From a virus: 64,000 nt of DNA. Location: positions 1-64,000 of the IMG/VR virus record IMGVR_UViG_3300023174_000067. One strand, written 5' to 3'. Both the position numbers and the translations under genes were made by a program. Below, piece by piece: positions 1 to 64,000 of this stretch (its first letter is position 1; each line of letters starts with the position of its first letter). The notes under the pieces were generated by a model. That model did no database searches. It saw nothing but the letters and a program-made list of their open reading frames with translations, and was not told the origin of the DNA.

Positions 1-985
1 TATAATAAAAAGTATCTGTGGTTTCCGCAGTTAAAGAACTATCCAACCAAAATGTTTGTCCTGATATTGTTTGATAACCAAAATATTCTTTAGAACCTAA
101 ATAACCTGTAGAACCAAACTTAGTATAATCTTCATTTAAAGTTGATTTCAATCCTGCAGGACTAACTGACCATGGAATATTCATATTCCAAACTTTAACA
201 TCTGTTGCACCTAAATCACAAATAGAGTCAAAATTAATAACTTCAGGTGGCCAATAACTTTGTGGTGTATAGGTATCATATAATGCCGTCATACCTGAAG
301 GATATATGAATATTCTATTATCCGCACAACAACTTGTACCTGAACTCATTCCACTAAAATTAGGTAAGGCTCTATCAAATGTTAATATATTATTTAAACT
401 ATCATAACCTTGTATTTTATAAAATAAAATTGGAAAGTTACCGCCTATAGAACCACAACCATTTTGTCCATCATAATAAACAACCGCATAGTCTCCAACC
501 GCAGGTGTTCCTGAAGTTGTTGCACAACTACTTGAATAAATAAATGTACTAGCAGAACCACAATAATCACACGTATTTAAATACCATTCTGCAGTTTTAG
601 TATAAGACGATAAAGTAATTGCCGACCACTGATATGGGTCTCCAGTAAAAAATCCTCTTACAGAAGCAACATTATATATCGGAGTAACATCTGATTCTTG
701 AACTGCTAAACCATATGTATTACCACTCGAACCATTAACATAATACGGATATTTAACATTCATTTTATTAGTTTGGGGTTGTTGTGTTGTGTTTTGAGCG
801 TTAAATGCAGATTCTAAAATAAATGTATTTGATTGATTATAACCATTTATGGCATTATAACATATTTCACTATCACCTACCTGAAAATATTGAATATTTA
901 ATCTACCTTCTGAAAGTTTTTGTCTTCCAACGTCAGTAAATCTTGTGTTTATTAATCCTGATGTATTTTTAATTATATAAGCCAT
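1..985 (-). CDS. Structural (baseplate/tail-associated) protein, 3' end runs off the window
   Basis: Not in the ORF track. ATG at 985 reads MAYIIKNTSGLINTRFTDVGRQKLSEGRLNIQYFQVGDSE; the same frame is still open at the window edge (...GQTFWLDSSLTAETTDTFYY). The TDxGR...YFxVGD pattern resembles fibre-attachment N-termini; TATTTAT lies 6 nt upstream. Confidence 0.75.
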   Translation of the reverse strand, partial: MAYIIKNTSGLINTRFTDVGRQKLSEGRLNIQYFQVGDSEICYNAINGYNQSNTFILESAFNAQNTTQQPQTNKMNVKYPYYVNGSSGNTYGLAVQESDVTPIYNVASVRGFFTGDPYQWSAITLSSYTKTAEWYLNTCDYCGSASTFIYSSSCATTSGTPAVGDYAVVYYDGQNGCGSIGGNFPILFYKIQGYDSLNNILTFDRALPNFSGMSSGTSCCADNRIFIYPSGMTALYDTYTPQSYWPPEVINFDSICDLGATDVKVWNMNIPWSVSPAGLKSTLNEDYTKFGSTGYLGSKEYFGYQTISGQTFWLDSSLTAETTDTFYY

Positions 986-991
986 ACGTTA

Positions 992-998
992 ATAAATA
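992..998 (-). promoter_or_regulatory. TATTTAT upstream motif (putative phage promoter)
   Basis: ataaata on +, 6 nt before the ATG at 985; the motif recurs before many genes. Confidence 0.5.
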
Positions 999-999
999 T

Positions 1000-2364
1000 T
1001 TATACTTGATAAATTTGTGGTTGTTGTGTTACATTTACCAAATTTCTGTTTAGTTGACAACATTGACAAGATGTTTGTATGTTTTCAAAAGATAAGTTAA
1101 TATCAACCCATCCTTTAGTATAACAAGTTCCATCAACACCTCCATTTGTTTTGGTATCAACACCATAAATTGCGTTAACAACTAAAGTGTCTCCATTAAC
1201 CAATGATATACTATTTGAACTATAGGTATTATTTTTACTATACAAATAGTAAGCTTGATTACATGTTGATGGTGATATTTGAGAAAAACTACCTAAACTA
1301 TTTTCAATAATAGTTAACCCGCCTCCATTTTTATAAATTGTATGTTGTGTCGTATCAAAATCAACAGAACCTGGTTGTAAATAATTTAAACTATAATTCA
1401 TAGAGTAATCAAAAGTTATAGTTTCTCCTAACGGTATTAAAGATGTATCATATGTAACACTAGCTAAATAATATTTCATATTACCAACACTTTGTAATTC
1501 ATTAATTGTTAAATTACCTGGTATTGAAAAATATGAAATTGGTGTTGATTGTAACTCTACCGATTTACTAATTATAAAATCATTAACAGGATATTTGGCA
1601 TATATTGTATATAAACCCGAATTTAAATTATTAAAAATCCCTGTAGTATTTGTAAACATATAACCATCAATAGAATATGACCAACTTCCAGTAAATCCAG
1701 TACCTCCAATCACATATGCTGTTATTGCACCATCATTAATTCCAACACATGATGGATTATGATTATCTAACATAAGTAAAACATTATTGAAAGATGACGT
1801 ATTGCAATTACCTTCCTGTGAAATTATTTCAAAAGAATTTGATTTAACTCCAACACCAAACCAATTGCTCAAAGGTAAGTCTCTAGAATCTGTTGACCTA
1901 AATACAACTCCATCAGATGAATATCCATTCATCTCCCAATAACCATTATTATTCCAAGTAACATCTACGGATTCATTAGTATATACTGACTTATCATTAA
2001 CAATATTACCATTATCACAAACCGAAATGGTATTACTTTCTTTTGTTTTTAAATTATTAATTGTTAGACAAAAACAAGTTCCATCTTCTTCACCTATAGT
2101 TGATTTTAAACCAAACCCATATATTAAATTTAATTTTTGATAATCATCGCAATAATTGTTATAAAGATAAATAACGACTGCATTATCAGGAACCTCAATA
2201 TTGAGACCAGAATTTAATTGACTGATAGTAATTCCAGTCGCAATAAAATGACTCGGATATAATGTTACTAAACTACCTAATGAACCATTATCAACTGTAT
2301 TATAGTAAACACTATACGGTCCATGAGACGTTCCAAAAGTATTTTGTATTGTATAATATTTCAT
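1000..2364 (-). CDS. Cys-rich fibre/adhesin-like structural protein with one SprB-like repeat
   Basis: 454 aa; PSCVGINDGAITAYVIGG...YSIDG...FNNLNSGLYTIYA is SprB-like; N/S/T/G-rich with few charges. Confidence 0.7.
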   Translation of the reverse strand: MKYYTIQNTFGTSHGPYSVYYNTVDNGSLGSLVTLYPSHFIATGITISQLNSGLNIEVPDNAVVIYLYNNYCDDYQKLNLIYGFGLKSTIGEEDGTCFCLTINNLKTKESNTISVCDNGNIVNDKSVYTNESVDVTWNNNGYWEMNGYSSDGVVFRSTDSRDLPLSNWFGVGVKSNSFEIISQEGNCNTSSFNNVLLMLDNHNPSCVGINDGAITAYVIGGTGFTGSWSYSIDGYMFTNTTGIFNNLNSGLYTIYAKYPVNDFIISKSVELQSTPISYFSIPGNLTINELQSVGNMKYYLASVTYDTSLIPLGETITFDYSMNYSLNYLQPGSVDFDTTQHTIYKNGGGLTIIENSLGSFSQISPSTCNQAYYLYSKNNTYSSNSISLVNGDTLVVNAIYGVDTKTNGGVDGTCYTKGWVDINLSFENIQTSCQCCQLNRNLVNVTQQPQIYQV

Positions 2365-2378
2365 TTTTTAATTTTATT

Positions 2379-5042
2379 TTATGTTTTACTACAAGAAGCT
2401 GTTGTTATTTTTTCACACAGTTGCGTACTTGGGTTATAATTATAACCGCTCGGGCAACTATAGTTAGTACAAAATCCTTGTCCATAATTAGCGCCTCCAT
2501 TTTTAAAACTACTGGTTGAGAATATAATATTTAAAGACGATATCGAGGTAGTGTTTGTTAATTGTGATAATGTATTATCGTATATTTCCGCAGCGTACCC
2601 ACCAATCGAACCAACATTTGTACATGATAACTCAATAGTATGTTGTCCTGCCGTTAATGTGACAGGATATATGTGCCAAAATTGAAAATTATATACAGGA
2701 TTTGGTGTTGTAGTTGGGTCAACTTGATTAATTATAATATTAGAATCAATTTTAATTGTACTATAATTATCACCCGCAATACCAATATAATAAGTTTTAG
2801 TAGATGGTACATTGATTGTAGAACAAAGACTTAATGTACCAGGATATGGGGGTACGTTAAGTCCCGTTGGATTACAATTGTTTCCGTTTGTAGTTCCAGG
2901 CCAACAAGGATTATTATTTGCCCATATAATACAATTATTCATTCTACCTCCCCAAAAATTTGATACCGAATTTGTTGTACCACCAGGGATTGGTGATGAG
3001 GAAGTAGCTCCGTTAAATGCATATGTTCCGCTTATTGAGTTTCCACTGACGTTATATCCGTTTACATTATAAATTAAAGTACCATATATTCCGTAGGCCC
3101 CAGTATTGGGTACTCCATCTCCAGGTGTCAACGTACTTACTACTGTTGGTGATGTTGTTTCTAATTTTTGACAAGATTGAGTTGATGTGCCGACAACAGT
3201 AAATCCTGGAGGACAATTACACGGCACTTGACAGACGTTTAAACTCGCAATCGTATTATTTTGAGGACAATCACTATATAAAATTTGTCCATTATTTCTT
3301 GTTATTCTAACCCAAGTTAAATTAGCATGAGGTGCCGCTCCACAACTATAATCATTATATGTTATCATTGCAGCTATTAAAGTTAAATTAATTGTATTCC
3401 CATTACCCGCAGCCGCAATAGATTGAGCTTGAGACTGACTAATAACTGTTCTAGTATATCTAGATTTAATAGTTCCCGCCCATGTACCTGTAATACCTGA
3501 TGGAGTATTTCTATAATCACCACATATTCGTGCACCAGATTGACTAACCGCACCTAAACTAACAGTTGACCCACTAGCATTATTATTTAATGAATCACCA
3601 ATGTACACACCATTTCCATATATTTCAAAAAACGCTCTATTACAACTGTGACCCCCTTGTCCTGGCCAAGAACTAATTGAAAGTAAATTTGGTGTTACAA
3701 CTCCATTCTCATCAACTTTTGTACGATACTGAGCAGGTAATAAATCATAATCAGCTTGTGTATCAATATATAATGTTTCAATAATTAATCCATCCAAACA
3801 AGTAACAACAGGACTACTTGGTGTTGATGGTGTTGGTGTCATAGTTAATGTTGGTGTTGGAGTAAGTGTCGGTGTTTGAGTTGGGAATATTTGTTGAATA
3901 TCAGCATCATAAGTACAATCTTTTGGTGTATAAATAGTACAGGTTGTTTGAGCACTTAAATCATACCAATAATCATAAACAGTTACATTATACGTACCAT
4001 TTGGTTGATTAAATTGTGTTTGACCTGTAAGAATATTTCCATTTGGTGTTGTCCAAAAAACATTATATGGTGCAGTTCCTCCTGTTATATTTACTGATAT
4101 AATCCCATCAAAAGCCTCAAATACTGAAGGATTTTTTACATTACATTCTATACCGAGTGGTAATATTGTAATAATTTCACAATCATTTTTAGTTTCACCT
4201 GATTCAGAAGGAGTATAACAAGGTTGACATTTTCTATCATTACAATTATTTGCTGACTGAATACCTTGAGTTATATTTAAAATATCATATTTTTCTTGAG
4301 TTCCTTTAATAACCGTATAACACTTATTTTCAGGTGCAACAACAATAGTACTTCCAACAACATAATTAATATTTTTTGTTGTATAACTAACTAATTGATA
4401 CTGTTTACCGTCACAACAACCACTAACAATATCCGAATAATTAACTGTTGTAATTGTTGGTGTTAATGTCGGAGTTCTTGTTGGAGTTATGGTTGGAGTT
4501 GGGGTTGGAGTTCTTGTTGCCGCAGGGGTTCTTGTTGGAGTTTGAGTTAAAACTGGCGGTAATGTTCTAGTTAATGTTGGTGTTGTTGTTTGAGTTGGAG
4601 TTACAGATTGTGTTGGTGTTGATGTTGGTGTTCTTGTTGGAGTTAAAGTTACGGATTGTGTTGGAGTTAAAGTCGGTGTTGTTGTAGGTGTTGGGGTTGG
4701 GGTATTTGTTGGTACTCCTTCAGTACAATCAACATAAAGAAAATTAAAGTCGCTTGATGGTGATATATTTGTAATAACAACATTATCTATATTTAACCCA
4801 AGTCCATTAGGTCCACATCCATAATCTATATTGGCATAATCATCTCCAATCCCAATAGTTATTGTTTGACCAATGAACGTAGGTGATGAGCTCCCATCAG
4901 TATATACATCGTACGTTATTGTCACCACAGAACTAGCGGGTGACGATAAAAAAAACTCAATTTGACTTAAGCTAACTCCTCCAGGAGCAAATTGACAGGA
5001 TATAAAATCTAAATTATATGTTATACAATTATTAATTGCCAT
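2379..5042 (-). CDS. Modular fibre/adhesin: Ig-like domain, Thr/Pro linkers, Cys module, SprB-like repeat, PA14-like lectin domain
   Basis: 887 aa; long (T-x)n linker; [12 protein letters not shown]...GTYNVTVYD (SprB-like); [16 protein letters not shown]...[12 protein letters not shown] (PA14-like jelly roll) flanked by CPPGF and CPSGY motifs. Confidence 0.75.
4452..4712 (-). repeat. Thr/Pro-rich coding repeat (TPTPT, TPTLT, TPTRT)
   Basis: Degenerate gttggt/gttgga repeats on +; alternating Thr in the translation. Confidence 0.9.
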
Positions 5043-5043
5043 G

Positions 5044-5265
5044 TTATATGTCTATATTATTTTTAATTTCACAACCATTTGCATCAATAACTTTAACTCC
5101 AACCGCACCAAATTGGGAATATGGATTTGGAACCAAAAAACTATAAGGTATATCAACATTGTTTATTTGAGCCCTATATATACAGTTTAAATATTGGTCA
5201 TTACATAAATAAACCGTAAATGGTTCTTGACCCGTTAAACTTGTTATTGTTACTTGTATTCCCAT
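5044..5265 (-). CDS. Stand-alone 73-aa beta-sandwich module homologous to the N-termini of the genes starting at 14629 and 21544
   Basis: [16 protein letters not shown]...C...[10 protein letters not shown] matches [13 protein letters not shown]...C...[10 protein letters not shown]; has its own TATTTAT motif. Confidence 0.8.
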
Positions 5266-5269
5266 TTTT

Positions 5270-5276
5270 ATAAATA
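5270..5276 (-). promoter_or_regulatory. TATTTAT upstream motif
   Basis: Minus strand reads TATTTAT-AAAA-ATG(5265). Confidence 0.5.
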
Positions 5277-5280
5277 TTTT

Positions 5281-8200
5281 TTATACAGGACAAACTCCAT
5301 TTGTTAATCTTATCTCCATAACATCAAATATACCATAAGAAACCGCAGGGAATGTCTTAATACCATTTGATGTTACTTGTATTGTATGAACTAAAACTGA
5401 ATTCTTATATAATCTAAGACAAGTAAATTGTGAATTATAATTGGTAATTGTCACTGATACAGGAAACGAATATGTTCCTGTACCTAAAGCATAATCTCCA
5501 GGAGTTGCGGGTATTGACCCTTCATTTATAGCATAAAAAGCTGGGGTAACACCATTAATTGTTGCAGTATTTCCCGCACTAACGGTATTATTAACCACAA
5601 AGGTGTTAGAACTACTACATGTACCAATATTAACCGCACCTCCAAAACTATATGGTAATTTTATACAATAATTTATTGAATCTCCACCATTAACATAAAC
5701 ACTTCTACCTATACCATCACAATCATTAAAATTAAATGTCCTACCTAATGGTCCCCCAAAAAGTTCAAACTCGGCACATCCTTGAGATACTACACTTGGG
5801 GTTGGTGTTGGACTAGAAGTTTTTGTTGGTGTAGGTGTTAACGTTGGAGTTCTCGTTAATGTTGGTGAAGGTGTTCGTGTAGGTGTTAATGTTGGTGTAT
5901 TACTTGGTGTATTACTTGGTGTATTAGTTGGTGTTACAGATTGAGTTGGTGTTTGTGTTTGTGTCGCATTTGGAGTTTTAGTTAAGGTTGGAGTTGTTGT
6001 TGGTGTTAATGTTGGTGTTGATGTAGGTCTTTGAGTTCTCGTAAGTGTTGGTGTTTGTGTTAATGTTGGTGTTGCGGTTAACGTTGGTTCAGGACTTAAA
6101 CAATTATCACAATCACTATACTGACCTAATATCGCCTTTAAGGTCGCGTTACTTGAATTATCCGATAATCCTTTGTAAGTAACACAGAAAGTACCAATAT
6201 TTGAAAAATTAACAGATAACACATCCCCAATATTCACATTATTATAACCCAACAAAGAAAAACTTTCATTTACATAATATTCATACCCAAATTCACAATC
6301 AATCAATTTTTTTGTTTTATTACATACAAAAACATCATCAAGTAAATCATATGTCGCCCCTCCATAAAAACATAAATCTCTAAGAGGTATTGTAGGTGTT
6401 GGGGTTGGTGTTAAAGTCGGTTCAGGTCCAAAAGTTGTAGCACTTAGAGTCATTGTTAAAGTACTACAATTAGATGTCGATGTCGGAGTTATTGTTGGTG
6501 TGGGCGTTGGACTATTACTCGGTGTTGGGGTTGGTGTTTGACTATTTTCAGGAAAATCACAGTTAAATAACGCATTAAAATCAACAGTATCACACGGATT
6601 ATATGTTGGTGTTGGTGTAGGTATGCAAATACCAGAAGATAATTCATCACAAAGGTCAGGACATTCAGTATTACATGGTGATTTACCAAATAATATACAA
6701 GTTCCTCCTAATGTATCAGATAAACACCATCTTGAATTATCAAAATATATATATCCGACTGTTGTTCCTCCTGTATAAAAACTATTTCCGTTATAGAATC
6801 CTGCGGTTATATAATTACCATCATACAATAATCCAGCATTTAAACAATATTCTGTTTGAGAACAACCTCCAGTACAAGAAACTGATTCACTAATAAAACA
6901 ATTATCACAATCAATGAATGGTCCTGTTACAACATTTGCCGTGTAAATATTTGTTAACGATGAATTATAGGTGATACAAGTTGCACACCCTGAAAAAATA
7001 TCCGTAGATAAATGATATATCGAATTTTCATTATAACTACCCGTATTAATTAAAACATTAAATTGGTCATATGGTGGACAACAATCTTCAAAAGAAAAAA
7101 CACACTCACCATTATCAACTAAACAATCAACACAGCTTAACAAATCATCACCATAATCATTATCCACACTAATTGCATCATAAGATGAACCAACACCAGA
7201 GTACGGTACGATTCTAACGCATCCAATAAATCCATCACACGTAATATTATATACCATATCCTCACTTAATAATCCATATTGAGAATATAAATCATCCGTA
7301 AAGTTAATAAGTAAATTTGTCCCATCACAACATTGTGTTGCTTGGTATTGACAAAATCCACTATATAACACATACCCACTCCCTCCAACATCAGAATATA
7401 CTTGTCCCCATATTGTCGGCGTATTACCTGTTGGGCCATAAAACCCATCAGCAGCTTCAGTTCCTGTTGAGCAAGGGTCAACTGAACAATATGGTGTTGA
7501 GCAAGTCCCATACATTGTTTGACCAATAGGACAATAAATTCCAAGTGAGTCCCCGAAATTAGCAAATACTAATTGTGGAGTCCCTATTACTTGTCTAGTT
7601 GAAAATAATGTACTAGCAGTAAGAGTAGAATATGTTGTAATTCCAGTTAATTGAGCCGTAGTTAATCCTGTATAAATTTCAAAAGTTGCAGTTGTACAAC
7701 AAGAAGCACTACATGGATATGTTGAAAAATTAAATACATCCGAAAAAGCGTAATCAAAAATATATTCTCCTGGTGTTAATGTTATTGGAAATACGTGATT
7801 CCAACTTATTGCATATGATTGCAAACTATTTCTCCTGTCTATAACACCATCGGCACCTATAGTATTTAAAATATTACAGTTGTTTGAATTATTAAAACTA
7901 TTATTATTTAACCTTTTAACAAACCATTCACCATTTATTTTTAATGAAAACAAATCGTCCGCAGCCAAAAATAAATGGTATTGTTGTGTTGTTGTTGCGG
8001 TCATACAAAATCTTCCACCAACCCATTGATTTAGTCCCGTTGCATACTTAATGGAACCTTTCATAAAGGCAGAATTTAATGAGTTTTTCCAAACAGTTGT
8101 TGTACCTGTTGTCAAAACACTAACAGGATTACCCGCAAGATTTGAATCATAATAACCATAAAATTGAGCAATTTGACTATGATTGGTTGGAATATTAATC

Positions 8201-8541
8201 CCAGTTCCATCATTTATTATTGCTGTTTGACCTACTGAAATTGTAACCGCACTTGTTGTTGGGTTAAATCCCGCATTATTTACAAAGGTAAATGGTTTAG
8301 GTAGTAAAGTTGTATCCGCATAGAATAATGTACCATTAGCTGGTGCTGCATTTTGGTCACCTTGTACAAATGTAATTGTTGTTCCGTTAACACCACTTAA
8401 TGGTGCCGTTTGAGTTGGAACGTTATATATTGTCGCCCCAGTTGTAAAGTCCATATCAATATAATATGGTGATGTAATTAATGAATCACACGTACCAGTT
8501 ATTGTTGGACTATAAACTAAATTAATTAAATTACAAGGCAT
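5281..8541 (-). CDS. Cys-rich modular fibre/adhesin with PA14-like domain, repeated CC...C...CxxC modules and Thr/Pro linkers
   Basis: 1086 aa; [18 protein letters not shown]...ITLTPGEY; QCCDG, DCCPP, CVDC and CDNC motifs; long TPT tract. Confidence 0.75.
5795..6093 (-). repeat. Thr/Pro-rich coding repeat
   Basis: About 100 aa of TPTLT/TPSNT units in the 1086-aa ORF. Confidence 0.9.
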
Positions 8542-8556
8542 ATTATTATCTTACAC

Positions 8557-8564
8557 TATAAATA
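8557..8564 (-). promoter_or_regulatory. TATTTATA upstream motif
   Basis: tataaata on +, upstream of the ATG at 8541. Confidence 0.5.
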
Positions 8565-8565
8565 A

Positions 8566-9546
8566 TCAGTTATTTGTTTTTTTAACCAAAGATTTCATAA
8601 CTTCAACATATTTTATTGTTGAACTGTTTTTGTCAACATAATTAAAATAGTTTTCATCGTTTTTTAATTTATCTAACGGATTTTCATTTATAAATTCTCC
8701 TTTATAAAATTTAGTCGTTTTCATACTATCTATGATTCCTGCCATATGGAGTATAGGTCTCTTTTCATAAATATCAACTCCATCGGTTGCCCAAGAAAAA
8801 TTTAAATCTTCAACTATTCTTGTTTCTTTCCCTAATCTCCATAAATTCCAAAGTACTGACCACATTTCAGCAGTCCAAAATTGTATCTCACCAGGACTAA
8901 TCGGAAATCTCTTATGATAATCTTGCATTTGGTCATATAATTTGTCGGAGTCTTCATATATTTTATACCAATCTTCCCATGTCGTATTTTTAATTATATA
9001 CTGACCACCACCTGAATTTTCTTGGTTACATTTGGTACATTCAATACTGATACCAACAACGTTAGTCATTTCATAAATCAATTGATTTATTTTAGAATTT
9101 TGATGTTTTTCTTCATATCTTTTACAAACATCCATAATATAATTGTATCCAATATACCCTTTGGTATCAGCCAAATAACAAATATCATCTTTAAGATATT
9201 TGTTTAAATTAGGTAGTTCTCTAAAAATAATATCCGCATCGTGTAAAAAAAATACTTTTCCATATTCAGGAAACTCTTTTAACCATTTAGAAATTAAAAA
9301 TGGTTTAACACTTGGTATATAATATTTTTTAATTCTATCATCAGGATAAAAATGAACATTATATCCTTTATCTCTTAATTTTAACGCACCTTCCGATGGT
9401 TCAGTATTACCATTTATCATTCCAAAAATGATATGTATTTGAGAAGGTTTAATTCCTTTTTCAACAAAATTATATCCATAAATTTCGCATTGCCAATGAA
9501 AATAAGGTACATCAGGTTGTGCGGTGACAAATAATAATTCCGACAT
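8566..9546 (-). CDS. GT-A fold glycosyltransferase resembling HPAT (GT95) / peptidyl-serine galactosyltransferase (GT96)
   Basis: 326 aa; YFHWQ, YIPSVKPFLISKWL, FFLHDADIIF (DxD), GGGQYII and WTAEMWS occur in the same order as the YFDWQ / YPAINKP..V..WL / ILDADM / WISEMY motifs I recall for SERGT1. Confidence 0.7.
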   Translation of the reverse strand: MSELLFVTAQPDVPYFHWQCEIYGYNFVEKGIKPSQIHIIFGMINGNTEPSEGALKLRDKGYNVHFYPDDRIKKYYIPSVKPFLISKWLKEFPEYGKVFFLHDADIIFRELPNLNKYLKDDICYLADTKGYIGYNYIMDVCKRYEEKHQNSKINQLIYEMTNVVGISIECTKCNQENSGGGQYIIKNTTWEDWYKIYEDSDKLYDQMQDYHKRFPISPGEIQFWTAEMWSVLWNLWRLGKETRIVEDLNFSWATDGVDIYEKRPILHMAGIIDSMKTTKFYKGEFINENPLDKLKNDENYFNYVDKNSSTIKYVEVMKSLVKKTNN

Positions 9547-9580
9547 TTTTTTTATTTAATAATAATATTTAATCTATTTT

Positions 9581-9611
9581 TATAAATAGAGTTGGTTTTG
9601 ATATATTTATA
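9581..9611. promoter_or_regulatory. Divergent pair of TATTTATA motifs
   Basis: tataaata at 9581-9588 (sense for the minus-strand GT gene) and tatttata at 9604-9611 (sense for the plus-strand gene at 9617). Confidence 0.6.
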
Positions 9612-9616
9612 TTCAT

Positions 9617-9793
9617 ATGAAACTAATTAAAACCATACAAAGACTAGTTGAAGAATCTGAAAGAGATTATTACGCAGCTTGTGATAGATGTGCTGACGAA
9701 AGAACAATCAACCGACTTGAAAAAAACTATCTCGATACCTTAGAATTAATGAAAAAAATTAATAAAGTTGATAAAGACAAAAAGAAGGATTAA
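9617..9793 (+). CDS. 58-aa hypothetical helical protein with CxxC; the only credible plus-strand gene
   Basis: Not in the ORF track. MKLIKTIQRLVEESERDYYAACDRCADERTINRLEKNYLDTLELMKKINKVDKDKKKD*; fills the intergenic gap, has TATTTATA 5 nt upstream and ends in a palindrome. Confidence 0.75.
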   Translation: MKLIKTIQRLVEESERDYYAACDRCADERTINRLEKNYLDTLELMKKINKVDKDKKKD

Positions 9794-9804
9794 TCCTTCT
9801 TTTT
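9779..9804. terminator. Bidirectional terminator-like perfect palindrome
   Basis: aaaaagaaggatt|aatccttcttttt, 26 bp, between convergent stops at 9793 and 9805, with T-tracts on both strands. Confidence 0.7.
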
Positions 9805-12042
9805 TTATATAACAAAAGTTGGGTTAGTATAAACAACACTTCCTCCACTATATCTATAAGCTAAAATTGGTGGTCCACTATAAACACCATTTGTTATTGT
9901 ATATCCACTTATATCAAAATCAGATTGGTTTAATGGGTTAGTTAAAGTAATTGTATAAAAATATTTATAATTATCCCTATAAACACTTCCATACCAATTC
10001 GCAATAGAGCCGTTGAAATAATTTGAGCAGCATGATGCACTAAAACTAGGTATTAATGTTGCAGGACTACCTGAAAATGGATATGTATTAGTTTCAAAAT
10101 CTAAAGTCCTATATCCTCCGTATCTAGGTGTTGAAGTAGCATTTGTTATTCCAGATGTAATTCCTTGTATTAAATAAACTAAGTTTTGAAAATAAAATCC
10201 ACTATTTGGAAACGAATATATAAATGTTGTATTTCCTGTTGCATAAAGATTTACTGTGTAAACAGCTTCATTTGTTGATGCTGAACATCGTAAATCACAA
10301 GATGTAAATCCGCTACCAATTAAATCTGAAATTGTTACTGATGTAATTGATAAATAATAATTTCCTCCTGTTGTACCAGTTTCAATATATGAGGACGGAT
10401 GTAATACATACGTATCATACGAAGTTGGGTCAGCACAAAAATCTGGTGTAGATGAAGTTGGAAAATTAATAAAAATATTACCATAATATCCTAAATTAGT
10501 TGGATTTGAATTATATAAATAACCATTTAAAGTGTTATTTTTAACATAATTCCATTGGTTATAATAAGCACTAATCATTGCGGAGCTGCCCGTAATACTA
10601 TATATTCCTGTCCCTAAAGTTGATATACTTCTTTGAAAATATGTTGTTGTTGTGTCTGTACCACATAAATGATTTGTTGTGTATCTAGTATTGTAATTAC
10701 AGGTTGTTTGTGGAAAATAATTAGAATATGAATAATTATTAGGTCTTGTTATGTTCGAAGTATTTGGGGAAATTCCGTACCAATAAGCCGCGGTCGATAC
10801 TGAGGAATTAGGAAACCCATAATAACCAATCGGATTACTATAATAAGAATTAACATAAAATTTAACATAATCACTATTAGCAAAATCATAATAAGTACAA
10901 CCTGAGACATCAAATAAAATCATATTAACACCACAAGAACCTGTAATTCCAGTTATGCTACTACCTATTATTTTAAAATAATCATTATTGGTTAAACAAT
11001 CAGAACAACCATATGTTTCTTTACATGTAAAATAAAAATCCCAATTAGTATTTACTGTGCTAGGTGTAACTTCAATTATAATTTTATCACCATTTGATAT
11101 TGTTAATCCAGTTAATGTTGTTATTTTGTTATAGAAATACTGAGTTAAAGCACTTTTTGTTATTGACGAAGTACTAAAATTATTACTCGGAACTAAATTA
11201 CCTACCCAAATATCTTCTAAACCAATTAAAGTACTGTAGTTTTGACCACTAAGACTAAGTTTTAACCTATCTGGAGCATTTTCACCTTTAAACGCCCACA
11301 CAATAAATTTAGTAGATGCCGAAATTTGAAATGTAACTAAAACAGGTTGAGCCGTTAATTGAGAGGTCGTAGAAAATTGTATATGATGATTATAGGCCGA
11401 ATAAGGATAAGAAATATTTGTATTAGTTGTATTATCACATCGATATGCATCAACCGTTATAGGGGTTAAACAATCTAATAAACTTAGAATTTCTCCTGTT
11501 GCAGTTCCTCCTGTATTAGAAAAACTATACCCGCTAATTATCACATTTTCTAATACAGGGTAATATGTACCTTCTTGAGCAGGTATTGATGAAACACCAC
11601 TAAAAGGATGATTATATTGATGAGGAAATGTTGTCCCGCTTCCTGTCGAAAACGCTATTGTTGTTGTACTATTAGGACCGTACCAATTTATAAGATATTC
11701 AGTAATATTTGCCTGACAAGTACCTGTTAATATTCCCGAAGATATAGTACCAACCGTAGTTGCACTATAATTTTTTAAACCAAAATGACAAGTATCACAA
11801 GAAGCGGTAGACATTAAATTAATATCCACAAAACAATGTGAAACATTATCTATTAATCTTATGTTATTTGTACCATCGGGTGCAGTTAATACATAAGGAC
11901 ATTGATTACCTGTTATTGATGATAAAGGAACATTAGAATCAATTAACGTCCAACCTGTATTATAATCAGAATAGATATTAATTGTACTACTCAAAGTAGT
12001 ATTACCTGTATTTGTTAAACATAAACTAACCGTTTGTGACAT
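9805..12042 (-). CDS. S/T/Y/N-rich fibre or receptor-binding-like protein
   Basis: 745 aa, very few charged residues, paired Cys; N-terminus loosely resembles that of the 454-aa ORF. Confidence 0.65.
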   Translation of the reverse strand: MSQTVSLCLTNTGNTTLSSTINIYSDYNTGWTLIDSNVPLSSITGNQCPYVLTAPDGTNNIRLIDNVSHCFVDINLMSTASCDTCHFGLKNYSATTVGTISSGILTGTCQANITEYLINWYGPNSTTTIAFSTGSGTTFPHQYNHPFSGVSSIPAQEGTYYPVLENVIISGYSFSNTGGTATGEILSLLDCLTPITVDAYRCDNTTNTNISYPYSAYNHHIQFSTTSQLTAQPVLVTFQISASTKFIVWAFKGENAPDRLKLSLSGQNYSTLIGLEDIWVGNLVPSNNFSTSSITKSALTQYFYNKITTLTGLTISNGDKIIIEVTPSTVNTNWDFYFTCKETYGCSDCLTNNDYFKIIGSSITGITGSCGVNMILFDVSGCTYYDFANSDYVKFYVNSYYSNPIGYYGFPNSSVSTAAYWYGISPNTSNITRPNNYSYSNYFPQTTCNYNTRYTTNHLCGTDTTTTYFQRSISTLGTGIYSITGSSAMISAYYNQWNYVKNNTLNGYLYNSNPTNLGYYGNIFINFPTSSTPDFCADPTSYDTYVLHPSSYIETGTTGGNYYLSITSVTISDLIGSGFTSCDLRCSASTNEAVYTVNLYATGNTTFIYSFPNSGFYFQNLVYLIQGITSGITNATSTPRYGGYRTLDFETNTYPFSGSPATLIPSFSASCCSNYFNGSIANWYGSVYRDNYKYFYTITLTNPLNQSDFDISGYTITNGVYSGPPILAYRYSGGSVVYTNPTFVI

Positions 12043-12058
12043 ATAATATTATTATTTA

Positions 12059-14629
12059 TTAAGGATAAATACCTCCATCGACTATTGTCCAACTATAAGT
12101 ACCTCCTGTTAATGTGTTTTTCGCAGTTTGAGCGGTAGCTCCACTATATTTTATTGCTCCAAAGTTGGCCGTAACACCCGTCTTAAGAGCCTTTGTAGAC
12201 CAAGATATAAGTAAATTATTATAATTATCAATACTATAATTTGAACTGGTTTTTCCTGTCATAAAGTTAACAAGGGTTGTTGCACTTATTGGGTTCCAAT
12301 TACTAATATCTTGATTAAATGCCGCAGCTTGATTAAACATATCACTCATACCAACCACTTTAGATACATTCCAATTACCAATAGGTTGATTAAATGAGAC
12401 TGCCGCTTGGAACATACCTGACATGTCAGTAACTCCACTTGTTGTCCATCCACTTATTGTGGTACTACCGCTATTATTAAACTGAGTTGCCGCATAAAAC
12501 ATACCATTCATATCTGTCGCCGCAGACGTATTCCAAGAACCGATATTTTGATTAAACTGATTTGCACTTTTAAATGTACCATTAAATGTTACAACTTTTG
12601 AAACATTCCAATTACCAATTGGTTGATTAAACGCACCAGCACTACTAAACATTTGTTGCATATATAACGCATTACTCATAGTCCACGCACTAATCGAGGG
12701 ATTACCTCCATTATTAAAGCTACTAGCCCCTTCAAACATACCTCTAAATTGAGAGACTCCTGATACAACCCAATTTCCTATGTTTTGATTAAACGGTGTT
12801 CCACAGAACATTCTAGCAAAACCCCCACTATAATAACTCGTATTATTGTTAACTTTTCTTGTATCCCAAGAACCTATAGGTTGATTAAATGGCGATGAAT
12901 AAAACATATGTCCCATAACAGTAACCGCAGATGTTGTCCATCCACTTATTGACGGACTTCCTCCATTATTAAATGCCGATTGGGCAAACATATAAGCAGT
13001 ACCAGTGACTTTTCTAATATCCCAAGCACCTATATTTTGATTAAATGAACTTCCCAAATAAAACATATAATTTGTACTAACACAAGCCGACATTGTCCAA
13101 GCTGAGATTGAACTACTACCTCCATTATTAAATGCATACGCCGAATTAAACATATTATCGGCATATTGTAATTTTGAAACATCCCAATTACCAATATTTT
13201 TATTAAAAGAACTTGCATTAATGAACATACTTTGAGCATTCGTTACATTTGACATCGTCCAACCGCTTAAATTATCATTAAAATTTGTTGCCGATGCAAA
13301 TGTAGACGCCATATTCGTAACTCCTGATGTATTCCACAAATTAACATTATTAATTGTTGTCAATGATGTACATGCCGAAAACGTACCTCCTAAAACAATT
13401 GTACCAGTTAAATCAAGAACATCAGTAGTTCCTGTCAATTTTAAATTACTACAACCAGCAAAATAATATCCCTGATTTGTACCAAGCCTAATTGGACCCC
13501 ATTTATCTACATGAAGTATTTTTAATTTATCTCCCGAACCATTATATTGCCAACCTGTTAAATTACCTGGTCTAGCATATATCTTAACCGTATAATCTCC
13601 CGAACTTGAATATGTATGAGTTGTTGTCGCCGCGCTCCAAACATTAATAGGGTCTATATTACCATCACCCCAATCTACAATACAGTTATAACTACCTGTA
13701 CTAATAAATGGTAGTTTTAATTGATTTGTACTTGTACTTGTAGTACCAGTATTTGTTGTCCTAAATAAAGCTTGGAAGAATGGTAATACTTCTGTTGGGG
13801 TTGGTGTTTGGGTTGGGGTATTTGATAAAGTTGGTGTTTGAGTTGGAGTATTTGATGGCGTATTTGTAGGACTTAAAGTTGGTGTTTGAGTTGGAGTATT
13901 TGTTGGAGTAGGTGTTGGTGGATTAACATAACTAAATCCATATCCTGACATTGCACAGTCACGAATAGATGTAACAGTTGGTGTTAAAGTTGGTGTTGCC
14001 GTTAATGTTGTTGTTTGAGTTGGTGTGTTAGTTGGTGGAACACTTTGAGTTAATGTAGGAGTTAGTGTAGGAGTATTTGAAGGAGTATTAGTTTGAGTTA
14101 AAGTTGGAGTATTTGTCGGTGTTAATGTCGGTGTTAATGTTGGTGTTAATGTTGGTGTATTTGTTGGCGTTAAGGTAGGTGTCGCAGTTAATGTTGGGGT
14201 TGGAGTAGGAGTTGATTCATAACAACATTCAATTAGAGTTGAATTACCATTACCAGATAGTTTTATGACACCATAATAATTTTTAACACATCTATATGTT
14301 GTAGTTGATGCACTAATATTTTCTGTTGTTGCCGTAGTATCACTACATTGAATATATTTGAAAGTTGAACCTGACAATCCTCCATACAAACTAAATTGTA
14401 AACAAGCATTATCTAAGAAGTGAATTGATTCACAATTATTACTGTCAATCATTTTAACCATTACAGTTTGAGCGAATTCAAAAATACTTGGAATTGTAAA
14501 TCCTGTTATTGGAGGAACGTTACTTGTCACAATTCCAGCAAATTGACAATTAGTATTTGAAATATCACAAACATAAACATTGTATGGTGGTGTACCCGAT
14601 ATACTTAATATTTCAAGAAATGATGACAT
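12059..14629 (-). CDS. Modular adhesin: shared N-terminal module, Thr/Pro linker, PKD-like cap, DUF285/BspA-type repeats
   Basis: 856 aa; VDWGDG...[11 protein letters not shown]; about 14 FNQxIGxWxVSxVxxMxxMF-type repeats; YNNLLISWS...WTIVDGG C-terminal cap. Confidence 0.85.
13790..14215 (-). repeat. Thr/Pro-rich coding repeat, interrupted once by [14 protein letters not shown]
   Basis: TPTLT/TPTNT units in the translation. Confidence 0.9.
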
Positions 14630-14669
14630 ATATTTTTATATTCTCTTTATTTAATAATTATAAAACAAT

Positions 14670-17600
14670 TTATGATTTTGTCACCTGAAAGTTCGCTAAA
14701 CACGCTCTATCAGTACCTGTTGTTGAAACTTGAACTATTATATAAAATGTTGATGGTATTGTGACATTACCGATAGCACTATTTGCCGCATTTTGACTAT
14801 TTGCACTAGAACCCGCAAAGTTTCTACTATAAAAAGAACCTGATAACGTCCAATAATTTCTATTCATAGGAATATAGATATTTGGAGTCGCAGCATTATA
14901 ATTTGCTATCTGAGTTGCTCCAGTTATACTTGCTGATGTATTAATATAATATGTTATTCCAATTATATTCGTACTACTCGCAGTAGTTGTAACAACAGTA
15001 TCTATTTTTAATAAGTCACCATCCGAAAAATTACTTGAGGATATCGCTGAAGAAAAAAATGTACTAGCACCTGAATTAGTCTGAAGAGTATTTGAACTAC
15101 TTTTATAAAGAGAGCCAGTCGCTAAACTTGCAAGTGGAAATGTATGAAGTACTCCTGTACCATCTACAGTTAGTACCGTTGAGTCTACTGCAGATTGTAA
15201 TCCAACAAATTTAACAGGGTCTGTCGCAGCGGTCACTGTTAATTTATTTGTTGGTGATGTTGTTCCCAAACCAACCAATCCATCATTTTTAATATAAATA
15301 CCTTCCAAAAATACTGAACCATTCTTGACTTGGAATGTCATATCACCCGCATAATTACCAACTCCACCTGATGTGGATATAAGTCTACTACCTATTCTTG
15401 CAACACCTGTAGCATTAGTCCCAATACCATGTTGGAAAGATAATAAAGAGTATGTGTTAAGTGTTGTACTTTGATTATTAACACCAATAATTGCATTATA
15501 GGTATTAATGTCAGTAATATTTGTATTTTGGGTTGCCCTAATTACGTTTGTATTACCAGTATTAACAACCTCTAATTTATATGTTGGATTACTAGTTCCA
15601 ATACCCACCTGATTTCCACCATCCATTACTAATAAATTTGGTTGTGTTGATGAACTAAACTTTAATGAATTAGTACCTATATTAACAACTCTATTACCCG
15701 ATAATATACCATCACTATTATATATGGTTGTGGCACTTGTTGATAATCCTGATGTTGCAATTTTATGTAAGACACCATTACCATCAATAGTTAATAAGTC
15801 AGTATCCGTTGACGCAGATATACCAATAAATTTAACAGGGTCAGTAGTTGCACTTACGGTTAATTTATCTTGAATTCTTGTTGTACCGCTCACATCTAAT
15901 TTATAAGATGCGTCCACAGGATTAGTCCCAATTGAAACATTTCCATTATTAAATACCCTTACCTTTGTATTTCCACTTCCAGGAGATACTGTATTAATAT
16001 CAACATTAGAACCTCTACTACTAAGTTCTAAAGAACTACCTGAATAAATTGTTTCTATAATAAATCTATTTATACCTAGCGTATTTGTTGTACCGTTAGC
16101 AGCAATTTGACCAACATAATTACTACCTCCTAAATCATTTAAAAATCTTATTGCAACTCCAGAAGTATTACCAGAATTAGAATTTTCTAATAAAAGATTT
16201 GAATATCCATTATTACTACCCGATAAAGTCAATGTTGGATTATTTGAACTATATGTAATTCTACTATTACCACCTACATCTAATTTATAAGAAGACACTG
16301 TAGTTCCAATACCAACATTACCACCACTCAACATTAATGTATTTGGTTGAGTTGCCGAACTAAAATAAAGAGTACGAGTACTTAAATTAACACTTCTATT
16401 TGCTTGTAAGGTTCCACTAGAGTTATATATATTAGTTGTTGTTAATCCTGTAGTTAATCCAGATATTGGAGATGTATGAACAACACCTGTTCCATCAACA
16501 GTTAATATATTAGTATCGCTTGCTGATTGTAACCCAATAAATTTAACGGGGTCAGTTGATGCCGATACTGTTAATTTATTTGACGGTGATGATGTCCCAA
16601 TACCAACATTACCTAAAGTATCAAGTATAAAATTAGTATTTCCTGACGCTCCTCTTATCACATAATTCCATCCTGCATTATCTAAATAAGTAAATCCAAC
16701 ATTTGGAGATGTAACATATGTTTGTAATGTACCTCCAGTTAATGACCAACCAGGATTAAATGTCACAGATTGATTCGCCGTAACGTTATTACTCGATATT
16801 TGTAATACTTTATTAGTATTATCACCAAAATTAAATAACCATGCACTACCTAATCCAAAATTGTTTGTAAAATAATATTCATAACCACCACCTGAATGTG
16901 GTATATTATAAAGCTCATATCCACTACCCATTCTAAAACTAGCATTACCAGTATTTGTATAATATGTTTGTTGGTATCCTCCACCATTTACATCTAACTT
17001 ATATGATGGACTTAATATTCCTATACCAACATTTCCGCCACTCATAACAAGTGTATTAGGATTTGTTGTAGAACTAAAATTAAGAGTATATGAACTTAAG
17101 TTAACAACTCTATTACTTAATAAAGTACCGTCACTTGTATATATTGTCGCCGCGGTAGTTGTTATTGCCGAAGTAGCAATTTTATGTACAACTCCTGTAC
17201 CATCCATAGTTAATAAATCAGTGTCGGTTGAAGATTGTACCCCTACAAATCTTACAGGGTCTGTCGATGCGGATATGTGTAATGAATTTGTAATAGCTGT
17301 CGTACCAACACCTAATTTCCCACCAAAATAATTATTATCTTGACTACCTTGCTGATAAATTCCCCATCCATTAGTTATACCCGTAAACGCACTTTTCATT
17401 GGTGCGATATATAATCCCATAATATTGGTAACATTTAGATAAGCATTAGCATTATAATATCTAATACCTCCCGCAGTATAAAACATAAATCGTTCCATTG
17501 TAGAACCTGATTTACCATACGCATCTAAATACCCACCATATAATCCGTACCAACCATTAAAAGTTTTAAGTACATTTGTTGTAACTGTTGTAACATCAGG

Positions 17601-20267
17601 CCATGTATCAAATTTACCAAAAATTGAGTAGTTTGAATGAGCTAAATCGTTTCCACTATTATATGTTATACTTCCATTGGTAGTTGTTGCTCCAAATCCT
17701 ACTGAACCATATAAACCAGTATGTACACTATCCCAAGCATATTGTGTTAAACCACTAACACCCGCAGGTGCAATATCATAAGTTCTACCTGTTAATAATT
17801 CAGTATGTCTTTCAGCCCTAAATGTTTGAAATTCACTTGTTATTGCACTTGTTGTTCCCGAATCACCCTTAAACCAATTATAAAATTGAACCATTGGTTT
17901 ATAAGCTAAATAAGAACTTGGTGTTGTATTTTTTATTTCAAATAAAGTTGAGTTAGTATTTGCAGTCCTTACTATTCCATCAGTTAATGATGTTGTTGTT
18001 GCCGTTAATGTACCACCTAAAACAACATTATTATTTGTACGTGTTAATCCATTTGTAAATGTTAAAGTACTTCCGCTAACACCTGATAACGGATAAGTAT
18101 GTAAAACACCTGAACTATCAACACTAACTAAATTTGTGTCCAATGTATTTGCAGTTAACCCTACAAATCTAACAGGGTCAGTTGATGCCGAAACAGTTAG
18201 ATTACGATATATTGTAACTCCTGAAGTTTCAAACGTCACCAAATTACTTCTATTATTATTTGAAGTACCATTACCTATAACATACAATGTTGACGCTGAA
18301 TTTGTTGTACCTGTTAGATTAAACCATCCAGACACTTTCATATAATCATATTCCGCAATTGTTCCTCTACCTTCAGCATGTGAATACATACCATACGTAA
18401 ACGCACTTAATCCTTCAGCGTGTGAGTATTGTCCTATTGACCTTGTACTTCTACCTTCCGAATGTGACGCAGTTCCATTTGAATTAGTGAAAGCACCTTC
18501 AGCGTGAGAATACTGACCATTAGATGTTGTTCCACTACCTTCAGCATGAGACGCAAAACCAATTGATTTAGTACTATATCCCTCAACATGAGAACCAGAA
18601 CCTTCCGAAACATTTCCCGTACCAAGGTACTTATAATATGTTGTTTCTAATTTAGGAAAAAATGTAAATGTTGATTCATCCGCTAAAGAATCATATGTTA
18701 TTGATTGTATTGTAGGTGCGGTATAATAATATAAATTAAGAGCAATTGAATCATTATTAGGACCTCCTTTTATAGTAAAATTAGGTACTTGGTAAGGTTG
18801 TGTTAAAAAACTATAATCTCCGTTAACAACTATAGTATTTACATCACTAAAAACAACAAGACTAGAAAAACTATACGGATATATTGTATCGGTATATTTA
18901 AAAAGACCTATAGATTCAGTGAAAACATACTCTAAACCATCACTATAAAATCCAATACCTTCTGAATGTGAATAACCACCAATCGATACAGTTCTATATC
19001 CTTCAGCATGTGATGATACCCCTTTCGATATTGTCTCATACCCTTCAGCGTGTGATGAAGTACCACTCGATATAGTATCACTACCTTCAGAATGCGACGC
19101 ACTTCCTATTGATTTCGTTAATATTCCTTCGGAATGAGATGAACCCCCTAAAGAAATTGATAATGTACCTTCAGAATGTGAATAAGTACCTACAGCCGTT
19201 GATTGAACTCCTTCTGAATGAGAATAATCACCTATAGATTGGGAATGTCTACCTTCTGAATGTGATTCATGACCACCGATAATTTTATCGGCACCTAAAG
19301 AATATTGTAGATTTGTACCAATATTTGCCTCAGTAGTTGTTACAGTAGTATCAATTAAATTTATTACTGTATTAATACCATTAAAAATAACAGATTCTAT
19401 TTTAAACCCATCAATACCATACGTATTATCATAATCGCTATCATCTAAAATTGCGTAAGTATAAATTTCATTTGTTACATCTCCGTAAGAAGAATCTAAT
19501 ATAATAATACCATTATTAATATTTGTTGAGTGATACCCATATATACCTGTAGTTGTTTCACTACCCTCAGCATGAGAATAAGGACCTAAAGCAACGCTAT
19601 AATTTCCCTGTTCTAATTTTTCTAAAATAGTAAAAGTACTACCAGTCCCTCCACTAAAAGTTAATGTTGTACCTGTTTGAGTTACTATCCTATCCCCCTG
19701 TATTGTATCGTCACCTGTATATAATGTTGGAGTTGTTCCTCCTGTAATTAATAATCTCCATCTCGCATTCGCTCTTGTAACACCACTAATACCTTCAACT
19801 GTTGACGCCGTCCAAGCATTTATGAAATTTTGACCCGCAACTGTAGTGTTTTTTACTTGAGTATCATACAAATTATAAACTACAGTATTAGTTGCAGCGG
19901 TAGCTGCATTCCATAAACTCTCATAATTATCTATTTGAAATTGATATGCTTTATTTGTTTCTTGAACATACGCAACCATACCTAATCTTCTTCTACCCGA
20001 AGAAAAATTATCAGAATTTAAAGAAATATATGTAGGATTAAATGGCGTTCCATTACCAACATAAAAATTAATAGGTATCGTATTACCCGTTGATTGTTGT
20101 AATCCAACACCCGAAAAACTTAAAGATAAATCACTTATATTTGCAACCTCAACCCATCCACCAATACCTAAAATACTATAATTAGTACCTTGAACTGACG
20201 TTCTAGGTACACTATAAGGTGAAGATAATAATTGAGCATTTAATGGATTTTTATATGGAAACGACAT
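14670..20267 (-). CDS. Long trimeric-type tail fibre with YadA/Hep_Hag-like SHAEG repeats and GNVGIGT repeats
   Basis: 1865 aa; N-terminal RRRLGMVAYV; 14-aa SH(A/S)EG repeats; several NVGIGT; five SASTDPVxFxG repeats. Confidence 0.85.
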   Translation of the reverse strand: MSFPYKNPLNAQLLSSPYSVPRTSVQGTNYSILGIGGWVEVANISDLSLSFSGVGLQQSTGNTIPINFYVGNGTPFNPTYISLNSDNFSSGRRRLGMVAYVQETNKAYQFQIDNYESLWNAATAATNTVVYNLYDTQVKNTTVAGQNFINAWTASTVEGISGVTRANARWRLLITGGTTPTLYTGDDTIQGDRIVTQTGTTLTFSGGTGSTFTILEKLEQGNYSVALGPYSHAEGSETTTGIYGYHSTNINNGIIILDSSYGDVTNEIYTYAILDDSDYDNTYGIDGFKIESVIFNGINTVINLIDTTVTTTEANIGTNLQYSLGADKIIGGHESHSEGRHSQSIGDYSHSEGVQSTAVGTYSHSEGTLSISLGGSSHSEGILTKSIGSASHSEGSDTISSGTSSHAEGYETISKGVSSHAEGYRTVSIGGYSHSEGIGFYSDGLEYVFTESIGLFKYTDTIYPYSFSSLVVFSDVNTIVVNGDYSFLTQPYQVPNFTIKGGPNNDSIALNLYYYTAPTIQSITYDSLADESTFTFFPKLETTYYKYLGTGNVSEGSGSHVEGYSTKSIGFASHAEGSGTTSNGQYSHAEGAFTNSNGTASHSEGRSTRSIGQYSHAEGLSAFTYGMYSHAEGRGTIAEYDYMKVSGWFNLTGTTNSASTLYVIGNGTSNNNRSNLVTFETSGVTIYRNLTVSASTDPVRFVGLTANTLDTNLVSVDSSGVLHTYPLSGVSGSTLTFTNGLTRTNNNVVLGGTLTATTTSLTDGIVRTANTNSTLFEIKNTTPSSYLAYKPMVQFYNWFKGDSGTTSAITSEFQTFRAERHTELLTGRTYDIAPAGVSGLTQYAWDSVHTGLYGSVGFGATTTNGSITYNSGNDLAHSNYSIFGKFDTWPDVTTVTTNVLKTFNGWYGLYGGYLDAYGKSGSTMERFMFYTAGGIRYYNANAYLNVTNIMGLYIAPMKSAFTGITNGWGIYQQGSQDNNYFGGKLGVGTTAITNSLHISASTDPVRFVGVQSSTDTDLLTMDGTGVVHKIATSAITTTAATIYTSDGTLLSNRVVNLSSYTLNFSSTTNPNTLVMSGGNVGIGILSPSYKLDVNGGGYQQTYYTNTGNASFRMGSGYELYNIPHSGGGYEYYFTNNFGLGSAWLFNFGDNTNKVLQISSNNVTANQSVTFNPGWSLTGGTLQTYVTSPNVGFTYLDNAGWNYVIRGASGNTNFILDTLGNVGIGTSSPSNKLTVSASTDPVKFIGLQSASDTNILTVDGTGVVHTSPISGLTTGLTTTNIYNSSGTLQANRSVNLSTRTLYFSSATQPNTLMLSGGNVGIGTTVSSYKLDVGGNSRITYSSNNPTLTLSGSNNGYSNLLLENSNSGNTSGVAIRFLNDLGGSNYVGQIAANGTTNTLGINRFIIETIYSGSSLELSSRGSNVDINTVSPGSGNTKVRVFNNGNVSIGTNPVDASYKLDVSGTTRIQDKLTVSATTDPVKFIGISASTDTDLLTIDGNGVLHKIATSGLSTSATTIYNSDGILSGNRVVNIGTNSLKFSSSTQPNLLVMDGGNQVGIGTSNPTYKLEVVNTGNTNVIRATQNTNITDINTYNAIIGVNNQSTTLNTYSLLSFQHGIGTNATGVARIGSRLISTSGGVGNYAGDMTFQVKNGSVFLEGIYIKNDGLVGLGTTSPTNKLTVTAATDPVKFVGLQSAVDSTVLTVDGTGVLHTFPLASLATGSLYKSSSNTLQTNSGASTFFSSAISSSNFSDGDLLKIDTVVTTTASSTNIIGITYYINTSASITGATQIANYNAATPNIYIPMNRNYWTLSGSFYSRNFAGSSANSQNAANSAIGNVTIPSTFYIIVQVSTTGTDRACLANFQVTKS

Positions 20268-20296
20268 TAATATGTTTTACTATAATTATTCAAGTT

Positions 20297-21544
20297 TTAA
20301 CTTTTAGTTTGACCTTTAAAATAAAAACTATTTGTGGCTGGTGTTCCTGGCGGTAATAACGATGTTGATGAGAAATATAAAACCCTATACGTTCCCACAG
20401 GTATCGCACCTCCTGAAGTTACTGTAACATTAGATGAACATATATTTGAATCAGGTGTTGCTAAAACATTAAATGTACATGGCGGTGACGAATAACCTAT
20501 CTGAACTGTCATACTATTTAAAACTCCTCCAACACCACTAATTGGTATCCAAACAGAATAAAAATAATATTCATTTGGGTTTATATTTGAGGTTGTTACC
20601 GTTATTGTATTAAAAGTATATTGATTGATTGAGCACCCATAAGAATCTGTACCAGAACCTGGTAATTGTCTAATGCTACCATTAAAATTAGATACGGGCG
20701 TTATAAAATTACCATCACTACCTAACGTAAATCCTGAATAAGAAATATACTTATTCATCATATAACTATAATTCGGGTCCGAATAATTTGCCCATCCTCC
20801 ACTATTATAACCATACCAATTTACATTAGTATCTACAGTAACACCATCCGATAAATAATACATATAAGACCCTAACTTATAAGCAGAACTTGTTGGTCCA
20901 GAACTATCTTGCGGTTCAGGAACTACATAAGCATAAAAAGTTCCAACGGGAGTATTTGTTAATGTTGGTGTATTAGTTGGAGTACGAGTTGGAGTACGAG
21001 TTGGAGTATTCGATGGTGTATTAGTTTGCGTTAAAGTATTTGTCGGAGTATTTGTCGGAGTGTTAGTTGGAGTATTTGTCTGACTTAATGTTGGAGTTTG
21101 GGTTAAAGTAGGTGTTTGAGTCTGAGTCAGTCCTGGTGTTTGAGTTAATGTCGGAGTTTGTGTTAATGTAGGTGTATGTGTTGGAGTTTTGGTTAATGTT
21201 GGAGTTTGAGTTTGAGTAGGTGTTAGAGTAGGTGTTTGAGTTAATGTCGGAGTTAATGTTGGTGTTTGAGTTAATGTCGGAGTTTGTGTTAATGTAGGTG
21301 TAGTTGTTGGTGTTGTCTCAACACAATTATAAACATTTTTTATTTCACAATTATCGGCATCAATTATTTTTATTAAAATTGCAGGAGCATTTGTGAATCC
21401 GCTAGGTATTGGTAATACGATTGCAGGTGGTACCGATGTTGTGATTCCTGACATGAATACACAATTACTTTCAAAAACATCACAAGCATATATTTGATAT
21501 GGTGGTGTTCCTGATATGGTTGATATTTGTAATGATTTTGCGAT
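20297..21544 (-). CDS. Fibre subunit: shared N-terminal module, long Thr/Pro linker, C-terminal beta domain
   Basis: The track starts at 21454, but the frame extends 30 codons upstream ([30 protein letters not shown]) with homology to the 14629 N-terminus; it begins at ATC after an in-frame TAA AAA. Confidence 0.75.
20945..21318 (-). repeat. Thr/Pro-rich coding repeat (TPTLTQ)n
   Basis: About 120 aa with Thr at nearly every second residue. Confidence 0.9.
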
Positions 21545-21556
21545 TTTTTAAAAATA

Positions 21557-24500
21557 TTAATATAGTGTTAATGATACTCCGTATCCTCCAGGTGTCGCTC
21601 CTGATAATTTAGTTCTTGCCAATTGTGATGCGGTTGATGCGGTACCCACTAGTATTATTTTAGAACTTCCAAATCTTGTACTATACGACCAAGTAGTTCC
21701 TGTTAAATCATTCATTAAATTATCAATTTCAGTAGTTGTAAAGTAATTAGTCGCCGATAATGAAGGAACAATATTTAGATAGTTCATATTTGGAGCCCAA
21801 ATTCTTCCCGCAGTATAATCTTTTATTGTGTGCGTACCTGTTAAACTTATATACCAAGCATTAGGTGGTAGATTAGAAATATCACCAGTTAGACTATTTA
21901 AACCACCAACAACAAGTACCTTAATATTACTTGGGAAAGTACTTGTATTTCCTGATAATTTATTATATCCACCTAAGAAAAAGTCCGAAACATTTACACA
22001 AATATCAGATGATTGACCTGAAACAGTATTTAAACCTGTTAAATTAAAATATTGGGTCGTACCACCAATTGTTGAACCTGTTGGCATATTAACAATATTA
22101 CCATAAATTGAATTACTACCTCTAAGTTCTAAAGTATTTAATTTTTTTGGTAAGTTATTTATGTCGCCTGTAATTGTATTAGTAGTTGGTGAAGAGTCTA
22201 TATTAGCGACAACCAATGTTCGTAATAAAGTATGTGCTGATAATGATAAAACATTACCACTTAAATAATTATACCCATAGGCAACAAATGAACTTCCACT
22301 AATAGGTATATTTGATATATTACCATTTAAACTATTATACCCATATATATAAAAATTAGTAATTCCTGAAGGAATATTTACTGTATCACCCGATATAGTA
22401 TTGTTACCCCATATACCAAAGAATGTTAATCCAGATGGTATATCTTTAATATCACCTTTAATCGTGTTTGTTCCACCATTAATATAAATTGATGTCATTC
22501 CTGATGGGAAATTTATAGTATTACCACTTAAATCATTTGTCTCACCTCCTCCTAACGTTATTGATGTTAATGTGTTTGGTAAGTTGTCAATATCTCCTCT
22601 TAATTTACCTTTTAAACTATAAAAAGTTTGCATTGTTCTTGGGATTTCAGATGTATATCCTGTAAATATTGAATTAACATTTGACAATAATGTCATCCCT
22701 GTTAGTTTAGATAATTCCGAACCTGTAATTAACATAGATGCATTTGTACCTCCTGTTCCTATTCCTGAATCAGTGTACAATCTTCTTACTGACCCTAAAT
22801 TATAAGATAAAAGTTTAACATCTCCACTGAAAGCACTGCCTGTATATGTATGAATTAATGAAGTACTAAGACCTGAAGGATAATTTGTTGACGTACCGTC
22901 TCCCCAAGACATGGTATAGGCCGAGATAGTGTCAACAATATGTAATCTAACCGAATTTAAATCATTAACTTTTAATGTGAAACTTTCATACAAAGAATAA
23001 GATGTTGATGCCGTACAATTAGGTAATGACGTATCAGTAACTGTTACAGTATAAAGTCCAGGATTTAATCCACCAATAACTCTTGTTGTTTGCCCACCTG
23101 GTGACCACAAATATGTCACAGCGCCATAATTACCTGTTGTTGTTGCGGTTATACTACCATCACTAACCCCGTAAGTCGGATTCGTACCACTTAAAGATAC
23201 TTGTACTAAACAAGGTGGTCGTGTTCTTGTAGGAGTTGGGGTTGGGGTTTTTGTAGGAGTTGGGGTTGGGGTTTTTGTAGGAGTTATCGATGGTGTTGGA
23301 GTTGGGGTTAGTAACACACAATTACCCGAATTTTCAGGAATTGTATTAAAAACTAAATATCCACTGTTATCCACCCATGACCCAATTGGATTTCCATATC
23401 TAAAAATATTTCCTTTTGCACAAGGTGGTGTTAAACCAGATGTTTCCCATCTATTAGTAACATCATTAAAAAATATTGTTATTGTACAACCTAATGTGTA
23501 TATCGTTCCTTGCCATGCAGGATAACCATTTATTACCGCATATGTTGTAAAAAGTATTTGTGTTGGAGTAATTGCTTCAATTACAAATGACGCCAATAGA
23601 CAATCAGGAAAATTCTCACAACATATGTCATAATCAACTTCAACTTTAATTGTAACTTCCTTATCACCTAAAACAAAAGTACAATCAGTATTTAAATTTA
23701 ATAAATTAGAATTTAGATTAGCAATTATTGAACCCATATTTGGTACGGTATCCAATAAAGCAGTTAATGCATCAACATATTCTTGGTCTGTCGGATAATT
23801 TAATAATGATGTTGTTGTATAAAAATTACTAGTATACGCCGTTCCTCCAACATTTAATAAAATTATAAAGTCAGCACTATTTAAAACACAATTAATATTT
23901 CCTTTAGTTAACTCATAATAACCTTGATTTAACATTTGAGAAAATCCTAATTTACTTGATGGTGTATCTGTAAAAACATTTTTACAAACATTAAATAACT
24001 CATATGACGTGTTTCTACTACTACAACTTATAATTGTTTGTGTTTTCGCAGAACATCCTAAAGCATCAGTAACACTTAAACTATAGGTTCCTCCAGTTAA
24101 ACCATAAACATAAACTCCTGTTTGACCATTAACATTTGGAGACCAATTTAAAGTTAAAGGTGAAACTCCTCCTGTTATCAACGCATTTATTGTCCCATCA
24201 CTACCATTACCACATCCTGTATTTGTTAAAATAACATTAAGATTAGTACTTGAACCAACTGATAATTGAGTTGTTTGTACACAACCATTTTGATTTCTAA
24301 TAGTCGCAGTATATAAACCCGCATTTAATCCACTGAAAGTGACCGAAGTATTTGTTGTATTTAATTGTTGTCCATTTATTTGATAAGAATACGAACCTGG
24401 AGTATCAACGGTTAAAGTAATCTTTCCATTAGGTAGTCCACAAGTTGTATTAACTGATGTCGCAGTAAAATCATACTGACTATTATTTAAAAGTGTTGCG

Positions 24501-25726
24501 TTTGTTTGATATTGACAACCACTAGGATTTGTAACACTAACCTGATAAGTTCCTGGAGATAAACCAATAAATGTTAAATTTGGTGATGGAGTTCCACTTG
24601 TTCTTATATTACCCAAACTATCAGTTAGTGTGTAAGTATAAGGTGTTGCACCACCAATAACACTAACAGTAATACTACCATCATTAGCCCCACATGTGGT
24701 TGAATTAGTTGTCACACCTATAACTGAAAATGTATTTGGAGTGGATAACGTTGTTGTTCCACTAGTTGTACATAACCCAGCATCAGTAATATTTAAAATA
24801 TAAGAACCAGCACTTAATCCAGTGAATGTAGGATTAGTTGAATACGTAACTTGACTATCTCCATTAGATAAAGCACAGTAATATGGTCCACTACCTCCGC
24901 TTAAAACCGCCGTTATTTGACCATTTGATTGAAAGCATCCAGGTTGACCTAAAACAAACGAAACAATACCTACAGGCAGTACATTATTTATTGTTGCATT
25001 TTTTGATTTTACACAACCACTACTATCTGTAACAGTAACTGAATATGTTCCCGCCGTTAAACCACTAATTGATGATGTGGTTTCTCCATTATTTGCCCAC
25101 AAATAAGTATAGGGTGGAGTACCTGTTTGTCCTGTAATATATAATTTTCCCGTATGTCCTAAACAATTCGAATCTTCAATAACAAAGAACCCATAATCAA
25201 AAGTATCTGATGACTTTATTATACAAGTAGCCGTACTACCTGAACAACCTCCGTTATCAAAACACTCAACATAGTAAGTATCCGCACTTAAATTATTAAA
25301 GATTTGAGACCCATTTCCTGTACTAGCGGAAGTTACAAATCCATTTGTTAAACTATATAAATTATAACTAACGGGACTATTTAATGTTGTTGCAGTAACA
25401 ATCAAAATACCATTAGAGTCATTACATGTAGTATTAATCGAAGATGTCGTTAAACATATACCTGAAGATATAAATAAGTTTACATATAATTGTTGATTTG
25501 GAAACGTTGTTGAGTCAGTAATTAAAATTTGATATGTTCCCGCAGATAATCCTGTCCTAATTGAACTATCCCCATAAGGAACAGTTGTGTCTACCCCTAA
25601 ATTTGGACTATACCATTCTACCGTATATATTGAATTTGAACCTCCATTAGGATATAAATCCAAAACACCAGATGAACTATTTTGACAGTCACCTGTTATT
25701 AATAAATTATAATTTAGTAATGCCAT
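21557..25726 (-). CDS. SprB-repeat fibre shaft with C-terminal LRR-like solenoid
   Basis: 1389 aa; about 8 SprB-type repeats (C...G.I.V...GGxxPY...GLxAGxYxVxVTDxxGC); WGDG...HTY cap; ~22-aa LxGDIxNLPxxLxxLxL repeats. Confidence 0.85.
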   Translation of the reverse strand: MALLNYNLLITGDCQNSSSGVLDLYPNGGSNSIYTVEWYSPNLGVDTTVPYGDSSIRTGLSAGTYQILITDSTTFPNQQLYVNLFISSGICLTTSSINTTCNDSNGILIVTATTLNSPVSYNLYSLTNGFVTSASTGNGSQIFNNLSADTYYVECFDNGGCSGSTATCIIKSSDTFDYGFFVIEDSNCLGHTGKLYITGQTGTPPYTYLWANNGETTSSISGLTAGTYSVTVTDSSGCVKSKNATINNVLPVGIVSFVLGQPGCFQSNGQITAVLSGGSGPYYCALSNGDSQVTYSTNPTFTGLSAGSYILNITDAGLCTTSGTTTLSTPNTFSVIGVTTNSTTCGANDGSITVSVIGGATPYTYTLTDSLGNIRTSGTPSPNLTFIGLSPGTYQVSVTNPSGCQYQTNATLLNNSQYDFTATSVNTTCGLPNGKITLTVDTPGSYSYQINGQQLNTTNTSVTFSGLNAGLYTATIRNQNGCVQTTQLSVGSSTNLNVILTNTGCGNGSDGTINALITGGVSPLTLNWSPNVNGQTGVYVYGLTGGTYSLSVTDALGCSAKTQTIISCSSRNTSYELFNVCKNVFTDTPSSKLGFSQMLNQGYYELTKGNINCVLNSADFIILLNVGGTAYTSNFYTTTSLLNYPTDQEYVDALTALLDTVPNMGSIIANLNSNLLNLNTDCTFVLGDKEVTIKVEVDYDICCENFPDCLLASFVIEAITPTQILFTTYAVINGYPAWQGTIYTLGCTITIFFNDVTNRWETSGLTPPCAKGNIFRYGNPIGSWVDNSGYLVFNTIPENSGNCVLLTPTPTPSITPTKTPTPTPTKTPTPTPTRTRPPCLVQVSLSGTNPTYGVSDGSITATTTGNYGAVTYLWSPGGQTTRVIGGLNPGLYTVTVTDTSLPNCTASTSYSLYESFTLKVNDLNSVRLHIVDTISAYTMSWGDGTSTNYPSGLSTSLIHTYTGSAFSGDVKLLSYNLGSVRRLYTDSGIGTGGTNASMLITGSELSKLTGMTLLSNVNSIFTGYTSEIPRTMQTFYSLKGKLRGDIDNLPNTLTSITLGGGETNDLSGNTINFPSGMTSIYINGGTNTIKGDIKDIPSGLTFFGIWGNNTISGDTVNIPSGITNFYIYGYNSLNGNISNIPISGSSFVAYGYNYLSGNVLSLSAHTLLRTLVVANIDSSPTTNTITGDINNLPKKLNTLELRGSNSIYGNIVNMPTGSTIGGTTQYFNLTGLNTVSGQSSDICVNVSDFFLGGYNKLSGNTSTFPSNIKVLVVGGLNSLTGDISNLPPNAWYISLTGTHTIKDYTAGRIWAPNMNYLNIVPSLSATNYFTTTEIDNLMNDLTGTTWSYSTRFGSSKIILVGTASTASQLARTKLSGATPGGYGVSLTLY
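23227..23285 (-). repeat. Exact 24-bp tandem repeat (about 2.5 copies) encoding KTPTPTPT
   Basis: ttgtaggagttggggttggggttt twice, followed by ttgtaggagtt. Confidence 0.9.
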
Positions 25727-28692
25727 TAACTACAAGATATTGATAAATTTAACCCAACATTTAGTTGAAGTTGTTTATTTGTAAAATACGGTTCACACCC
25801 CGAATTAGAAACATACAAAGTATTTCCACTAACTAAATAATCTAACCCATAATTTAATAAATTAGGTAAATAGTTGTTAATTGCCGTTACCCAATTAGTA
25901 TCTGTTGGAACATCTAATATTCCCAACCCACTATAAAATTTTTCTTGAATCAACACTTGAGAATCCAATCTTAAATCTAAATACCAATCAGTTGATAATG
26001 TATTGTTGTCACAACCAACTAATGAATTGGTGTTTATATAAGCAGTTAATGTCTGATTAAGTACATCTTTAAAGTTTTGTACATTTATATAATTTGGATT
26101 ATCCCAAGGATATAAATAACACTCTATCGTTTCATCGATACAATTAGTTGGGAATATAGTTCCTCTAATTGAACATGGTATACAAGGTACTGGTACTAAT
26201 TGACATCCTCTTTGAACTCTATAAACAAATTTTTGTCTGTGAAAAATTGAGTTCTCGTACTTTGTTCCCGCTAACCAAATTGTTGTAGCAGGAATCATTT
26301 GTTCAACTAATCTAATCCAATAATCCCCCAAACCATTTACATAATCCATCATGGTTTGGTATGTATAATTATTATTTGGAACATTAATAGCTTGCTGGGA
26401 GTCCAAATATCTCCAATATATTGATTGTAGTGTTGGATATCCACTAGTTTTTCCATCGGAAATTGTCAATCTATTTCTAACATTAATCATGTTTAGATAA
26501 AATGTTTGAGCAAATTCAAAAAACGATTTTTTCTGAGGTTGTGGATTTATAATTGTTCTGTCTATTCCTCCAGGATGTGGATATGGTGTTGTTAATCCCG
26601 TACTCGGTATTGGGTAATCATATTTTCTTGACATATACCAAACATCATACAATAACCCTTGAGCAGGATTTAAAAATAAATCCACGTTTTTAACATTTAA
26701 AGCTAACTTATCATCACCAATGTAGTAATATGCATCATATCCAACCGCACCATTACCTATTCTAAGACCAACATCAGTAACAGGCCAACTTTTTTTATTA
26801 TCTGCAATTTTTCTTAATTTAAAACCTTCTTTCATGTATGGGAAATATCTAAACCTATCAAGATATTTTTGGCCATATGTAAATTGTTCAAATTCAGTTT
26901 GAATACTAAAATTCATCCCTGTAAAAACACTAGACATTTTATTTATTCTTTGCGGGCTTTGATGGTCTCTAACTAATTCAAACCAACCAGCACCTTTTTG
27001 AAAGAAATAATCTTCAGTATCTGGCGGTGACATTGGGAATCCTTTATCATCCACAGGATAATCTGTTTTAGTTACATCTGCATCCCCACTTATTTGTTCT
27101 GTTGTAAAACCACTATATGTTTTACCTTGTATTTTAAAAACAACTTGACTACTATAAACAGGTAATTCTTCAACATAAGTTCCTATCGATATTTGAGCAT
27201 ATCTATTTTCAAAATCACCCATGTTTATTCTTTGTCCTGCAACATATATATGTTCATTAAACTCAACTAATGCCTCAGGAGCTCCAACAAGACGTAACAA
27301 CGCCTCTATTGATTTTCTCGTACCCTTAGATTTAAAAAGATATGCCGAATTTAAAATTAAATTTCGATAAAATTGATAATTTAATTCTGTCGGTGTTTCA
27401 GCTCTAGAGTATCCTGGATATTGTATTTTACTATCATTACCAAAAACAGATTTTAAAAAATCATCTTCTGTTATTGGCGAAATATTTATTTTCCAACCTA
27501 AGGTGGCTGCAAGGTTTTTTAATAATTGTGATGGTATGTCATTTTTAACGGTATAGTTAACAGAATTCATATATGCTAACGCATCAATATATTTTTTAAC
27601 ATCGTCAAAACTTCTACCATATAATGTTAATATTTTTTGAACTCTTTGGTCCTCGGTATCAAATTCTTTAAAAGCATCTGTTGTTAAAAATCTAGTAACT
27701 AAATTAGTTCTAACTGAATCTAATCCTGCCGCAATTTCATTTAAATCACTTAAATAGTTATCAAATGAACCTGTTCTTATATCTAAATTCCAAATACCAT
27801 CTAAAGGCCATGTTATTTTTTGATAATCTACATATGAGGTCCCGTCATCCGTAAGTTTAGGAATTTGGAATGTCGCCGTATATTTTGGAACTATTAATCT
27901 ATTTAATAAAAATTGTTCTACCTCATCAAACGGTTCAATAAAAGATTTATCACTGTAATAACTGTTTGGTCTTATTACTAATGTTTTAGTAGTTTGCGAT
28001 TTATTATCAAATGGATTTCCACTAACCAATATTTGAACCGTTCCCGACATCAAACTATAAGAAGGAGTTAAAAATAAAATAGGATATTCACTATCTTCAA
28101 TAAACAAAGAATATTTTGAATATTCAACCGTTAAATTTCTTAATGGGGATACCTGATTTTCTTTTAGAGATAAGTTTCTTGTTGAGTTTACTGAAAAATC
28201 AATTTCGAAAGGATTTAACATTTTTTGAACATCAACATCAAACTGAGTTGTATGTTCTATATTATCATAAGTACAATTTGTTGCGGTATATCCTGTAGTA
28301 AAATCATATTTTAAAGAATATACTTCAATTGCAGCTGGAAAATAATTTATTATTTTTTCTATTGATGTTGATAATCTTTTTGTTAAAGAACCATATAAAT
28401 TAAATCTTGTTATTTCACTTAAATCAAAATTTGGATATACTCTAAATTCTTTAGATATTATTGTTTTAGACTCTAAAACATTTGAAATATTTAATGTATC
28501 TAAAGATATTGGTTCTGAAAAAGCCCCAATATTAAATTGTCTATTTGATTTCTCAACAGTTGACGTAGTAAATTCAAAATTACCTTGCGTTAGTCCTCCT
28601 CCTTGAGTTAATTGGAATCCAACTAAATCATCAGAAAAAGTTCCAGCACCGCTAGAAGGTCTTGGTGGATATCTATAGAATTTTCTCGCCAT
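25726..28692 (-). CDS. Baseplate wedge-like protein (P2 gpI / T4 gp7-like motif)
   Basis: 988 aa; LLKNLAATLGW...LILNSAYLFKSKGTRKSIEALLRLVG; TAATG coupling at both ends. Confidence 0.65.
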   Translation of the reverse strand: MARKFYRYPPRPSSGAGTFSDDLVGFQLTQGGGLTQGNFEFTTSTVEKSNRQFNIGAFSEPISLDTLNISNVLESKTIISKEFRVYPNFDLSEITRFNLYGSLTKRLSTSIEKIINYFPAAIEVYSLKYDFTTGYTATNCTYDNIEHTTQFDVDVQKMLNPFEIDFSVNSTRNLSLKENQVSPLRNLTVEYSKYSLFIEDSEYPILFLTPSYSLMSGTVQILVSGNPFDNKSQTTKTLVIRPNSYYSDKSFIEPFDEVEQFLLNRLIVPKYTATFQIPKLTDDGTSYVDYQKITWPLDGIWNLDIRTGSFDNYLSDLNEIAAGLDSVRTNLVTRFLTTDAFKEFDTEDQRVQKILTLYGRSFDDVKKYIDALAYMNSVNYTVKNDIPSQLLKNLAATLGWKINISPITEDDFLKSVFGNDSKIQYPGYSRAETPTELNYQFYRNLILNSAYLFKSKGTRKSIEALLRLVGAPEALVEFNEHIYVAGQRINMGDFENRYAQISIGTYVEELPVYSSQVVFKIQGKTYSGFTTEQISGDADVTKTDYPVDDKGFPMSPPDTEDYFFQKGAGWFELVRDHQSPQRINKMSSVFTGMNFSIQTEFEQFTYGQKYLDRFRYFPYMKEGFKLRKIADNKKSWPVTDVGLRIGNGAVGYDAYYYIGDDKLALNVKNVDLFLNPAQGLLYDVWYMSRKYDYPIPSTGLTTPYPHPGGIDRTIINPQPQKKSFFEFAQTFYLNMINVRNRLTISDGKTSGYPTLQSIYWRYLDSQQAINVPNNNYTYQTMMDYVNGLGDYWIRLVEQMIPATTIWLAGTKYENSIFHRQKFVYRVQRGCQLVPVPCIPCSIRGTIFPTNCIDETIECYLYPWDNPNYINVQNFKDVLNQTLTAYINTNSLVGCDNNTLSTDWYLDLRLDSQVLIQEKFYSGLGILDVPTDTNWVTAINNYLPNLLNYGLDYLVSGNTLYVSNSGCEPYFTNKQLQLNVGLNLSISCS

Positions 28693-29600
28693 TATTGTAC
28701 TATATTTGTAAAGTTTTTACTAAAATCAATATTATTTCCTCTATCTTCTCTAACCTCGTATAATAATTTGTTAAAGTCGTCTCTAATCTCAAATAAATTG
28801 TATTGTTTATATATATTATTTGCAGTATCGTAAATAGTGTATATACCATCATCAATTGATTTGGTTTGATTACCATAAAGAGCAATTGCTAATGTGGAAA
28901 TATCATGTTCAACAATCTCAATATCAATTGTTATTGGATTAAAAAATGTATTTGTAATAATAATATTTTGAGCGGGTTGTCCAATAAATGGTGTTGCATT
29001 TGGTTTGTTTGTTGGTGATGAGGATGGCGTTACAGTACAAAACATTAAATTGGAAATACCCTCAACATACCTATATCTAACTGCCTTTTGAGAGGTATTT
29101 GTTAAATTTTGTAAAACAGGTTCACAGAAAAAATTAGACGTAATTACTCTATAAAAATTAGGTATTTTAGTACCGTCATCATTTAAATATTCTACTCTGA
29201 ATCCGACTAATCCTTGAGCGACAAATTTATTTTTATACTCTGTTGGGACATTGTTTAAATCAATTACAATACCTTTAACATTAGGTAAAGCACTTAAAAC
29301 ACCGCAATCAGTTATAGATGTTCTTATTTGTGCAGGTCTAATATATAATGTATAAATCCCTAAATTATTAAATTCATTTGCGGGTAATTTTAAATTATAT
29401 AACCCACCAAGAATTTCAATATTGGCATTTCCTCCTGTACTTGCATTATTAAAATAAGGTCTAAGTATACTAGAAGCATTTAATTTTTTTAGTGTAAAAT
29501 TATCGGTAACATCTCTAGATGCCGTATAATTTAATATTATTTCAACATCTTCTGGTGAAACATCTGAAGGTCGTATTGTTCCGTAAGCTCCTATTGCCAT
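28692..29600 (-). CDS. Hypothetical structural protein in the baseplate cluster
   Basis: 302-aa ORF coupled (TAATG) to the next gene; context only. Confidence 0.6.
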   Translation of the reverse strand: MAIGAYGTIRPSDVSPEDVEIILNYTASRDVTDNFTLKKLNASSILRPYFNNASTGGNANIEILGGLYNLKLPANEFNNLGIYTLYIRPAQIRTSITDCGVLSALPNVKGIVIDLNNVPTEYKNKFVAQGLVGFRVEYLNDDGTKIPNFYRVITSNFFCEPVLQNLTNTSQKAVRYRYVEGISNLMFCTVTPSSSPTNKPNATPFIGQPAQNIIITNTFFNPITIDIEIVEHDISTLAIALYGNQTKSIDDGIYTIYDTANNIYKQYNLFEIRDDFNKLLYEVREDRGNNIDFSKNFTNIVQ

Positions 29601-29616
29601 TTTTATTCTTTATTTA

Positions 29617-29623
29617 ATAAATA
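29617..29623 (-). promoter_or_regulatory. TATTTAT upstream motif
   Basis: ataaata on +, upstream of the ATG at 29600. Confidence 0.5.
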
Positions 29624-29638
29624 GTTTATTAGTCTTTT

Positions 29639-30811
29639 TTAAAAGTTATTTTGATTTATAAATTTAAAAAACTTGTATCCGTATTCTTTTAAGTCTCCAA
29701 CATTGTCAACTTCACCAAGTCTTTCAATTCTTTCTAACGCACTGTTTTTACCCCTTTCAATATAAATGTCAGATTGAACTTCGGGGTCACTAACTATATT
29801 AATCAATGATTCTTGTTTTGTCATTGCCGATTGGACCATCCAATTAGAGGTTAATCCAGAACTGTTGAAGAAATATACCGTCTTACCGTCAGGTAAATCC
29901 AAATATTGAGCGCCTTCAATAGTGTATCCTGTATATGATGGACCAATACTATTTATCTCACCAAATACGACTCCATTGTTTATTATTGGTACATGAATAG
30001 GGTATTTGTTAACCCCATATCTTTCTAATTCACTTAATCTTGAGGTTGTATATCCTGAAACAACAAATGGTACTGAAACATAATTGTTTGAGGTTTGTGC
30101 TGATATTTGATTAATCGCGTCTCCATCAAATATAAAATCATAAGATATTGGTGTTGCCGACCAAGAACCTACATTAGGAGTAAAATATGCGGTTCCTTTA
30201 GGATTTGTTATAGTTGTTGCGGTAAATGGTACCACCACCTTTTTCTTAACCGTATTAACACCCCAAGGTGTTGTCTGAGTTAATGTTATTGTATATTTAC
30301 CACTATTCAAATAATCATGAAAAATAAAATTAGGTGATGTTGTCGTAACTGTTGTTTGTGGTTGACCATCCCCCCAATCAACTTTATATGTTGATAGTTT
30401 TAAAAAATTCTTTAGTTCTTTTTCAGAGGTGTTATAAAAATAATATCTATTTGGTAAAATAGTAGTTGCTGAGAATACAAAATTTTTAACAACATCTGCC
30501 TGTAATATCGCACCATCAAAAACTGAAAAATATCCAATATCAACCGCAGTTTCTCTTAATAATATTGGTATTGTTAAGTCTGTTAATATTGAGTTACCTT
30601 TTGTTCCTCCAGTAACTACTTGAGACATAGACAATAAAACATTTGTATTTCCAGTAACAAAAACTGTACTACTTGATATTGATGATATATAACAACAAGT
30701 ACCTGTAATACCCGTTATTGTATAGGAATACGCAGTATATGGGTGAGATTGTAAATCATTTAAAATATTTTCATTACTTATCTTAATATAATATCTATCT
30801 TCGTTTATCAT
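29639..30811 (-). CDS. Structural protein with PKD-like domain
   Basis: 390 aa; KVDWGDG...HDYLNSGKYTITLT. Confidence 0.65.
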   Translation of the reverse strand: MINEDRYYIKISNENILNDLQSHPYTAYSYTITGITGTCCYISSISSSTVFVTGNTNVLLSMSQVVTGGTKGNSILTDLTIPILLRETAVDIGYFSVFDGAILQADVVKNFVFSATTILPNRYYFYNTSEKELKNFLKLSTYKVDWGDGQPQTTVTTTSPNFIFHDYLNSGKYTITLTQTTPWGVNTVKKKVVVPFTATTITNPKGTAYFTPNVGSWSATPISYDFIFDGDAINQISAQTSNNYVSVPFVVSGYTTSRLSELERYGVNKYPIHVPIINNGVVFGEINSIGPSYTGYTIEGAQYLDLPDGKTVYFFNSSGLTSNWMVQSAMTKQESLINIVSDPEVQSDIYIERGKNSALERIERLGEVDNVGDLKEYGYKFFKFINQNNF

Positions 30812-31629
30812 TATGGATTTAAATATTCATACCATTTTATGGGATTTCCGCTACCCCCTATTAATATATCAGTACCCGTATTTATATCATAAACTTTATA
30901 CGTATAATTAGTATAATCTAAAATAACTTTATAATAAAAATATCTTTCTTGATTAAAATTAAATTTATTAATACCCGTTAAATTAGCTTGTGGTCTATTC
31001 ATCATTTTCACAAAAACACCTGTTTTTGCATCGAAAAATTTGGCGGTCATGTAAAAGGTATTAATATTAATAAAATCTCTATTTTTTAACCAATAAACAA
31101 AAAACCCTTCTTTATCACCTAAAAAATCTAATTTAAATACTGGTGTTTTAATATCTCTTGTATTCCATCCAATTATTTGTGGTGTTGTTACACCTTGTTG
31201 TGTGGGTAATATTATTGTAACATAATTTGTTTGGTCCTTTTGATTTGTTGTGTCATATAAATCTAACTTAAAAAATGATTTTTTAAATGAGTTTGCATAA
31301 TAATATATTTCTTTTGGGGTAAATCCCTGCCAAGTATATGACGTAACCCAATCAACAGATGTTGATGCTGATGTAGCTCCTGATGGTAAAAAATAAAATT
31401 CATAATTAATATCTGTCAAATTAGGCGTTAATGAATTCGGATTTCTAGCATGCTCAAATCTTGCAACTTCAAAATCTTTATCTTGATTTAATACCTCTTT
31501 AACAGTTTGTTTTTCGTAGTCAATGAGACTATTACTTCTATCAAGTAAATCCCAATTAATTTCAATAGGAATATCAATATCCTTATCATTAATTGTTGGT
31601 TGTAATATTTTAAATTTATTCACAATCAT
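30811..31629 (-). CDS. Hypothetical structural protein
   Basis: 272-aa ORF overlapping both neighbours within the baseplate operon. Confidence 0.6.
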   Translation of the reverse strand: MIVNKFKILQPTINDKDIDIPIEINWDLLDRSNSLIDYEKQTVKEVLNQDKDFEVARFEHARNPNSLTPNLTDINYEFYFLPSGATSASTSVDWVTSYTWQGFTPKEIYYYANSFKKSFFKLDLYDTTNQKDQTNYVTIILPTQQGVTTPQIIGWNTRDIKTPVFKLDFLGDKEGFFVYWLKNRDFININTFYMTAKFFDAKTGVFVKMMNRPQANLTGINKFNFNQERYFYYKVILDYTNYTYKVYDINTGTDILIGGSGNPIKWYEYLNP

Positions 31630-33424
31630 CAGTTATTGGTTGAGAAATTGTTGTTGTGTTTTCAGCAATATTTCCTTCTGGAAATACTCTAAAAATAATT
31701 TTAGTTGATGGGTAATGAGAACCATTAGCAAATGGATAATCTAACCCGTATCCTTCATCATCAATAAACCCATACGTATATATATCCCTCCAAATTAGAG
31801 AATTTTTATAATTCGAATAATACGCATAATCAGGACACCCATCTATATCTTTAATACTCCCTTCTTCCAAATATGTCGAATAAATACTTAATGGTATTCT
31901 ATGGTGTGGTTGATAATAATATCCTTCAGGATTTGGTATTATATTAATTAAATTAAATGGATTTGCATTGTATATATAATCGATAACAAATAAATCATTA
32001 TTATATACGAATTTATGATATAATTCAGATATTATTCTTTCTTTCTGTTCAAATTGATTAAACTCACAATAATCTCCGTCTATAGTATCTCCACTTTTTA
32101 AACACTCATTATAGTAAAATTGAAACTGATTACCATTAAGAGTTTTTGTATAACTATTTGTAGGTATATTTGTTTTATTAACAGATTCGTTTAGTACTGA
32201 CCAATAAGGAGAAACTGTATACTCTATATTATAACTATACCCTTGTCTTAACGCAGGATATCCTGGTATTGTTGGGTTTAGTGGTTTATTAAACCAACCA
32301 AAATAACCTCTATTTATTATTGTAAAAAATAATTCGGTTATTGGTCTATTAAGATTATCTCTATATAATGAGATATCAATGTCTTTTGAAAAAGATAACA
32401 AATATGATTGACACCCTTCTTTTTTAGCTATTCTAGCAGTTGTGTCTGGAGTTAAAGAACTATATTCATATTGCCTTTTATTATTAAATATATTTTGTTC
32501 AAATCCCGCATTTGTCAATATTGAATCATCAACATTAGTTATTATTTTATTTCTTCTAACATAGTAAATTGATTTTGTTTCGGCAGAATTATTTATATCA
32601 ACGATTCTTTTAAAAGTTCCCTCAGAGGAATTAGAAAATGAATTACCCGTAAATCCATTATTAAAAATATTAAAAATAAATTTTTCAGAATTATATCCTT
32701 CATTACCCAACGAATAAACTTGGAATAATTTATTTCCATTATACCCATTCCATCCTATAATATTTAATTCAACATATTCACCTTCACTAAGATTATGTTC
32801 TACAGGACATACAAATGATATTAAACTTCTACCATTCATAGAATAAGGATTAACTATATAAAAAGGTATTCCATCACCAGATGTCCATGTTACAGTATTA
32901 TTTTGAGTTCTATAATATTGTAATGTTTTACTATAATCATTTTCAAAACCATAACTAATATACTGAGTCCAATTATACGTAGATGCACTTTTATTGAAAA
33001 ATTCGACATGTGGTGTTGTCGTACCTGAATTTACAGTATAACCAGAAACATTATTATCAACTCTTATTAAATCAAATTCAAAATATTGAGGATATCCTGA
33101 CCAATTAATACTACCAAAAGAATTTTCCGCATTAACATAATATAATATATTGGTGAACGGTGAATAATTCAAACTACCTAAACTTGTAGTCCCCGAATAT
33201 GCGTTATAAAAAATAAAATCAATTTCGGCAGTAGGCCTAAACATTGATGATGCCTGTCTCTCGTCATCAAAGACTTGCGCCAAATTTACCACGACATTTC
33301 TGTCAAACTCATCCATTTCTTTTTGAGTTCCATCCAAAGTAACATTAATCAATAAATCAGTATCTATTGACCCTTGGTATCTTTTAGACCCCAATACTAT
33401 TTGTGTATCTTTTCTATTACTCAT
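31616..33424 (-). CDS. Hypothetical structural (baseplate-region) protein
   Basis: 602 aa; EHNLSEGEYVEL resembles a small beta-barrel motif seen in tail proteins; overlaps its neighbours. Confidence 0.6.
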   Translation of the reverse strand: MSNRKDTQIVLGSKRYQGSIDTDLLINVTLDGTQKEMDEFDRNVVVNLAQVFDDERQASSMFRPTAEIDFIFYNAYSGTTSLGSLNYSPFTNILYYVNAENSFGSINWSGYPQYFEFDLIRVDNNVSGYTVNSGTTTPHVEFFNKSASTYNWTQYISYGFENDYSKTLQYYRTQNNTVTWTSGDGIPFYIVNPYSMNGRSLISFVCPVEHNLSEGEYVELNIIGWNGYNGNKLFQVYSLGNEGYNSEKFIFNIFNNGFTGNSFSNSSEGTFKRIVDINNSAETKSIYYVRRNKIITNVDDSILTNAGFEQNIFNNKRQYEYSSLTPDTTARIAKKEGCQSYLLSFSKDIDISLYRDNLNRPITELFFTIINRGYFGWFNKPLNPTIPGYPALRQGYSYNIEYTVSPYWSVLNESVNKTNIPTNSYTKTLNGNQFQFYYNECLKSGDTIDGDYCEFNQFEQKERIISELYHKFVYNNDLFVIDYIYNANPFNLINIIPNPEGYYYQPHHRIPLSIYSTYLEEGSIKDIDGCPDYAYYSNYKNSLIWRDIYTYGFIDDEGYGLDYPFANGSHYPSTKIIFRVFPEGNIAENTTTISQPITDDCE

Positions 33425-36400
33425 TTAAACCTTTTTGTCCTAAATATTTTTCAAAAAATCTGTTTAATGCGGTTTTTCCTTTGGTTAGACCAAAATAAAA
33501 ATACCACGGAGCACCACCTAACGCAGGATTATTATTCAAGGGTGGAGTTGTGTATTGATATTGACCTATGGATTCTAAGGTCGAACCATTTGTCCATATT
33601 GCAGGTAATGTTCCAGTTGCAGTAAATTGTGTACCAGTCGCATTTGAACCTGCACCCACGTTTGTAAAATCATCTCCTAAATTATAATCAATAATAGTAT
33701 ATACTCTACCCACAATTAATGTCCCACTATTAGTGACAATTGGTTGAGTTATTTGTCCAAAAATATAACCTCTATAATCCCAAGAATCACTTATTACCCC
33801 ATACGGATAAGGACTATATATTCTATCTAATAATTGATATTTAATTGCAAAAATATCTGAGGTATTTGTTGCCCAATTATTTTGTTCATTCCCAAAAATA
33901 GTGTTTGAACCATTTATATTCCATTTATAATTTGGAACTACTTGTGATTTAAATGGTTCATAATCATATCTAAATAAACCGTTGTTTGGGTTGTACCTAA
34001 TTGTTCTTCCTGGCGAAATATAATCTCTAACCCGAATATCATCTTCAGATGAATTGAAGAATATTCCCATCATTGGGTTAGATGTTCCTCCGTTTGCAAC
34101 AATAACACTTGGGTTTGGTACCGCCGATGTATAATATTCCGAATCTAACGGTACGACACCAATCTGAGTATTTATTGCGGATGTTTGTGCAAAGTCACCA
34201 TCAACTCTTTGTCCTGCTCTTGAAAATAAATTTTTGATACTACCAGTAAAGCCTGGTAAAAAATCATTCCAAAAAGACCTATTAACCATTCTAGTTACTG
34301 CAAAAAGATTAACTAAAGTGTCTTGATTATTGTAAGATGTATTAATTAATTTATCAACATTATATCCATTAAAATTACCATTTAAAGTTATCTCTTGTAA
34401 GAATGCACTTCTTGGTCCCAAATTCATTATTGTTGTTGGATATTTTAAATTTCTTTCGTTAGCACCTTTAGCTGGGTCTGAAGAGTACGGTGAACCAATA
34501 AATTGACCTTGTATTGTATATGGAGATGAACGATAATAAAAGTTATTCGATTCATACTGTAATACAACAACTTTAGCAGGATAAACTCTTTTTCTAACTT
34601 GATTAAGTTTGTTATAATATGTGTTAATTTTAAATGGAAACGCATATAAATTTCCATTTATCCAATTATTAACAAAAACTTGACTTAAAACTCCACTACA
34701 CAACGCATACATAAACTTAAATCTTGAAATATATTCTTCTAGTTGATTTATGTCTCCGTTTTGACCAAATAAACCCCAAAGAGGTCTACTAACAAATATG
34801 TAACACCCATATTCTACTTTATCATTAGCGGAACAATTAGGGTCAATATTAAAAGATAATCCATCTCCTTGGTAACAATTTAAATCTTTCATAGTATTAC
34901 AAGTGAAACTATTAAGAATATTATTATCTATACCATCAATATCTGATGGGACGCTAGTATCTACAGAAGAATTGAATGTTCCTACCGTAGAGGGTGTTCC
35001 AACAGTTTGGGTAATTCCATTAGAAACACTATAAGCATATGCATCTCTATTATTCTGTAAAATAGGACTATTATCACCTGACACTATGGTATCAGTACTT
35101 GGTAACCTATCGCACCTCATAACAATGTTATTTGGATTAGACATTGTAGTTGTTATTGTAGGATAAATAGGACTATATGTTTTCAACCCTCCATTTGAAT
35201 CCATATAGAGATAACTACCTCCAACTATAGACTCATTTAAAATATATTTAGCATCGTCTCGGCCAAAAGAAGTTAATAAATAAGTATATTTTGGTGGTGA
35301 GGATGACATACCATCAGTATAAATGGTTATATTATTTGAACTATTAGTTGTATTAATTACAAAAAATTTAACCACAATTCTATCTGTTGATAATAACGGA
35401 ACTGAAGATGTAGTATATGTTAATGCATTTTCTGAATATGTTGATGTGATATGAACCTCATTGGATTGAAATAAAAAAGTTTCATTATTAGAGATATCTT
35501 TTTTATACACTTCAAAATGAATAAACGAATCCGTTGACGTTGAAATAAGATTTAGTGTCCAAGTTCCTGCGGGAATAGTTGTTTGATTTGGCGAATTTGT
35601 CGCGGTAACATACTCACTTCCGACAGGAATATATCGTGAAATTCTACTTCCATTTGACCAAGTAATAGGATTTCCGTTATATATGAAAACAGTACCATTA
35701 TTATTGTTAGGTGCTCCTCCAGGTACAAAGTTATCACCACCATTAAACTGTACAATTTTATATTTATTACCCGCAACTAAAAGACCTCCAGTATTATATC
35801 CAGGTACAGTTTGTGTGACAAACCAAACAGTTGAATTTCTATCAGGACTTAACGTATTACTCTGTGTTGTATTTAAATAAAATATTTTACCGTCACTATT
35901 GGTACTTCCTGCACCAAGATAAAATCCGTTGTTTATTTTGGATGTCAAATCAGTTACTCCATTATTATTACCCACATTAACATAATTAATTAATGGGTCT
36001 GAAACAAATACAGGAGGAGGATTTGAAGTGATTGTATCATCTAATCTTGAATAATATCTTAAATTATTTGTGGTATATGATATGTAATTTCCAGGTGTAA
36101 AAATATAAGATGGAAAAAATACATTTTTCCCATTATTTGGTGTGTTGTTATTTGTTGCTAAACTATTTTCAAAACATATGTTATCTCCTGACGCACCCCC
36201 AATAGATGTATCTATTCCTTGTATTGGAATATTTAATCTATAGTCAGAATTAATTAGAACCGCATTTGCATTATTGTATCCAAAAATTTTCCCCAATCCG
36301 ATTTGGGTATTATATAAAGGACTGTATTGGTCAACCCCTCTTTGTAATAACACTATATATAACCCACTAGCACCCGAATTGTTAATTCCTAAACAATCTG

Positions 36401-39059
36401 AAATATTTGCCACACTTAAAATTGTTGTGTTGGTAACACTATCTGTTTTATATATATAAACCTTTCCTTTAAGTATATCGGCCAATGAACCATTCAGAGG
36501 TGACGAATTTGACTTAGAAATAAAATCTGTCATTGTCATACCTGTTATTACTTGAAAATATTCAATATCAGATTGAAATGCGTACGCCTTTACTTCCGTA
36601 AAATTATTTGGTAATGTATAAGTTGTTTGTTGATTACCTATTTTATTTAAAGGATTTGAATAATTTACAGTTATTGAACTTGGATAATTTGTGGTACCTG
36701 TAACATTTCTTGTTCCAAAAACGTTTCTTGTTCCTCCTGTGATATTTGGGTCAGTAGATTTTTTAACATCAGTAAAACTAAACAAGCTGCTGGCAGAAAA
36801 TATTGCCATGTTACCTTGTACGTTTACCACTACCGCTATGATATTATCTAAATGTGAATTCGTATTTACAGATGGATTATACTTTACAGATATTTGATTT
36901 ACACCTCCATTGTCATTATAAAATTTTCCTTTAGTGTTGAATGAGTTTATTCTTTCGGCAAAAGGTAAGTCGTTAGACCTATAACTAATAGTAGGAAATA
37001 ATTGATTTGTTGGTCTCAAATTATTTCCTGAAATAATTTGTATAATGGGGTCACTATCGTTAAGTGTAAATCCTTTAAATATGGATGGAATATTACTACC
37101 GTTATTAATCCATAATGGATAATAACTTCCAGGATTTAATTGTCCTTGATATCCAAAATTAACAAAAAATCTACCAGCTCTTGTTGAGGTTTGTGCTGGT
37201 AATGGTGTTGGTGGGGTTCCTGCGGTTCCGTTTCCATCATCATCTTCTTTTTCACAGGTACAAGTATCACAATCAGGATAGGTAATCATTGGCAATCTTA
37301 TATCTGGAAAATTATCAAATGGTTGGTTACAATCTATTCCTATTCCGCTACACAATCCATCAAAAGGACAATAACTAAGTGGCCATGGAAGACAAATATT
37401 ACATATACCACATAATATTATTGTAAAAATACCAATAACTATATTCAAAACCCAAGCCGAAACACTATACGCAATTATAATAGGATACATTAAAAATCCA
37501 ATAACCGTCATTAAAAAATTAATAATTAACCACATTAATGTTGTATGAAACACCCCATCATTAACAGGATATTTATTAGATGTATCTTCGCAAGTATCAT
37601 CATCAATTCTTTTTATTCCTATAAACCTTTCTCTAACTTTCCTTCTTTTATCTAAATCAACAAATTGTGATACCGTATACACTTTATTATAATCATATTC
37701 ATAAAAATAATCTTCACAATTTATTATACTTAAAATATCAGGATTTGTAACACTAACTTGGCTAGTTGTATAAGCAGACCAATCTAAACTAAACGCATAT
37801 GAACTTTGAGCCTCGTAATAAGGTATAGCACCTAATTGTCCACTTAATGGGTCAATATTGCCTTGATTATTACTAGTATCCCATCCCTTTTCTTTGATAT
37901 TTGGAACTAAATAATAACCCCTTTTATAATCCTCGTTGATATTTTTACTTTGTTGCCACTTTATTTTAAATCGATACTTACCTTTTGTCGGAATACCAAC
38001 ACTTGGGTCTTCAGATAAGACCAAATCACCAAATTCATTTGTGTAAACATAATCCAAATTCATTGGTATATCGAACAACCATGTTCCATCCCCATCAATT
38101 AAATGTCCTCCATTTGGTAAATTAGCCCTTTCCAATACTGGTAACCCATCTGAATCTTGATATATTGTTTGAGTAATTCCAATGATTTCTCCAGGTCCCG
38201 TAATCATTTTACATAAATCTCCTGTCGCCTTTTGAGCCCTACCATTTTGCTTCACCCCTGATTTTTCGTTTGAACTCATTAGAGAACCCATAAAAATAGC
38301 AGTTGGTTTTATGTCAATATTAGCTTCCCCTGTTAAATCAAAATCGACTCTATTAATACCAATTTGGCAAACTTCAGGTTGACCCCAAAATGGTAATATC
38401 TCTACTGTTTTACTTATGGTAATAATCTGAGGTAGCTCATTAAAATTTGATGATGCCTTAAATTTCACACCGTCAAATTGTTCTTCATTTGCAATTCCCA
38501 TTCTAATCAAATCCTGAGGAGACAATGAGAAAGGACCTATATCAGATAGGTCAACATTCATAACTAATGTTTGAGTTCCTGTTGGAACACCAAAAATTAA
38601 AAAGTCACCGCTATCATTTGTCGATACTGTAAATTTATAATACTTGTCGTATAACTCAACAACCGTTTGGTTTGTTAACGCATCTGTTCTAGTTGGAAAA
38701 GTACCTGTTGGTACATGTTCAGAATATGATGGTATATATGGTAATAGATTATACACATACCCATCTTCATTTCTTTGTTCTAAATTTTTATAAGGGTATA
38801 TTGCATTTATTACAGGATTCTCTTCATCTTCAGGTAGTATTGGTATAAAGATTGAAACTCGGGCATTTGGTATACCATATCCATTATTGGCAAAAACTCT
38901 ACCAGCGATAACCCCATAATCGGAACACATTCTAGTATAGACATCTTGTTGTCTAATTTTTAATGATAAGATTTCTAATTGTTCAAAATCTTGGTCTATT
39001 AAAACTTGAATATTTTTATCCTGACCAGGTGTTGTCCTAATTCTATACGATTGACCCAT
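33417..39059 (-). CDS. Large baseplate-associated protein with carboxypeptidase-regulatory-like Ig domain and a hydrophobic hairpin
   Basis: Likely start MGQSYRIR (ATG 39059, TATTTAT at 39084-39078) rather than 39119; GVIAGRV...GIPNARVSIF...TNDSGDFLIFGVPTG; long hydrophobic segment followed by a Cys cluster. Confidence 0.7.
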   Translation of the reverse strand: MGQSYRIRTTPGQDKNIQVLIDQDFEQLEILSLKIRQQDVYTRMCSDYGVIAGRVFANNGYGIPNARVSIFIPILPEDEENPVINAIYPYKNLEQRNEDGYVYNLLPYIPSYSEHVPTGTFPTRTDALTNQTVVELYDKYYKFTVSTNDSGDFLIFGVPTGTQTLVMNVDLSDIGPFSLSPQDLIRMGIANEEQFDGVKFKASSNFNELPQIITISKTVEILPFWGQPEVCQIGINRVDFDLTGEANIDIKPTAIFMGSLMSSNEKSGVKQNGRAQKATGDLCKMITGPGEIIGITQTIYQDSDGLPVLERANLPNGGHLIDGDGTWLFDIPMNLDYVYTNEFGDLVLSEDPSVGIPTKGKYRFKIKWQQSKNINEDYKRGYYLVPNIKEKGWDTSNNQGNIDPLSGQLGAIPYYEAQSSYAFSLDWSAYTTSQVSVTNPDILSIINCEDYFYEYDYNKVYTVSQFVDLDKRRKVRERFIGIKRIDDDTCEDTSNKYPVNDGVFHTTLMWLIINFLMTVIGFLMYPIIIAYSVSAWVLNIVIGIFTIILCGICNICLPWPLSYCPFDGLCSGIGIDCNQPFDNFPDIRLPMITYPDCDTCTCEKEDDDGNGTAGTPPTPLPAQTSTRAGRFFVNFGYQGQLNPGSYYPLWINNGSNIPSIFKGFTLNDSDPIIQIISGNNLRPTNQLFPTISYRSNDLPFAERINSFNTKGKFYNDNGGVNQISVKYNPSVNTNSHLDNIIAVVVNVQGNMAIFSASSLFSFTDVKKSTDPNITGGTRNVFGTRNVTGTTNYPSSITVNYSNPLNKIGNQQTTYTLPNNFTEVKAYAFQSDIEYFQVITGMTMTDFISKSNSSPLNGSLADILKGKVYIYKTDSVTNTTILSVANISDCLGINNSGASGLYIVLLQRGVDQYSPLYNTQIGLGKIFGYNNANAVLINSDYRLNIPIQGIDTSIGGASGDNICFENSLATNNNTPNNGKNVFFPSYIFTPGNYISYTTNNLRYYSRLDDTITSNPPPVFVSDPLINYVNVGNNNGVTDLTSKINNGFYLGAGSTNSDGKIFYLNTTQSNTLSPDRNSTVWFVTQTVPGYNTGGLLVAGNKYKIVQFNGGDNFVPGGAPNNNNGTVFIYNGNPITWSNGSRISRYIPVGSEYVTATNSPNQTTIPAGTWTLNLISTSTDSFIHFEVYKKDISNNETFLFQSNEVHITSTYSENALTYTTSSVPLLSTDRIVVKFFVINTTNSSNNITIYTDGMSSSPPKYTYLLTSFGRDDAKYILNESIVGGSYLYMDSNGGLKTYSPIYPTITTTMSNPNNIVMRCDRLPSTDTIVSGDNSPILQNNRDAYAYSVSNGITQTVGTPSTVGTFNSSVDTSVPSDIDGIDNNILNSFTCNTMKDLNCYQGDGLSFNIDPNCSANDKVEYGCYIFVSRPLWGLFGQNGDINQLEEYISRFKFMYALCSGVLSQVFVNNWINGNLYAFPFKINTYYNKLNQVRKRVYPAKVVVLQYESNNFYYRSSPYTIQGQFIGSPYSSDPAKGANERNLKYPTTIMNLGPRSAFLQEITLNGNFNGYNVDKLINTSYNNQDTLVNLFAVTRMVNRSFWNDFLPGFTGSIKNLFSRAGQRVDGDFAQTSAINTQIGVVPLDSEYYTSAVPNPSVIVANGGTSNPMMGIFFNSSEDDIRVRDYISPGRTIRYNPNNGLFRYDYEPFKSQVVPNYKWNINGSNTIFGNEQNNWATNTSDIFAIKYQLLDRIYSPYPYGVISDSWDYRGYIFGQITQPIVTNSGTLIVGRVYTIIDYNLGDDFTNVGAGSNATGTQFTATGTLPAIWTNGSTLESIGQYQYTTPPLNNNPALGGAPWYFYFGLTKGKTALNRFFEKYLGQKGLNE

Positions 39060-39077
39060 TAATAATCTCTTTAAAAG

Positions 39078-39084
39078 ATAAATA
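39078..39084 (-). promoter_or_regulatory. TATTTAT upstream motif
   Basis: ataaata on +, upstream of the ATG at 39059; a second copy at 39147-39153. Confidence 0.45.
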
Positions 39085-39158
39085 GTTGATGGTGCATTTT
39101 TGAGAGAGCGTAGATGCACGTATTATAAACATAAACGTATTATCTAATAAATAAATTA

Positions 39159-41000
39159 TTAACTAATAGATACTGTTTGGAAATTTTTAACTTTGATTCT
39201 AATATCTTTATTAGGATATCTAATTTGATATATTTGATTGGGTAATGCAAATAAAGTTCCATCAACAGGTTGAATTTCTTTGGTTGCGGAATCTTTATAC
39301 GCCATTGATGTCTCAGAAGATGAATATTGACCTCCTAAATTATTGAATACTTTTAATTCAGTTATTGATATAACACCATTTTCGGATTGTATGATTCTAT
39401 TTAATTCAGATAGATTAACATTTTGACCTAACTGTCTTGTTAATGGATTAAAATATGTGTTGATTTTATCAATAACAGAAGCAATAACCACATTTTGATT
39501 TTGACTTGAATCTAAAACAATTGATAATTCAAATCCCAAGTCTATCACTTCTGCAGTTTCAACTGAAATGTAATCATTAACCATTCTATAGTTTGACAAA
39601 TATTCCGCAATATTATTTATTAAAGTATTTGAAACTATTTGAGTTAAAGAACCTGAAGTGTCATATGATAAAATTTTAACTCTAACTTTATTATCTTCTT
39701 CAACTATTGCAACCTTTGCGGGAGCCCCAAATGTTGAAGGCATTTTTCTAATTAATGCTTCGTAGTCATTGACGGTAACCGCTCTATCTTGTGCTGCGAA
39801 ATTAAAAGAAACAAAGTTTCTTATTTCTTCTAAAGTAGGTAATCCTGCACCACCAATAGCCGCTGTTACGTTTTCGCATTTTAAAGAATTTACCACAGAA
39901 GTATTTGTGGCTTCAGAAGGTCCATTAACAAAAAATGATACTGTTCCAATCTGATTAATAACTTTAACACCTAAATTTGTTGCTAAACCACCACCTACTC
40001 TATATTGAATAAATAATGTGGTATTTGGTTTTAAAGTACTACCTAATGAGAAATTATTTAAATATGTTTGCATACTTTGAACATTAATTCCATTTCTCGC
40101 AAACTCTCTAAGTTGGTCATCTGCTGATGTATTACCACCACCAAATGTCATTTTTAAAAATCCTTGTGGTGTGTATTCAGTTATGAATCTATCATTTGTT
40201 GTTATATACTTACCAACTTTTATACCAGGCATATCTGATGGTTTTGTTGGGTCTTCAATAAAAACTTTATCTTGAACTAAAGCATCTACTTCATACCATT
40301 TACCAACAGGTGATAAAAATTCTTGAGCGGTTGGCACATTTGAATAATTAGTTCCGTCTTTTTGAATTACCGCAGTAACACCTAATACATTTTTTTCAGG
40401 TAAAAATAATTCAAAGAAGGGTCTAACATCATTAGGTGTTATTGTTTGTTTAAAAACCTTTGTTAATCCATTAACAACTAATTCTCTTTTTGTTATGGTA
40501 TAATTAACCAATACATTATTACCATTAAAGTTTGGTTTTTTAGTTCTATTTAAAAATCCTTGAGCATTATACGGTGAGTTAAAATCAATATCATTTACTG
40601 TTTCAAATATTTGACCAGCACCAACAACTTGACTACCTCTTCTCAATGTTCCTTCATATCTTTCATCATCTTTATCACCATTAGCAGGTACTGTTATTGA
40701 AAAATCAACTAAAGATACCGAAGGTCTCTGACCTGGTAATTTTAATCCGTAAGTTCTAGCGATATTAAAAATTGATGATTTCTGTTGGGCATATTGTAAT
40801 ACAGTTTCTTGAATACTTCTATCAATATGATAATGTAAATTATCTGATATTGCAGCATTTAAATCTAATAAAACCGAAAAAACTGAGGCGTCATTGAAGT
40901 TATCAATTAACTCAGGATAATAAAGTTTTGTAAAGTTTATTAATTCCGTTCTTATAGCTTGGAAATCCCTTACTGTATATGATATTCTTTTTTCTGCCAT
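39159..41000 (-). CDS. Baseplate wedge protein (T4 gp6 / baseplate J-like)
   Basis: 613 aa; RDFQAIRTELINF...DFNDAS-type N-terminus; YRVGGG; AAQDRAVTVNDYE; lies next to gp25. Confidence 0.85.
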   Translation of the reverse strand: MAEKRISYTVRDFQAIRTELINFTKLYYPELIDNFNDASVFSVLLDLNAAISDNLHYHIDRSIQETVLQYAQQKSSIFNIARTYGLKLPGQRPSVSLVDFSITVPANGDKDDERYEGTLRRGSQVVGAGQIFETVNDIDFNSPYNAQGFLNRTKKPNFNGNNVLVNYTITKRELVVNGLTKVFKQTITPNDVRPFFELFLPEKNVLGVTAVIQKDGTNYSNVPTAQEFLSPVGKWYEVDALVQDKVFIEDPTKPSDMPGIKVGKYITTNDRFITEYTPQGFLKMTFGGGNTSADDQLREFARNGINVQSMQTYLNNFSLGSTLKPNTTLFIQYRVGGGLATNLGVKVINQIGTVSFFVNGPSEATNTSVVNSLKCENVTAAIGGAGLPTLEEIRNFVSFNFAAQDRAVTVNDYEALIRKMPSTFGAPAKVAIVEEDNKVRVKILSYDTSGSLTQIVSNTLINNIAEYLSNYRMVNDYISVETAEVIDLGFELSIVLDSSQNQNVVIASVIDKINTYFNPLTRQLGQNVNLSELNRIIQSENGVISITELKVFNNLGGQYSSSETSMAYKDSATKEIQPVDGTLFALPNQIYQIRYPNKDIRIKVKNFQTVSIS

Positions 41001-41005
41001 ATAAT

Positions 41006-41476
41006 TTAAATATTAAGTATTATAAAATCTTTAGAGCCAAACGCATCTTCGGTTATTGCATAGTCAATTCTAACTACCGCAGTATATTCTTTAGTATTAG
41101 TACCTGGTACTCGATATATTCTATCATCTTTACTATCGGTTTGAGTGATATATGTAGGTTTAGTACTTTCTTCCTCATTTGTCGCAGCATTTATTGATAT
41201 ATTTGTTATTTTTAATTGAGGTAAGAATTTTTCACACGCTTCTCTAATATCTTCTTCTATATTATTAAATGTCGGACTATCTAATGGTTCAAAAATAAAC
41301 TCATATAATCTAGTCCCAAAATCAGGTAAAAAATACCTAGACCCTTTTCTTGTTAATAACAAATGTATTAAATCAGTTTTAATCTCATCATTAGCCGTTT
41401 GAGTTAATTTTAAATACTTACCTTCAGTCGAGGGAATAAAGGGGAATGCAATACCATATGTTTTACCATCTGCCAT
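41006..41476 (-). CDS. gp25/GPW-like baseplate protein
   Basis: IKTDLIHLLLTRKGSRYFLPDFGTRLYEFIFEP. Confidence 0.9.
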   Translation of the reverse strand: MADGKTYGIAFPFIPSTEGKYLKLTQTANDEIKTDLIHLLLTRKGSRYFLPDFGTRLYEFIFEPLDSPTFNNIEEDIREACEKFLPQLKITNISINAATNEEESTKPTYITQTDSKDDRIYRVPGTNTKEYTAVVRIDYAITEDAFGSKDFIILNI

Positions 41477-41480
41477 AACA

Positions 41481-41487
41481 ATAAATA
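41481..41487 (-). promoter_or_regulatory. TATTTAT upstream motif
   Basis: 4 nt before the gp25 ATG, at the replication-to-structural boundary. Confidence 0.55.
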
Positions 41488-41494
41488 TAATGTA

Positions 41495-41689
41495 TTAGTC
41501 TTTTTTTATGTTAGTTATACCTTTTTCGTGTCTTGGTTCATATGGACAATTTAAACATCGGTTTCCACAACAATGTCCTCTACTTAAATGATAGTCCTCA
41601 GTAAAAACTAATAAACCCTTTTCATTAAAATAATAATAAGAAGGGAGAAGTTTATCCTTCTCCCTAATTTTTTGTTCTATGTTTTCCAT
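41495..41689 (-). CDS. Small Cys-rich DUF5522-like protein
   Basis: YYFNEKGLLVFTEDYHLSRGHCCGNRCLNCPY; start reassigned to MENIEQ, just after the RNR stop. Confidence 0.75.
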   Translation of the reverse strand: MENIEQKIREKDKLLPSYYYFNEKGLLVFTEDYHLSRGHCCGNRCLNCPYEPRHEKGITNIKKD

Positions 41690-41690
41690 A

Positions 41691-43559
41691 TTATTTAATC
41701 TCACATCCCGCAGCTCCACAAGCGATTTCACCGCTTAAATCAGTATTATCTTGTAATTCTACAATCTTACTTAAATCAATACTGTGTAATGATTTAAACA
41801 TTCTTTCAAATGTCTCTTTATCACAATCCTCAAAAGGGGCTTGTTTATAAGAATGGTCAGAATAGGGTAATACCGAAAGACCATTATAGAAATCACGATT
41901 ATTCCAAAACCACTCACCAGCTAATTCCCAATCTTCAGGTTTTAAACTTACGGTTGCCGATACGTTATGAGTATTTGAACCACTTCTGTGTCCAGGTCTA
42001 ACCCATTCTTGAGTAATCTTTTTGATTCTATCAAGAAGTTGGAATGGACTTTCAGTTCTTAAAATTGCTCCTTCTGGTGCCTTTTGTGGTACTGAGATAA
42101 CCGCTGTGTCGTGTGGACGGAAATATTCGTCCTCAACAAGTTCAGGGTGATTAATCGCAAGATAATTATAAATTGCTTCATTCTTACCTACACGAACTCT
42201 TCTAACGTAGTAATCATTATGCCATGCGTGGATACCACTTGATGTACCTAATGTTAATGATGTAGTACCTGCTGGTTTAACAGTTGTTGTTCTTGCTGAT
42301 TTGTTAATCCCGATAAGTTCCGCAACTCTTGAGTTTTCTTCTTTAACAAGATTTGCAGCTTCTTTCATATCATATCCAAGAACTACACCTGAACCAATAC
42401 CTGTCATAGATACCCCGATAAGAGCCTCTTTCTCAGTTGTTCTTTTCCAAACATCACGAAGATAATGGAAGTCAGTATAACCCGCTTGTAATGTTCCGAT
42501 GAACGCCGCTGCTTTAACACGATTGTTCAAATCTTCTTGTGATTCGATGTCAGATACATTTACCTCACAAAGATTACAGAATTGATTTGGACGAAGTGCA
42601 ATTTCACAACAAGGATTAGTACCCCAATCTTTATCATTTGTAAAATAGATTCCTGGTTCACCTGCTCCTGAAGCCTCAACTCTTTTCCATAAGTCCATGA
42701 AGAACTCTTTGGTAATTTTGTGTCTTACAAGTGCCGCTGAGTTATTAGCTCTTCCTCTTTGTGGATTATTCTCCCACCATGCACCTGCTTTACAAGCAAT
42801 CATTTCGTGGTCATCTGCACTGAACAATGAGATAAGTGCAGCTCTTCTAATTCCACCCGCAAGAACTGCATCTGCGATATGACAAACCATATCATGAACC
42901 TCAATAGGACTTAATTTATCACCATCTTCTCTTGCTTCTAACATTCCTTGTAGTTTGTGAAGACAATCTTTAAGTGGTTGAGGACCTGGTGCTTTACCAC
43001 CTGATGTTACAAGTTGAGCCCCTTTTGGTCTGATATCTGAGAAATCAAATTCAGGCATTGACAACTGTTCTCCGAAATAAGATTTGAACAACACTTTGAT
43101 TGCGTCAGCCCATCCTTCAATAGAATCTCCAATTAAAAATCTTCTTTTTCTGTTTGGGTTTGGTTTTCTGATTTCAGGTAATCTCTCAACATGATGTTTT
43201 TGTACTGAGTACCCGACACCTGTTCCACCCAAAAGTAAAAACATTGACTCCGCAAATGCGTCCAAATGGTCTATAGGTAGGTAAGCACAATTATAAATTC
43301 TGTTTGGAGAAATTTCGATTGGTTTTCCACCAAATTGCATCGACCTCATTGAGGGTAATACTTTTTTATCATACACATATTTGTATACCTCAACAATCTC
43401 ACTTCCGAGTTTTGGGTATTTTTTAATGTGCATATTCATGTTTCTGGTTACTAATTCTTCCCAAGTTTCTCTTCTATCAAGTTCGGGTAAAAATTTGGCG
43501 TATTTCATATACACCGTAATGTCAGACAATATCTTCTGAGATGCGTCCATTTTGTTCAT
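41691..43559 (-). CDS. nrdJ: Class II (adenosylcobalamin-dependent) ribonucleotide reductase, monomeric type
   Basis: RRETWEE, LPSMRSMQFGG, IYNCAY, GGIRRAALISL, TNPCCEI, FCNLCEVN, TVKPAGT, C-terminal CGAAGCEI; no beta subunit nearby. Confidence 0.9.
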   Translation of the reverse strand: MNKMDASQKILSDITVYMKYAKFLPELDRRETWEELVTRNMNMHIKKYPKLGSEIVEVYKYVYDKKVLPSMRSMQFGGKPIEISPNRIYNCAYLPIDHLDAFAESMFLLLGGTGVGYSVQKHHVERLPEIRKPNPNRKRRFLIGDSIEGWADAIKVLFKSYFGEQLSMPEFDFSDIRPKGAQLVTSGGKAPGPQPLKDCLHKLQGMLEAREDGDKLSPIEVHDMVCHIADAVLAGGIRRAALISLFSADDHEMIACKAGAWWENNPQRGRANNSAALVRHKITKEFFMDLWKRVEASGAGEPGIYFTNDKDWGTNPCCEIALRPNQFCNLCEVNVSDIESQEDLNNRVKAAAFIGTLQAGYTDFHYLRDVWKRTTEKEALIGVSMTGIGSGVVLGYDMKEAANLVKEENSRVAELIGINKSARTTTVKPAGTTSLTLGTSSGIHAWHNDYYVRRVRVGKNEAIYNYLAINHPELVEDEYFRPHDTAVISVPQKAPEGAILRTESPFQLLDRIKKITQEWVRPGHRSGSNTHNVSATVSLKPEDWELAGEWFWNNRDFYNGLSVLPYSDHSYKQAPFEDCDKETFERMFKSLHSIDLSKIVELQDNTDLSGEIACGAAGCEIK

Positions 43560-43573
43560 TTTTCGTTTTTAGT

Positions 43574-44956
43574 TTATTTGTTTTGTGATTCTCTTTGTTT
43601 TCTCTTCTCCAATAACTCTTTAACTCTGTTCTTTTGTTGTTCTTCTTTGTTTTCTTCAAACCCTAAGAATGTTACGGAACTTTCGGTATCAATAACCAAC
43701 AGTTCATTATCAAATTTACAGTTCTCAAAGATAATTCCATCGGAGCCAATACGAGATTTTGTGATAGCGATTGTCGCCAATTTCATTTCTTTTTGCTGTA
43801 GAGTTTTAGCGACTGAAATGATAACATGTCCAACTTGAGCTTTTTTAATGGAGCCACCCATTTGGTCTGTGGTAACGACCTCAGAAGATATTGAACTTCT
43901 GTTACCTTGTGTTGCGGTCCAACCTACGATATTAAGTTCATGACACATAGCCTCAAACCCTCTCATAACTGAACCTTCACTTTTCCACTCATCACCAAGA
44001 TTTTTATCAGGGACAACACAATCAATATAGTCCAAAAGAACCATATCAATTTTATTACCCTCAGCAATCATCTTTCTTAGTTGGTTTTTAATTTGTAACA
44101 TAGTCATTGTGTCTGACGGTAACTTTTTAAGTACTAACTTATTTGGCATCGTTTCTTTGATTTCAGTAATTTTTTTCATTACTTCGTCTTTCTTATTGGC
44201 CAATTCATCAGGAGAAATTCCCGTCCACAATGTAAAATGTTTTCTTTGTATAATCTTTGGGTTGTCCTCAAAAAATATTTGAAGAACATTATATCCAAGA
44301 TTAAATGCGTGGTTTGCAACTTTTGTAAGTAATGTTGATTTACCTACACCCGTTGGGGCTAATATCACACCAATCTCTCCTTTAGCTAAACCACCCTTAA
44401 GTAGTTTGTCTATAGATGGTATCCCCATCGGTACTGGATGTCTAAAATCGTCATTTAACACTTCATCAAGATTGTGGAACACATCCTCAGTTCCTTTATC
44501 AACCTCTCCAACCTGTAAAGCTTCTCTAACCATCTCTTCTAACGTATCGTAATTCTCAAACTCTCCACCATCAATAATCTTTTGAGCTTTACCCATTACT
44601 TTCTGTAACTCTTGTTGTTTACAGAACTTTAATGCCTTTTCCTGAACAAACGTCACACCTTCAAACGGTGCCTCTTTCACTTGCTTAATTGTATCTAAAA
44701 CAATCTTTGCCGCAAGTTCTTGTGAAATTTCTGACTTAGCGATTTGTTCCAAAGTATCAAACGATGGTGTTGATTCATACTTCTTATAATACTCTCTAAT
44801 CATCTGTATGATGATTTTAAAGTATTTATTTTCGAAGTAATGTTGTTCAATAACATCTATTATTGAACGAGAAAATTCTTTATCTAAAACAAGTTGATTA
44901 AGAAGTTGGATTTGAAAGGTGTTACCTAAATAATTAAAATTTTTGTCAGAATTCAT
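43574..44956 (-). CDS. DnaB/gp41-like replicative helicase
   Basis: GGLAKGE, Walker A APTGVGKS, LLDYID, WTATQGNR, KSRIG. Confidence 0.92.
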   Translation of the reverse strand: MNSDKNFNYLGNTFQIQLLNQLVLDKEFSRSIIDVIEQHYFENKYFKIIIQMIREYYKKYESTPSFDTLEQIAKSEISQELAAKIVLDTIKQVKEAPFEGVTFVQEKALKFCKQQELQKVMGKAQKIIDGGEFENYDTLEEMVREALQVGEVDKGTEDVFHNLDEVLNDDFRHPVPMGIPSIDKLLKGGLAKGEIGVILAPTGVGKSTLLTKVANHAFNLGYNVLQIFFEDNPKIIQRKHFTLWTGISPDELANKKDEVMKKITEIKETMPNKLVLKKLPSDTMTMLQIKNQLRKMIAEGNKIDMVLLDYIDCVVPDKNLGDEWKSEGSVMRGFEAMCHELNIVGWTATQGNRSSISSEVVTTDQMGGSIKKAQVGHVIISVAKTLQQKEMKLATIAITKSRIGSDGIIFENCKFDNELLVIDTESSVTFLGFEENKEEQQKNRVKELLEKRKQRESQNK

Positions 44957-44978
44957 GCAATTTGTCTTTATGTAAATG

Positions 44979-44985
44979 ATAAATA
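44979..44985 (-). promoter_or_regulatory. TATTTAT upstream motif
   Basis: ataaata on +, upstream of the helicase ATG. Confidence 0.4.
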
Positions 44986-45438
44986 TTAGACCTCAAGCGG
45001 AAGTCCAAGGTATTCGTAAGTTAAATTTTCTTCTGAAAAAATGTCAGTCAAATCTTTAAGTATACTTTTCAAGTAAGGACGTACATCTACCGTATATCTA
45101 ATCTTAGGTGGATAAAGTTTAGCATCATACTGTCTATGACAAATTGTCTCATCTCCGACTTTGATGTACATGTTAAAATATTCAACATCATCTGTCATTG
45201 ATGTATTCATAACTTTTGGGTCTTGTTCAATAAATGATTTGTTGTCCATCATATAAACAACGGTTTTCCACTTCAAGTCATTTTGTAACTCATTTTTAAT
45301 TTGAAACATTAGGTCATAAAGTTCAAATGAGTTTTTAACTCTTGGATTGTAATCTCTAACATTGTAGAATCTTTGTACGATAATGATATCGTTAAGTGTT
45401 AACAAAAATTCCATTTTAGTAATGTCCATCTCTTTCAT
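44986..45438 (-). CDS. Hypothetical protein in the replication operon
   Basis: 150-aa ORF tightly packed between the exonuclease and helicase. Confidence 0.7.
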   Translation of the reverse strand: MKEMDITKMEFLLTLNDIIIVQRFYNVRDYNPRVKNSFELYDLMFQIKNELQNDLKWKTVVYMMDNKSFIEQDPKVMNTSMTDDVEYFNMYIKVGDETICHRQYDAKLYPPKIRYTVDVRPYLKSILKDLTDIFSEENLTYEYLGLPLEV

Positions 45439-45455
45439 GTTTTGTTTTTTTTTGG

Positions 45456-46445
45456 TTATTTTTTCTTTTCCTTTCGGGTTAATTTTAAAAATGGTTTAAG
45501 GAAATTAATCCAAGCGTTGTCATCTTTTGGCAAATACTTAAACAATCCGTCCTCCATCATCATCTTCATCAGATTTTTATATCCCCTATCTGTGGGGTCA
45601 ATTCTTTCTTTATAAACTTGTTCCACTAACTCTTTCGCATCATCTGTAACAAGTGGGTTTCCTAAATCTACAATTTTTAAATTATTAGTATAAAACTCTT
45701 CTCCAAGTATACCATTTTTTGAGTGTCCTGTCAAAATTTTACCAACAATTTTTGGAACTTTCTTTTCTTGCTGTAAAATCCTAGCATTATCTAATAATTC
45801 GGTAATACTGCAGGGTTTTGTCAACATCTGTGGGAATAACTTAACCAATGTCTTTTCACCAAGTCCATCAATACCTGATATGTTATCTGACTTATCACCA
45901 ACAAATACTTTTGTTAGTAATACATTTTGATGGGGGATGTCAACTTTGTTAAGTGATATCTTATCACCGAATTTATAGTATTCTTTCTTAATAGGAGAGT
46001 AAATTTGGACTCTTTCTGATATGAGCTGGGTTAAGTCCTTATCCGCCGAGAAGATGGTTATATTCTCATCTAATGCAATCTTACAGTATTGTCCGATTAA
46101 GTCATCGGCTTCATTATGGGGAACCTCGACTTGTCTTACAAATACTTCTTCCAAGTATTGTTTAACTCTTTGTCTTTGATTTAAGTAGGACTCATATTGT
46201 TCCTCACTCATCTCATTTCTTCTTTGTGCCTTATAGTTGGGGTATAATTCTTTTCTAACTGATGTATTGGACTCACTGTCCCAACAAACAATTACCTTGT
46301 CGTAATTTCTTTCTTCTAAATGTTTTCTGATTGTATTAATGAAATGATATATCCCTCCGATATGTTCATTCTTGTTAAATAAATCCCTAACTCCATTATA
46401 ACCTATCATATACAGGTTATTCCCATCAATTAAAAGTGTTTTCAC
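45456..46445 (-). CDS. 5'-3' exonuclease / flap nuclease (Pol I N-terminal, T4 RNase H-like)
   Basis: LLIDGNN, ELYPNYKAQR, EADDLIG, SADKDLTQL, GDKSDNISGIDGLGEKT; GTG start. Confidence 0.92.
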   Translation of the reverse strand: MKTLLIDGNNLYMIGYNGVRDLFNKNEHIGGIYHFINTIRKHLEERNYDKVIVCWDSESNTSVRKELYPNYKAQRRNEMSEEQYESYLNQRQRVKQYLEEVFVRQVEVPHNEADDLIGQYCKIALDENITIFSADKDLTQLISERVQIYSPIKKEYYKFGDKISLNKVDIPHQNVLLTKVFVGDKSDNISGIDGLGEKTLVKLFPQMLTKPCSITELLDNARILQQEKKVPKIVGKILTGHSKNGILGEEFYTNNLKIVDLGNPLVTDDAKELVEQVYKERIDPTDRGYKNLMKMMMEDGLFKYLPKDDNAWINFLKPFLKLTRKEKKK

Positions 46446-46516
46446 TTAACCATTTGTGAGGTGATAAAATATTGTTTCTAAATTAAGTATAGTTGTAAGT
46501 TATAGGTAAGTCAATT

Positions 46517-47632
46517 TTATTTTTTTTCTTTACCACTATCTTGAGTAGCATATTTAATACCCATAATTGTACCAACAATTGAAAATGCATTTGTTAACAA
46601 CACACTAAACATATTACTCCAAGTTGAGCCAATAATTTGTGTTTCCTTTCCCATCATAATTGCCGTCCAATATAACATAGTTGTTACGATTCCTACTCCT
46701 ACAATTACCGCTAATGCGCATTTAACAATGATTTTAATTAACTCACTTTGACTCTTTTTCATCACCACATCCAAATCATTCAAAGCCGCATTCTTTTCTA
46801 TTTCTATAGAATCTTTAAGTTTTTGTGAATTATCTAACTCTAATTTCAAGTCTTTTGTTAGTGTTTCTATTTTATTTTTACTGATAACGGTTTCAGTTAT
46901 ATCAGTAGCAATTTTGATTACACTTGTAACATTTCCCTTACTATCTAATATGGGATTATATGTGGCTTGTAAATAAATAACACTACCATCCACTTTTTTT
47001 CTCTCAACCACACCTTCAAAAAACTTACCACTTCTTAAGGTATCCCAAAATATTTTATACTCATCTGACTTTGAATACTCATAACTAACAAAGATACTAT
47101 GATGTCTCCCAACTATTTGATTTTTTTCGTTGGGTTTATATCCCATCGCTTGTAAAAATAAAGTATTTGCATCTAAAATGAAACCATCAACATTAAAAGT
47201 AATACTTGCCGTACTTCTGTTAATTGCTTCTAATTGTTTTTTACTATTCGCAATTGCCGTAATGTCAGTAGCAACTTTCATTATTTTAGTAATCTTACCA
47301 CTATCATCAAAAATAGGATTGTATGTCGCTTGTAAGTTGATAAGGGTACCATCTTTTTTTATTCTTTCAAATTCTCCTGAATAATACTTTCCACTTCTTA
47401 AAATGTCCCAAAACTTTTCATACTCCGATGACTTTGCGTAATCTTTACATACAAAGATACTATGGTGCTTACCAATAAGTTCATTATATTCATCAACACC
47501 ATATCCCATCGCCAACAAAAAAATGTCGTTTACACCCAAAATGATACCTCCTAGGTCAAAATAGATAATGGCATTACTTCTATTAATACCTTCAAGTCGG
47601 CTTAATAGTTCTTCTTTAGATAAGTTTTTCAT
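46517..47632 (-). CDS. Tandem PAS-PAC sensor protein with coiled coil and two C-terminal TM helices
   Basis: Two INRS.A.I.F...G.IL..N..FL.AMGY...GxHHSIFV...FWD.LRSG...LQATYNPI.D...K.ATDIT repeats (BdlA/chemoreceptor-type PAS); no MCP or kinase domain. Confidence 0.88.
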   Translation of the reverse strand: MKNLSKEELLSRLEGINRSNAIIYFDLGGIILGVNDIFLLAMGYGVDEYNELIGKHHSIFVCKDYAKSSEYEKFWDILRSGKYYSGEFERIKKDGTLINLQATYNPIFDDSGKITKIMKVATDITAIANSKKQLEAINRSTASITFNVDGFILDANTLFLQAMGYKPNEKNQIVGRHHSIFVSYEYSKSDEYKIFWDTLRSGKFFEGVVERKKVDGSVIYLQATYNPILDSKGNVTSVIKIATDITETVISKNKIETLTKDLKLELDNSQKLKDSIEIEKNAALNDLDVVMKKSQSELIKIIVKCALAVIVGVGIVTTMLYWTAIMMGKETQIIGSTWSNMFSVLLTNAFSIVGTIMGIKYATQDSGKEKK

Positions 47633-47644
47633 AGGTTGGTTTAC

Positions 47645-47652
47645 TATAAATA
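47645..47652 (-). promoter_or_regulatory. TATTTATA upstream motif
   Basis: tataaata on +, upstream of the PAS gene and downstream of the recA terminator. Confidence 0.55.
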
Positions 47653-47690
47653 TTTTGTAAAAAGTAAATAGTTAATAAAAAAAATAAATA

Positions 47691-47716
47691 AAAAAACCCT
47701 CCTTTATGGGGAGGGT
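47691..47716 (-). terminator. Intrinsic terminator after recA
   Basis: Minus strand AACCCTCC-CATAAA-GGAGGGTT followed by a T-tract. Confidence 0.8.
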
Positions 47717-47738
47717 TAATTTTGTTAAATTAATATTT

Positions 47739-48734
47739 CTATTCTGTTATTTCTACTTCTTCTGATTCTTCTAATGATAATTCACCATCACCTGATAATA
47801 TTGCATTCCAATATTGTGAGTAATCTTTTTTGTATTTTTCCAAATCTTCTTTGGTATCTTGAATATATCCGTTATGAACGGCTATTACTTTTCCATCCTT
47901 GTACCCCAAACCATTTACGTGGTTTTTAAGGATTGATACTTTTGTTCTAATAGCGTAAGATACTGTTCTACCATTCTTGGTTGCAGTAATGTGATTGATA
48001 CCTGCGTTCTTTTGATTACCAAATAAGAACACCAATGATGACGCCAACCATAAAGCCTCACCACCCTTCGCCTTAATTGTAGGTTGTCCAAATGGATTGT
48101 CAGGTAACTCAACCCAAGGCTGATTAACTACAACCATTGAGTTATAATACGGATAATCTTCTTTCTTTGATTTGGTGATTCTTGAATGAACTCCCATACC
48201 AATCTTATCCGCCAATGTAGCCGCATTATGTTGTTTGCCGCCCTTACCATCGAATGTCATTTTACATGGAATAGAACCAACTGAATCCCATAAGAATAAT
48301 AAGTTATACGGAACCTCACCTTTTTCTTGAGCATCCAACACTTCATTAATAAAGTCAGTAACCTGCTCAATATAATCAAATGAATCATTAAAGATAAAAT
48401 CCCCATCCCACTCTCCGTTTTCATTCTTTGTTGCTTGTAATCCTAACTCAACTGCGTGGTCCCAACTCCATTTCTTTTCTGTAATAATGAATACAGGTAA
48501 ATGCCCTTTCTTTTGAGCATCCGCGGCTGCAAGTATCATCGCGGTTGTCTTACTACTATTACTATGTCCCAAGAACATATTAATACCTCCCATTACAGGA
48601 CCTGGTATTCCACAAGCATTATGGAACGCTTCACCACAATTGTAGTAGTTTGTTTCTTTATATTTTGTTTTGGTTGAGAACTTATCTTTTATATTCCCAA
48701 TTCCGCCAATATCTTTTTTCTTAATTCCTGCCAT
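47739..48734 (-). CDS. RecA/UvsX-like recombinase
   Basis: Divergent Walker A GHSNSSKT, LFLWDSVGS, VVVNQ, KGGEAL, KNHVNG; start reassigned to MAGIKKK to avoid overlap. Confidence 0.88.
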   Translation of the reverse strand: MAGIKKKDIGGIGNIKDKFSTKTKYKETNYYNCGEAFHNACGIPGPVMGGINMFLGHSNSSKTTAMILAAADAQKKGHLPVFIITEKKWSWDHAVELGLQATKNENGEWDGDFIFNDSFDYIEQVTDFINEVLDAQEKGEVPYNLLFLWDSVGSIPCKMTFDGKGGKQHNAATLADKIGMGVHSRITKSKKEDYPYYNSMVVVNQPWVELPDNPFGQPTIKAKGGEALWLASSLVFLFGNQKNAGINHITATKNGRTVSYAIRTKVSILKNHVNGLGYKDGKVIAVHNGYIQDTKEDLEKYKKDYSQYWNAILSGDGELSLEESEEVEITE

Positions 48735-48747
48735 AAATTTTACTATT

Positions 48748-49491
48748 TTACATTCTAAATATAGTAAAAGTATTTGAATTATCCAATAGTATTGCGGTTC
48801 TATTTTCAACCCAATCTCCTGAATTTAGATAATGACCGTCTTCAGTCATCGTGTTTGAAGGTTGGTGTATGTGTCCACATATAACACCATAACACCCTTT
48901 TTTGTGAGCCATCTTTACGGCTTCGGATTCAAAATCATTTATAAAGTTTGTAGCAGTTTTGACCCCATTTTTAATTTCTTGTGATATTGACTTATATGGT
49001 AATTTCCTCCACGCTCTATATCTATTATACCACCTATTTAACCACAACGCCATATCGTATCCAACCGAACCAATTTTTGCCAACCATTTATATTTGGTAA
49101 TAAAAACATCTATCTTATCTCCGTGAAAAACATAATAATGTTTCTTAACAAAAAAATCATCCGTTGTATTATCATATAACTCCAAAACATAATCTTCCCT
49201 AACTTCAATCTTACCCAAATCAATATCCATAAATTCGGTTAAAAATTCATCGTGGTTTCCCCTAATCCATATAACCTTTGTTTTTTTTGATAACTTTAAA
49301 AGTTTTGTAATAACTTTTGTGTGAGTGTTCTTCCACTTAGAACCTCGTTTAAGCGCCCACCCATCAACAATGTCGCCATTTAATATTAATAAATCGGTGG
49401 GGTGAGAATCAATAAACTCAATAAACTCTTTTGCTTTTGAGTCCTTTGTTCCGAGATGCAAATCAGAAACAATTATTGCTTTATATTTCAT
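48748..49491 (-). CDS. Calcineurin-like metallophosphoesterase, LpxH-like (UDP-2,3-diacylglucosamine diphosphatase family)
   Basis: SDLHLG, LNGDIVDGW, RGNHD, HGD, CGHIH, YLNSGDWVE; start MKYKAII (ATG 49491). Confidence 0.88.
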   Translation of the reverse strand: MKYKAIIVSDLHLGTKDSKAKEFIEFIDSHPTDLLILNGDIVDGWALKRGSKWKNTHTKVITKLLKLSKKTKVIWIRGNHDEFLTEFMDIDLGKIEVREDYVLELYDNTTDDFFVKKHYYVFHGDKIDVFITKYKWLAKIGSVGYDMALWLNRWYNRYRAWRKLPYKSISQEIKNGVKTATNFINDFESEAVKMAHKKGCYGVICGHIHQPSNTMTEDGHYLNSGDWVENRTAILLDNSNTFTIFRM

Positions 49492-49580
49492 ATCCCACAA
49501 ATTAATTTTGTAAGGATTATTAGTGTTGCGGCAGTTGATACAACAATAAACTCAAAATTAATATCTACTTTTTTTTTCAT
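49488..49580 (-). CDS. 30-aa putative single-TM peptide
   Basis: Not in the track. MKKKVDINFEFIVVSTAATLIILTKLICGI*; ATGA overlap with both the GT2 stop and the phosphoesterase start. Confidence 0.55.
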   Translation of the reverse strand: MKKKVDINFEFIVVSTAATLIILTKLICGI

Positions 49581-50275
49581 ATCCAATAATTAAAATCCTG
49601 TTTAAAAAACTCATCGTTATTCCTATTCCACCAACACATAACCATAAGTTTTATCATATACCATAAACCTTTTTTCTCAAATCTTCTAGAAGGAGTATAA
49701 ACAAAAAGATTCTCCACTCTAAATTTATTTGGTACAATCTTAGAACTAAGATGGTAGTCCTCGGCAATTTTATCTTCATTATTAAATCCATTTAATTTAT
49801 TAAAGGTGTCGGTCTTAAACAACATAAATCCACCTAAAGCAAATGGTGTTGTTTTTGAACTAAACCATTGTATAACATTAAATATTTTATAAATCCAATC
49901 AAACTTACCATCTATTGTTTTAAACTTACAGGTCATCAAATCATACCTTCCTATTATCATTTTATTCAAACATTTAACAATTAAATCATCTTGTTTAATA
50001 TGAATATCCGCATCCAAAAATAAAACATAAGGCGTCTTGACTAACTCAGCTCCTTTGTTTCTAGCAACTGATGGTAATCCACCACTAATTATCTTTATCT
50101 GTTCTTTATATTTTTCTTGGAATTCATTAAGTAAAATAATACTTTCTTTATCAGTAGATGAGTCCGCAATAATTATTTTGAACTTTTCGGTTTGACTTAA
50201 AATAAAAATGAGGGTCTCAATTATAAGAGAACCCTCATTTTTACAAGGTATCACTATTGTAATATTTTTATTCAT
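49577..50275 (-). CDS. Family 2 glycosyltransferase
   Basis: IVIPCKNE, IIIADSSTD, ARNKGA, FLDAD, GFNNEDKIAED. Confidence 0.9.
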   Translation of the reverse strand: MNKNITIVIPCKNEGSLIIETLIFILSQTEKFKIIIADSSTDKESIILLNEFQEKYKEQIKIISGGLPSVARNKGAELVKTPYVLFLDADIHIKQDDLIVKCLNKMIIGRYDLMTCKFKTIDGKFDWIYKIFNVIQWFSSKTTPFALGGFMLFKTDTFNKLNGFNNEDKIAEDYHLSSKIVPNKFRVENLFVYTPSRRFEKKGLWYMIKLMVMCWWNRNNDEFFKQDFNYWI

Positions 50276-50279
50276 CTAA

Positions 50280-50287
50280 TATAAATA
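50280..50287 (-). promoter_or_regulatory. TATTTATA upstream motif
   Basis: 4 nt before the GT2 ATG. Confidence 0.55.
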
Positions 50288-50312
50288 TTACATAAAAAAC
50301 TTAATAATTTTT

Positions 50313-50681
50313 TTATATGAACTTAACGTTATAATAAATTTGATTGTTAATTGGTTTTGAACAATAAACTAAAACTTTTAATCCTAAATTAATTCGATTT
50401 TGAATATTAGTTATTGTTTCATATTCATTGATTATATATGGAATATCATTATACCTTATATTGTTTGATTGAGTTATTAATATGTTCTCATTATCAATGA
50501 TAGAATCTAATAAAATAATAGATTCGTCAACAAATTCTTTACTGTATAAAGAACTTTGTGTTTGTAACAAATAAGACATAGTATCTTGAAATCCTTGTCT
50601 CTTATAAAAATCTCTAGCAATACCAAGATTACTATTGTCCATAAAATAATTATCCTCTAATAAATCGATTATATTTGCCAT
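50313..50681 (-). CDS. Hypothetical protein
   Basis: Start MANIIDLL chosen because the track start (50717) lies inside the upstream hairpin. Confidence 0.6.
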   Translation of the reverse strand: MANIIDLLEDNYFMDNSNLGIARDFYKRQGFQDTMSYLLQTQSSLYSKEFVDESIILLDSIIDNENILITQSNNIRYNDIPYIINEYETITNIQNRINLGLKVLVYCSKPINNQIYYNVKFI

Positions 50682-50696
50682 ACTATTAATATTAAA

Positions 50697-50721
50697 ATGG
50701 GTGAGGACATACCTCACCCAT
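50697..50721 (-). terminator. Terminator-like hairpin after the SSB gene
   Basis: atgggtgagg-acata-cctcacccat, 10-bp stem; short T-tail on minus. Confidence 0.65.
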
Positions 50722-50735
50722 CATATTTTATTTAA

Positions 50736-51566
50736 TTAAAATGGTAATTCTGAATCGGTTTCAGAATCCATTTGTGGGTCACCGCCTAACATAACCTCAG
50801 AACTTGATGAATCACCAAACACATAACCACCCTTATCACTATCCCATCTTGGAGTTTCTCCACGGGCAATTGCTTCAAGATAATCTGTTTGTTTTTTAGA
50901 ATAAACATCTCTCCATGTTAACTCATCCTTAAGCCACTCATCAGCCTGAGCTTTTTCAGTGTGTACAGGACTTGGGTCATCATACATAACCGTTTGTATA
51001 ATTGTATAATCCTTACCTTTTGGTGTTTTAGCTTTCGCCAATTCGATGATTAAATCTCTACCTTTTTCAGGGTCAGTAACATCACCTTTAGCTCTCCAAA
51101 TGGGAATGATTTTATCAAGAACACCTTCGTTCTTATAATTGTGCTTGAAACGCCAGAACTTAACACCTTCTTCAGGTTTATCTCTGTCAATAACTTTAAC
51201 AATATAGAACTTACGCGACCTATATTGACTTGCTAATTGTTTATCCGATTCTTTACCAGTGGATATTAATTCTTCGTAAACTTCGTTGAGGGGTGAACGT
51301 TCGTTGTCGTTCTTTGCTGGGTCATAAATTTTATTCCATTGACCTCCTACCTGTACTTCGTGGAACCACGCTTCTACAAATGGTGAACTACCATCTTTGG
51401 TTGGTAAAATTCTAATTCTCTTCTGTGCTGAATTTTGATTTTGCGGGAGAATCGCGGCGAAGTATTTCTTCATCCTCTCTTCCTGAGACATTTTATTACC
51501 TCCTGAACCGCTTGACTGTTTTGATTTTTCGTACTGTGCTAAGACTGAATCTAGTGTTGACATCAT
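50736..51566 (-). CDS. T4 gp32-like single-stranded DNA-binding protein
   Basis: RIRILP, VIDRDKPEEGVKFWRF, DVTDPEKGRDLII, acidic tail ending DSELPF. Confidence 0.8.
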   Translation of the reverse strand: MMSTLDSVLAQYEKSKQSSGSGGNKMSQEERMKKYFAAILPQNQNSAQKRIRILPTKDGSSPFVEAWFHEVQVGGQWNKIYDPAKNDNERSPLNEVYEELISTGKESDKQLASQYRSRKFYIVKVIDRDKPEEGVKFWRFKHNYKNEGVLDKIIPIWRAKGDVTDPEKGRDLIIELAKAKTPKGKDYTIIQTVMYDDPSPVHTEKAQADEWLKDELTWRDVYSKKQTDYLEAIARGETPRWDSDKGGYVFGDSSSSEVMLGGDPQMDSETDSELPF

Positions 51567-51629
51567 AATTTAAGTTTTATTTAATTTTATTAATAACTAA
51601 ATATAAACTCAATTAACGTCTTTGTCAAA

Positions 51630-52304
51630 TTAAATTCCGAAATTTTTATTTGGTCCTTCGGGATTAAATGATGTTCTTATATCTGACGGTGAAAAATTAT
51701 CAACATCATCTGTAGTTAAAACATATTCATTTTTTCCCGTTTTTTGCATGTCTTGTTCTTTGTCTACAAAGAAATCAGTTAGTTTTTGATTATATGGACC
51801 AGAATCCAAACTTCTTAATTCAAGTTTTTCTTGTGGTGTTTTAGGACGAGTTTTTTCTATGGTCGCTTCTAATGAATTTATTTTATTAACTAAATTATCC
51901 ATTTCACCTAACTTAGATTCTAATCTTTCAATATGAGCAAATAATTCTTCAAAATAATCATCTTGTTTTTTAGCAATTTCTTTTTGGCTACTAACTAATT
52001 CAGTCACATCCAACTCTTCAGTATCTTCATCACCTTCTTTATCTTCAGATTCTCCCTTATTATCTATTTTTTCAACGTCAGGGTCATTTTCAACATCAAC
52101 AGGTGTTGGTTCATCTCCTGCAGGTGCATCTCCTCCTGCCGCTGGCGGCGGTGGAACATCTCCTCCTGGTGGAGGCGGTACATCACCCGCTGGCGGCGGT
52201 GGAACATCTCCTCCTGGTGGCGGTGGTGCGTCTTGTTCCATAATGTACTTATTTATAGTACGATATCTATTTAATTCTTCTATTATTTTTTTATCTATTG
52301 ACAT
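51630..52304 (-). CDS. Acidic Pro-repeat coiled-coil protein (possible head scaffold/internal protein)
   Basis: 224 aa; IIEELNRYR...IMEQ, then DxPPPP(G/A)G repeats, an acidic tract and a heptad region. Confidence 0.6.
   Translation of the reverse strand: MSIDKKIIEELNRYRTINKYIMEQDAPPPPGGDVPPPPAGDVPPPPGGDVPPPPAAGGDAPAGDEPTPVDVENDPDVEKIDNKGESEDKEGDEDTEELDVTELVSSQKEIAKKQDDYFEELFAHIERLESKLGEMDNLVNKINSLEATIEKTRPKTPQEKLELRSLDSGPYNQKLTDFFVDKEQDMQKTGKNEYVLTTDDVDNFSPSDIRTSFNPEGPNKNFGI
52127..52232 (-). repeat. GC-rich 24-bp tandem repeat encoding D(V/A)PPPP(G/A)G x4
   Basis: 33-bp identical blocks at 52140-52172 and 52188-52220. Confidence 0.9.
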
Positions 52305-52307
52305 GAC

Positions 52308-52532
52308 TTAATCGTTTAACAATTGTTTGACACCTGAAACAGTTTCAACTCTTACTTTTTTATTTTTAGACATTATATCATCTACTCTTTCAATTAAACC
52401 ATCTTTCATTCGGATAGTATAACAATCACCTGTATCCAAGTCACAAACTTGTTTACTTCCATCACCTAAATCTTTTTCTGTTGTTCTTGTGTTTTTACCT
52501 AAGTAATTATCTAAAATTAATTTTGCACTCAT
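52308..52532 (-). CDS. Small hypothetical protein with a CDLDTGDC motif
   Basis: Start reassigned to MSAKLILD (ATG 52532), downstream of TATTTATA. Confidence 0.7.
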   Translation of the reverse strand: MSAKLILDNYLGKNTRTTEKDLGDGSKQVCDLDTGDCYTIRMKDGLIERVDDIMSKNKKVRVETVSGVKQLLND

Positions 52533-52543
52533 AATATTTTTAT

Positions 52544-52551
52544 TATAAATA
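52544..52551 (-). promoter_or_regulatory. TATTTATA upstream motif
   Basis: tataaata on +, upstream of the ATG at 52532. Confidence 0.55.
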
Positions 52552-52579
52552 TCTAACTTTAATGAAAATTTCAATTTTA

Positions 52580-55500
52580 TTAAAATCCTATAGTAGGATT
52601 ATTAGCAATCTCTAACGCTTTTTCAACTATATTATATAATTCATTATAACTTTCAACATTATTAGTTTTTGAGGCGTTATATTCATTTATTGTTAAATTA
52701 TTATTCCAATATCTAGTATATGCCTCAACCATACTAGAAGGAGTATTATTAATCTGTGGCGATTTTGCACCCCATCTATACTCTAAAAATTTACACATAT
52801 TTTGAATACTATCAAAACAAGCATATGGTTGTGATTCTCCTTGTCCATCTATTTGACATAAAAATTCTTTTTTTAATTGTCCAGTTAGTTTATCACCAGG
52901 CCAAGAAGAATTATTTGGGCCATAATTTAATCTCGCACCTGAATAGTTATTATTCCAACAAACAAATTCATTAGAAGTATAAGAATTAAGATATACAGTA
53001 ACAAAAGAAATAATTTTGGTGATTTTAGGATTACTTCCGCCTGTTATAGTTGTTTTTATAGTATTAATCATATCTTGAAGATTAATTCTATTTTCACTTT
53101 GTGTCGCAGCACTGAATTTAAGTGTTTTACTATAAAGTGAAGGTATTTTACCACTACAATTACTTGTTACGGTATCTATTTTTTGTAAATTACTAGTTTG
53201 TGAATTAACAGCATTTGCATTATTAGTTTGAGTCGCACCAACACTATTTGTACTAACACCTTGTTTAAGTTTATTACTTATTTCAGTAAGTAATTCTTTA
53301 GTTAGTGTTTGTAAATAATTATCTATTTTTGGTAATGCAAATATTTGTTGTCTAGTTCCTTTGAATGTTGTTTCAAACTTACCAGGGGTGATGTTATGTT
53401 TAACACTTGTAATATAGTACGGACCATAAAACATTGGAACATATCTCAAATTAAAATACATTGTAGGTTGTATCATAACATTACCCATACACTGCACTTG
53501 GGCTTCGTATGACCTTTTCTTATAAAAATCCCATAACGAAACATTCTGAGTCGCACTACTTCTACCATTTGCTTGGTTTATAGTATTATTTAATTGAGCT
53601 AAAGATTCTGAGGTTTCTTTTCCTAAATTTTGTGAAATATCAAAATGATGAAATATATTTTGGTTTCTAATTCCAATATCAACATTAAATGCTACCACTT
53701 TATTAGATAATCCCCAATCTTGTTTATTATTTAAATTATCTAATAATGGTGACTCACTAGACCTTCTCAATTCAAAAGAATCATTTCTAAATCTATTTGT
53801 TGTATTTTTTCCAGTGTCAGTATGTTCACTACCAACCGCAGAATATGTACAAACCAATTTTGGTGATGAACTTCTTGTATCAACATTTAAAAAAGTACCA
53901 AATAAGTTATTTCCAAATTCAAGAGTACCTTCAGTTTTAGGTATATTATCTTTTTGAACTTCCTGAACATTATAATAATTAATATATGCTGGATGCATTA
54001 AACAAGTAAAATGGTGAGTTCCTAATAAAGAACTTATATAACTAAAAACAGAAGCGGCTTCATTCATATTTGCAAATAAGTTTCTAGTCTTAATTGGGTC
54101 TATATAAATTTTATCACCAATATTTCTATTTGCCCTATCTAATAATAGAACATCTTCCATAAATGTTGTTTGACTATAATCATATCCCGCAATCCAAGTA
54201 TCGTTTAAAGCCTTAAATGATTCCCATAGTTCTAATGGTGTTTGTTCTCCTTGTAATGCCTTTGTCTTTGGAGCTTCGTCAACAATTTCAATATTTGGTA
54301 ATTCTTTTTGTAATTTTGTAAAAAGAGAATTAAATACTAAGTCGGTAAATTTTTTATTGTTTAATAAATAATTGTCAATTGAGTTAACAAACTTTTTATT
54401 ATTATAATTTGGGTCTATTTTTTTTTGTGTTGCGTATATTTTAATTAAAGGTGCCAAGATTTTAACTGAGTCTGAAGTAAACTCAATATTGTTATCCACA
54501 AAAAAATCTGTTATAGTACTACCACTATTTGTATATCTTATACCATCAATAGTAGAAAATCCAACATAAGATTGCAAATCAATCCATACTTGTGGATTCG
54601 CACTTTTTGACGCAGCAATTGTAGTGGTTCCTCCTGACGTAGGTAAAGAATTAGGTATATATGGATTAAATGTTATTTTATCTTCAACATAATTTACTGT
54701 TGAAAAACTATCAAACAATTTTCTATCAAAATTAGATGGATTACCATATTTCACAACTACATCATACTCCATAAATCTTTGTATTACATTAACCGCATCT
54801 TTTAATTGATTAGATTGAATATTTTGTATGATTTCATTTGAATTATTTGCAGTGACCTGATTAACTGTTAATAAATCTATCATTAACAATTGAAAATTCT
54901 TATAGGTCGTATCTAAGTCTGTACTTAACGTGTTTATCACAATACGATTTTCCGTTAAATCATCAACTTGTTGTACCTCATACTCATATTTTGATTTTGA
55001 GAATTTTAAGAACTCGTTCTCCATCATATCTAAAATTTCTTTGTTGAATACAGAAAATATTTCTTCCATAGTAGTATAATCGGCATTATCTCCAAATGAA
55101 AATGATTCTTGAGCTGAGTCGGTACCATAAAATACTGTTTTCATATATTTGTATGGTGATGGAATGTCAATTTTAGAATTATCAAAATAACCGTAATTAG
55201 GTAATGACCAGAATGTTCTAACACTACCGTTTATAACTGCGGGATTTGATTTAACAGGTAATAATAATTTACCACTATCTTTAAAACATTCAACTTGAAC
55301 TTGATTAACGTTAGTACCAAATGATGGTACAACATATTGTTTTTTATTTTTACTGTCAATAAGAGTACAACTCCATGGTCTAAATCTTAGATTATCATTT
55401 GGATTAGCAGTATCAAATCCTGCTGTTTTATCAAATGATGATGAATCAGTATACGTTAATGTAAACCCACTAGGTGAAACTAATTGATTTTGAATTTCAC

Positions 55501-58500
55501 TATCAGTGTAATTATAAAACAAATCATATCCCCTACAAAACAAATTAAAATCATTAATAACTTTTGGATAAAATCCAACATTCATTTCGGTTAATGTTGT
55601 TGTTCCCGCCGTTGATGTTTTTTGAAGAGTTATTGATTGATTAACACCTCCAATATTTAAATTATATGATTTAGAATTTGAATTTGTTAATGGGTCAAAA
55701 TTATAAGTACCATCAAAATTACTCCATACATTTTGTAAAATATCCGTACCACTTTCAATCCAAACTTTATATCTATGCCAAATAGAACCATACTTTAAAA
55801 TCCAAGCATACGGTATTTTATGTATGGCACCAAATTTTTTAAAGGTTGCAAAAATGTAATCTAAATCAGTTGTATTAGAATTATTGTATGTTTTATATTT
55901 CTCTCTTAAAGTTCCTAATGGCAAACTATTAAGGAATAAAAAGGCTGATGAAACATATGGATGCGTATTTCCTGTTAACCAATTATAAACCCCCTGTTGA
56001 ATTGAATTAACAAAATATGGAGTGTTTAATATAGACGTTGTTTGTATACTACCAACATTACCACTGTAATAGTTATAATAAACACTACCTTCAGTTGGTA
56101 ATTGATTTTTAATACCTATGTTTGTAGTCCTTGCAGAATAAAAAGGTTTAAGTGTTACTAAACTAACATCAGGTGTTGTAATACTATAAAAATTAAAATT
56201 TGTAACGGGTCTTTTTTCAGTAGATTTAGTTGTAGGACTAAAATTAGAAATCATTTTTTTATCAGTATTAATTTCTAATGTTTTAGTAGTATTATATAAA
56301 TTAAACTCAGATGTTCCTGACCCATTAGCCATATTGGTCTTAAACCACGAAGAATCTCCTGTAAATGGAATGGTATCCGTTAAGTCAGTACTATTACTTG
56401 TTGTATTAGTTAAATATATTTTTAGTTTATCTAACTGTGCTGGTAATGGTTTAACAATATTAACACCAGGACTAATTATGGAATTATTTAATATAACAAA
56501 ACTATTATCAACTTCTTGTTGGATATATGGCGTCACAAAAATATCTCTAATGTACTTTTGCCAACTTTCTCCGACCCCATCGTTAGATACGTGAGCCAAA
56601 TATGGTACAAAGTTATTTGATGTAAAACCATATTGTTTTAACTTTTGTAACAAATAGGGTGCGTCGGTGGTTAATGATTCTTTAATATTATTAAATTCAG
56701 CCTCAGCAATTAAATCTGAAATTTCATTTTCAGAGTTAGGTTTCATAAATCTTTGATAATTTGAAGCCAAAAATACTCTTTCCCAAATTTCATACATAAA
56801 TTTAGATTCCTGTTTGTTTGAAAAAATACTATTACTTGTTGGAAAATCTAAAGCGTTTAATGAAACTCTATTTATTGATTGAGCTTCATTAGTTGTTGTA
56901 CCTCCACTATCATTTTCAGGTTTTATAGTTGCTCTTCCTTTTATATATTCTTCAACAAATTCAATTTCAGGCCAAACACCATACAAAAACCCTTTTGTTT
57001 TTGATATGAATTTAGAATCACCAGGATATGCTAATTCATACCTCTCCCCTTTATCATCATTGGTCTCATTAAAATATTGAGGCCATGGATAAATTGGTAT
57101 TAAATTTTTACCGTTAACCTCTGTAGAATCTTTAGCATCTACAGATTGTACAGTTCTATTTGTATCTAAAATAGCATTAACTCTTTCTTTAGTTTCTCTT
57201 TGTTCCCAAGCCGCAGAATGAACATCACACATAAGTCTTAGAAAGGCTTCACTACTGGCTAAAAACACCGCCAAAACATTTCTTAATATTGGCTTAAACC
57301 CTATACCTCCATCATTAGTTTCAAGTCTATCGGATAATATTTTTGATAAAACATTTTTTATTTCTTCAACTTTAGCTGCAAGTTGATTAAACATTATTTC
57401 AATTTGACTAACAAACGAGTTTTTACCCTCAAAATAATACCAATAATATTTAAGATTTAAATTTTCATCGATTTCAATTGAATTTAATACAGCTTGAACG
57501 TCAGCCCTAAATTGAGTATAAGCTGCAACATCTTGATTTGGTCTTTTTTTAGTTCTTTGATAAAACGTTTCATCATAATCAATATCGTCAGGTTTAATTT
57601 GAGGTATTGGTATAAAATCATTATAATCAATATTATTGTCTATTGTCGCTTGATTTTTATGTCCTTGGATGTCATATCCTCCTGGTTTACCAAAAGTTTT
57701 ATTATCACTTAACTGCTTATTATATGTCTCAATAAGAGACTGTAATTTTGAAATTGCCGCATCTCTAAGCCCTTTATCTCTTGTGAATTTATTAAACGTG
57801 TAAATTCTTCTTCCCGTATTTTTTTCAATAAAAAAATTCTTATCGTCCATATAGGTATAAAACCAAGAAGTACCTTTACCATAAAAAATATCTTTTTGAT
57901 ATTCAATTAATATGTTTTTATAATTTTCCGCATCGGTTAATGGAGATAAATCAGCCAATGTAAAACTGTTAGCAATATTTTTTTCTAAATTTTCTAACCT
58001 AACTAATAATTGTTGTACAGTTAACTCAGGAAAATTCTCAGGTATTAACCCTTTTGATTTATATTCTGAATAAACCTCATTTATCTTTTGTTGACCTTTA
58101 GAAATATTTCTTTGTATTACCGTTCCGTTTGTATTTCCAACGGAATTTTGAGCACTTTGTGGACCAGCATTATTTGTTGGTGATATTATGTACTTTTGAT
58201 TATACATAAACGGTAATGCTAATAAATGTTTTATCTGTAAACTAGTAAGTACATTATATTTATAAGCAAAAAATTCGACTGTTATTTTAAAATTACCACT
58301 ACCCGTATCAAAACGAGCATTAAATTTTCTTAAAGATAATTGGTATTTTATCGCCTTACCAAAATATCCCTTTAAAGTTAAATAAAATATAGGGTACGGA
58401 TAATTAAAAAACACCGCATATGGTGAGTTTTCACCTTTTTCAAATAAAGCTCTTCCTCTAATATCCTCCATTTCAATTGTCACTTTGGGAAAACCCGCCA

Positions 58501-58945
58501 AATCTGTTTCAACACTTATTTGACTAATTAGTAATAATTGAGTATCCACGTTATTACCTACTGTTTGTGAAATACTAGGTGATTTATCAGAACCTGAAAT
58601 ATTATTTTTAGTTTCAATAATTTGATTAATTCCTTTTCCTCCAACAGAATCCAATCCCGTTATTTCATCCAAATATTCATTAGACAAAAAGGTATTATCT
58701 CCAGGTTTTAAAAAGTTAACCGTAGCAATTGATATTTTTTGATTATTTAAATTACCGTTATCGTTAACGGCTAATCGAGTTCTGGGTAATAGTGTCGCCT
58801 CTAAATTGGCGTAGTAAACCAAATTCTCATGTTTGAGTAATCTCTCTTTAACATTACCCTGACTATCAATTGTTTTGTTCGGGTCTACTAATACAATATT
58901 TTGATAATCAAATTCAACCAGTATATTTTCATCGTTATCTACCAT
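52580..58945 (-). CDS. Giant baseplate hub-like protein (gp27/late-control-D type ends) with a possible C-terminal muramidase-like domain
   Basis: 2121 aa; N-terminal VTIEMEDIRGRALFE...FYLTLKGYFG; AQVQCMGNVMIQPTMYF...GPYYITSVKHNITPGKFETTFKGTR. Confidence 0.7.
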   Translation of the reverse strand: MVDNDENILVEFDYQNIVLVDPNKTIDSQGNVKERLLKHENLVYYANLEATLLPRTRLAVNDNGNLNNQKISIATVNFLKPGDNTFLSNEYLDEITGLDSVGGKGINQIIETKNNISGSDKSPSISQTVGNNVDTQLLLISQISVETDLAGFPKVTIEMEDIRGRALFEKGENSPYAVFFNYPYPIFYLTLKGYFGKAIKYQLSLRKFNARFDTGSGNFKITVEFFAYKYNVLTSLQIKHLLALPFMYNQKYIISPTNNAGPQSAQNSVGNTNGTVIQRNISKGQQKINEVYSEYKSKGLIPENFPELTVQQLLVRLENLEKNIANSFTLADLSPLTDAENYKNILIEYQKDIFYGKGTSWFYTYMDDKNFFIEKNTGRRIYTFNKFTRDKGLRDAAISKLQSLIETYNKQLSDNKTFGKPGGYDIQGHKNQATIDNNIDYNDFIPIPQIKPDDIDYDETFYQRTKKRPNQDVAAYTQFRADVQAVLNSIEIDENLNLKYYWYYFEGKNSFVSQIEIMFNQLAAKVEEIKNVLSKILSDRLETNDGGIGFKPILRNVLAVFLASSEAFLRLMCDVHSAAWEQRETKERVNAILDTNRTVQSVDAKDSTEVNGKNLIPIYPWPQYFNETNDDKGERYELAYPGDSKFISKTKGFLYGVWPEIEFVEEYIKGRATIKPENDSGGTTTNEAQSINRVSLNALDFPTSNSIFSNKQESKFMYEIWERVFLASNYQRFMKPNSENEISDLIAEAEFNNIKESLTTDAPYLLQKLKQYGFTSNNFVPYLAHVSNDGVGESWQKYIRDIFVTPYIQQEVDNSFVILNNSIISPGVNIVKPLPAQLDKLKIYLTNTTSNSTDLTDTIPFTGDSSWFKTNMANGSGTSEFNLYNTTKTLEINTDKKMISNFSPTTKSTEKRPVTNFNFYSITTPDVSLVTLKPFYSARTTNIGIKNQLPTEGSVYYNYYSGNVGSIQTTSILNTPYFVNSIQQGVYNWLTGNTHPYVSSAFLFLNSLPLGTLREKYKTYNNSNTTDLDYIFATFKKFGAIHKIPYAWILKYGSIWHRYKVWIESGTDILQNVWSNFDGTYNFDPLTNSNSKSYNLNIGGVNQSITLQKTSTAGTTTLTEMNVGFYPKVINDFNLFCRGYDLFYNYTDSEIQNQLVSPSGFTLTYTDSSSFDKTAGFDTANPNDNLRFRPWSCTLIDSKNKKQYVVPSFGTNVNQVQVECFKDSGKLLLPVKSNPAVINGSVRTFWSLPNYGYFDNSKIDIPSPYKYMKTVFYGTDSAQESFSFGDNADYTTMEEIFSVFNKEILDMMENEFLKFSKSKYEYEVQQVDDLTENRIVINTLSTDLDTTYKNFQLLMIDLLTVNQVTANNSNEIIQNIQSNQLKDAVNVIQRFMEYDVVVKYGNPSNFDRKLFDSFSTVNYVEDKITFNPYIPNSLPTSGGTTTIAASKSANPQVWIDLQSYVGFSTIDGIRYTNSGSTITDFFVDNNIEFTSDSVKILAPLIKIYATQKKIDPNYNNKKFVNSIDNYLLNNKKFTDLVFNSLFTKLQKELPNIEIVDEAPKTKALQGEQTPLELWESFKALNDTWIAGYDYSQTTFMEDVLLLDRANRNIGDKIYIDPIKTRNLFANMNEAASVFSYISSLLGTHHFTCLMHPAYINYYNVQEVQKDNIPKTEGTLEFGNNLFGTFLNVDTRSSSPKLVCTYSAVGSEHTDTGKNTTNRFRNDSFELRRSSESPLLDNLNNKQDWGLSNKVVAFNVDIGIRNQNIFHHFDISQNLGKETSESLAQLNNTINQANGRSSATQNVSLWDFYKKRSYEAQVQCMGNVMIQPTMYFNLRYVPMFYGPYYITSVKHNITPGKFETTFKGTRQQIFALPKIDNYLQTLTKELLTEISNKLKQGVSTNSVGATQTNNANAVNSQTSNLQKIDTVTSNCSGKIPSLYSKTLKFSAATQSENRINLQDMINTIKTTITGGSNPKITKIISFVTVYLNSYTSNEFVCWNNNYSGARLNYGPNNSSWPGDKLTGQLKKEFLCQIDGQGESQPYACFDSIQNMCKFLEYRWGAKSPQINNTPSSMVEAYTRYWNNNLTINEYNASKTNNVESYNELYNIVEKALEIANNPTIGF

Positions 58946-59258
58946 AATAAAAGAAATAATTATTTAATGCCGCTTCGTAATCCTGTACAGAAGCTACTAA
59001 AGGAAATGGAATTGTCAATAGAGCACCGTCAGGAATATTCCATTCTAATCCACCAAATTCAGGATTTGCTTGTAATATTAACCAACCAAAAAATGGTGAG
59101 TCATAAAAATCCTGACTTATTTTATCAAGTCTACTTACACCAACTTTATAAAAATATCTTTTATCTGATGATTTTCCTGGTATTTTAACAAACGGAACTA
59201 CGGTTTGTTCCCCATTTATTAAAAAATTAATGTATCTATTAAAATATAAGTTACTCAT
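58935..59258 (-). CDS. gp53/LysM-like baseplate protein
   Basis: RLDKISQDFYDSPFFGWLILQANP...GALLTIP. Confidence 0.8.
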   Translation of the reverse strand: MSNLYFNRYINFLINGEQTVVPFVKIPGKSSDKRYFYKVGVSRLDKISQDFYDSPFFGWLILQANPEFGGLEWNIPDGALLTIPFPLVASVQDYEAALNNYFFYYGR

Positions 59259-62200
59259 TATAATAATTTATTTTTTCCGTTAAATACCGCTTTATCAGTA
59301 TTTGAATTACCTATTTTATATATGTTTTGTAACCTAACACTCTCATTTTGTGTAGTTCCGCTTGGAGCCGTTTCAAAAGTAAATTTTCTAACTTTTCCTT
59401 TAACAAAGGGATTCCAAGATTTATAATTTTGAGTATATCCGCTTGTAAATACTTTTAAAACATCTAATTCGTAATCATGTTCCCTTTTGTAATCCACTTT
59501 TTTAACATTAAAACTGGTATCAAAAACATTAGCCATAGTAAGACCATTAGCCTGTTCATTTTCAATTCCATTTAAAACTGAAGTCCTAAACGCATCAAAT
59601 TCTGTTAATATTCTTTTACTCATCATAGTATAAAATCTTCTTTCAGCTTTAGAACAGTCACTACATGATGGAAAATCAAAACCAAGACCGTCCGCCTTTG
59701 GTGGAAATTTAATATCATTGTTGTCAAAAGTAACATCTATTAATCCGTTTTCTTTTAAAAACTCATAATATGTTTTTAACTTATCTGAACCTGATTTATA
59801 ATCAGTTATTAATTCTCCATAAGTATCTCCTGAAGTTGTTGCCGAAGTAGAACCACTTTGTACTCCTGTTGTTGCAGATATATTATAAATTTCAGTACCT
59901 TGGTCTTGTTTTATGTAACCATCGTGTTTGGTATCAACAAAGTCTAATTTTCTCATTGTTAAAATTAAACTTTGCTCTTCTGTCACAAAATTAGATGTTA
60001 CTTGACTCAACGTGTTTCTAATATCTATGTCAGCTAAATCTACTTCATTAATTAGATTTGATTTTAATTTTAATATTGAAGATTGCGAAAATTCTTCTCT
60101 GTACACTTTTTGTAAAAATTCAAACCCTGGGTCAGTTTTACTTTTAACACTTCTTATATCTTTTTCAATTTCATTTCTTAATAAACCTAATTCTTTCTCA
60201 AATCTATCGGACTTACCCCAAAGTGACGTTGAATTTGGTGATGTAAATTCACAAGTTTTACCATCAGTATAATTTCTTTTAGCTGAAAATAAATTATAGA
60301 TTGGTAAATTATAATTTGTAATAATTTCATTTGTTTTACCATAAATTACATCAATATATGATTGACCTCCTCCATAAAATTCATCCATTATTTTTTGATA
60401 AGTAATTGTACCTGTGGTTCCACTATCAGTAACATTTTTCTCCTGAATAACACCTATTGTATTTCCACCTCCATTTTCAAGATTATTCTTAACATCATTA
60501 ACTCCAACTGTTGGTTGTTCATCTAATATAGCTTTAACTAAATCAGCATCGATTTTTTTAAAGGAATCATCAGTCCAATCCGCCCTTTCATCGTACATTT
60601 CAGTATTAGCGTAATAATTAAACGACAACGCATTTTGTAATTTATCAATAGGTCCTTTTAATCCTTCACCACCAACAATATCAAAAGATAAACTTATCTT
60701 AGCTATCATAGGTTGAACTCCAATACCTTCAGGGTTTAAATCAAAAATTAATGGGTCGTATGTTATTTGTAAGCTGTTTGGTATTATTTTAGTGTGGTAA
60801 AAATCACCAACTCTTAAAACTAAAACAGGTGGTGCACCAAAAGAAGTATTCACTGAATTATTATATTTTGGTTTTCCATCAATACCTATAACAGGTATTG
60901 TATCACCAGGTCTCATACATTGTTGTAAAAATGTTAATCTAGAATTTAATCCCTCAGGTGTTGTAGAATGAAATACTGGGTCAAAATATCTTATTTTTTC
61001 TTTAATTGAATCATAAATAAACGGATTATTTTCTTTTATTATTTCAAAATAATCACATTCAGATAAAATATATCTTAATATTTTTTTACTAATTCCATCT
61101 TTAATTTTTTGATTAGTTGTAATTGTTGGCGGTATGGGAACTCTTGGTTTATAACCTGGAGGAGTTTTAACTGTGTTAGATGTAATAGTACCTCCACCAC
61201 TTCCTGTAGCTCCCGCTCCATCACCATTTGGATTTTGTTTTTGTGGTTCGGGTTTGGTAACAATTACTTTTGAAATTGCGGTCCTTCTACAAGCCATTGC
61301 ATTAGGTGAATATATCTTATCATAAGGGGTTTTATTTGTATCATTATCAGTACAATTAAATCCCTGAGAAACTGTAACACCATCTGTTGTTTTTGGAGAA
61401 ACGGTAGCATCCTCACCTTGGGCCGCCCCGTTAGTTATTTTTAAACTACCATCTTTAAAATATTCACTTAATATACTAACATTTTTAATATAATTTTCAA
61501 TTGAATTAATTCTTCTTTTAGATAGATTAACATTATATGATTTAGTTGCGGGTGCAGATGCGCTAGCAGTTAATACTATTTCAACAGATGGTTTTGTTGT
61601 ATTTTGAGGACCAGCTTTAAAAGCCTTAAAAAATTCATCTATTTTTTTATAGAATTCTTCCGTTTTAGTATAGTTAAATTTAATAGTTGAAAAAAACTGA
61701 GATACTGCAGTTTTATTTGATGGCGTTGCCGCTCTTGTTAAATAAGTGGATTCCTTTCCAATATAATTATTATACAAGGTATTCCATTGTTGTGTAGTTG
61801 TTGTATTATTTGTATTAACACAATCAGGACAATCATTATCAAAATAATAAGCGTATCCTTCAAACGCTTTTAAATCAGGGACTTGAATATCACTTGTTTT
61901 AACATCTACTTTATCAGGAGTTGCCGTTGAGTTTGTAGTATTACTTCCACCTATTTCATCTCCAACAACTTTAATATCTTCTTGAGTTAAATAACCATTA
62001 TTCATAACATATTGTTGCATTTCATACAACTGGTTAGTTGGTATTGTATTCCATCTTTTAGCTAACTCATATATATCAAACTTTAAACATCCTGCAATAA
62101 ATGAACTAACAATATCATTAACTCTTTTAACGTTTGATTCGTTTTTTAATTCTTTTTGTGCTATTGTATTTAAAATTGATGGATGGTCAACAACTATTTT

Positions 62201-64000
62201 CCAACTTAATGTACCACTTCTTTTAGTACTTTTGTAAGTATAAACAGGTTCAGGTCTTCCAAGGAAATCTTGAGGTGTGAAAGATGGTGATGATGATTCA
62301 TTAAAACTTATATCATACGGTGGAAACCACATAATTCTACCACCATTAGGACCTCTTTCACATTCAGGTAAGTCATTATATGTAAATCCTGGTCTATTTG
62401 AAGTCCTCCAAGCTAAATTTTCTACTGAGAACATATATTTTTTAACCTTACCATTAACAATATTTGTTGAGCCAGGATTTTTTGTTGGTGTTATATTTAG
62501 ATTATATGTGTTATCTAAAATAGAATATCCAAATTTTCTAATATTTCCATCTGTTTTTTGTAAATCCGCAAACGTTAAATATGGAGTGTCTTTAGTAAAA
62601 ACTCTACAATAAACATTAGTAGATTCAAATGAGTTTTTAGTTTTATTACTATATTCAACAACTTTAGAACCTTTTGTTATTTCTTTATACCCATCATTAA
62701 AAACTTTACTCAATTGATTAATCGCATTACCAGCATGTGATAATCTTTTAGAACCGTTTGGTGTCGAATCAACAATCCTTTGTGTTTGGTCTAATATGGA
62801 ACTTTGTTTAAAATCATAGTTTTGAGAATCATAAGTTTCTAATTCTGATTTTACTAAATTAAATTGACCATCTTCTTGTGTATATTGGTCTCCTCCAACA
62901 GTAGCTTTAAATCCTGGATTGTTATATTTTGGTGATGTCCAAACTAATCCTCCTGTTACTCCTCCTCCATCACTTGGAGATATTCCATTTAAACCAAAAT
63001 TAAATGTTAACCCATTTTCATATTGATTAGCAACTTCAGTTGGTCCATATACAGGAGCTTTAACTTCAAGTCCCCAAGGATTTATTGGTACTTCTCCTGA
63101 TGGTGATGTAATTCTACCTGGGTCTAAATTTTTACTTCCAACATAATAACCTCCCCTTGTTGGTAAATCCAATAAACTTCTAATTCCACTTCTTACTATA
63201 TCACCAACCTCACCTAATAATGATTTATCATAATCGGGAGAATATCTATTAAATCCTAATTGATAATATAATTGAGCCTTTTGTCCTTCTCCTGTATAAT
63301 CTAAAAATAATTGAGACGGTGATTGTTCATGTAAAAATCTACCAAATAATTTACCGATTGCAGTATCTCTAGGGTCTTTACCTCCTGAAAATGCCGAAGA
63401 TATTTGACCAAATAAATTTAAACTTTGTGAGTTATCTATAAAATAATTTCCAGGTATTACTGAATTTGGTATATAAACGCCTTCAAGTCTATTACTAAAA
63501 TCCATTGACGCCGTTTGCGGACTATTTGGTCTTGTAATACCCCAATCTCTTTCAATCAATGGAGTCTTACCTTGTAAAATTTGAGTTGCTTGGTCTGAGC
63601 TTCCAATTGCCGAAGTTAAATTAACAACACCTAATGTGTTCTTCTTTATTTTAACACCGATTCTATCTTGAAAATATTTTTTTAATGTTCTAGCACCTAT
63701 TTGAGCAATAAAAGAATCTTGTTGTAATGTACCATCACTACCTGTTGGATTTTTTTGAAATAGTATTTGGTACGGTGTATATGTTGAGGGTACAAAACTT
63801 AATGGTTCTGCGTATTGTTTAAATGTTGGTACTCTTTGAGTATTATTAATTGATACTAATTGTATTGTTTCTTGTGGAGCATACTTGTTTTGAGTGGGTA
63901 TATGTTTTTCAATTGGTTCACTTAACTTAGGTAAGTTACCAACAAATGATACACTATATGGTCCTAAATTGGATTTTGTATTGGCTAACCCTCCAACATC
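59258..64000 (-). CDS. Large tail-tube-initiator-like protein with inserted OmpA-like domain; 5' end outside the window
   Basis: Frame is open from 63559 to the window edge (147 extra codons, no stop); FLGRPEPVYTY...RSGTLSWKI and PPVLVLRVGDFY...SLQITYD tube-fold motifs; NVNLSKRRINSIENYI. Confidence 0.7.
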   Translation of the reverse strand, partial: DVGGLANTKSNLGPYSVSFVGNLPKLSEPIEKHIPTQNKYAPQETIQLVSINNTQRVPTFKQYAEPLSFVPSTYTPYQILFQKNPTGSDGTLQQDSFIAQIGARTLKKYFQDRIGVKIKKNTLGVVNLTSAIGSSDQATQILQGKTPLIERDWGITRPNSPQTASMDFSNRLEGVYIPNSVIPGNYFIDNSQSLNLFGQISSAFSGGKDPRDTAIGKLFGRFLHEQSPSQLFLDYTGEGQKAQLYYQLGFNRYSPDYDKSLLGEVGDIVRSGIRSLLDLPTRGGYYVGSKNLDPGRITSPSGEVPINPWGLEVKAPVYGPTEVANQYENGLTFNFGLNGISPSDGGGVTGGLVWTSPKYNNPGFKATVGGDQYTQEDGQFNLVKSELETYDSQNYDFKQSSILDQTQRIVDSTPNGSKRLSHAGNAINQLSKVFNDGYKEITKGSKVVEYSNKTKNSFESTNVYCRVFTKDTPYLTFADLQKTDGNIRKFGYSILDNTYNLNITPTKNPGSTNIVNGKVKKYMFSVENLAWRTSNRPGFTYNDLPECERGPNGGRIMWFPPYDISFNESSSPSFTPQDFLGRPEPVYTYKSTKRSGTLSWKIVVDHPSILNTIAQKELKNESNVKRVNDIVSSFIAGCLKFDIYELAKRWNTIPTNQLYEMQQYVMNNGYLTQEDIKVVGDEIGGSNTTNSTATPDKVDVKTSDIQVPDLKAFEGYAYYFDNDCPDCVNTNNTTTTQQWNTLYNNYIGKESTYLTRAATPSNKTAVSQFFSTIKFNYTKTEEFYKKIDEFFKAFKAGPQNTTKPSVEIVLTASASAPATKSYNVNLSKRRINSIENYIKNVSILSEYFKDGSLKITNGAAQGEDATVSPKTTDGVTVSQGFNCTDNDTNKTPYDKIYSPNAMACRRTAISKVIVTKPEPQKQNPNGDGAGATGSGGGTITSNTVKTPPGYKPRVPIPPTITTNQKIKDGISKKILRYILSECDYFEIIKENNPFIYDSIKEKIRYFDPVFHSTTPEGLNSRLTFLQQCMRPGDTIPVIGIDGKPKYNNSVNTSFGAPPVLVLRVGDFYHTKIIPNSLQITYDPLIFDLNPEGIGVQPMIAKISLSFDIVGGEGLKGPIDKLQNALSFNYYANTEMYDERADWTDDSFKKIDADLVKAILDEQPTVGVNDVKNNLENGGGNTIGVIQEKNVTDSGTTGTITYQKIMDEFYGGGQSYIDVIYGKTNEIITNYNLPIYNLFSAKRNYTDGKTCEFTSPNSTSLWGKSDRFEKELGLLRNEIEKDIRSVKSKTDPGFEFLQKVYREEFSQSSILKLKSNLINEVDLADIDIRNTLSQVTSNFVTEEQSLILTMRKLDFVDTKHDGYIKQDQGTEIYNISATTGVQSGSTSATTSGDTYGELITDYKSGSDKLKTYYEFLKENGLIDVTFDNNDIKFPPKADGLGFDFPSCSDCSKAERRFYTMMSKRILTEFDAFRTSVLNGIENEQANGLTMANVFDTSFNVKKVDYKREHDYELDVLKVFTSGYTQNYKSWNPFVKGKVRKFTFETAPSGTTQNESVRLQNIYKIGNSNTDKAVFNGKNKLL

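Follow-up and report, generated by a model that had tools for sequence, protein, structure and literature searches.

Lysis timing is a central trait of phage fitness. In the accounts given in PMC11413866 and PMC7182436, signal-responsive lysis timing is characterised only as superinfection lysis inhibition, in T-even phages and in ICP1. The T4 antiholin RI is described as a small protein with a periplasmic sensing and binding domain that responds to a superinfection signal (PMC11413866). In ICP1, TeaA and ArrA were both found as conserved transmembrane proteins at a single locus (PMC7182436). In the open-access library searched, no paper turned up on a PAS-fused holin or antiholin, or on a lysis cassette that includes a kinase and receiver of the phage.

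The DNA analysed here, the window, comprises 64,000 nucleotides (positions 1 to 64,000 of the 134.6 kb IMG/VR record IMGVR_UViG_3300023174_000067). The phage originates from lake water. The window encodes a protein that we consider a candidate one-component, signal-gated regulator of phage lysis timing, resembling an antiholin or a holin modulator in its role. This reading of the sequence is given an even chance of being right.

Gene and protein architecture

The gene is a 371-aa ORF at 46517..47632 on the minus strand with an ATG start; the stop codon follows residue 371 and the protein ends in ...DSGKEKK. All of the best 120 homologues listed have 365-396 aa and 78-97% identity. Judged by these lengths and identities and by dN/dS values of 0.06-0.12, the ORF is evidently a real gene. 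The protein has the following parts:

46517..47632, minus strand: whole ORF with PAS-PAS, long helix, two-helix membrane hairpin and basic tail (ORF, Pfam, model)
47264..47572, minus strand: PAS-A, residues 21-123 (Pfam PAS_3/PAS_9; strands and helices of the model; alignment to 3ewk_A, 1.6e-10)
46901..47209, minus strand: PAS-B, residues 142-244 (Pfam; model; alignment to the Aer PAS 8dik_A, 4.1e-06)
46742..46897, minus strand: linker, the cytoplasmic part of a single long helix, residues 246-297 (model helix 246-327)
46652..46741, minus strand: TM1, about residues 298-327, continuing the same helix, conserved on one face (hydropathy 2.56; conservation moment 0.23)
46640..46651, minus strand: turn GKET, residues 328-331, facing the periplasm by prediction (model)
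46553..46639, minus strand: TM2, about residues 332-360, with the highest conservation in the family (conservation; search pattern TN[SA]FSI[IV]GT)
46520..46552, minus strand: basic tail, residues 361-371, ending in GKEKK, cytoplasmic and poorly conserved (sequence; family conservation)

Pfam recognised two PAS stretches (PAS_3 4.1e-23, PAS_9 8.4e-22, PAS 3.8e-16), and the scores of 81.9 bits for PAS_3 (cut-off 25.6) and 77.8 bits for PAS_9 (cut-off 27) place the protein among PAS proteins. At E ≤ 0.01, the matches were PAS families only, plus a sub-threshold match to sCache_3_3; kinase, MCP-signal and cyclase domains were not found by Pfam in the 371 aa. The AlphaFold2 model of the whole protein (mean pLDDT 81.8, pTM 0.42) has two PAS folds (block pLDDT about 85-93), a continuous helix from 246 to 327, a four-residue turn at 328-331 and a second helix from 332 to 365. 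Hydropathy peaks (Kyte-Doolittle, 19-residue windows) at 298-316 (2.56) and 341-359 (1.76). The hairpin is predicted to have an N-in/C-in topology with two helices, preceded by 297 cytoplasmic residues before TM1. Pfam, hydropathy and model thus agree with the initial annotation, which had described two PAS domains, two hydrophobic helices, a basic tail and no canonical output domain.

PAS domains

The solved sequences closest to the PAS pair are the FAD-binding PAS domains of Aer, NifL and MmoS (8DIK, 2GJ3, 3EWK). The output in Aer, NifL and MmoS is an MCP, kinase or NifA-binding domain, whereas the window protein has a membrane hairpin. A similar PAS protein, BdlA, reportedly binds haem. The flavin contacts of Aer given in PMC9668731 are H53, R57, M69, W70, N85 and R115. 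PAS-B was mapped onto Aer by alignment, and the numbering was checked via the positions of S28G, A65V and A99V as reported in PMC9668731. Two of the six contacts are kept in PAS-B (H53 as H178, W70 as W196); the others are changed (M69 to F195, R57 to V182, N85 to R211, R115 to A242). With two of six contacts kept, the earlier proposal of haem- or flavin-based oxygen or redox sensing is not secured.

Three other classes were considered for the protein and rejected. LOV domains form their adduct with the Cys of an NCRFL-type motif; the Cys column of phototropin-2 aligns with His57 of PAS-A, and the adduct Cys is absent. A sensor histidine kinase was rejected by the absence of DHp/HisKA and HATPase_c from the window protein (Pfam), and a methyl-accepting chemotaxis protein by the absence of the MCP signalling domain (Pfam). 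JGI pipelines label many relatives 'methyl-accepting chemotaxis protein'.

The membrane hairpin

The C-terminal helix and hairpin (last 117 aa) had no Pfam match, and the best PHROG match was phrog_1544, of unknown function, at 0.044. The full protein had no PHROG match at E ≤ 0.001. Phage_holin_3_6 matched one relative at 0.062, below threshold. Membership of a described holin family was rejected, as no holin or antiholin family of Pfam or PHROG matched the hairpin.

The initial annotation had proposed a search with the C-terminus alone. When 1.84 billion representatives were searched by phmmer with the C-terminal 117 residues, 99 matches emerged, 70 of them at E ≤ 1e-10; most are proteins of 130-260 aa that end in the module. 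The search indeed revealed differently fused homologues: N-termini on the module include a single PAS, a GAF domain (2.5e-17) and a SOUL fragment, and the commonest is a domain of about 60 aa termed 'LEGN'. Judged by these fusions, the hairpin is a separable module.

The module occurs in at least 547 viral contigs. The same annotation had named an architecture common in bacterial chromosomes as an argument against its reading. With the TM2 pattern as genome search pattern, the module was detected in 8 of 185,579 species genomes, all eight on MAG contigs. Among 401 genomes sampled from one phylum, two gave a match, one of them being such a MAG already detected and the other reaching a marginal 20.6 bits. 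None of 50,697 deposited phages had the module, and no cultured phage with it was found. On these surveys, the hairpin module appears to be phage-restricted. Together with the collinear phage relatives, they uphold a phage-encoded gene and rule out a cellular gene on a contig wrongly classified as viral. Among the deposited phages, megablast with 44000-50000 gave no match, and tblastn with the full protein gave three records, in all of them with the PAS region only. Structure searches gave no usable look-alike in the ESM Atlas for residues 250-371. BFVD Foldseek matches mostly reflect the PAS part; matches to Cellulophaga phages were too weak to be taken as homologues (TM-score about 0.22-0.25). 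Little was gained by a PHROG search of giant ORFs.

In 56 diverse representatives, F350 and G358 are invariant. The mean majority fraction is 0.80 in TM2, with all faces conserved (moment 0.02), 0.60 in TM1, with one conserved face (moment 0.23), and 0.47 in the linker. The spacing from a DLD-type motif to the TM2 motif is fixed at 61 residues. The window protein has the C-terminal position, F350, G358 and the 61-residue spacing of the module family. With TM2 conserved on all faces and TM1 on one, the hairpin is, by its conservation, not a passive anchor.

Linker register and two-component form

The distance between the D[IV]T motif and the DLD motif is exactly 42 residues in 132 of 132 unique PAS-PAS forms, and 35 residues in the single-PAS form P0133. 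For LEGN-type linkers, 70 of 74 unique ones differ from 75 residues by multiples of seven. Linker lengths step by seven residues and are heptad-quantised. Since a register matters only if a signal passes to the hairpin, its preservation argues for such a transfer. The heptad-quantised linker is a design rule open to immediate test. The coiled coil of the initial annotation is supported indirectly by the heptad-quantised lengths, and from this pattern the protein may be a dimer. A two-copy complex prediction for residues 240-371, run without controls, scored 0.00 against a mark of 0.42 and returned no verdict.

These patterns bear on the possibility that the hairpin just tethers the PAS pair, and that the protein titrates a host ligand or disturbs Aer/BdlA-type signalling. 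A decoy or passive anchor of this kind would suit the chemoreceptor/Aer-type PAS domains and the chemotaxis names on many relatives. Anchors usually drift, however, and here the hairpin is the best conserved part, with the same sequence under GAF, LEGN and PAS N-termini and a preserved linker register. The MCP signalling domain for docking on CheA or CheW is lacking as well. The decoy role suggested earlier found no support in these data and is highly improbable.

In LEGN-type loci (n=80), the gene order is small TM protein, PAS/HATPase_c kinase, receiver and hairpin protein. The kinase was present in 75, the receiver in 79 and the LEGN domain in all 80 of these loci; in 80 PAS-fused loci, none of the three was detected. 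Every locus of both forms has one module copy, and the PAS-fused and LEGN forms are mutually exclusive. The receiver domain of the two-component form scored 30.0 bits against a cut-off of 30.2. A kinase or receiver was not found in the 134.6 kb record of the window.

Lysis genes in relatives

The PAS-fused gene lies at most three genes from an endolysin-family gene in 64 of 79 viral loci and is adjacent to it in 37, counts that do not represent independent events because the loci are related and were selected for containing the gene. The endolysins nearby are of GH19 (31), PG_binding_1 (23), GH24 (13) and M15 (10) type, four unrelated families. Among the 15 loci without an endolysin cluster within three genes, three belong to the window clade and seven are cut by a contig end; L008, L045, L065, L069 and L081 are left unexplained. 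In the closest complete relative, G001, the gene is directly upstream of a GH19 endolysin, and a small ORF upstream (L014:5128-5325) encodes 65 aa with two TM helices and the tail KKEKKK. LEGN-type loci contain a holin_4_1 cluster (49/80) and an Amidase_2 endolysin cluster (25/80).

The protein could itself be the holin, a class II-like hole former with two TMDs and an N-in/C-in topology whose triggering is gated by its own PAS sensor. It has the predicted two TM helices, short periplasmic turn and charged C-terminal tail, and in 30 of 79 loci its gene directly precedes a co-directional endolysin gene, the usual position of a holin. TM2 is rich in S, T, N and G, and its conservation on every face is what one would expect of a helix packed inside a homo-oligomer. 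Holins are, however, highly diverse in sequence, and a TM2 nearly invariant across very different phages is unlike them. A size of 371 aa is far above that of typical holins, and no holin family was matched. Of the 79 loci, 71 have another small membrane ORF (≤170 aa) no more than three genes away; a Phage_holin_4_1 holin is equally near in 17 of the 79 PAS-type loci, compared with the 49 of the LEGN type. Since the small membrane ORF could be the holin, 'regulator' fits better than 'holin', and the former description of the hairpin as holin-like finds no backing in the holin families.

The locus in the window

In the window, the gene has the following surroundings:

47739..48809, minus strand: upstream neighbour, RecA/UvsX-like recombinase (Pfam RecA 9.1e-05, below cut-off; phrog_97 4.7e-14)
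47695..47717, minus strand: intrinsic terminator hairpin with T-run, 3' of the recA-like gene (8 pairs, 5 G-C)
47633..47694, minus strand: AT-rich leader with TATTTATA (47645-47652), conserved in L002-L004
46486..46514, minus strand: sigma-70-like promoter TTGACT-17-TATACT, 10/12, between the gene and FEN (consensus match only)
45456..46445, minus strand: downstream neighbour, 5'-3' flap exonuclease, FEN (5_3_exonuc_N 3.3e-32; phrog_107 8e-34)
46446..47738, minus strand: segment of about 1.29 kb absent at the recA-like/FEN junction of the collinear G001 (G001 gap of 22 bp)

For the recA-like gene, the TTG start as listed runs into the next gene, and the true start is probably further downstream. 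The initial annotation had the gene insulated by the recA terminator and equipped with its own motif. The terminator is real and was retained in L002 and L003 with compensatory stem changes, which confirms the insulation upstream; between the gene and FEN, no terminator-like site was found. The motif TATTTATA is present at 47645-47652 on the minus strand, but its count in the window is no higher than chance (19 matches vs 21.5 ± 4.7 in shuffles). The leader has no Shine-Dalgarno-like purine run ahead of the ATG.

By comparison with G001, where the copy is by the GH19 endolysin, the gene was evidently inserted between the recA-like and FEN genes in the window lineage. The insertion junction is bridged in a run of another study (X3 record 21). 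Four runs were compared with a 3.5 kb stretch; all consist of contigs, and none of the pieces listed covers its full length. At 46441-46648, 46787-47143 and 47148-47378, parts of the gene are matched at 90-97% likeness by contigs from the one RNA library, X20 (word share 0.07); as such libraries can contain DNA, these matches are not taken as a sign of transcription. In four of five records, DnaB is 28% identical or undetectable, versus 77-80% identity for the PAS-hairpin protein. Within the window clade, dN/dS ranges from 0.062 to 0.087, and against others from 0.08 to 0.12; these values indicate a relocated copy that is functional and under purifying selection. As strong constraint persists outside the lysis cassette, the gene probably acts in trans, a point on which copies inside a cassette are uninformative.

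In the 134.6 kb record, cassette proteins (tblastn) and eight endolysin/holin Pfam families gave no match; this record is a fragment (CheckV completeness 46%), and the PF00182 search had no positive control. No partner for an antiholin role is encoded in the record. The suggested role in lysis timing draws strong support from the relatives with their nearby endolysins; in the window itself, no lysis gene lies close by. Likewise, of the features of the holin functional class, the two predicted TMDs are present in the window protein, whereas a nearby endolysin is a feature of the relatives. A holin at the head of a run of replication genes, with no terminator before FEN, would be an early lethal protein unless tightly gated, and a holin identity of the protein is rather improbable.

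The protein could instead be a membrane effector outside lysis that is regulated by the host state, for example one that excludes superinfecting phages, controls a transporter or the membrane potential, or takes over a conserved host membrane protein. Its place in the cassettes of relatives would in that case mean no more than joint expression with other late or membrane-protein genes. Purifying selection beside replication genes, away from lysis genes, agrees with this, and TM2 conservation across unrelated phage backbones would fit a conserved host target. Without a lysis role, however, the association of both forms with lysis genes, with four endolysin families and shuffled gene orders, is hard to explain, as is the position in G001, the closest complete relative. 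A function outside lysis is unlikely.

Proposed function

For the preferred reading as a regulator of lysis timing, the following mechanism is proposed. The two cytoplasmic PAS domains would sense an intracellular cue, probably the redox or energy state. The last PAS-B strand leads into the long helix of fixed heptad register and on to TM1, which together with the almost invariant TM2 would fold as an inner-membrane hairpin of N-in/C-in topology. Conformational changes of the PAS pair may travel along the helix to the hairpin, and the hairpin may alter hole formation by the small holin of the phage, either holding it back or releasing it. Bursting would thereby be tied to the host state. The phage-only hairpin sits among lysis genes in most relatives and so probably ties lysis timing to the internal state of the host. 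In other phages, the same hairpin may be driven by a phage-encoded membrane histidine kinase together with a free-standing receiver. In the window lineage, the gene has left the lysis cassette for the head of the replication-gene run, which probably places its synthesis ahead of that of the late lysis proteins. We infer that the protein dimerises, and likewise what it senses, which membrane partner it has, whether it delays or advances lysis and when it is expressed.

A wider proposal is more tentative and falls somewhat short of an even chance: uncultured freshwater and marine phages may carry their own burst-timing signalling in a one-component (PAS/GAF) and a two-component version (kinase, receiver, LEGN adaptor), both on an undescribed register-coupled hairpin output that directly gates the holin. 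If true, phages would read host redox, energy or a metabolite to time bursting. The hairpin would represent a new class of sensory output domain, adding to the repertoire of one- and two-component signalling, and the first control of lysis timing by an intracellular cue.

Comparison with known systems

The proposed regulator resembles T4 holin T and antiholin RI, in which a separately encoded, membrane-tethered sensing protein restrains the holin and timing follows a signal, as outlined in PMC11413866. In contrast to RI, the window protein has a cytoplasmic PAS pair and a two-helix hairpin, shares no sequence similarity with it, and its lysis role is putative. TeaA and ArrA of ICP1 are an unrelated holin/antiholin pair with an environmentally responsive lysis delay; the description in PMC7182436 presents TeaA as a GTA_holin_3TM protein and ArrA without PAS, GAF or two-component input. 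Neither is homologous to the hairpin.

Two-TMD N-in/C-in holins and pinholin/antiholin pairs share with the hairpin a pair of TM helices joined by a short outer loop, and a C-terminus that is charged and cytoplasmic, all predicted in the case of the hairpin; a place in the lysis cassette is shared with its relatives. They are proteins of about 60-110 aa without a sensor domain, unlike the window protein with its long cytoplasmic part before TM1. LytSR/LytST with LrgAB/CidAB also connects a two-component system to holin- or antiholin-like membrane proteins and the redox or oxygen state. It is cellular, and its DNA-binding response regulator acts on transcription. The phage two-component form, in contrast, has a stand-alone receiver whose action, if any, would be on the hairpin protein itself, and the window form dispenses with a kinase.

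Protein Architecture and Sensor

The gene under study encodes a protein with two PAS domains and a membrane hairpin (PAS-TM protein).

46517..47632, minus strand: PAS-TM ORF, encoding 371 aa

Pfam recognised two PAS stretches (PAS_3, 4.1e-23; PAS_9, 8.4e-22) and no kinase, MCP or cyclase domain, in agreement with the initial annotation. The protein has no PHROGs match. An AlphaFold2 model from an 85-row alignment (mean pLDDT 81.8, pTM 0.42) places PAS-A at 21-123 and PAS-B at 142-244. A single uninterrupted helix (246-327), a four-residue turn and a helix at 332-365 follow. Hydropathy maxima at 298-316 and 341-359 and the tail DSGKEKK match the two hydrophobic helices and basic tail proposed earlier. 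With no signal peptide, lysines ahead of TM1 and a basic tail, the protein is expected to adopt an N-in/C-in topology, the outer turn being very short.

The nearest solved sequences to the PAS pair were 3ewk, two Aer entries, NifL and phototropin LOV domains. 8DIK, 3EWK and 2GJ3 are FAD-binding PAS domains according to PMC9668731, which also lists the FAD contacts of Aer. The earlier proposal of haem or flavin binding is not secured: aligned to PAS-B, the Aer contacts H53 and W70 are conserved, but R57, N85 and R115 are replaced by Val, Arg and Ala. A histidine stands in the column of the LOV cysteine. A flavin cofactor is possible. Haem is an equally open candidate, because BdlA binds haem.

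The Hairpin Module

The C-terminus alone (last 117 aa) was searched with phmmer against 1.84 billion cluster representatives. It matched 99 proteins, 70 of them at E<=1e-10, mostly of 130-260 aa with the match at the C-terminus. A match in a 4276 aa protein was regarded as spurious, its alignment being limited to the helical part. The module, a helix followed by TM1 and TM2, belongs to no Pfam or PHROG family. This search, proposed in the initial annotation, did reveal differently fused homologues. N-terminal partners were one PAS, two PAS, GAF (2.5e-17), a SOUL fragment, a zinc-finger-like stretch and, most commonly, a domain of about 60 aa labelled LEGN.

Among 56 diverse module representatives, F350 and G358 never vary. 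Conservation is highest in TM2 (mean majority fraction 0.80), where it extends to all helix faces; TM1 (0.60, moment 0.23) is conserved on a single face, and the linker (0.47) scores lowest. This pattern fits a buried, functional hairpin, not a lipid anchor. A PAS-TM protein serving as decoy or passive anchor is accordingly very unlikely.

The architecture could have been common in bacterial chromosomes, a point raised by the initial annotation. The hairpin module is not: a scan of 185,579 species (one genome each) yielded eight loci, by a single peptide pattern that divergent copies could escape. All eight lie on MAG contigs of 3-89 kb with eight different taxonomic labels, and one is the same 4,939-base contig listed as viral in IMG/VR. 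A profile search of 401 genomes from one MAG's phylum matched only that MAG and one marginal sequence (20.6 bits). Viral contigs hold 164 confirmed loci of the PAS-fused form and at least 547 of the whole module. By these searches, the hairpin module is phage-restricted. Module and LEGN-type protein were absent from 50,697 deposited phage genomes (tblastn, low-complexity filter on).

In three loci on MAG-binned contigs (L086, L087, L088), two or three ORFs per locus clustered with the target; in L086 there are also two kinase-domain matches. Shared PAS domains account for these additional links, as tblastn found one hairpin module per locus.

A Two-Component Counterpart

LEGN-type loci (80) share a gene order of small TM protein, kinase, receiver and, last, hairpin protein.

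L091:4132-6585: example of a LEGN-type operon

The small TM protein (62-102 aa) has a conserved Cys-Pro-Ser-Lys-Trp stretch. The kinase has N-terminal TM helices, often PAS (PAS_3, 1.4e-12) and HATPase_c (5e-13); its phospho-acceptor region matches no HisKA Pfam family. The stand-alone receiver scored 6.2e-07 against Response_reg (30.0 bits, just under the 30.2 cut-off). A holin_4_1 cluster is present in 49 of the 80 loci, with Amidase_2 or M15 endolysins close by. Fifteen loci have an extra membrane protein of 162-167 aa (cluster N10) between receiver and hairpin gene.

Searched by tblastn, the 80 LEGN-type loci gave the kinase in 75, the receiver in 79 and the LEGN domain in all 80, whereas the 80 PAS-fused loci and the window's record had none of the three. 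There is exactly one module copy in each locus of either type. The PAS-TM protein is therefore the one-component, fused equivalent of a kinase-receiver-hairpin pathway in phages.

The linker keeps register in both forms. In 74 unique LEGN-type proteins, the N-domain Tyr and the pre-membrane Leu are 50, 61, 64, 68, 75, 82, 89, 96, 103 or 114 residues apart; 70 proteins, covering seven of the ten lengths, are at 75 or a multiple of seven away from it. The D[IV]T-to-DLD spacing is 42 residues in all 132 unique PAS-PAS forms and 35 in P0133, a single-PAS form, and the DLD-type motif lies 61 residues from the TM2 motif in all of these. Judged from these spacings, the heptad steps are a probable signature of a coiled-coil signalling helix in which phase is important.

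Lysis-Cassette Context in Relatives

ORFs were called in the fetched loci and clustered. The recurrent neighbour clusters had these representatives:

GH19 endolysin (phrog_181, 1.3e-66)
PG_binding_1 endolysin-like protein
GH24 lysozyme (Phage_lysozyme, 3.8e-43)
M15 peptidase endolysin (2.2e-20)
Phage_holin_4_1 holin (1.6e-06)
several small ORFs, membrane or lipoprotein-like

Of the viral loci that contain the full gene (79, mutually related and picked for carrying it), 64 have an endolysin of any of the four clusters within three genes. It is adjacent in 37 and immediately downstream on the same strand in 30. Of the 15 others, three are the window clade, seven are cut by a contig end and five are unexplained. 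A further small membrane ORF is within three genes in 71 of the 79. The endolysins are nevertheless of four unrelated types and the gene orders are shuffled, which speaks against one inherited accident.

Relocation of the Gene

The window's record (134,633 bases, rated 46% complete) encodes a baseplate wedge protein, a ribonucleotide reductase, DnaB, FEN (flap exonuclease) and a RecA/UvsX-like protein. The phage recurs in lake and freshwater metagenomes, with at least half of the sampled words in three runs of three studies, one possibly the source sample. G001, a relative of 272,437 bases (91% complete), has a DnaB 81% identical to the window's and collinear homologues for 73 of the record's 98 ORFs. 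Its recA-like and FEN genes are 22 bp apart. The window has a segment of about 1.29 kb there, with terminator, leader, PAS-TM gene and promoter-like spacer. The G001 copy (80% identical), at 263.6 kb, immediately precedes a PG_binding/GH19 endolysin (phrog_181, 6.6e-67), in a region that falls outside the window's fragment. The PAS-TM gene was thus relocated in the window lineage to the recA-like/FEN junction.

The arrangement is common to four relatives (L002-L005), and a contig of another study (X3 record 21, 613 nt, 14 differences) bridges the recA-like 3' end, spacer and PAS-TM 5' part. In L032, L035 and L037, replication genes abut the lysis cassette with the PAS-TM gene on the boundary, suggesting a route for relocation. 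Purifying selection acts on the relocated copy (dN/dS 0.076 to L002, 0.062 to L003, 0.087 to L004). In four of five complete or near-complete records with the gene at 77-80% identity, the window's DnaB has no detectable homologue or only 28% identity. The PAS-TM gene therefore either moves across phage backbones or is far more constrained than they are.

47717-47695, minus strand: terminator hairpin and T-run downstream of the recA-like gene

This terminator is kept in L002 and L003 with compensatory stem changes. The claimed insulation holds on this upstream side, but the interval to FEN has no terminator-like site, its sole element being a sigma-70-like promoter match. The motif TATTTATA sits 13 nt upstream of the ATG, but its count in the window is at chance level (19 versus 21.5 +/- 4.7 expected). 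By hand count, five of 11 minus-strand copies are at most 40 nt upstream of an ORF start (5269, 8557, 9581, 47645 and 50280, before 5265, 8541, 9546, 47632 and 50275). These could be promoter or leader elements, or merely AT-rich spacers.

Other features were seen. The ribonucleotide reductase gene, 41691-43559(-) (phrog_367, 7.1e-126), and the 78 aa ORF beside it (41495-41731) have no homologue at the syntenic G001 position; the former looks like another insertion beside the replication module. In L003, L048 and L056, similar ORFs of 622-651 aa neighbour the PAS-TM gene. The G001 homologue (210610-211320) of a family-2 glycosyltransferase, 49577-50275(-), is about 95 kb off its syntenic position and the neighbouring ORF 50313-50717(-) has none, so the recA-like-to-metallophosphatase neighbourhood appears to be a gene-turnover hotspot. 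The recA-like ORF, 47739-48809(-), scores 22.5 bits for Pfam RecA (cut-off 27) and 4.7e-14 for phrog_97 (UvsX-like). With the listed TTG start it shares 62 nt with the 3' end of the metallophosphatase gene (48748-49500); translation probably begins instead at the internal Met of MAGIKKK. In G001 (L014:7122-7198), the interval between PAS-TM gene and endolysin contains a long, perfect inverted repeat with a stem of about 16 nt, just upstream of the endolysin start codon; it could be a terminator or attenuator. Four giant ORFs may be structural or tail-fibre proteins; PHROG searches gave them no match or just one, of unknown function, and about 40-50% identity is kept in G001.

14670-20267, minus strand: giant ORF, 1865 aa
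33417-39119, minus strand: giant ORF, 1900 aa
52580-58945, minus strand: giant ORF, 2121 aa
59258-64000+, minus strand: giant ORF, 1666 aa

Functional Reading and Known Systems

A role in lysis timing had been proposed. The cassettes of the relatives speak for it, but the 134.6 kb fragment yielded neither endolysin nor holin (tblastn with cassette proteins, Pfam family searches); the rest of the genome may carry the cassette or a second copy of the gene. A membrane effector outside lysis has to be weighed against the same two observations and is unlikely. A sensor-gated holin would suit the hairpin and the cassettes, and is quite unlikely; the location heading the run of replication genes speaks for a factor that acts in trans and is made ahead of the late holin. 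Most likely, at about even odds, the PAS-TM protein is a signal-gated regulator of lysis timing, whose hairpin would act on the phage's small holin.

The open-access literature searched held no description of a PAS sensor with such a hairpin. Though not homologous to the PAS-TM protein and without an intracellular sensor, T4 T/RI (PMC11413866) and ICP1 TeaA/ArrA (PMC7182436) are the closest systems by function.
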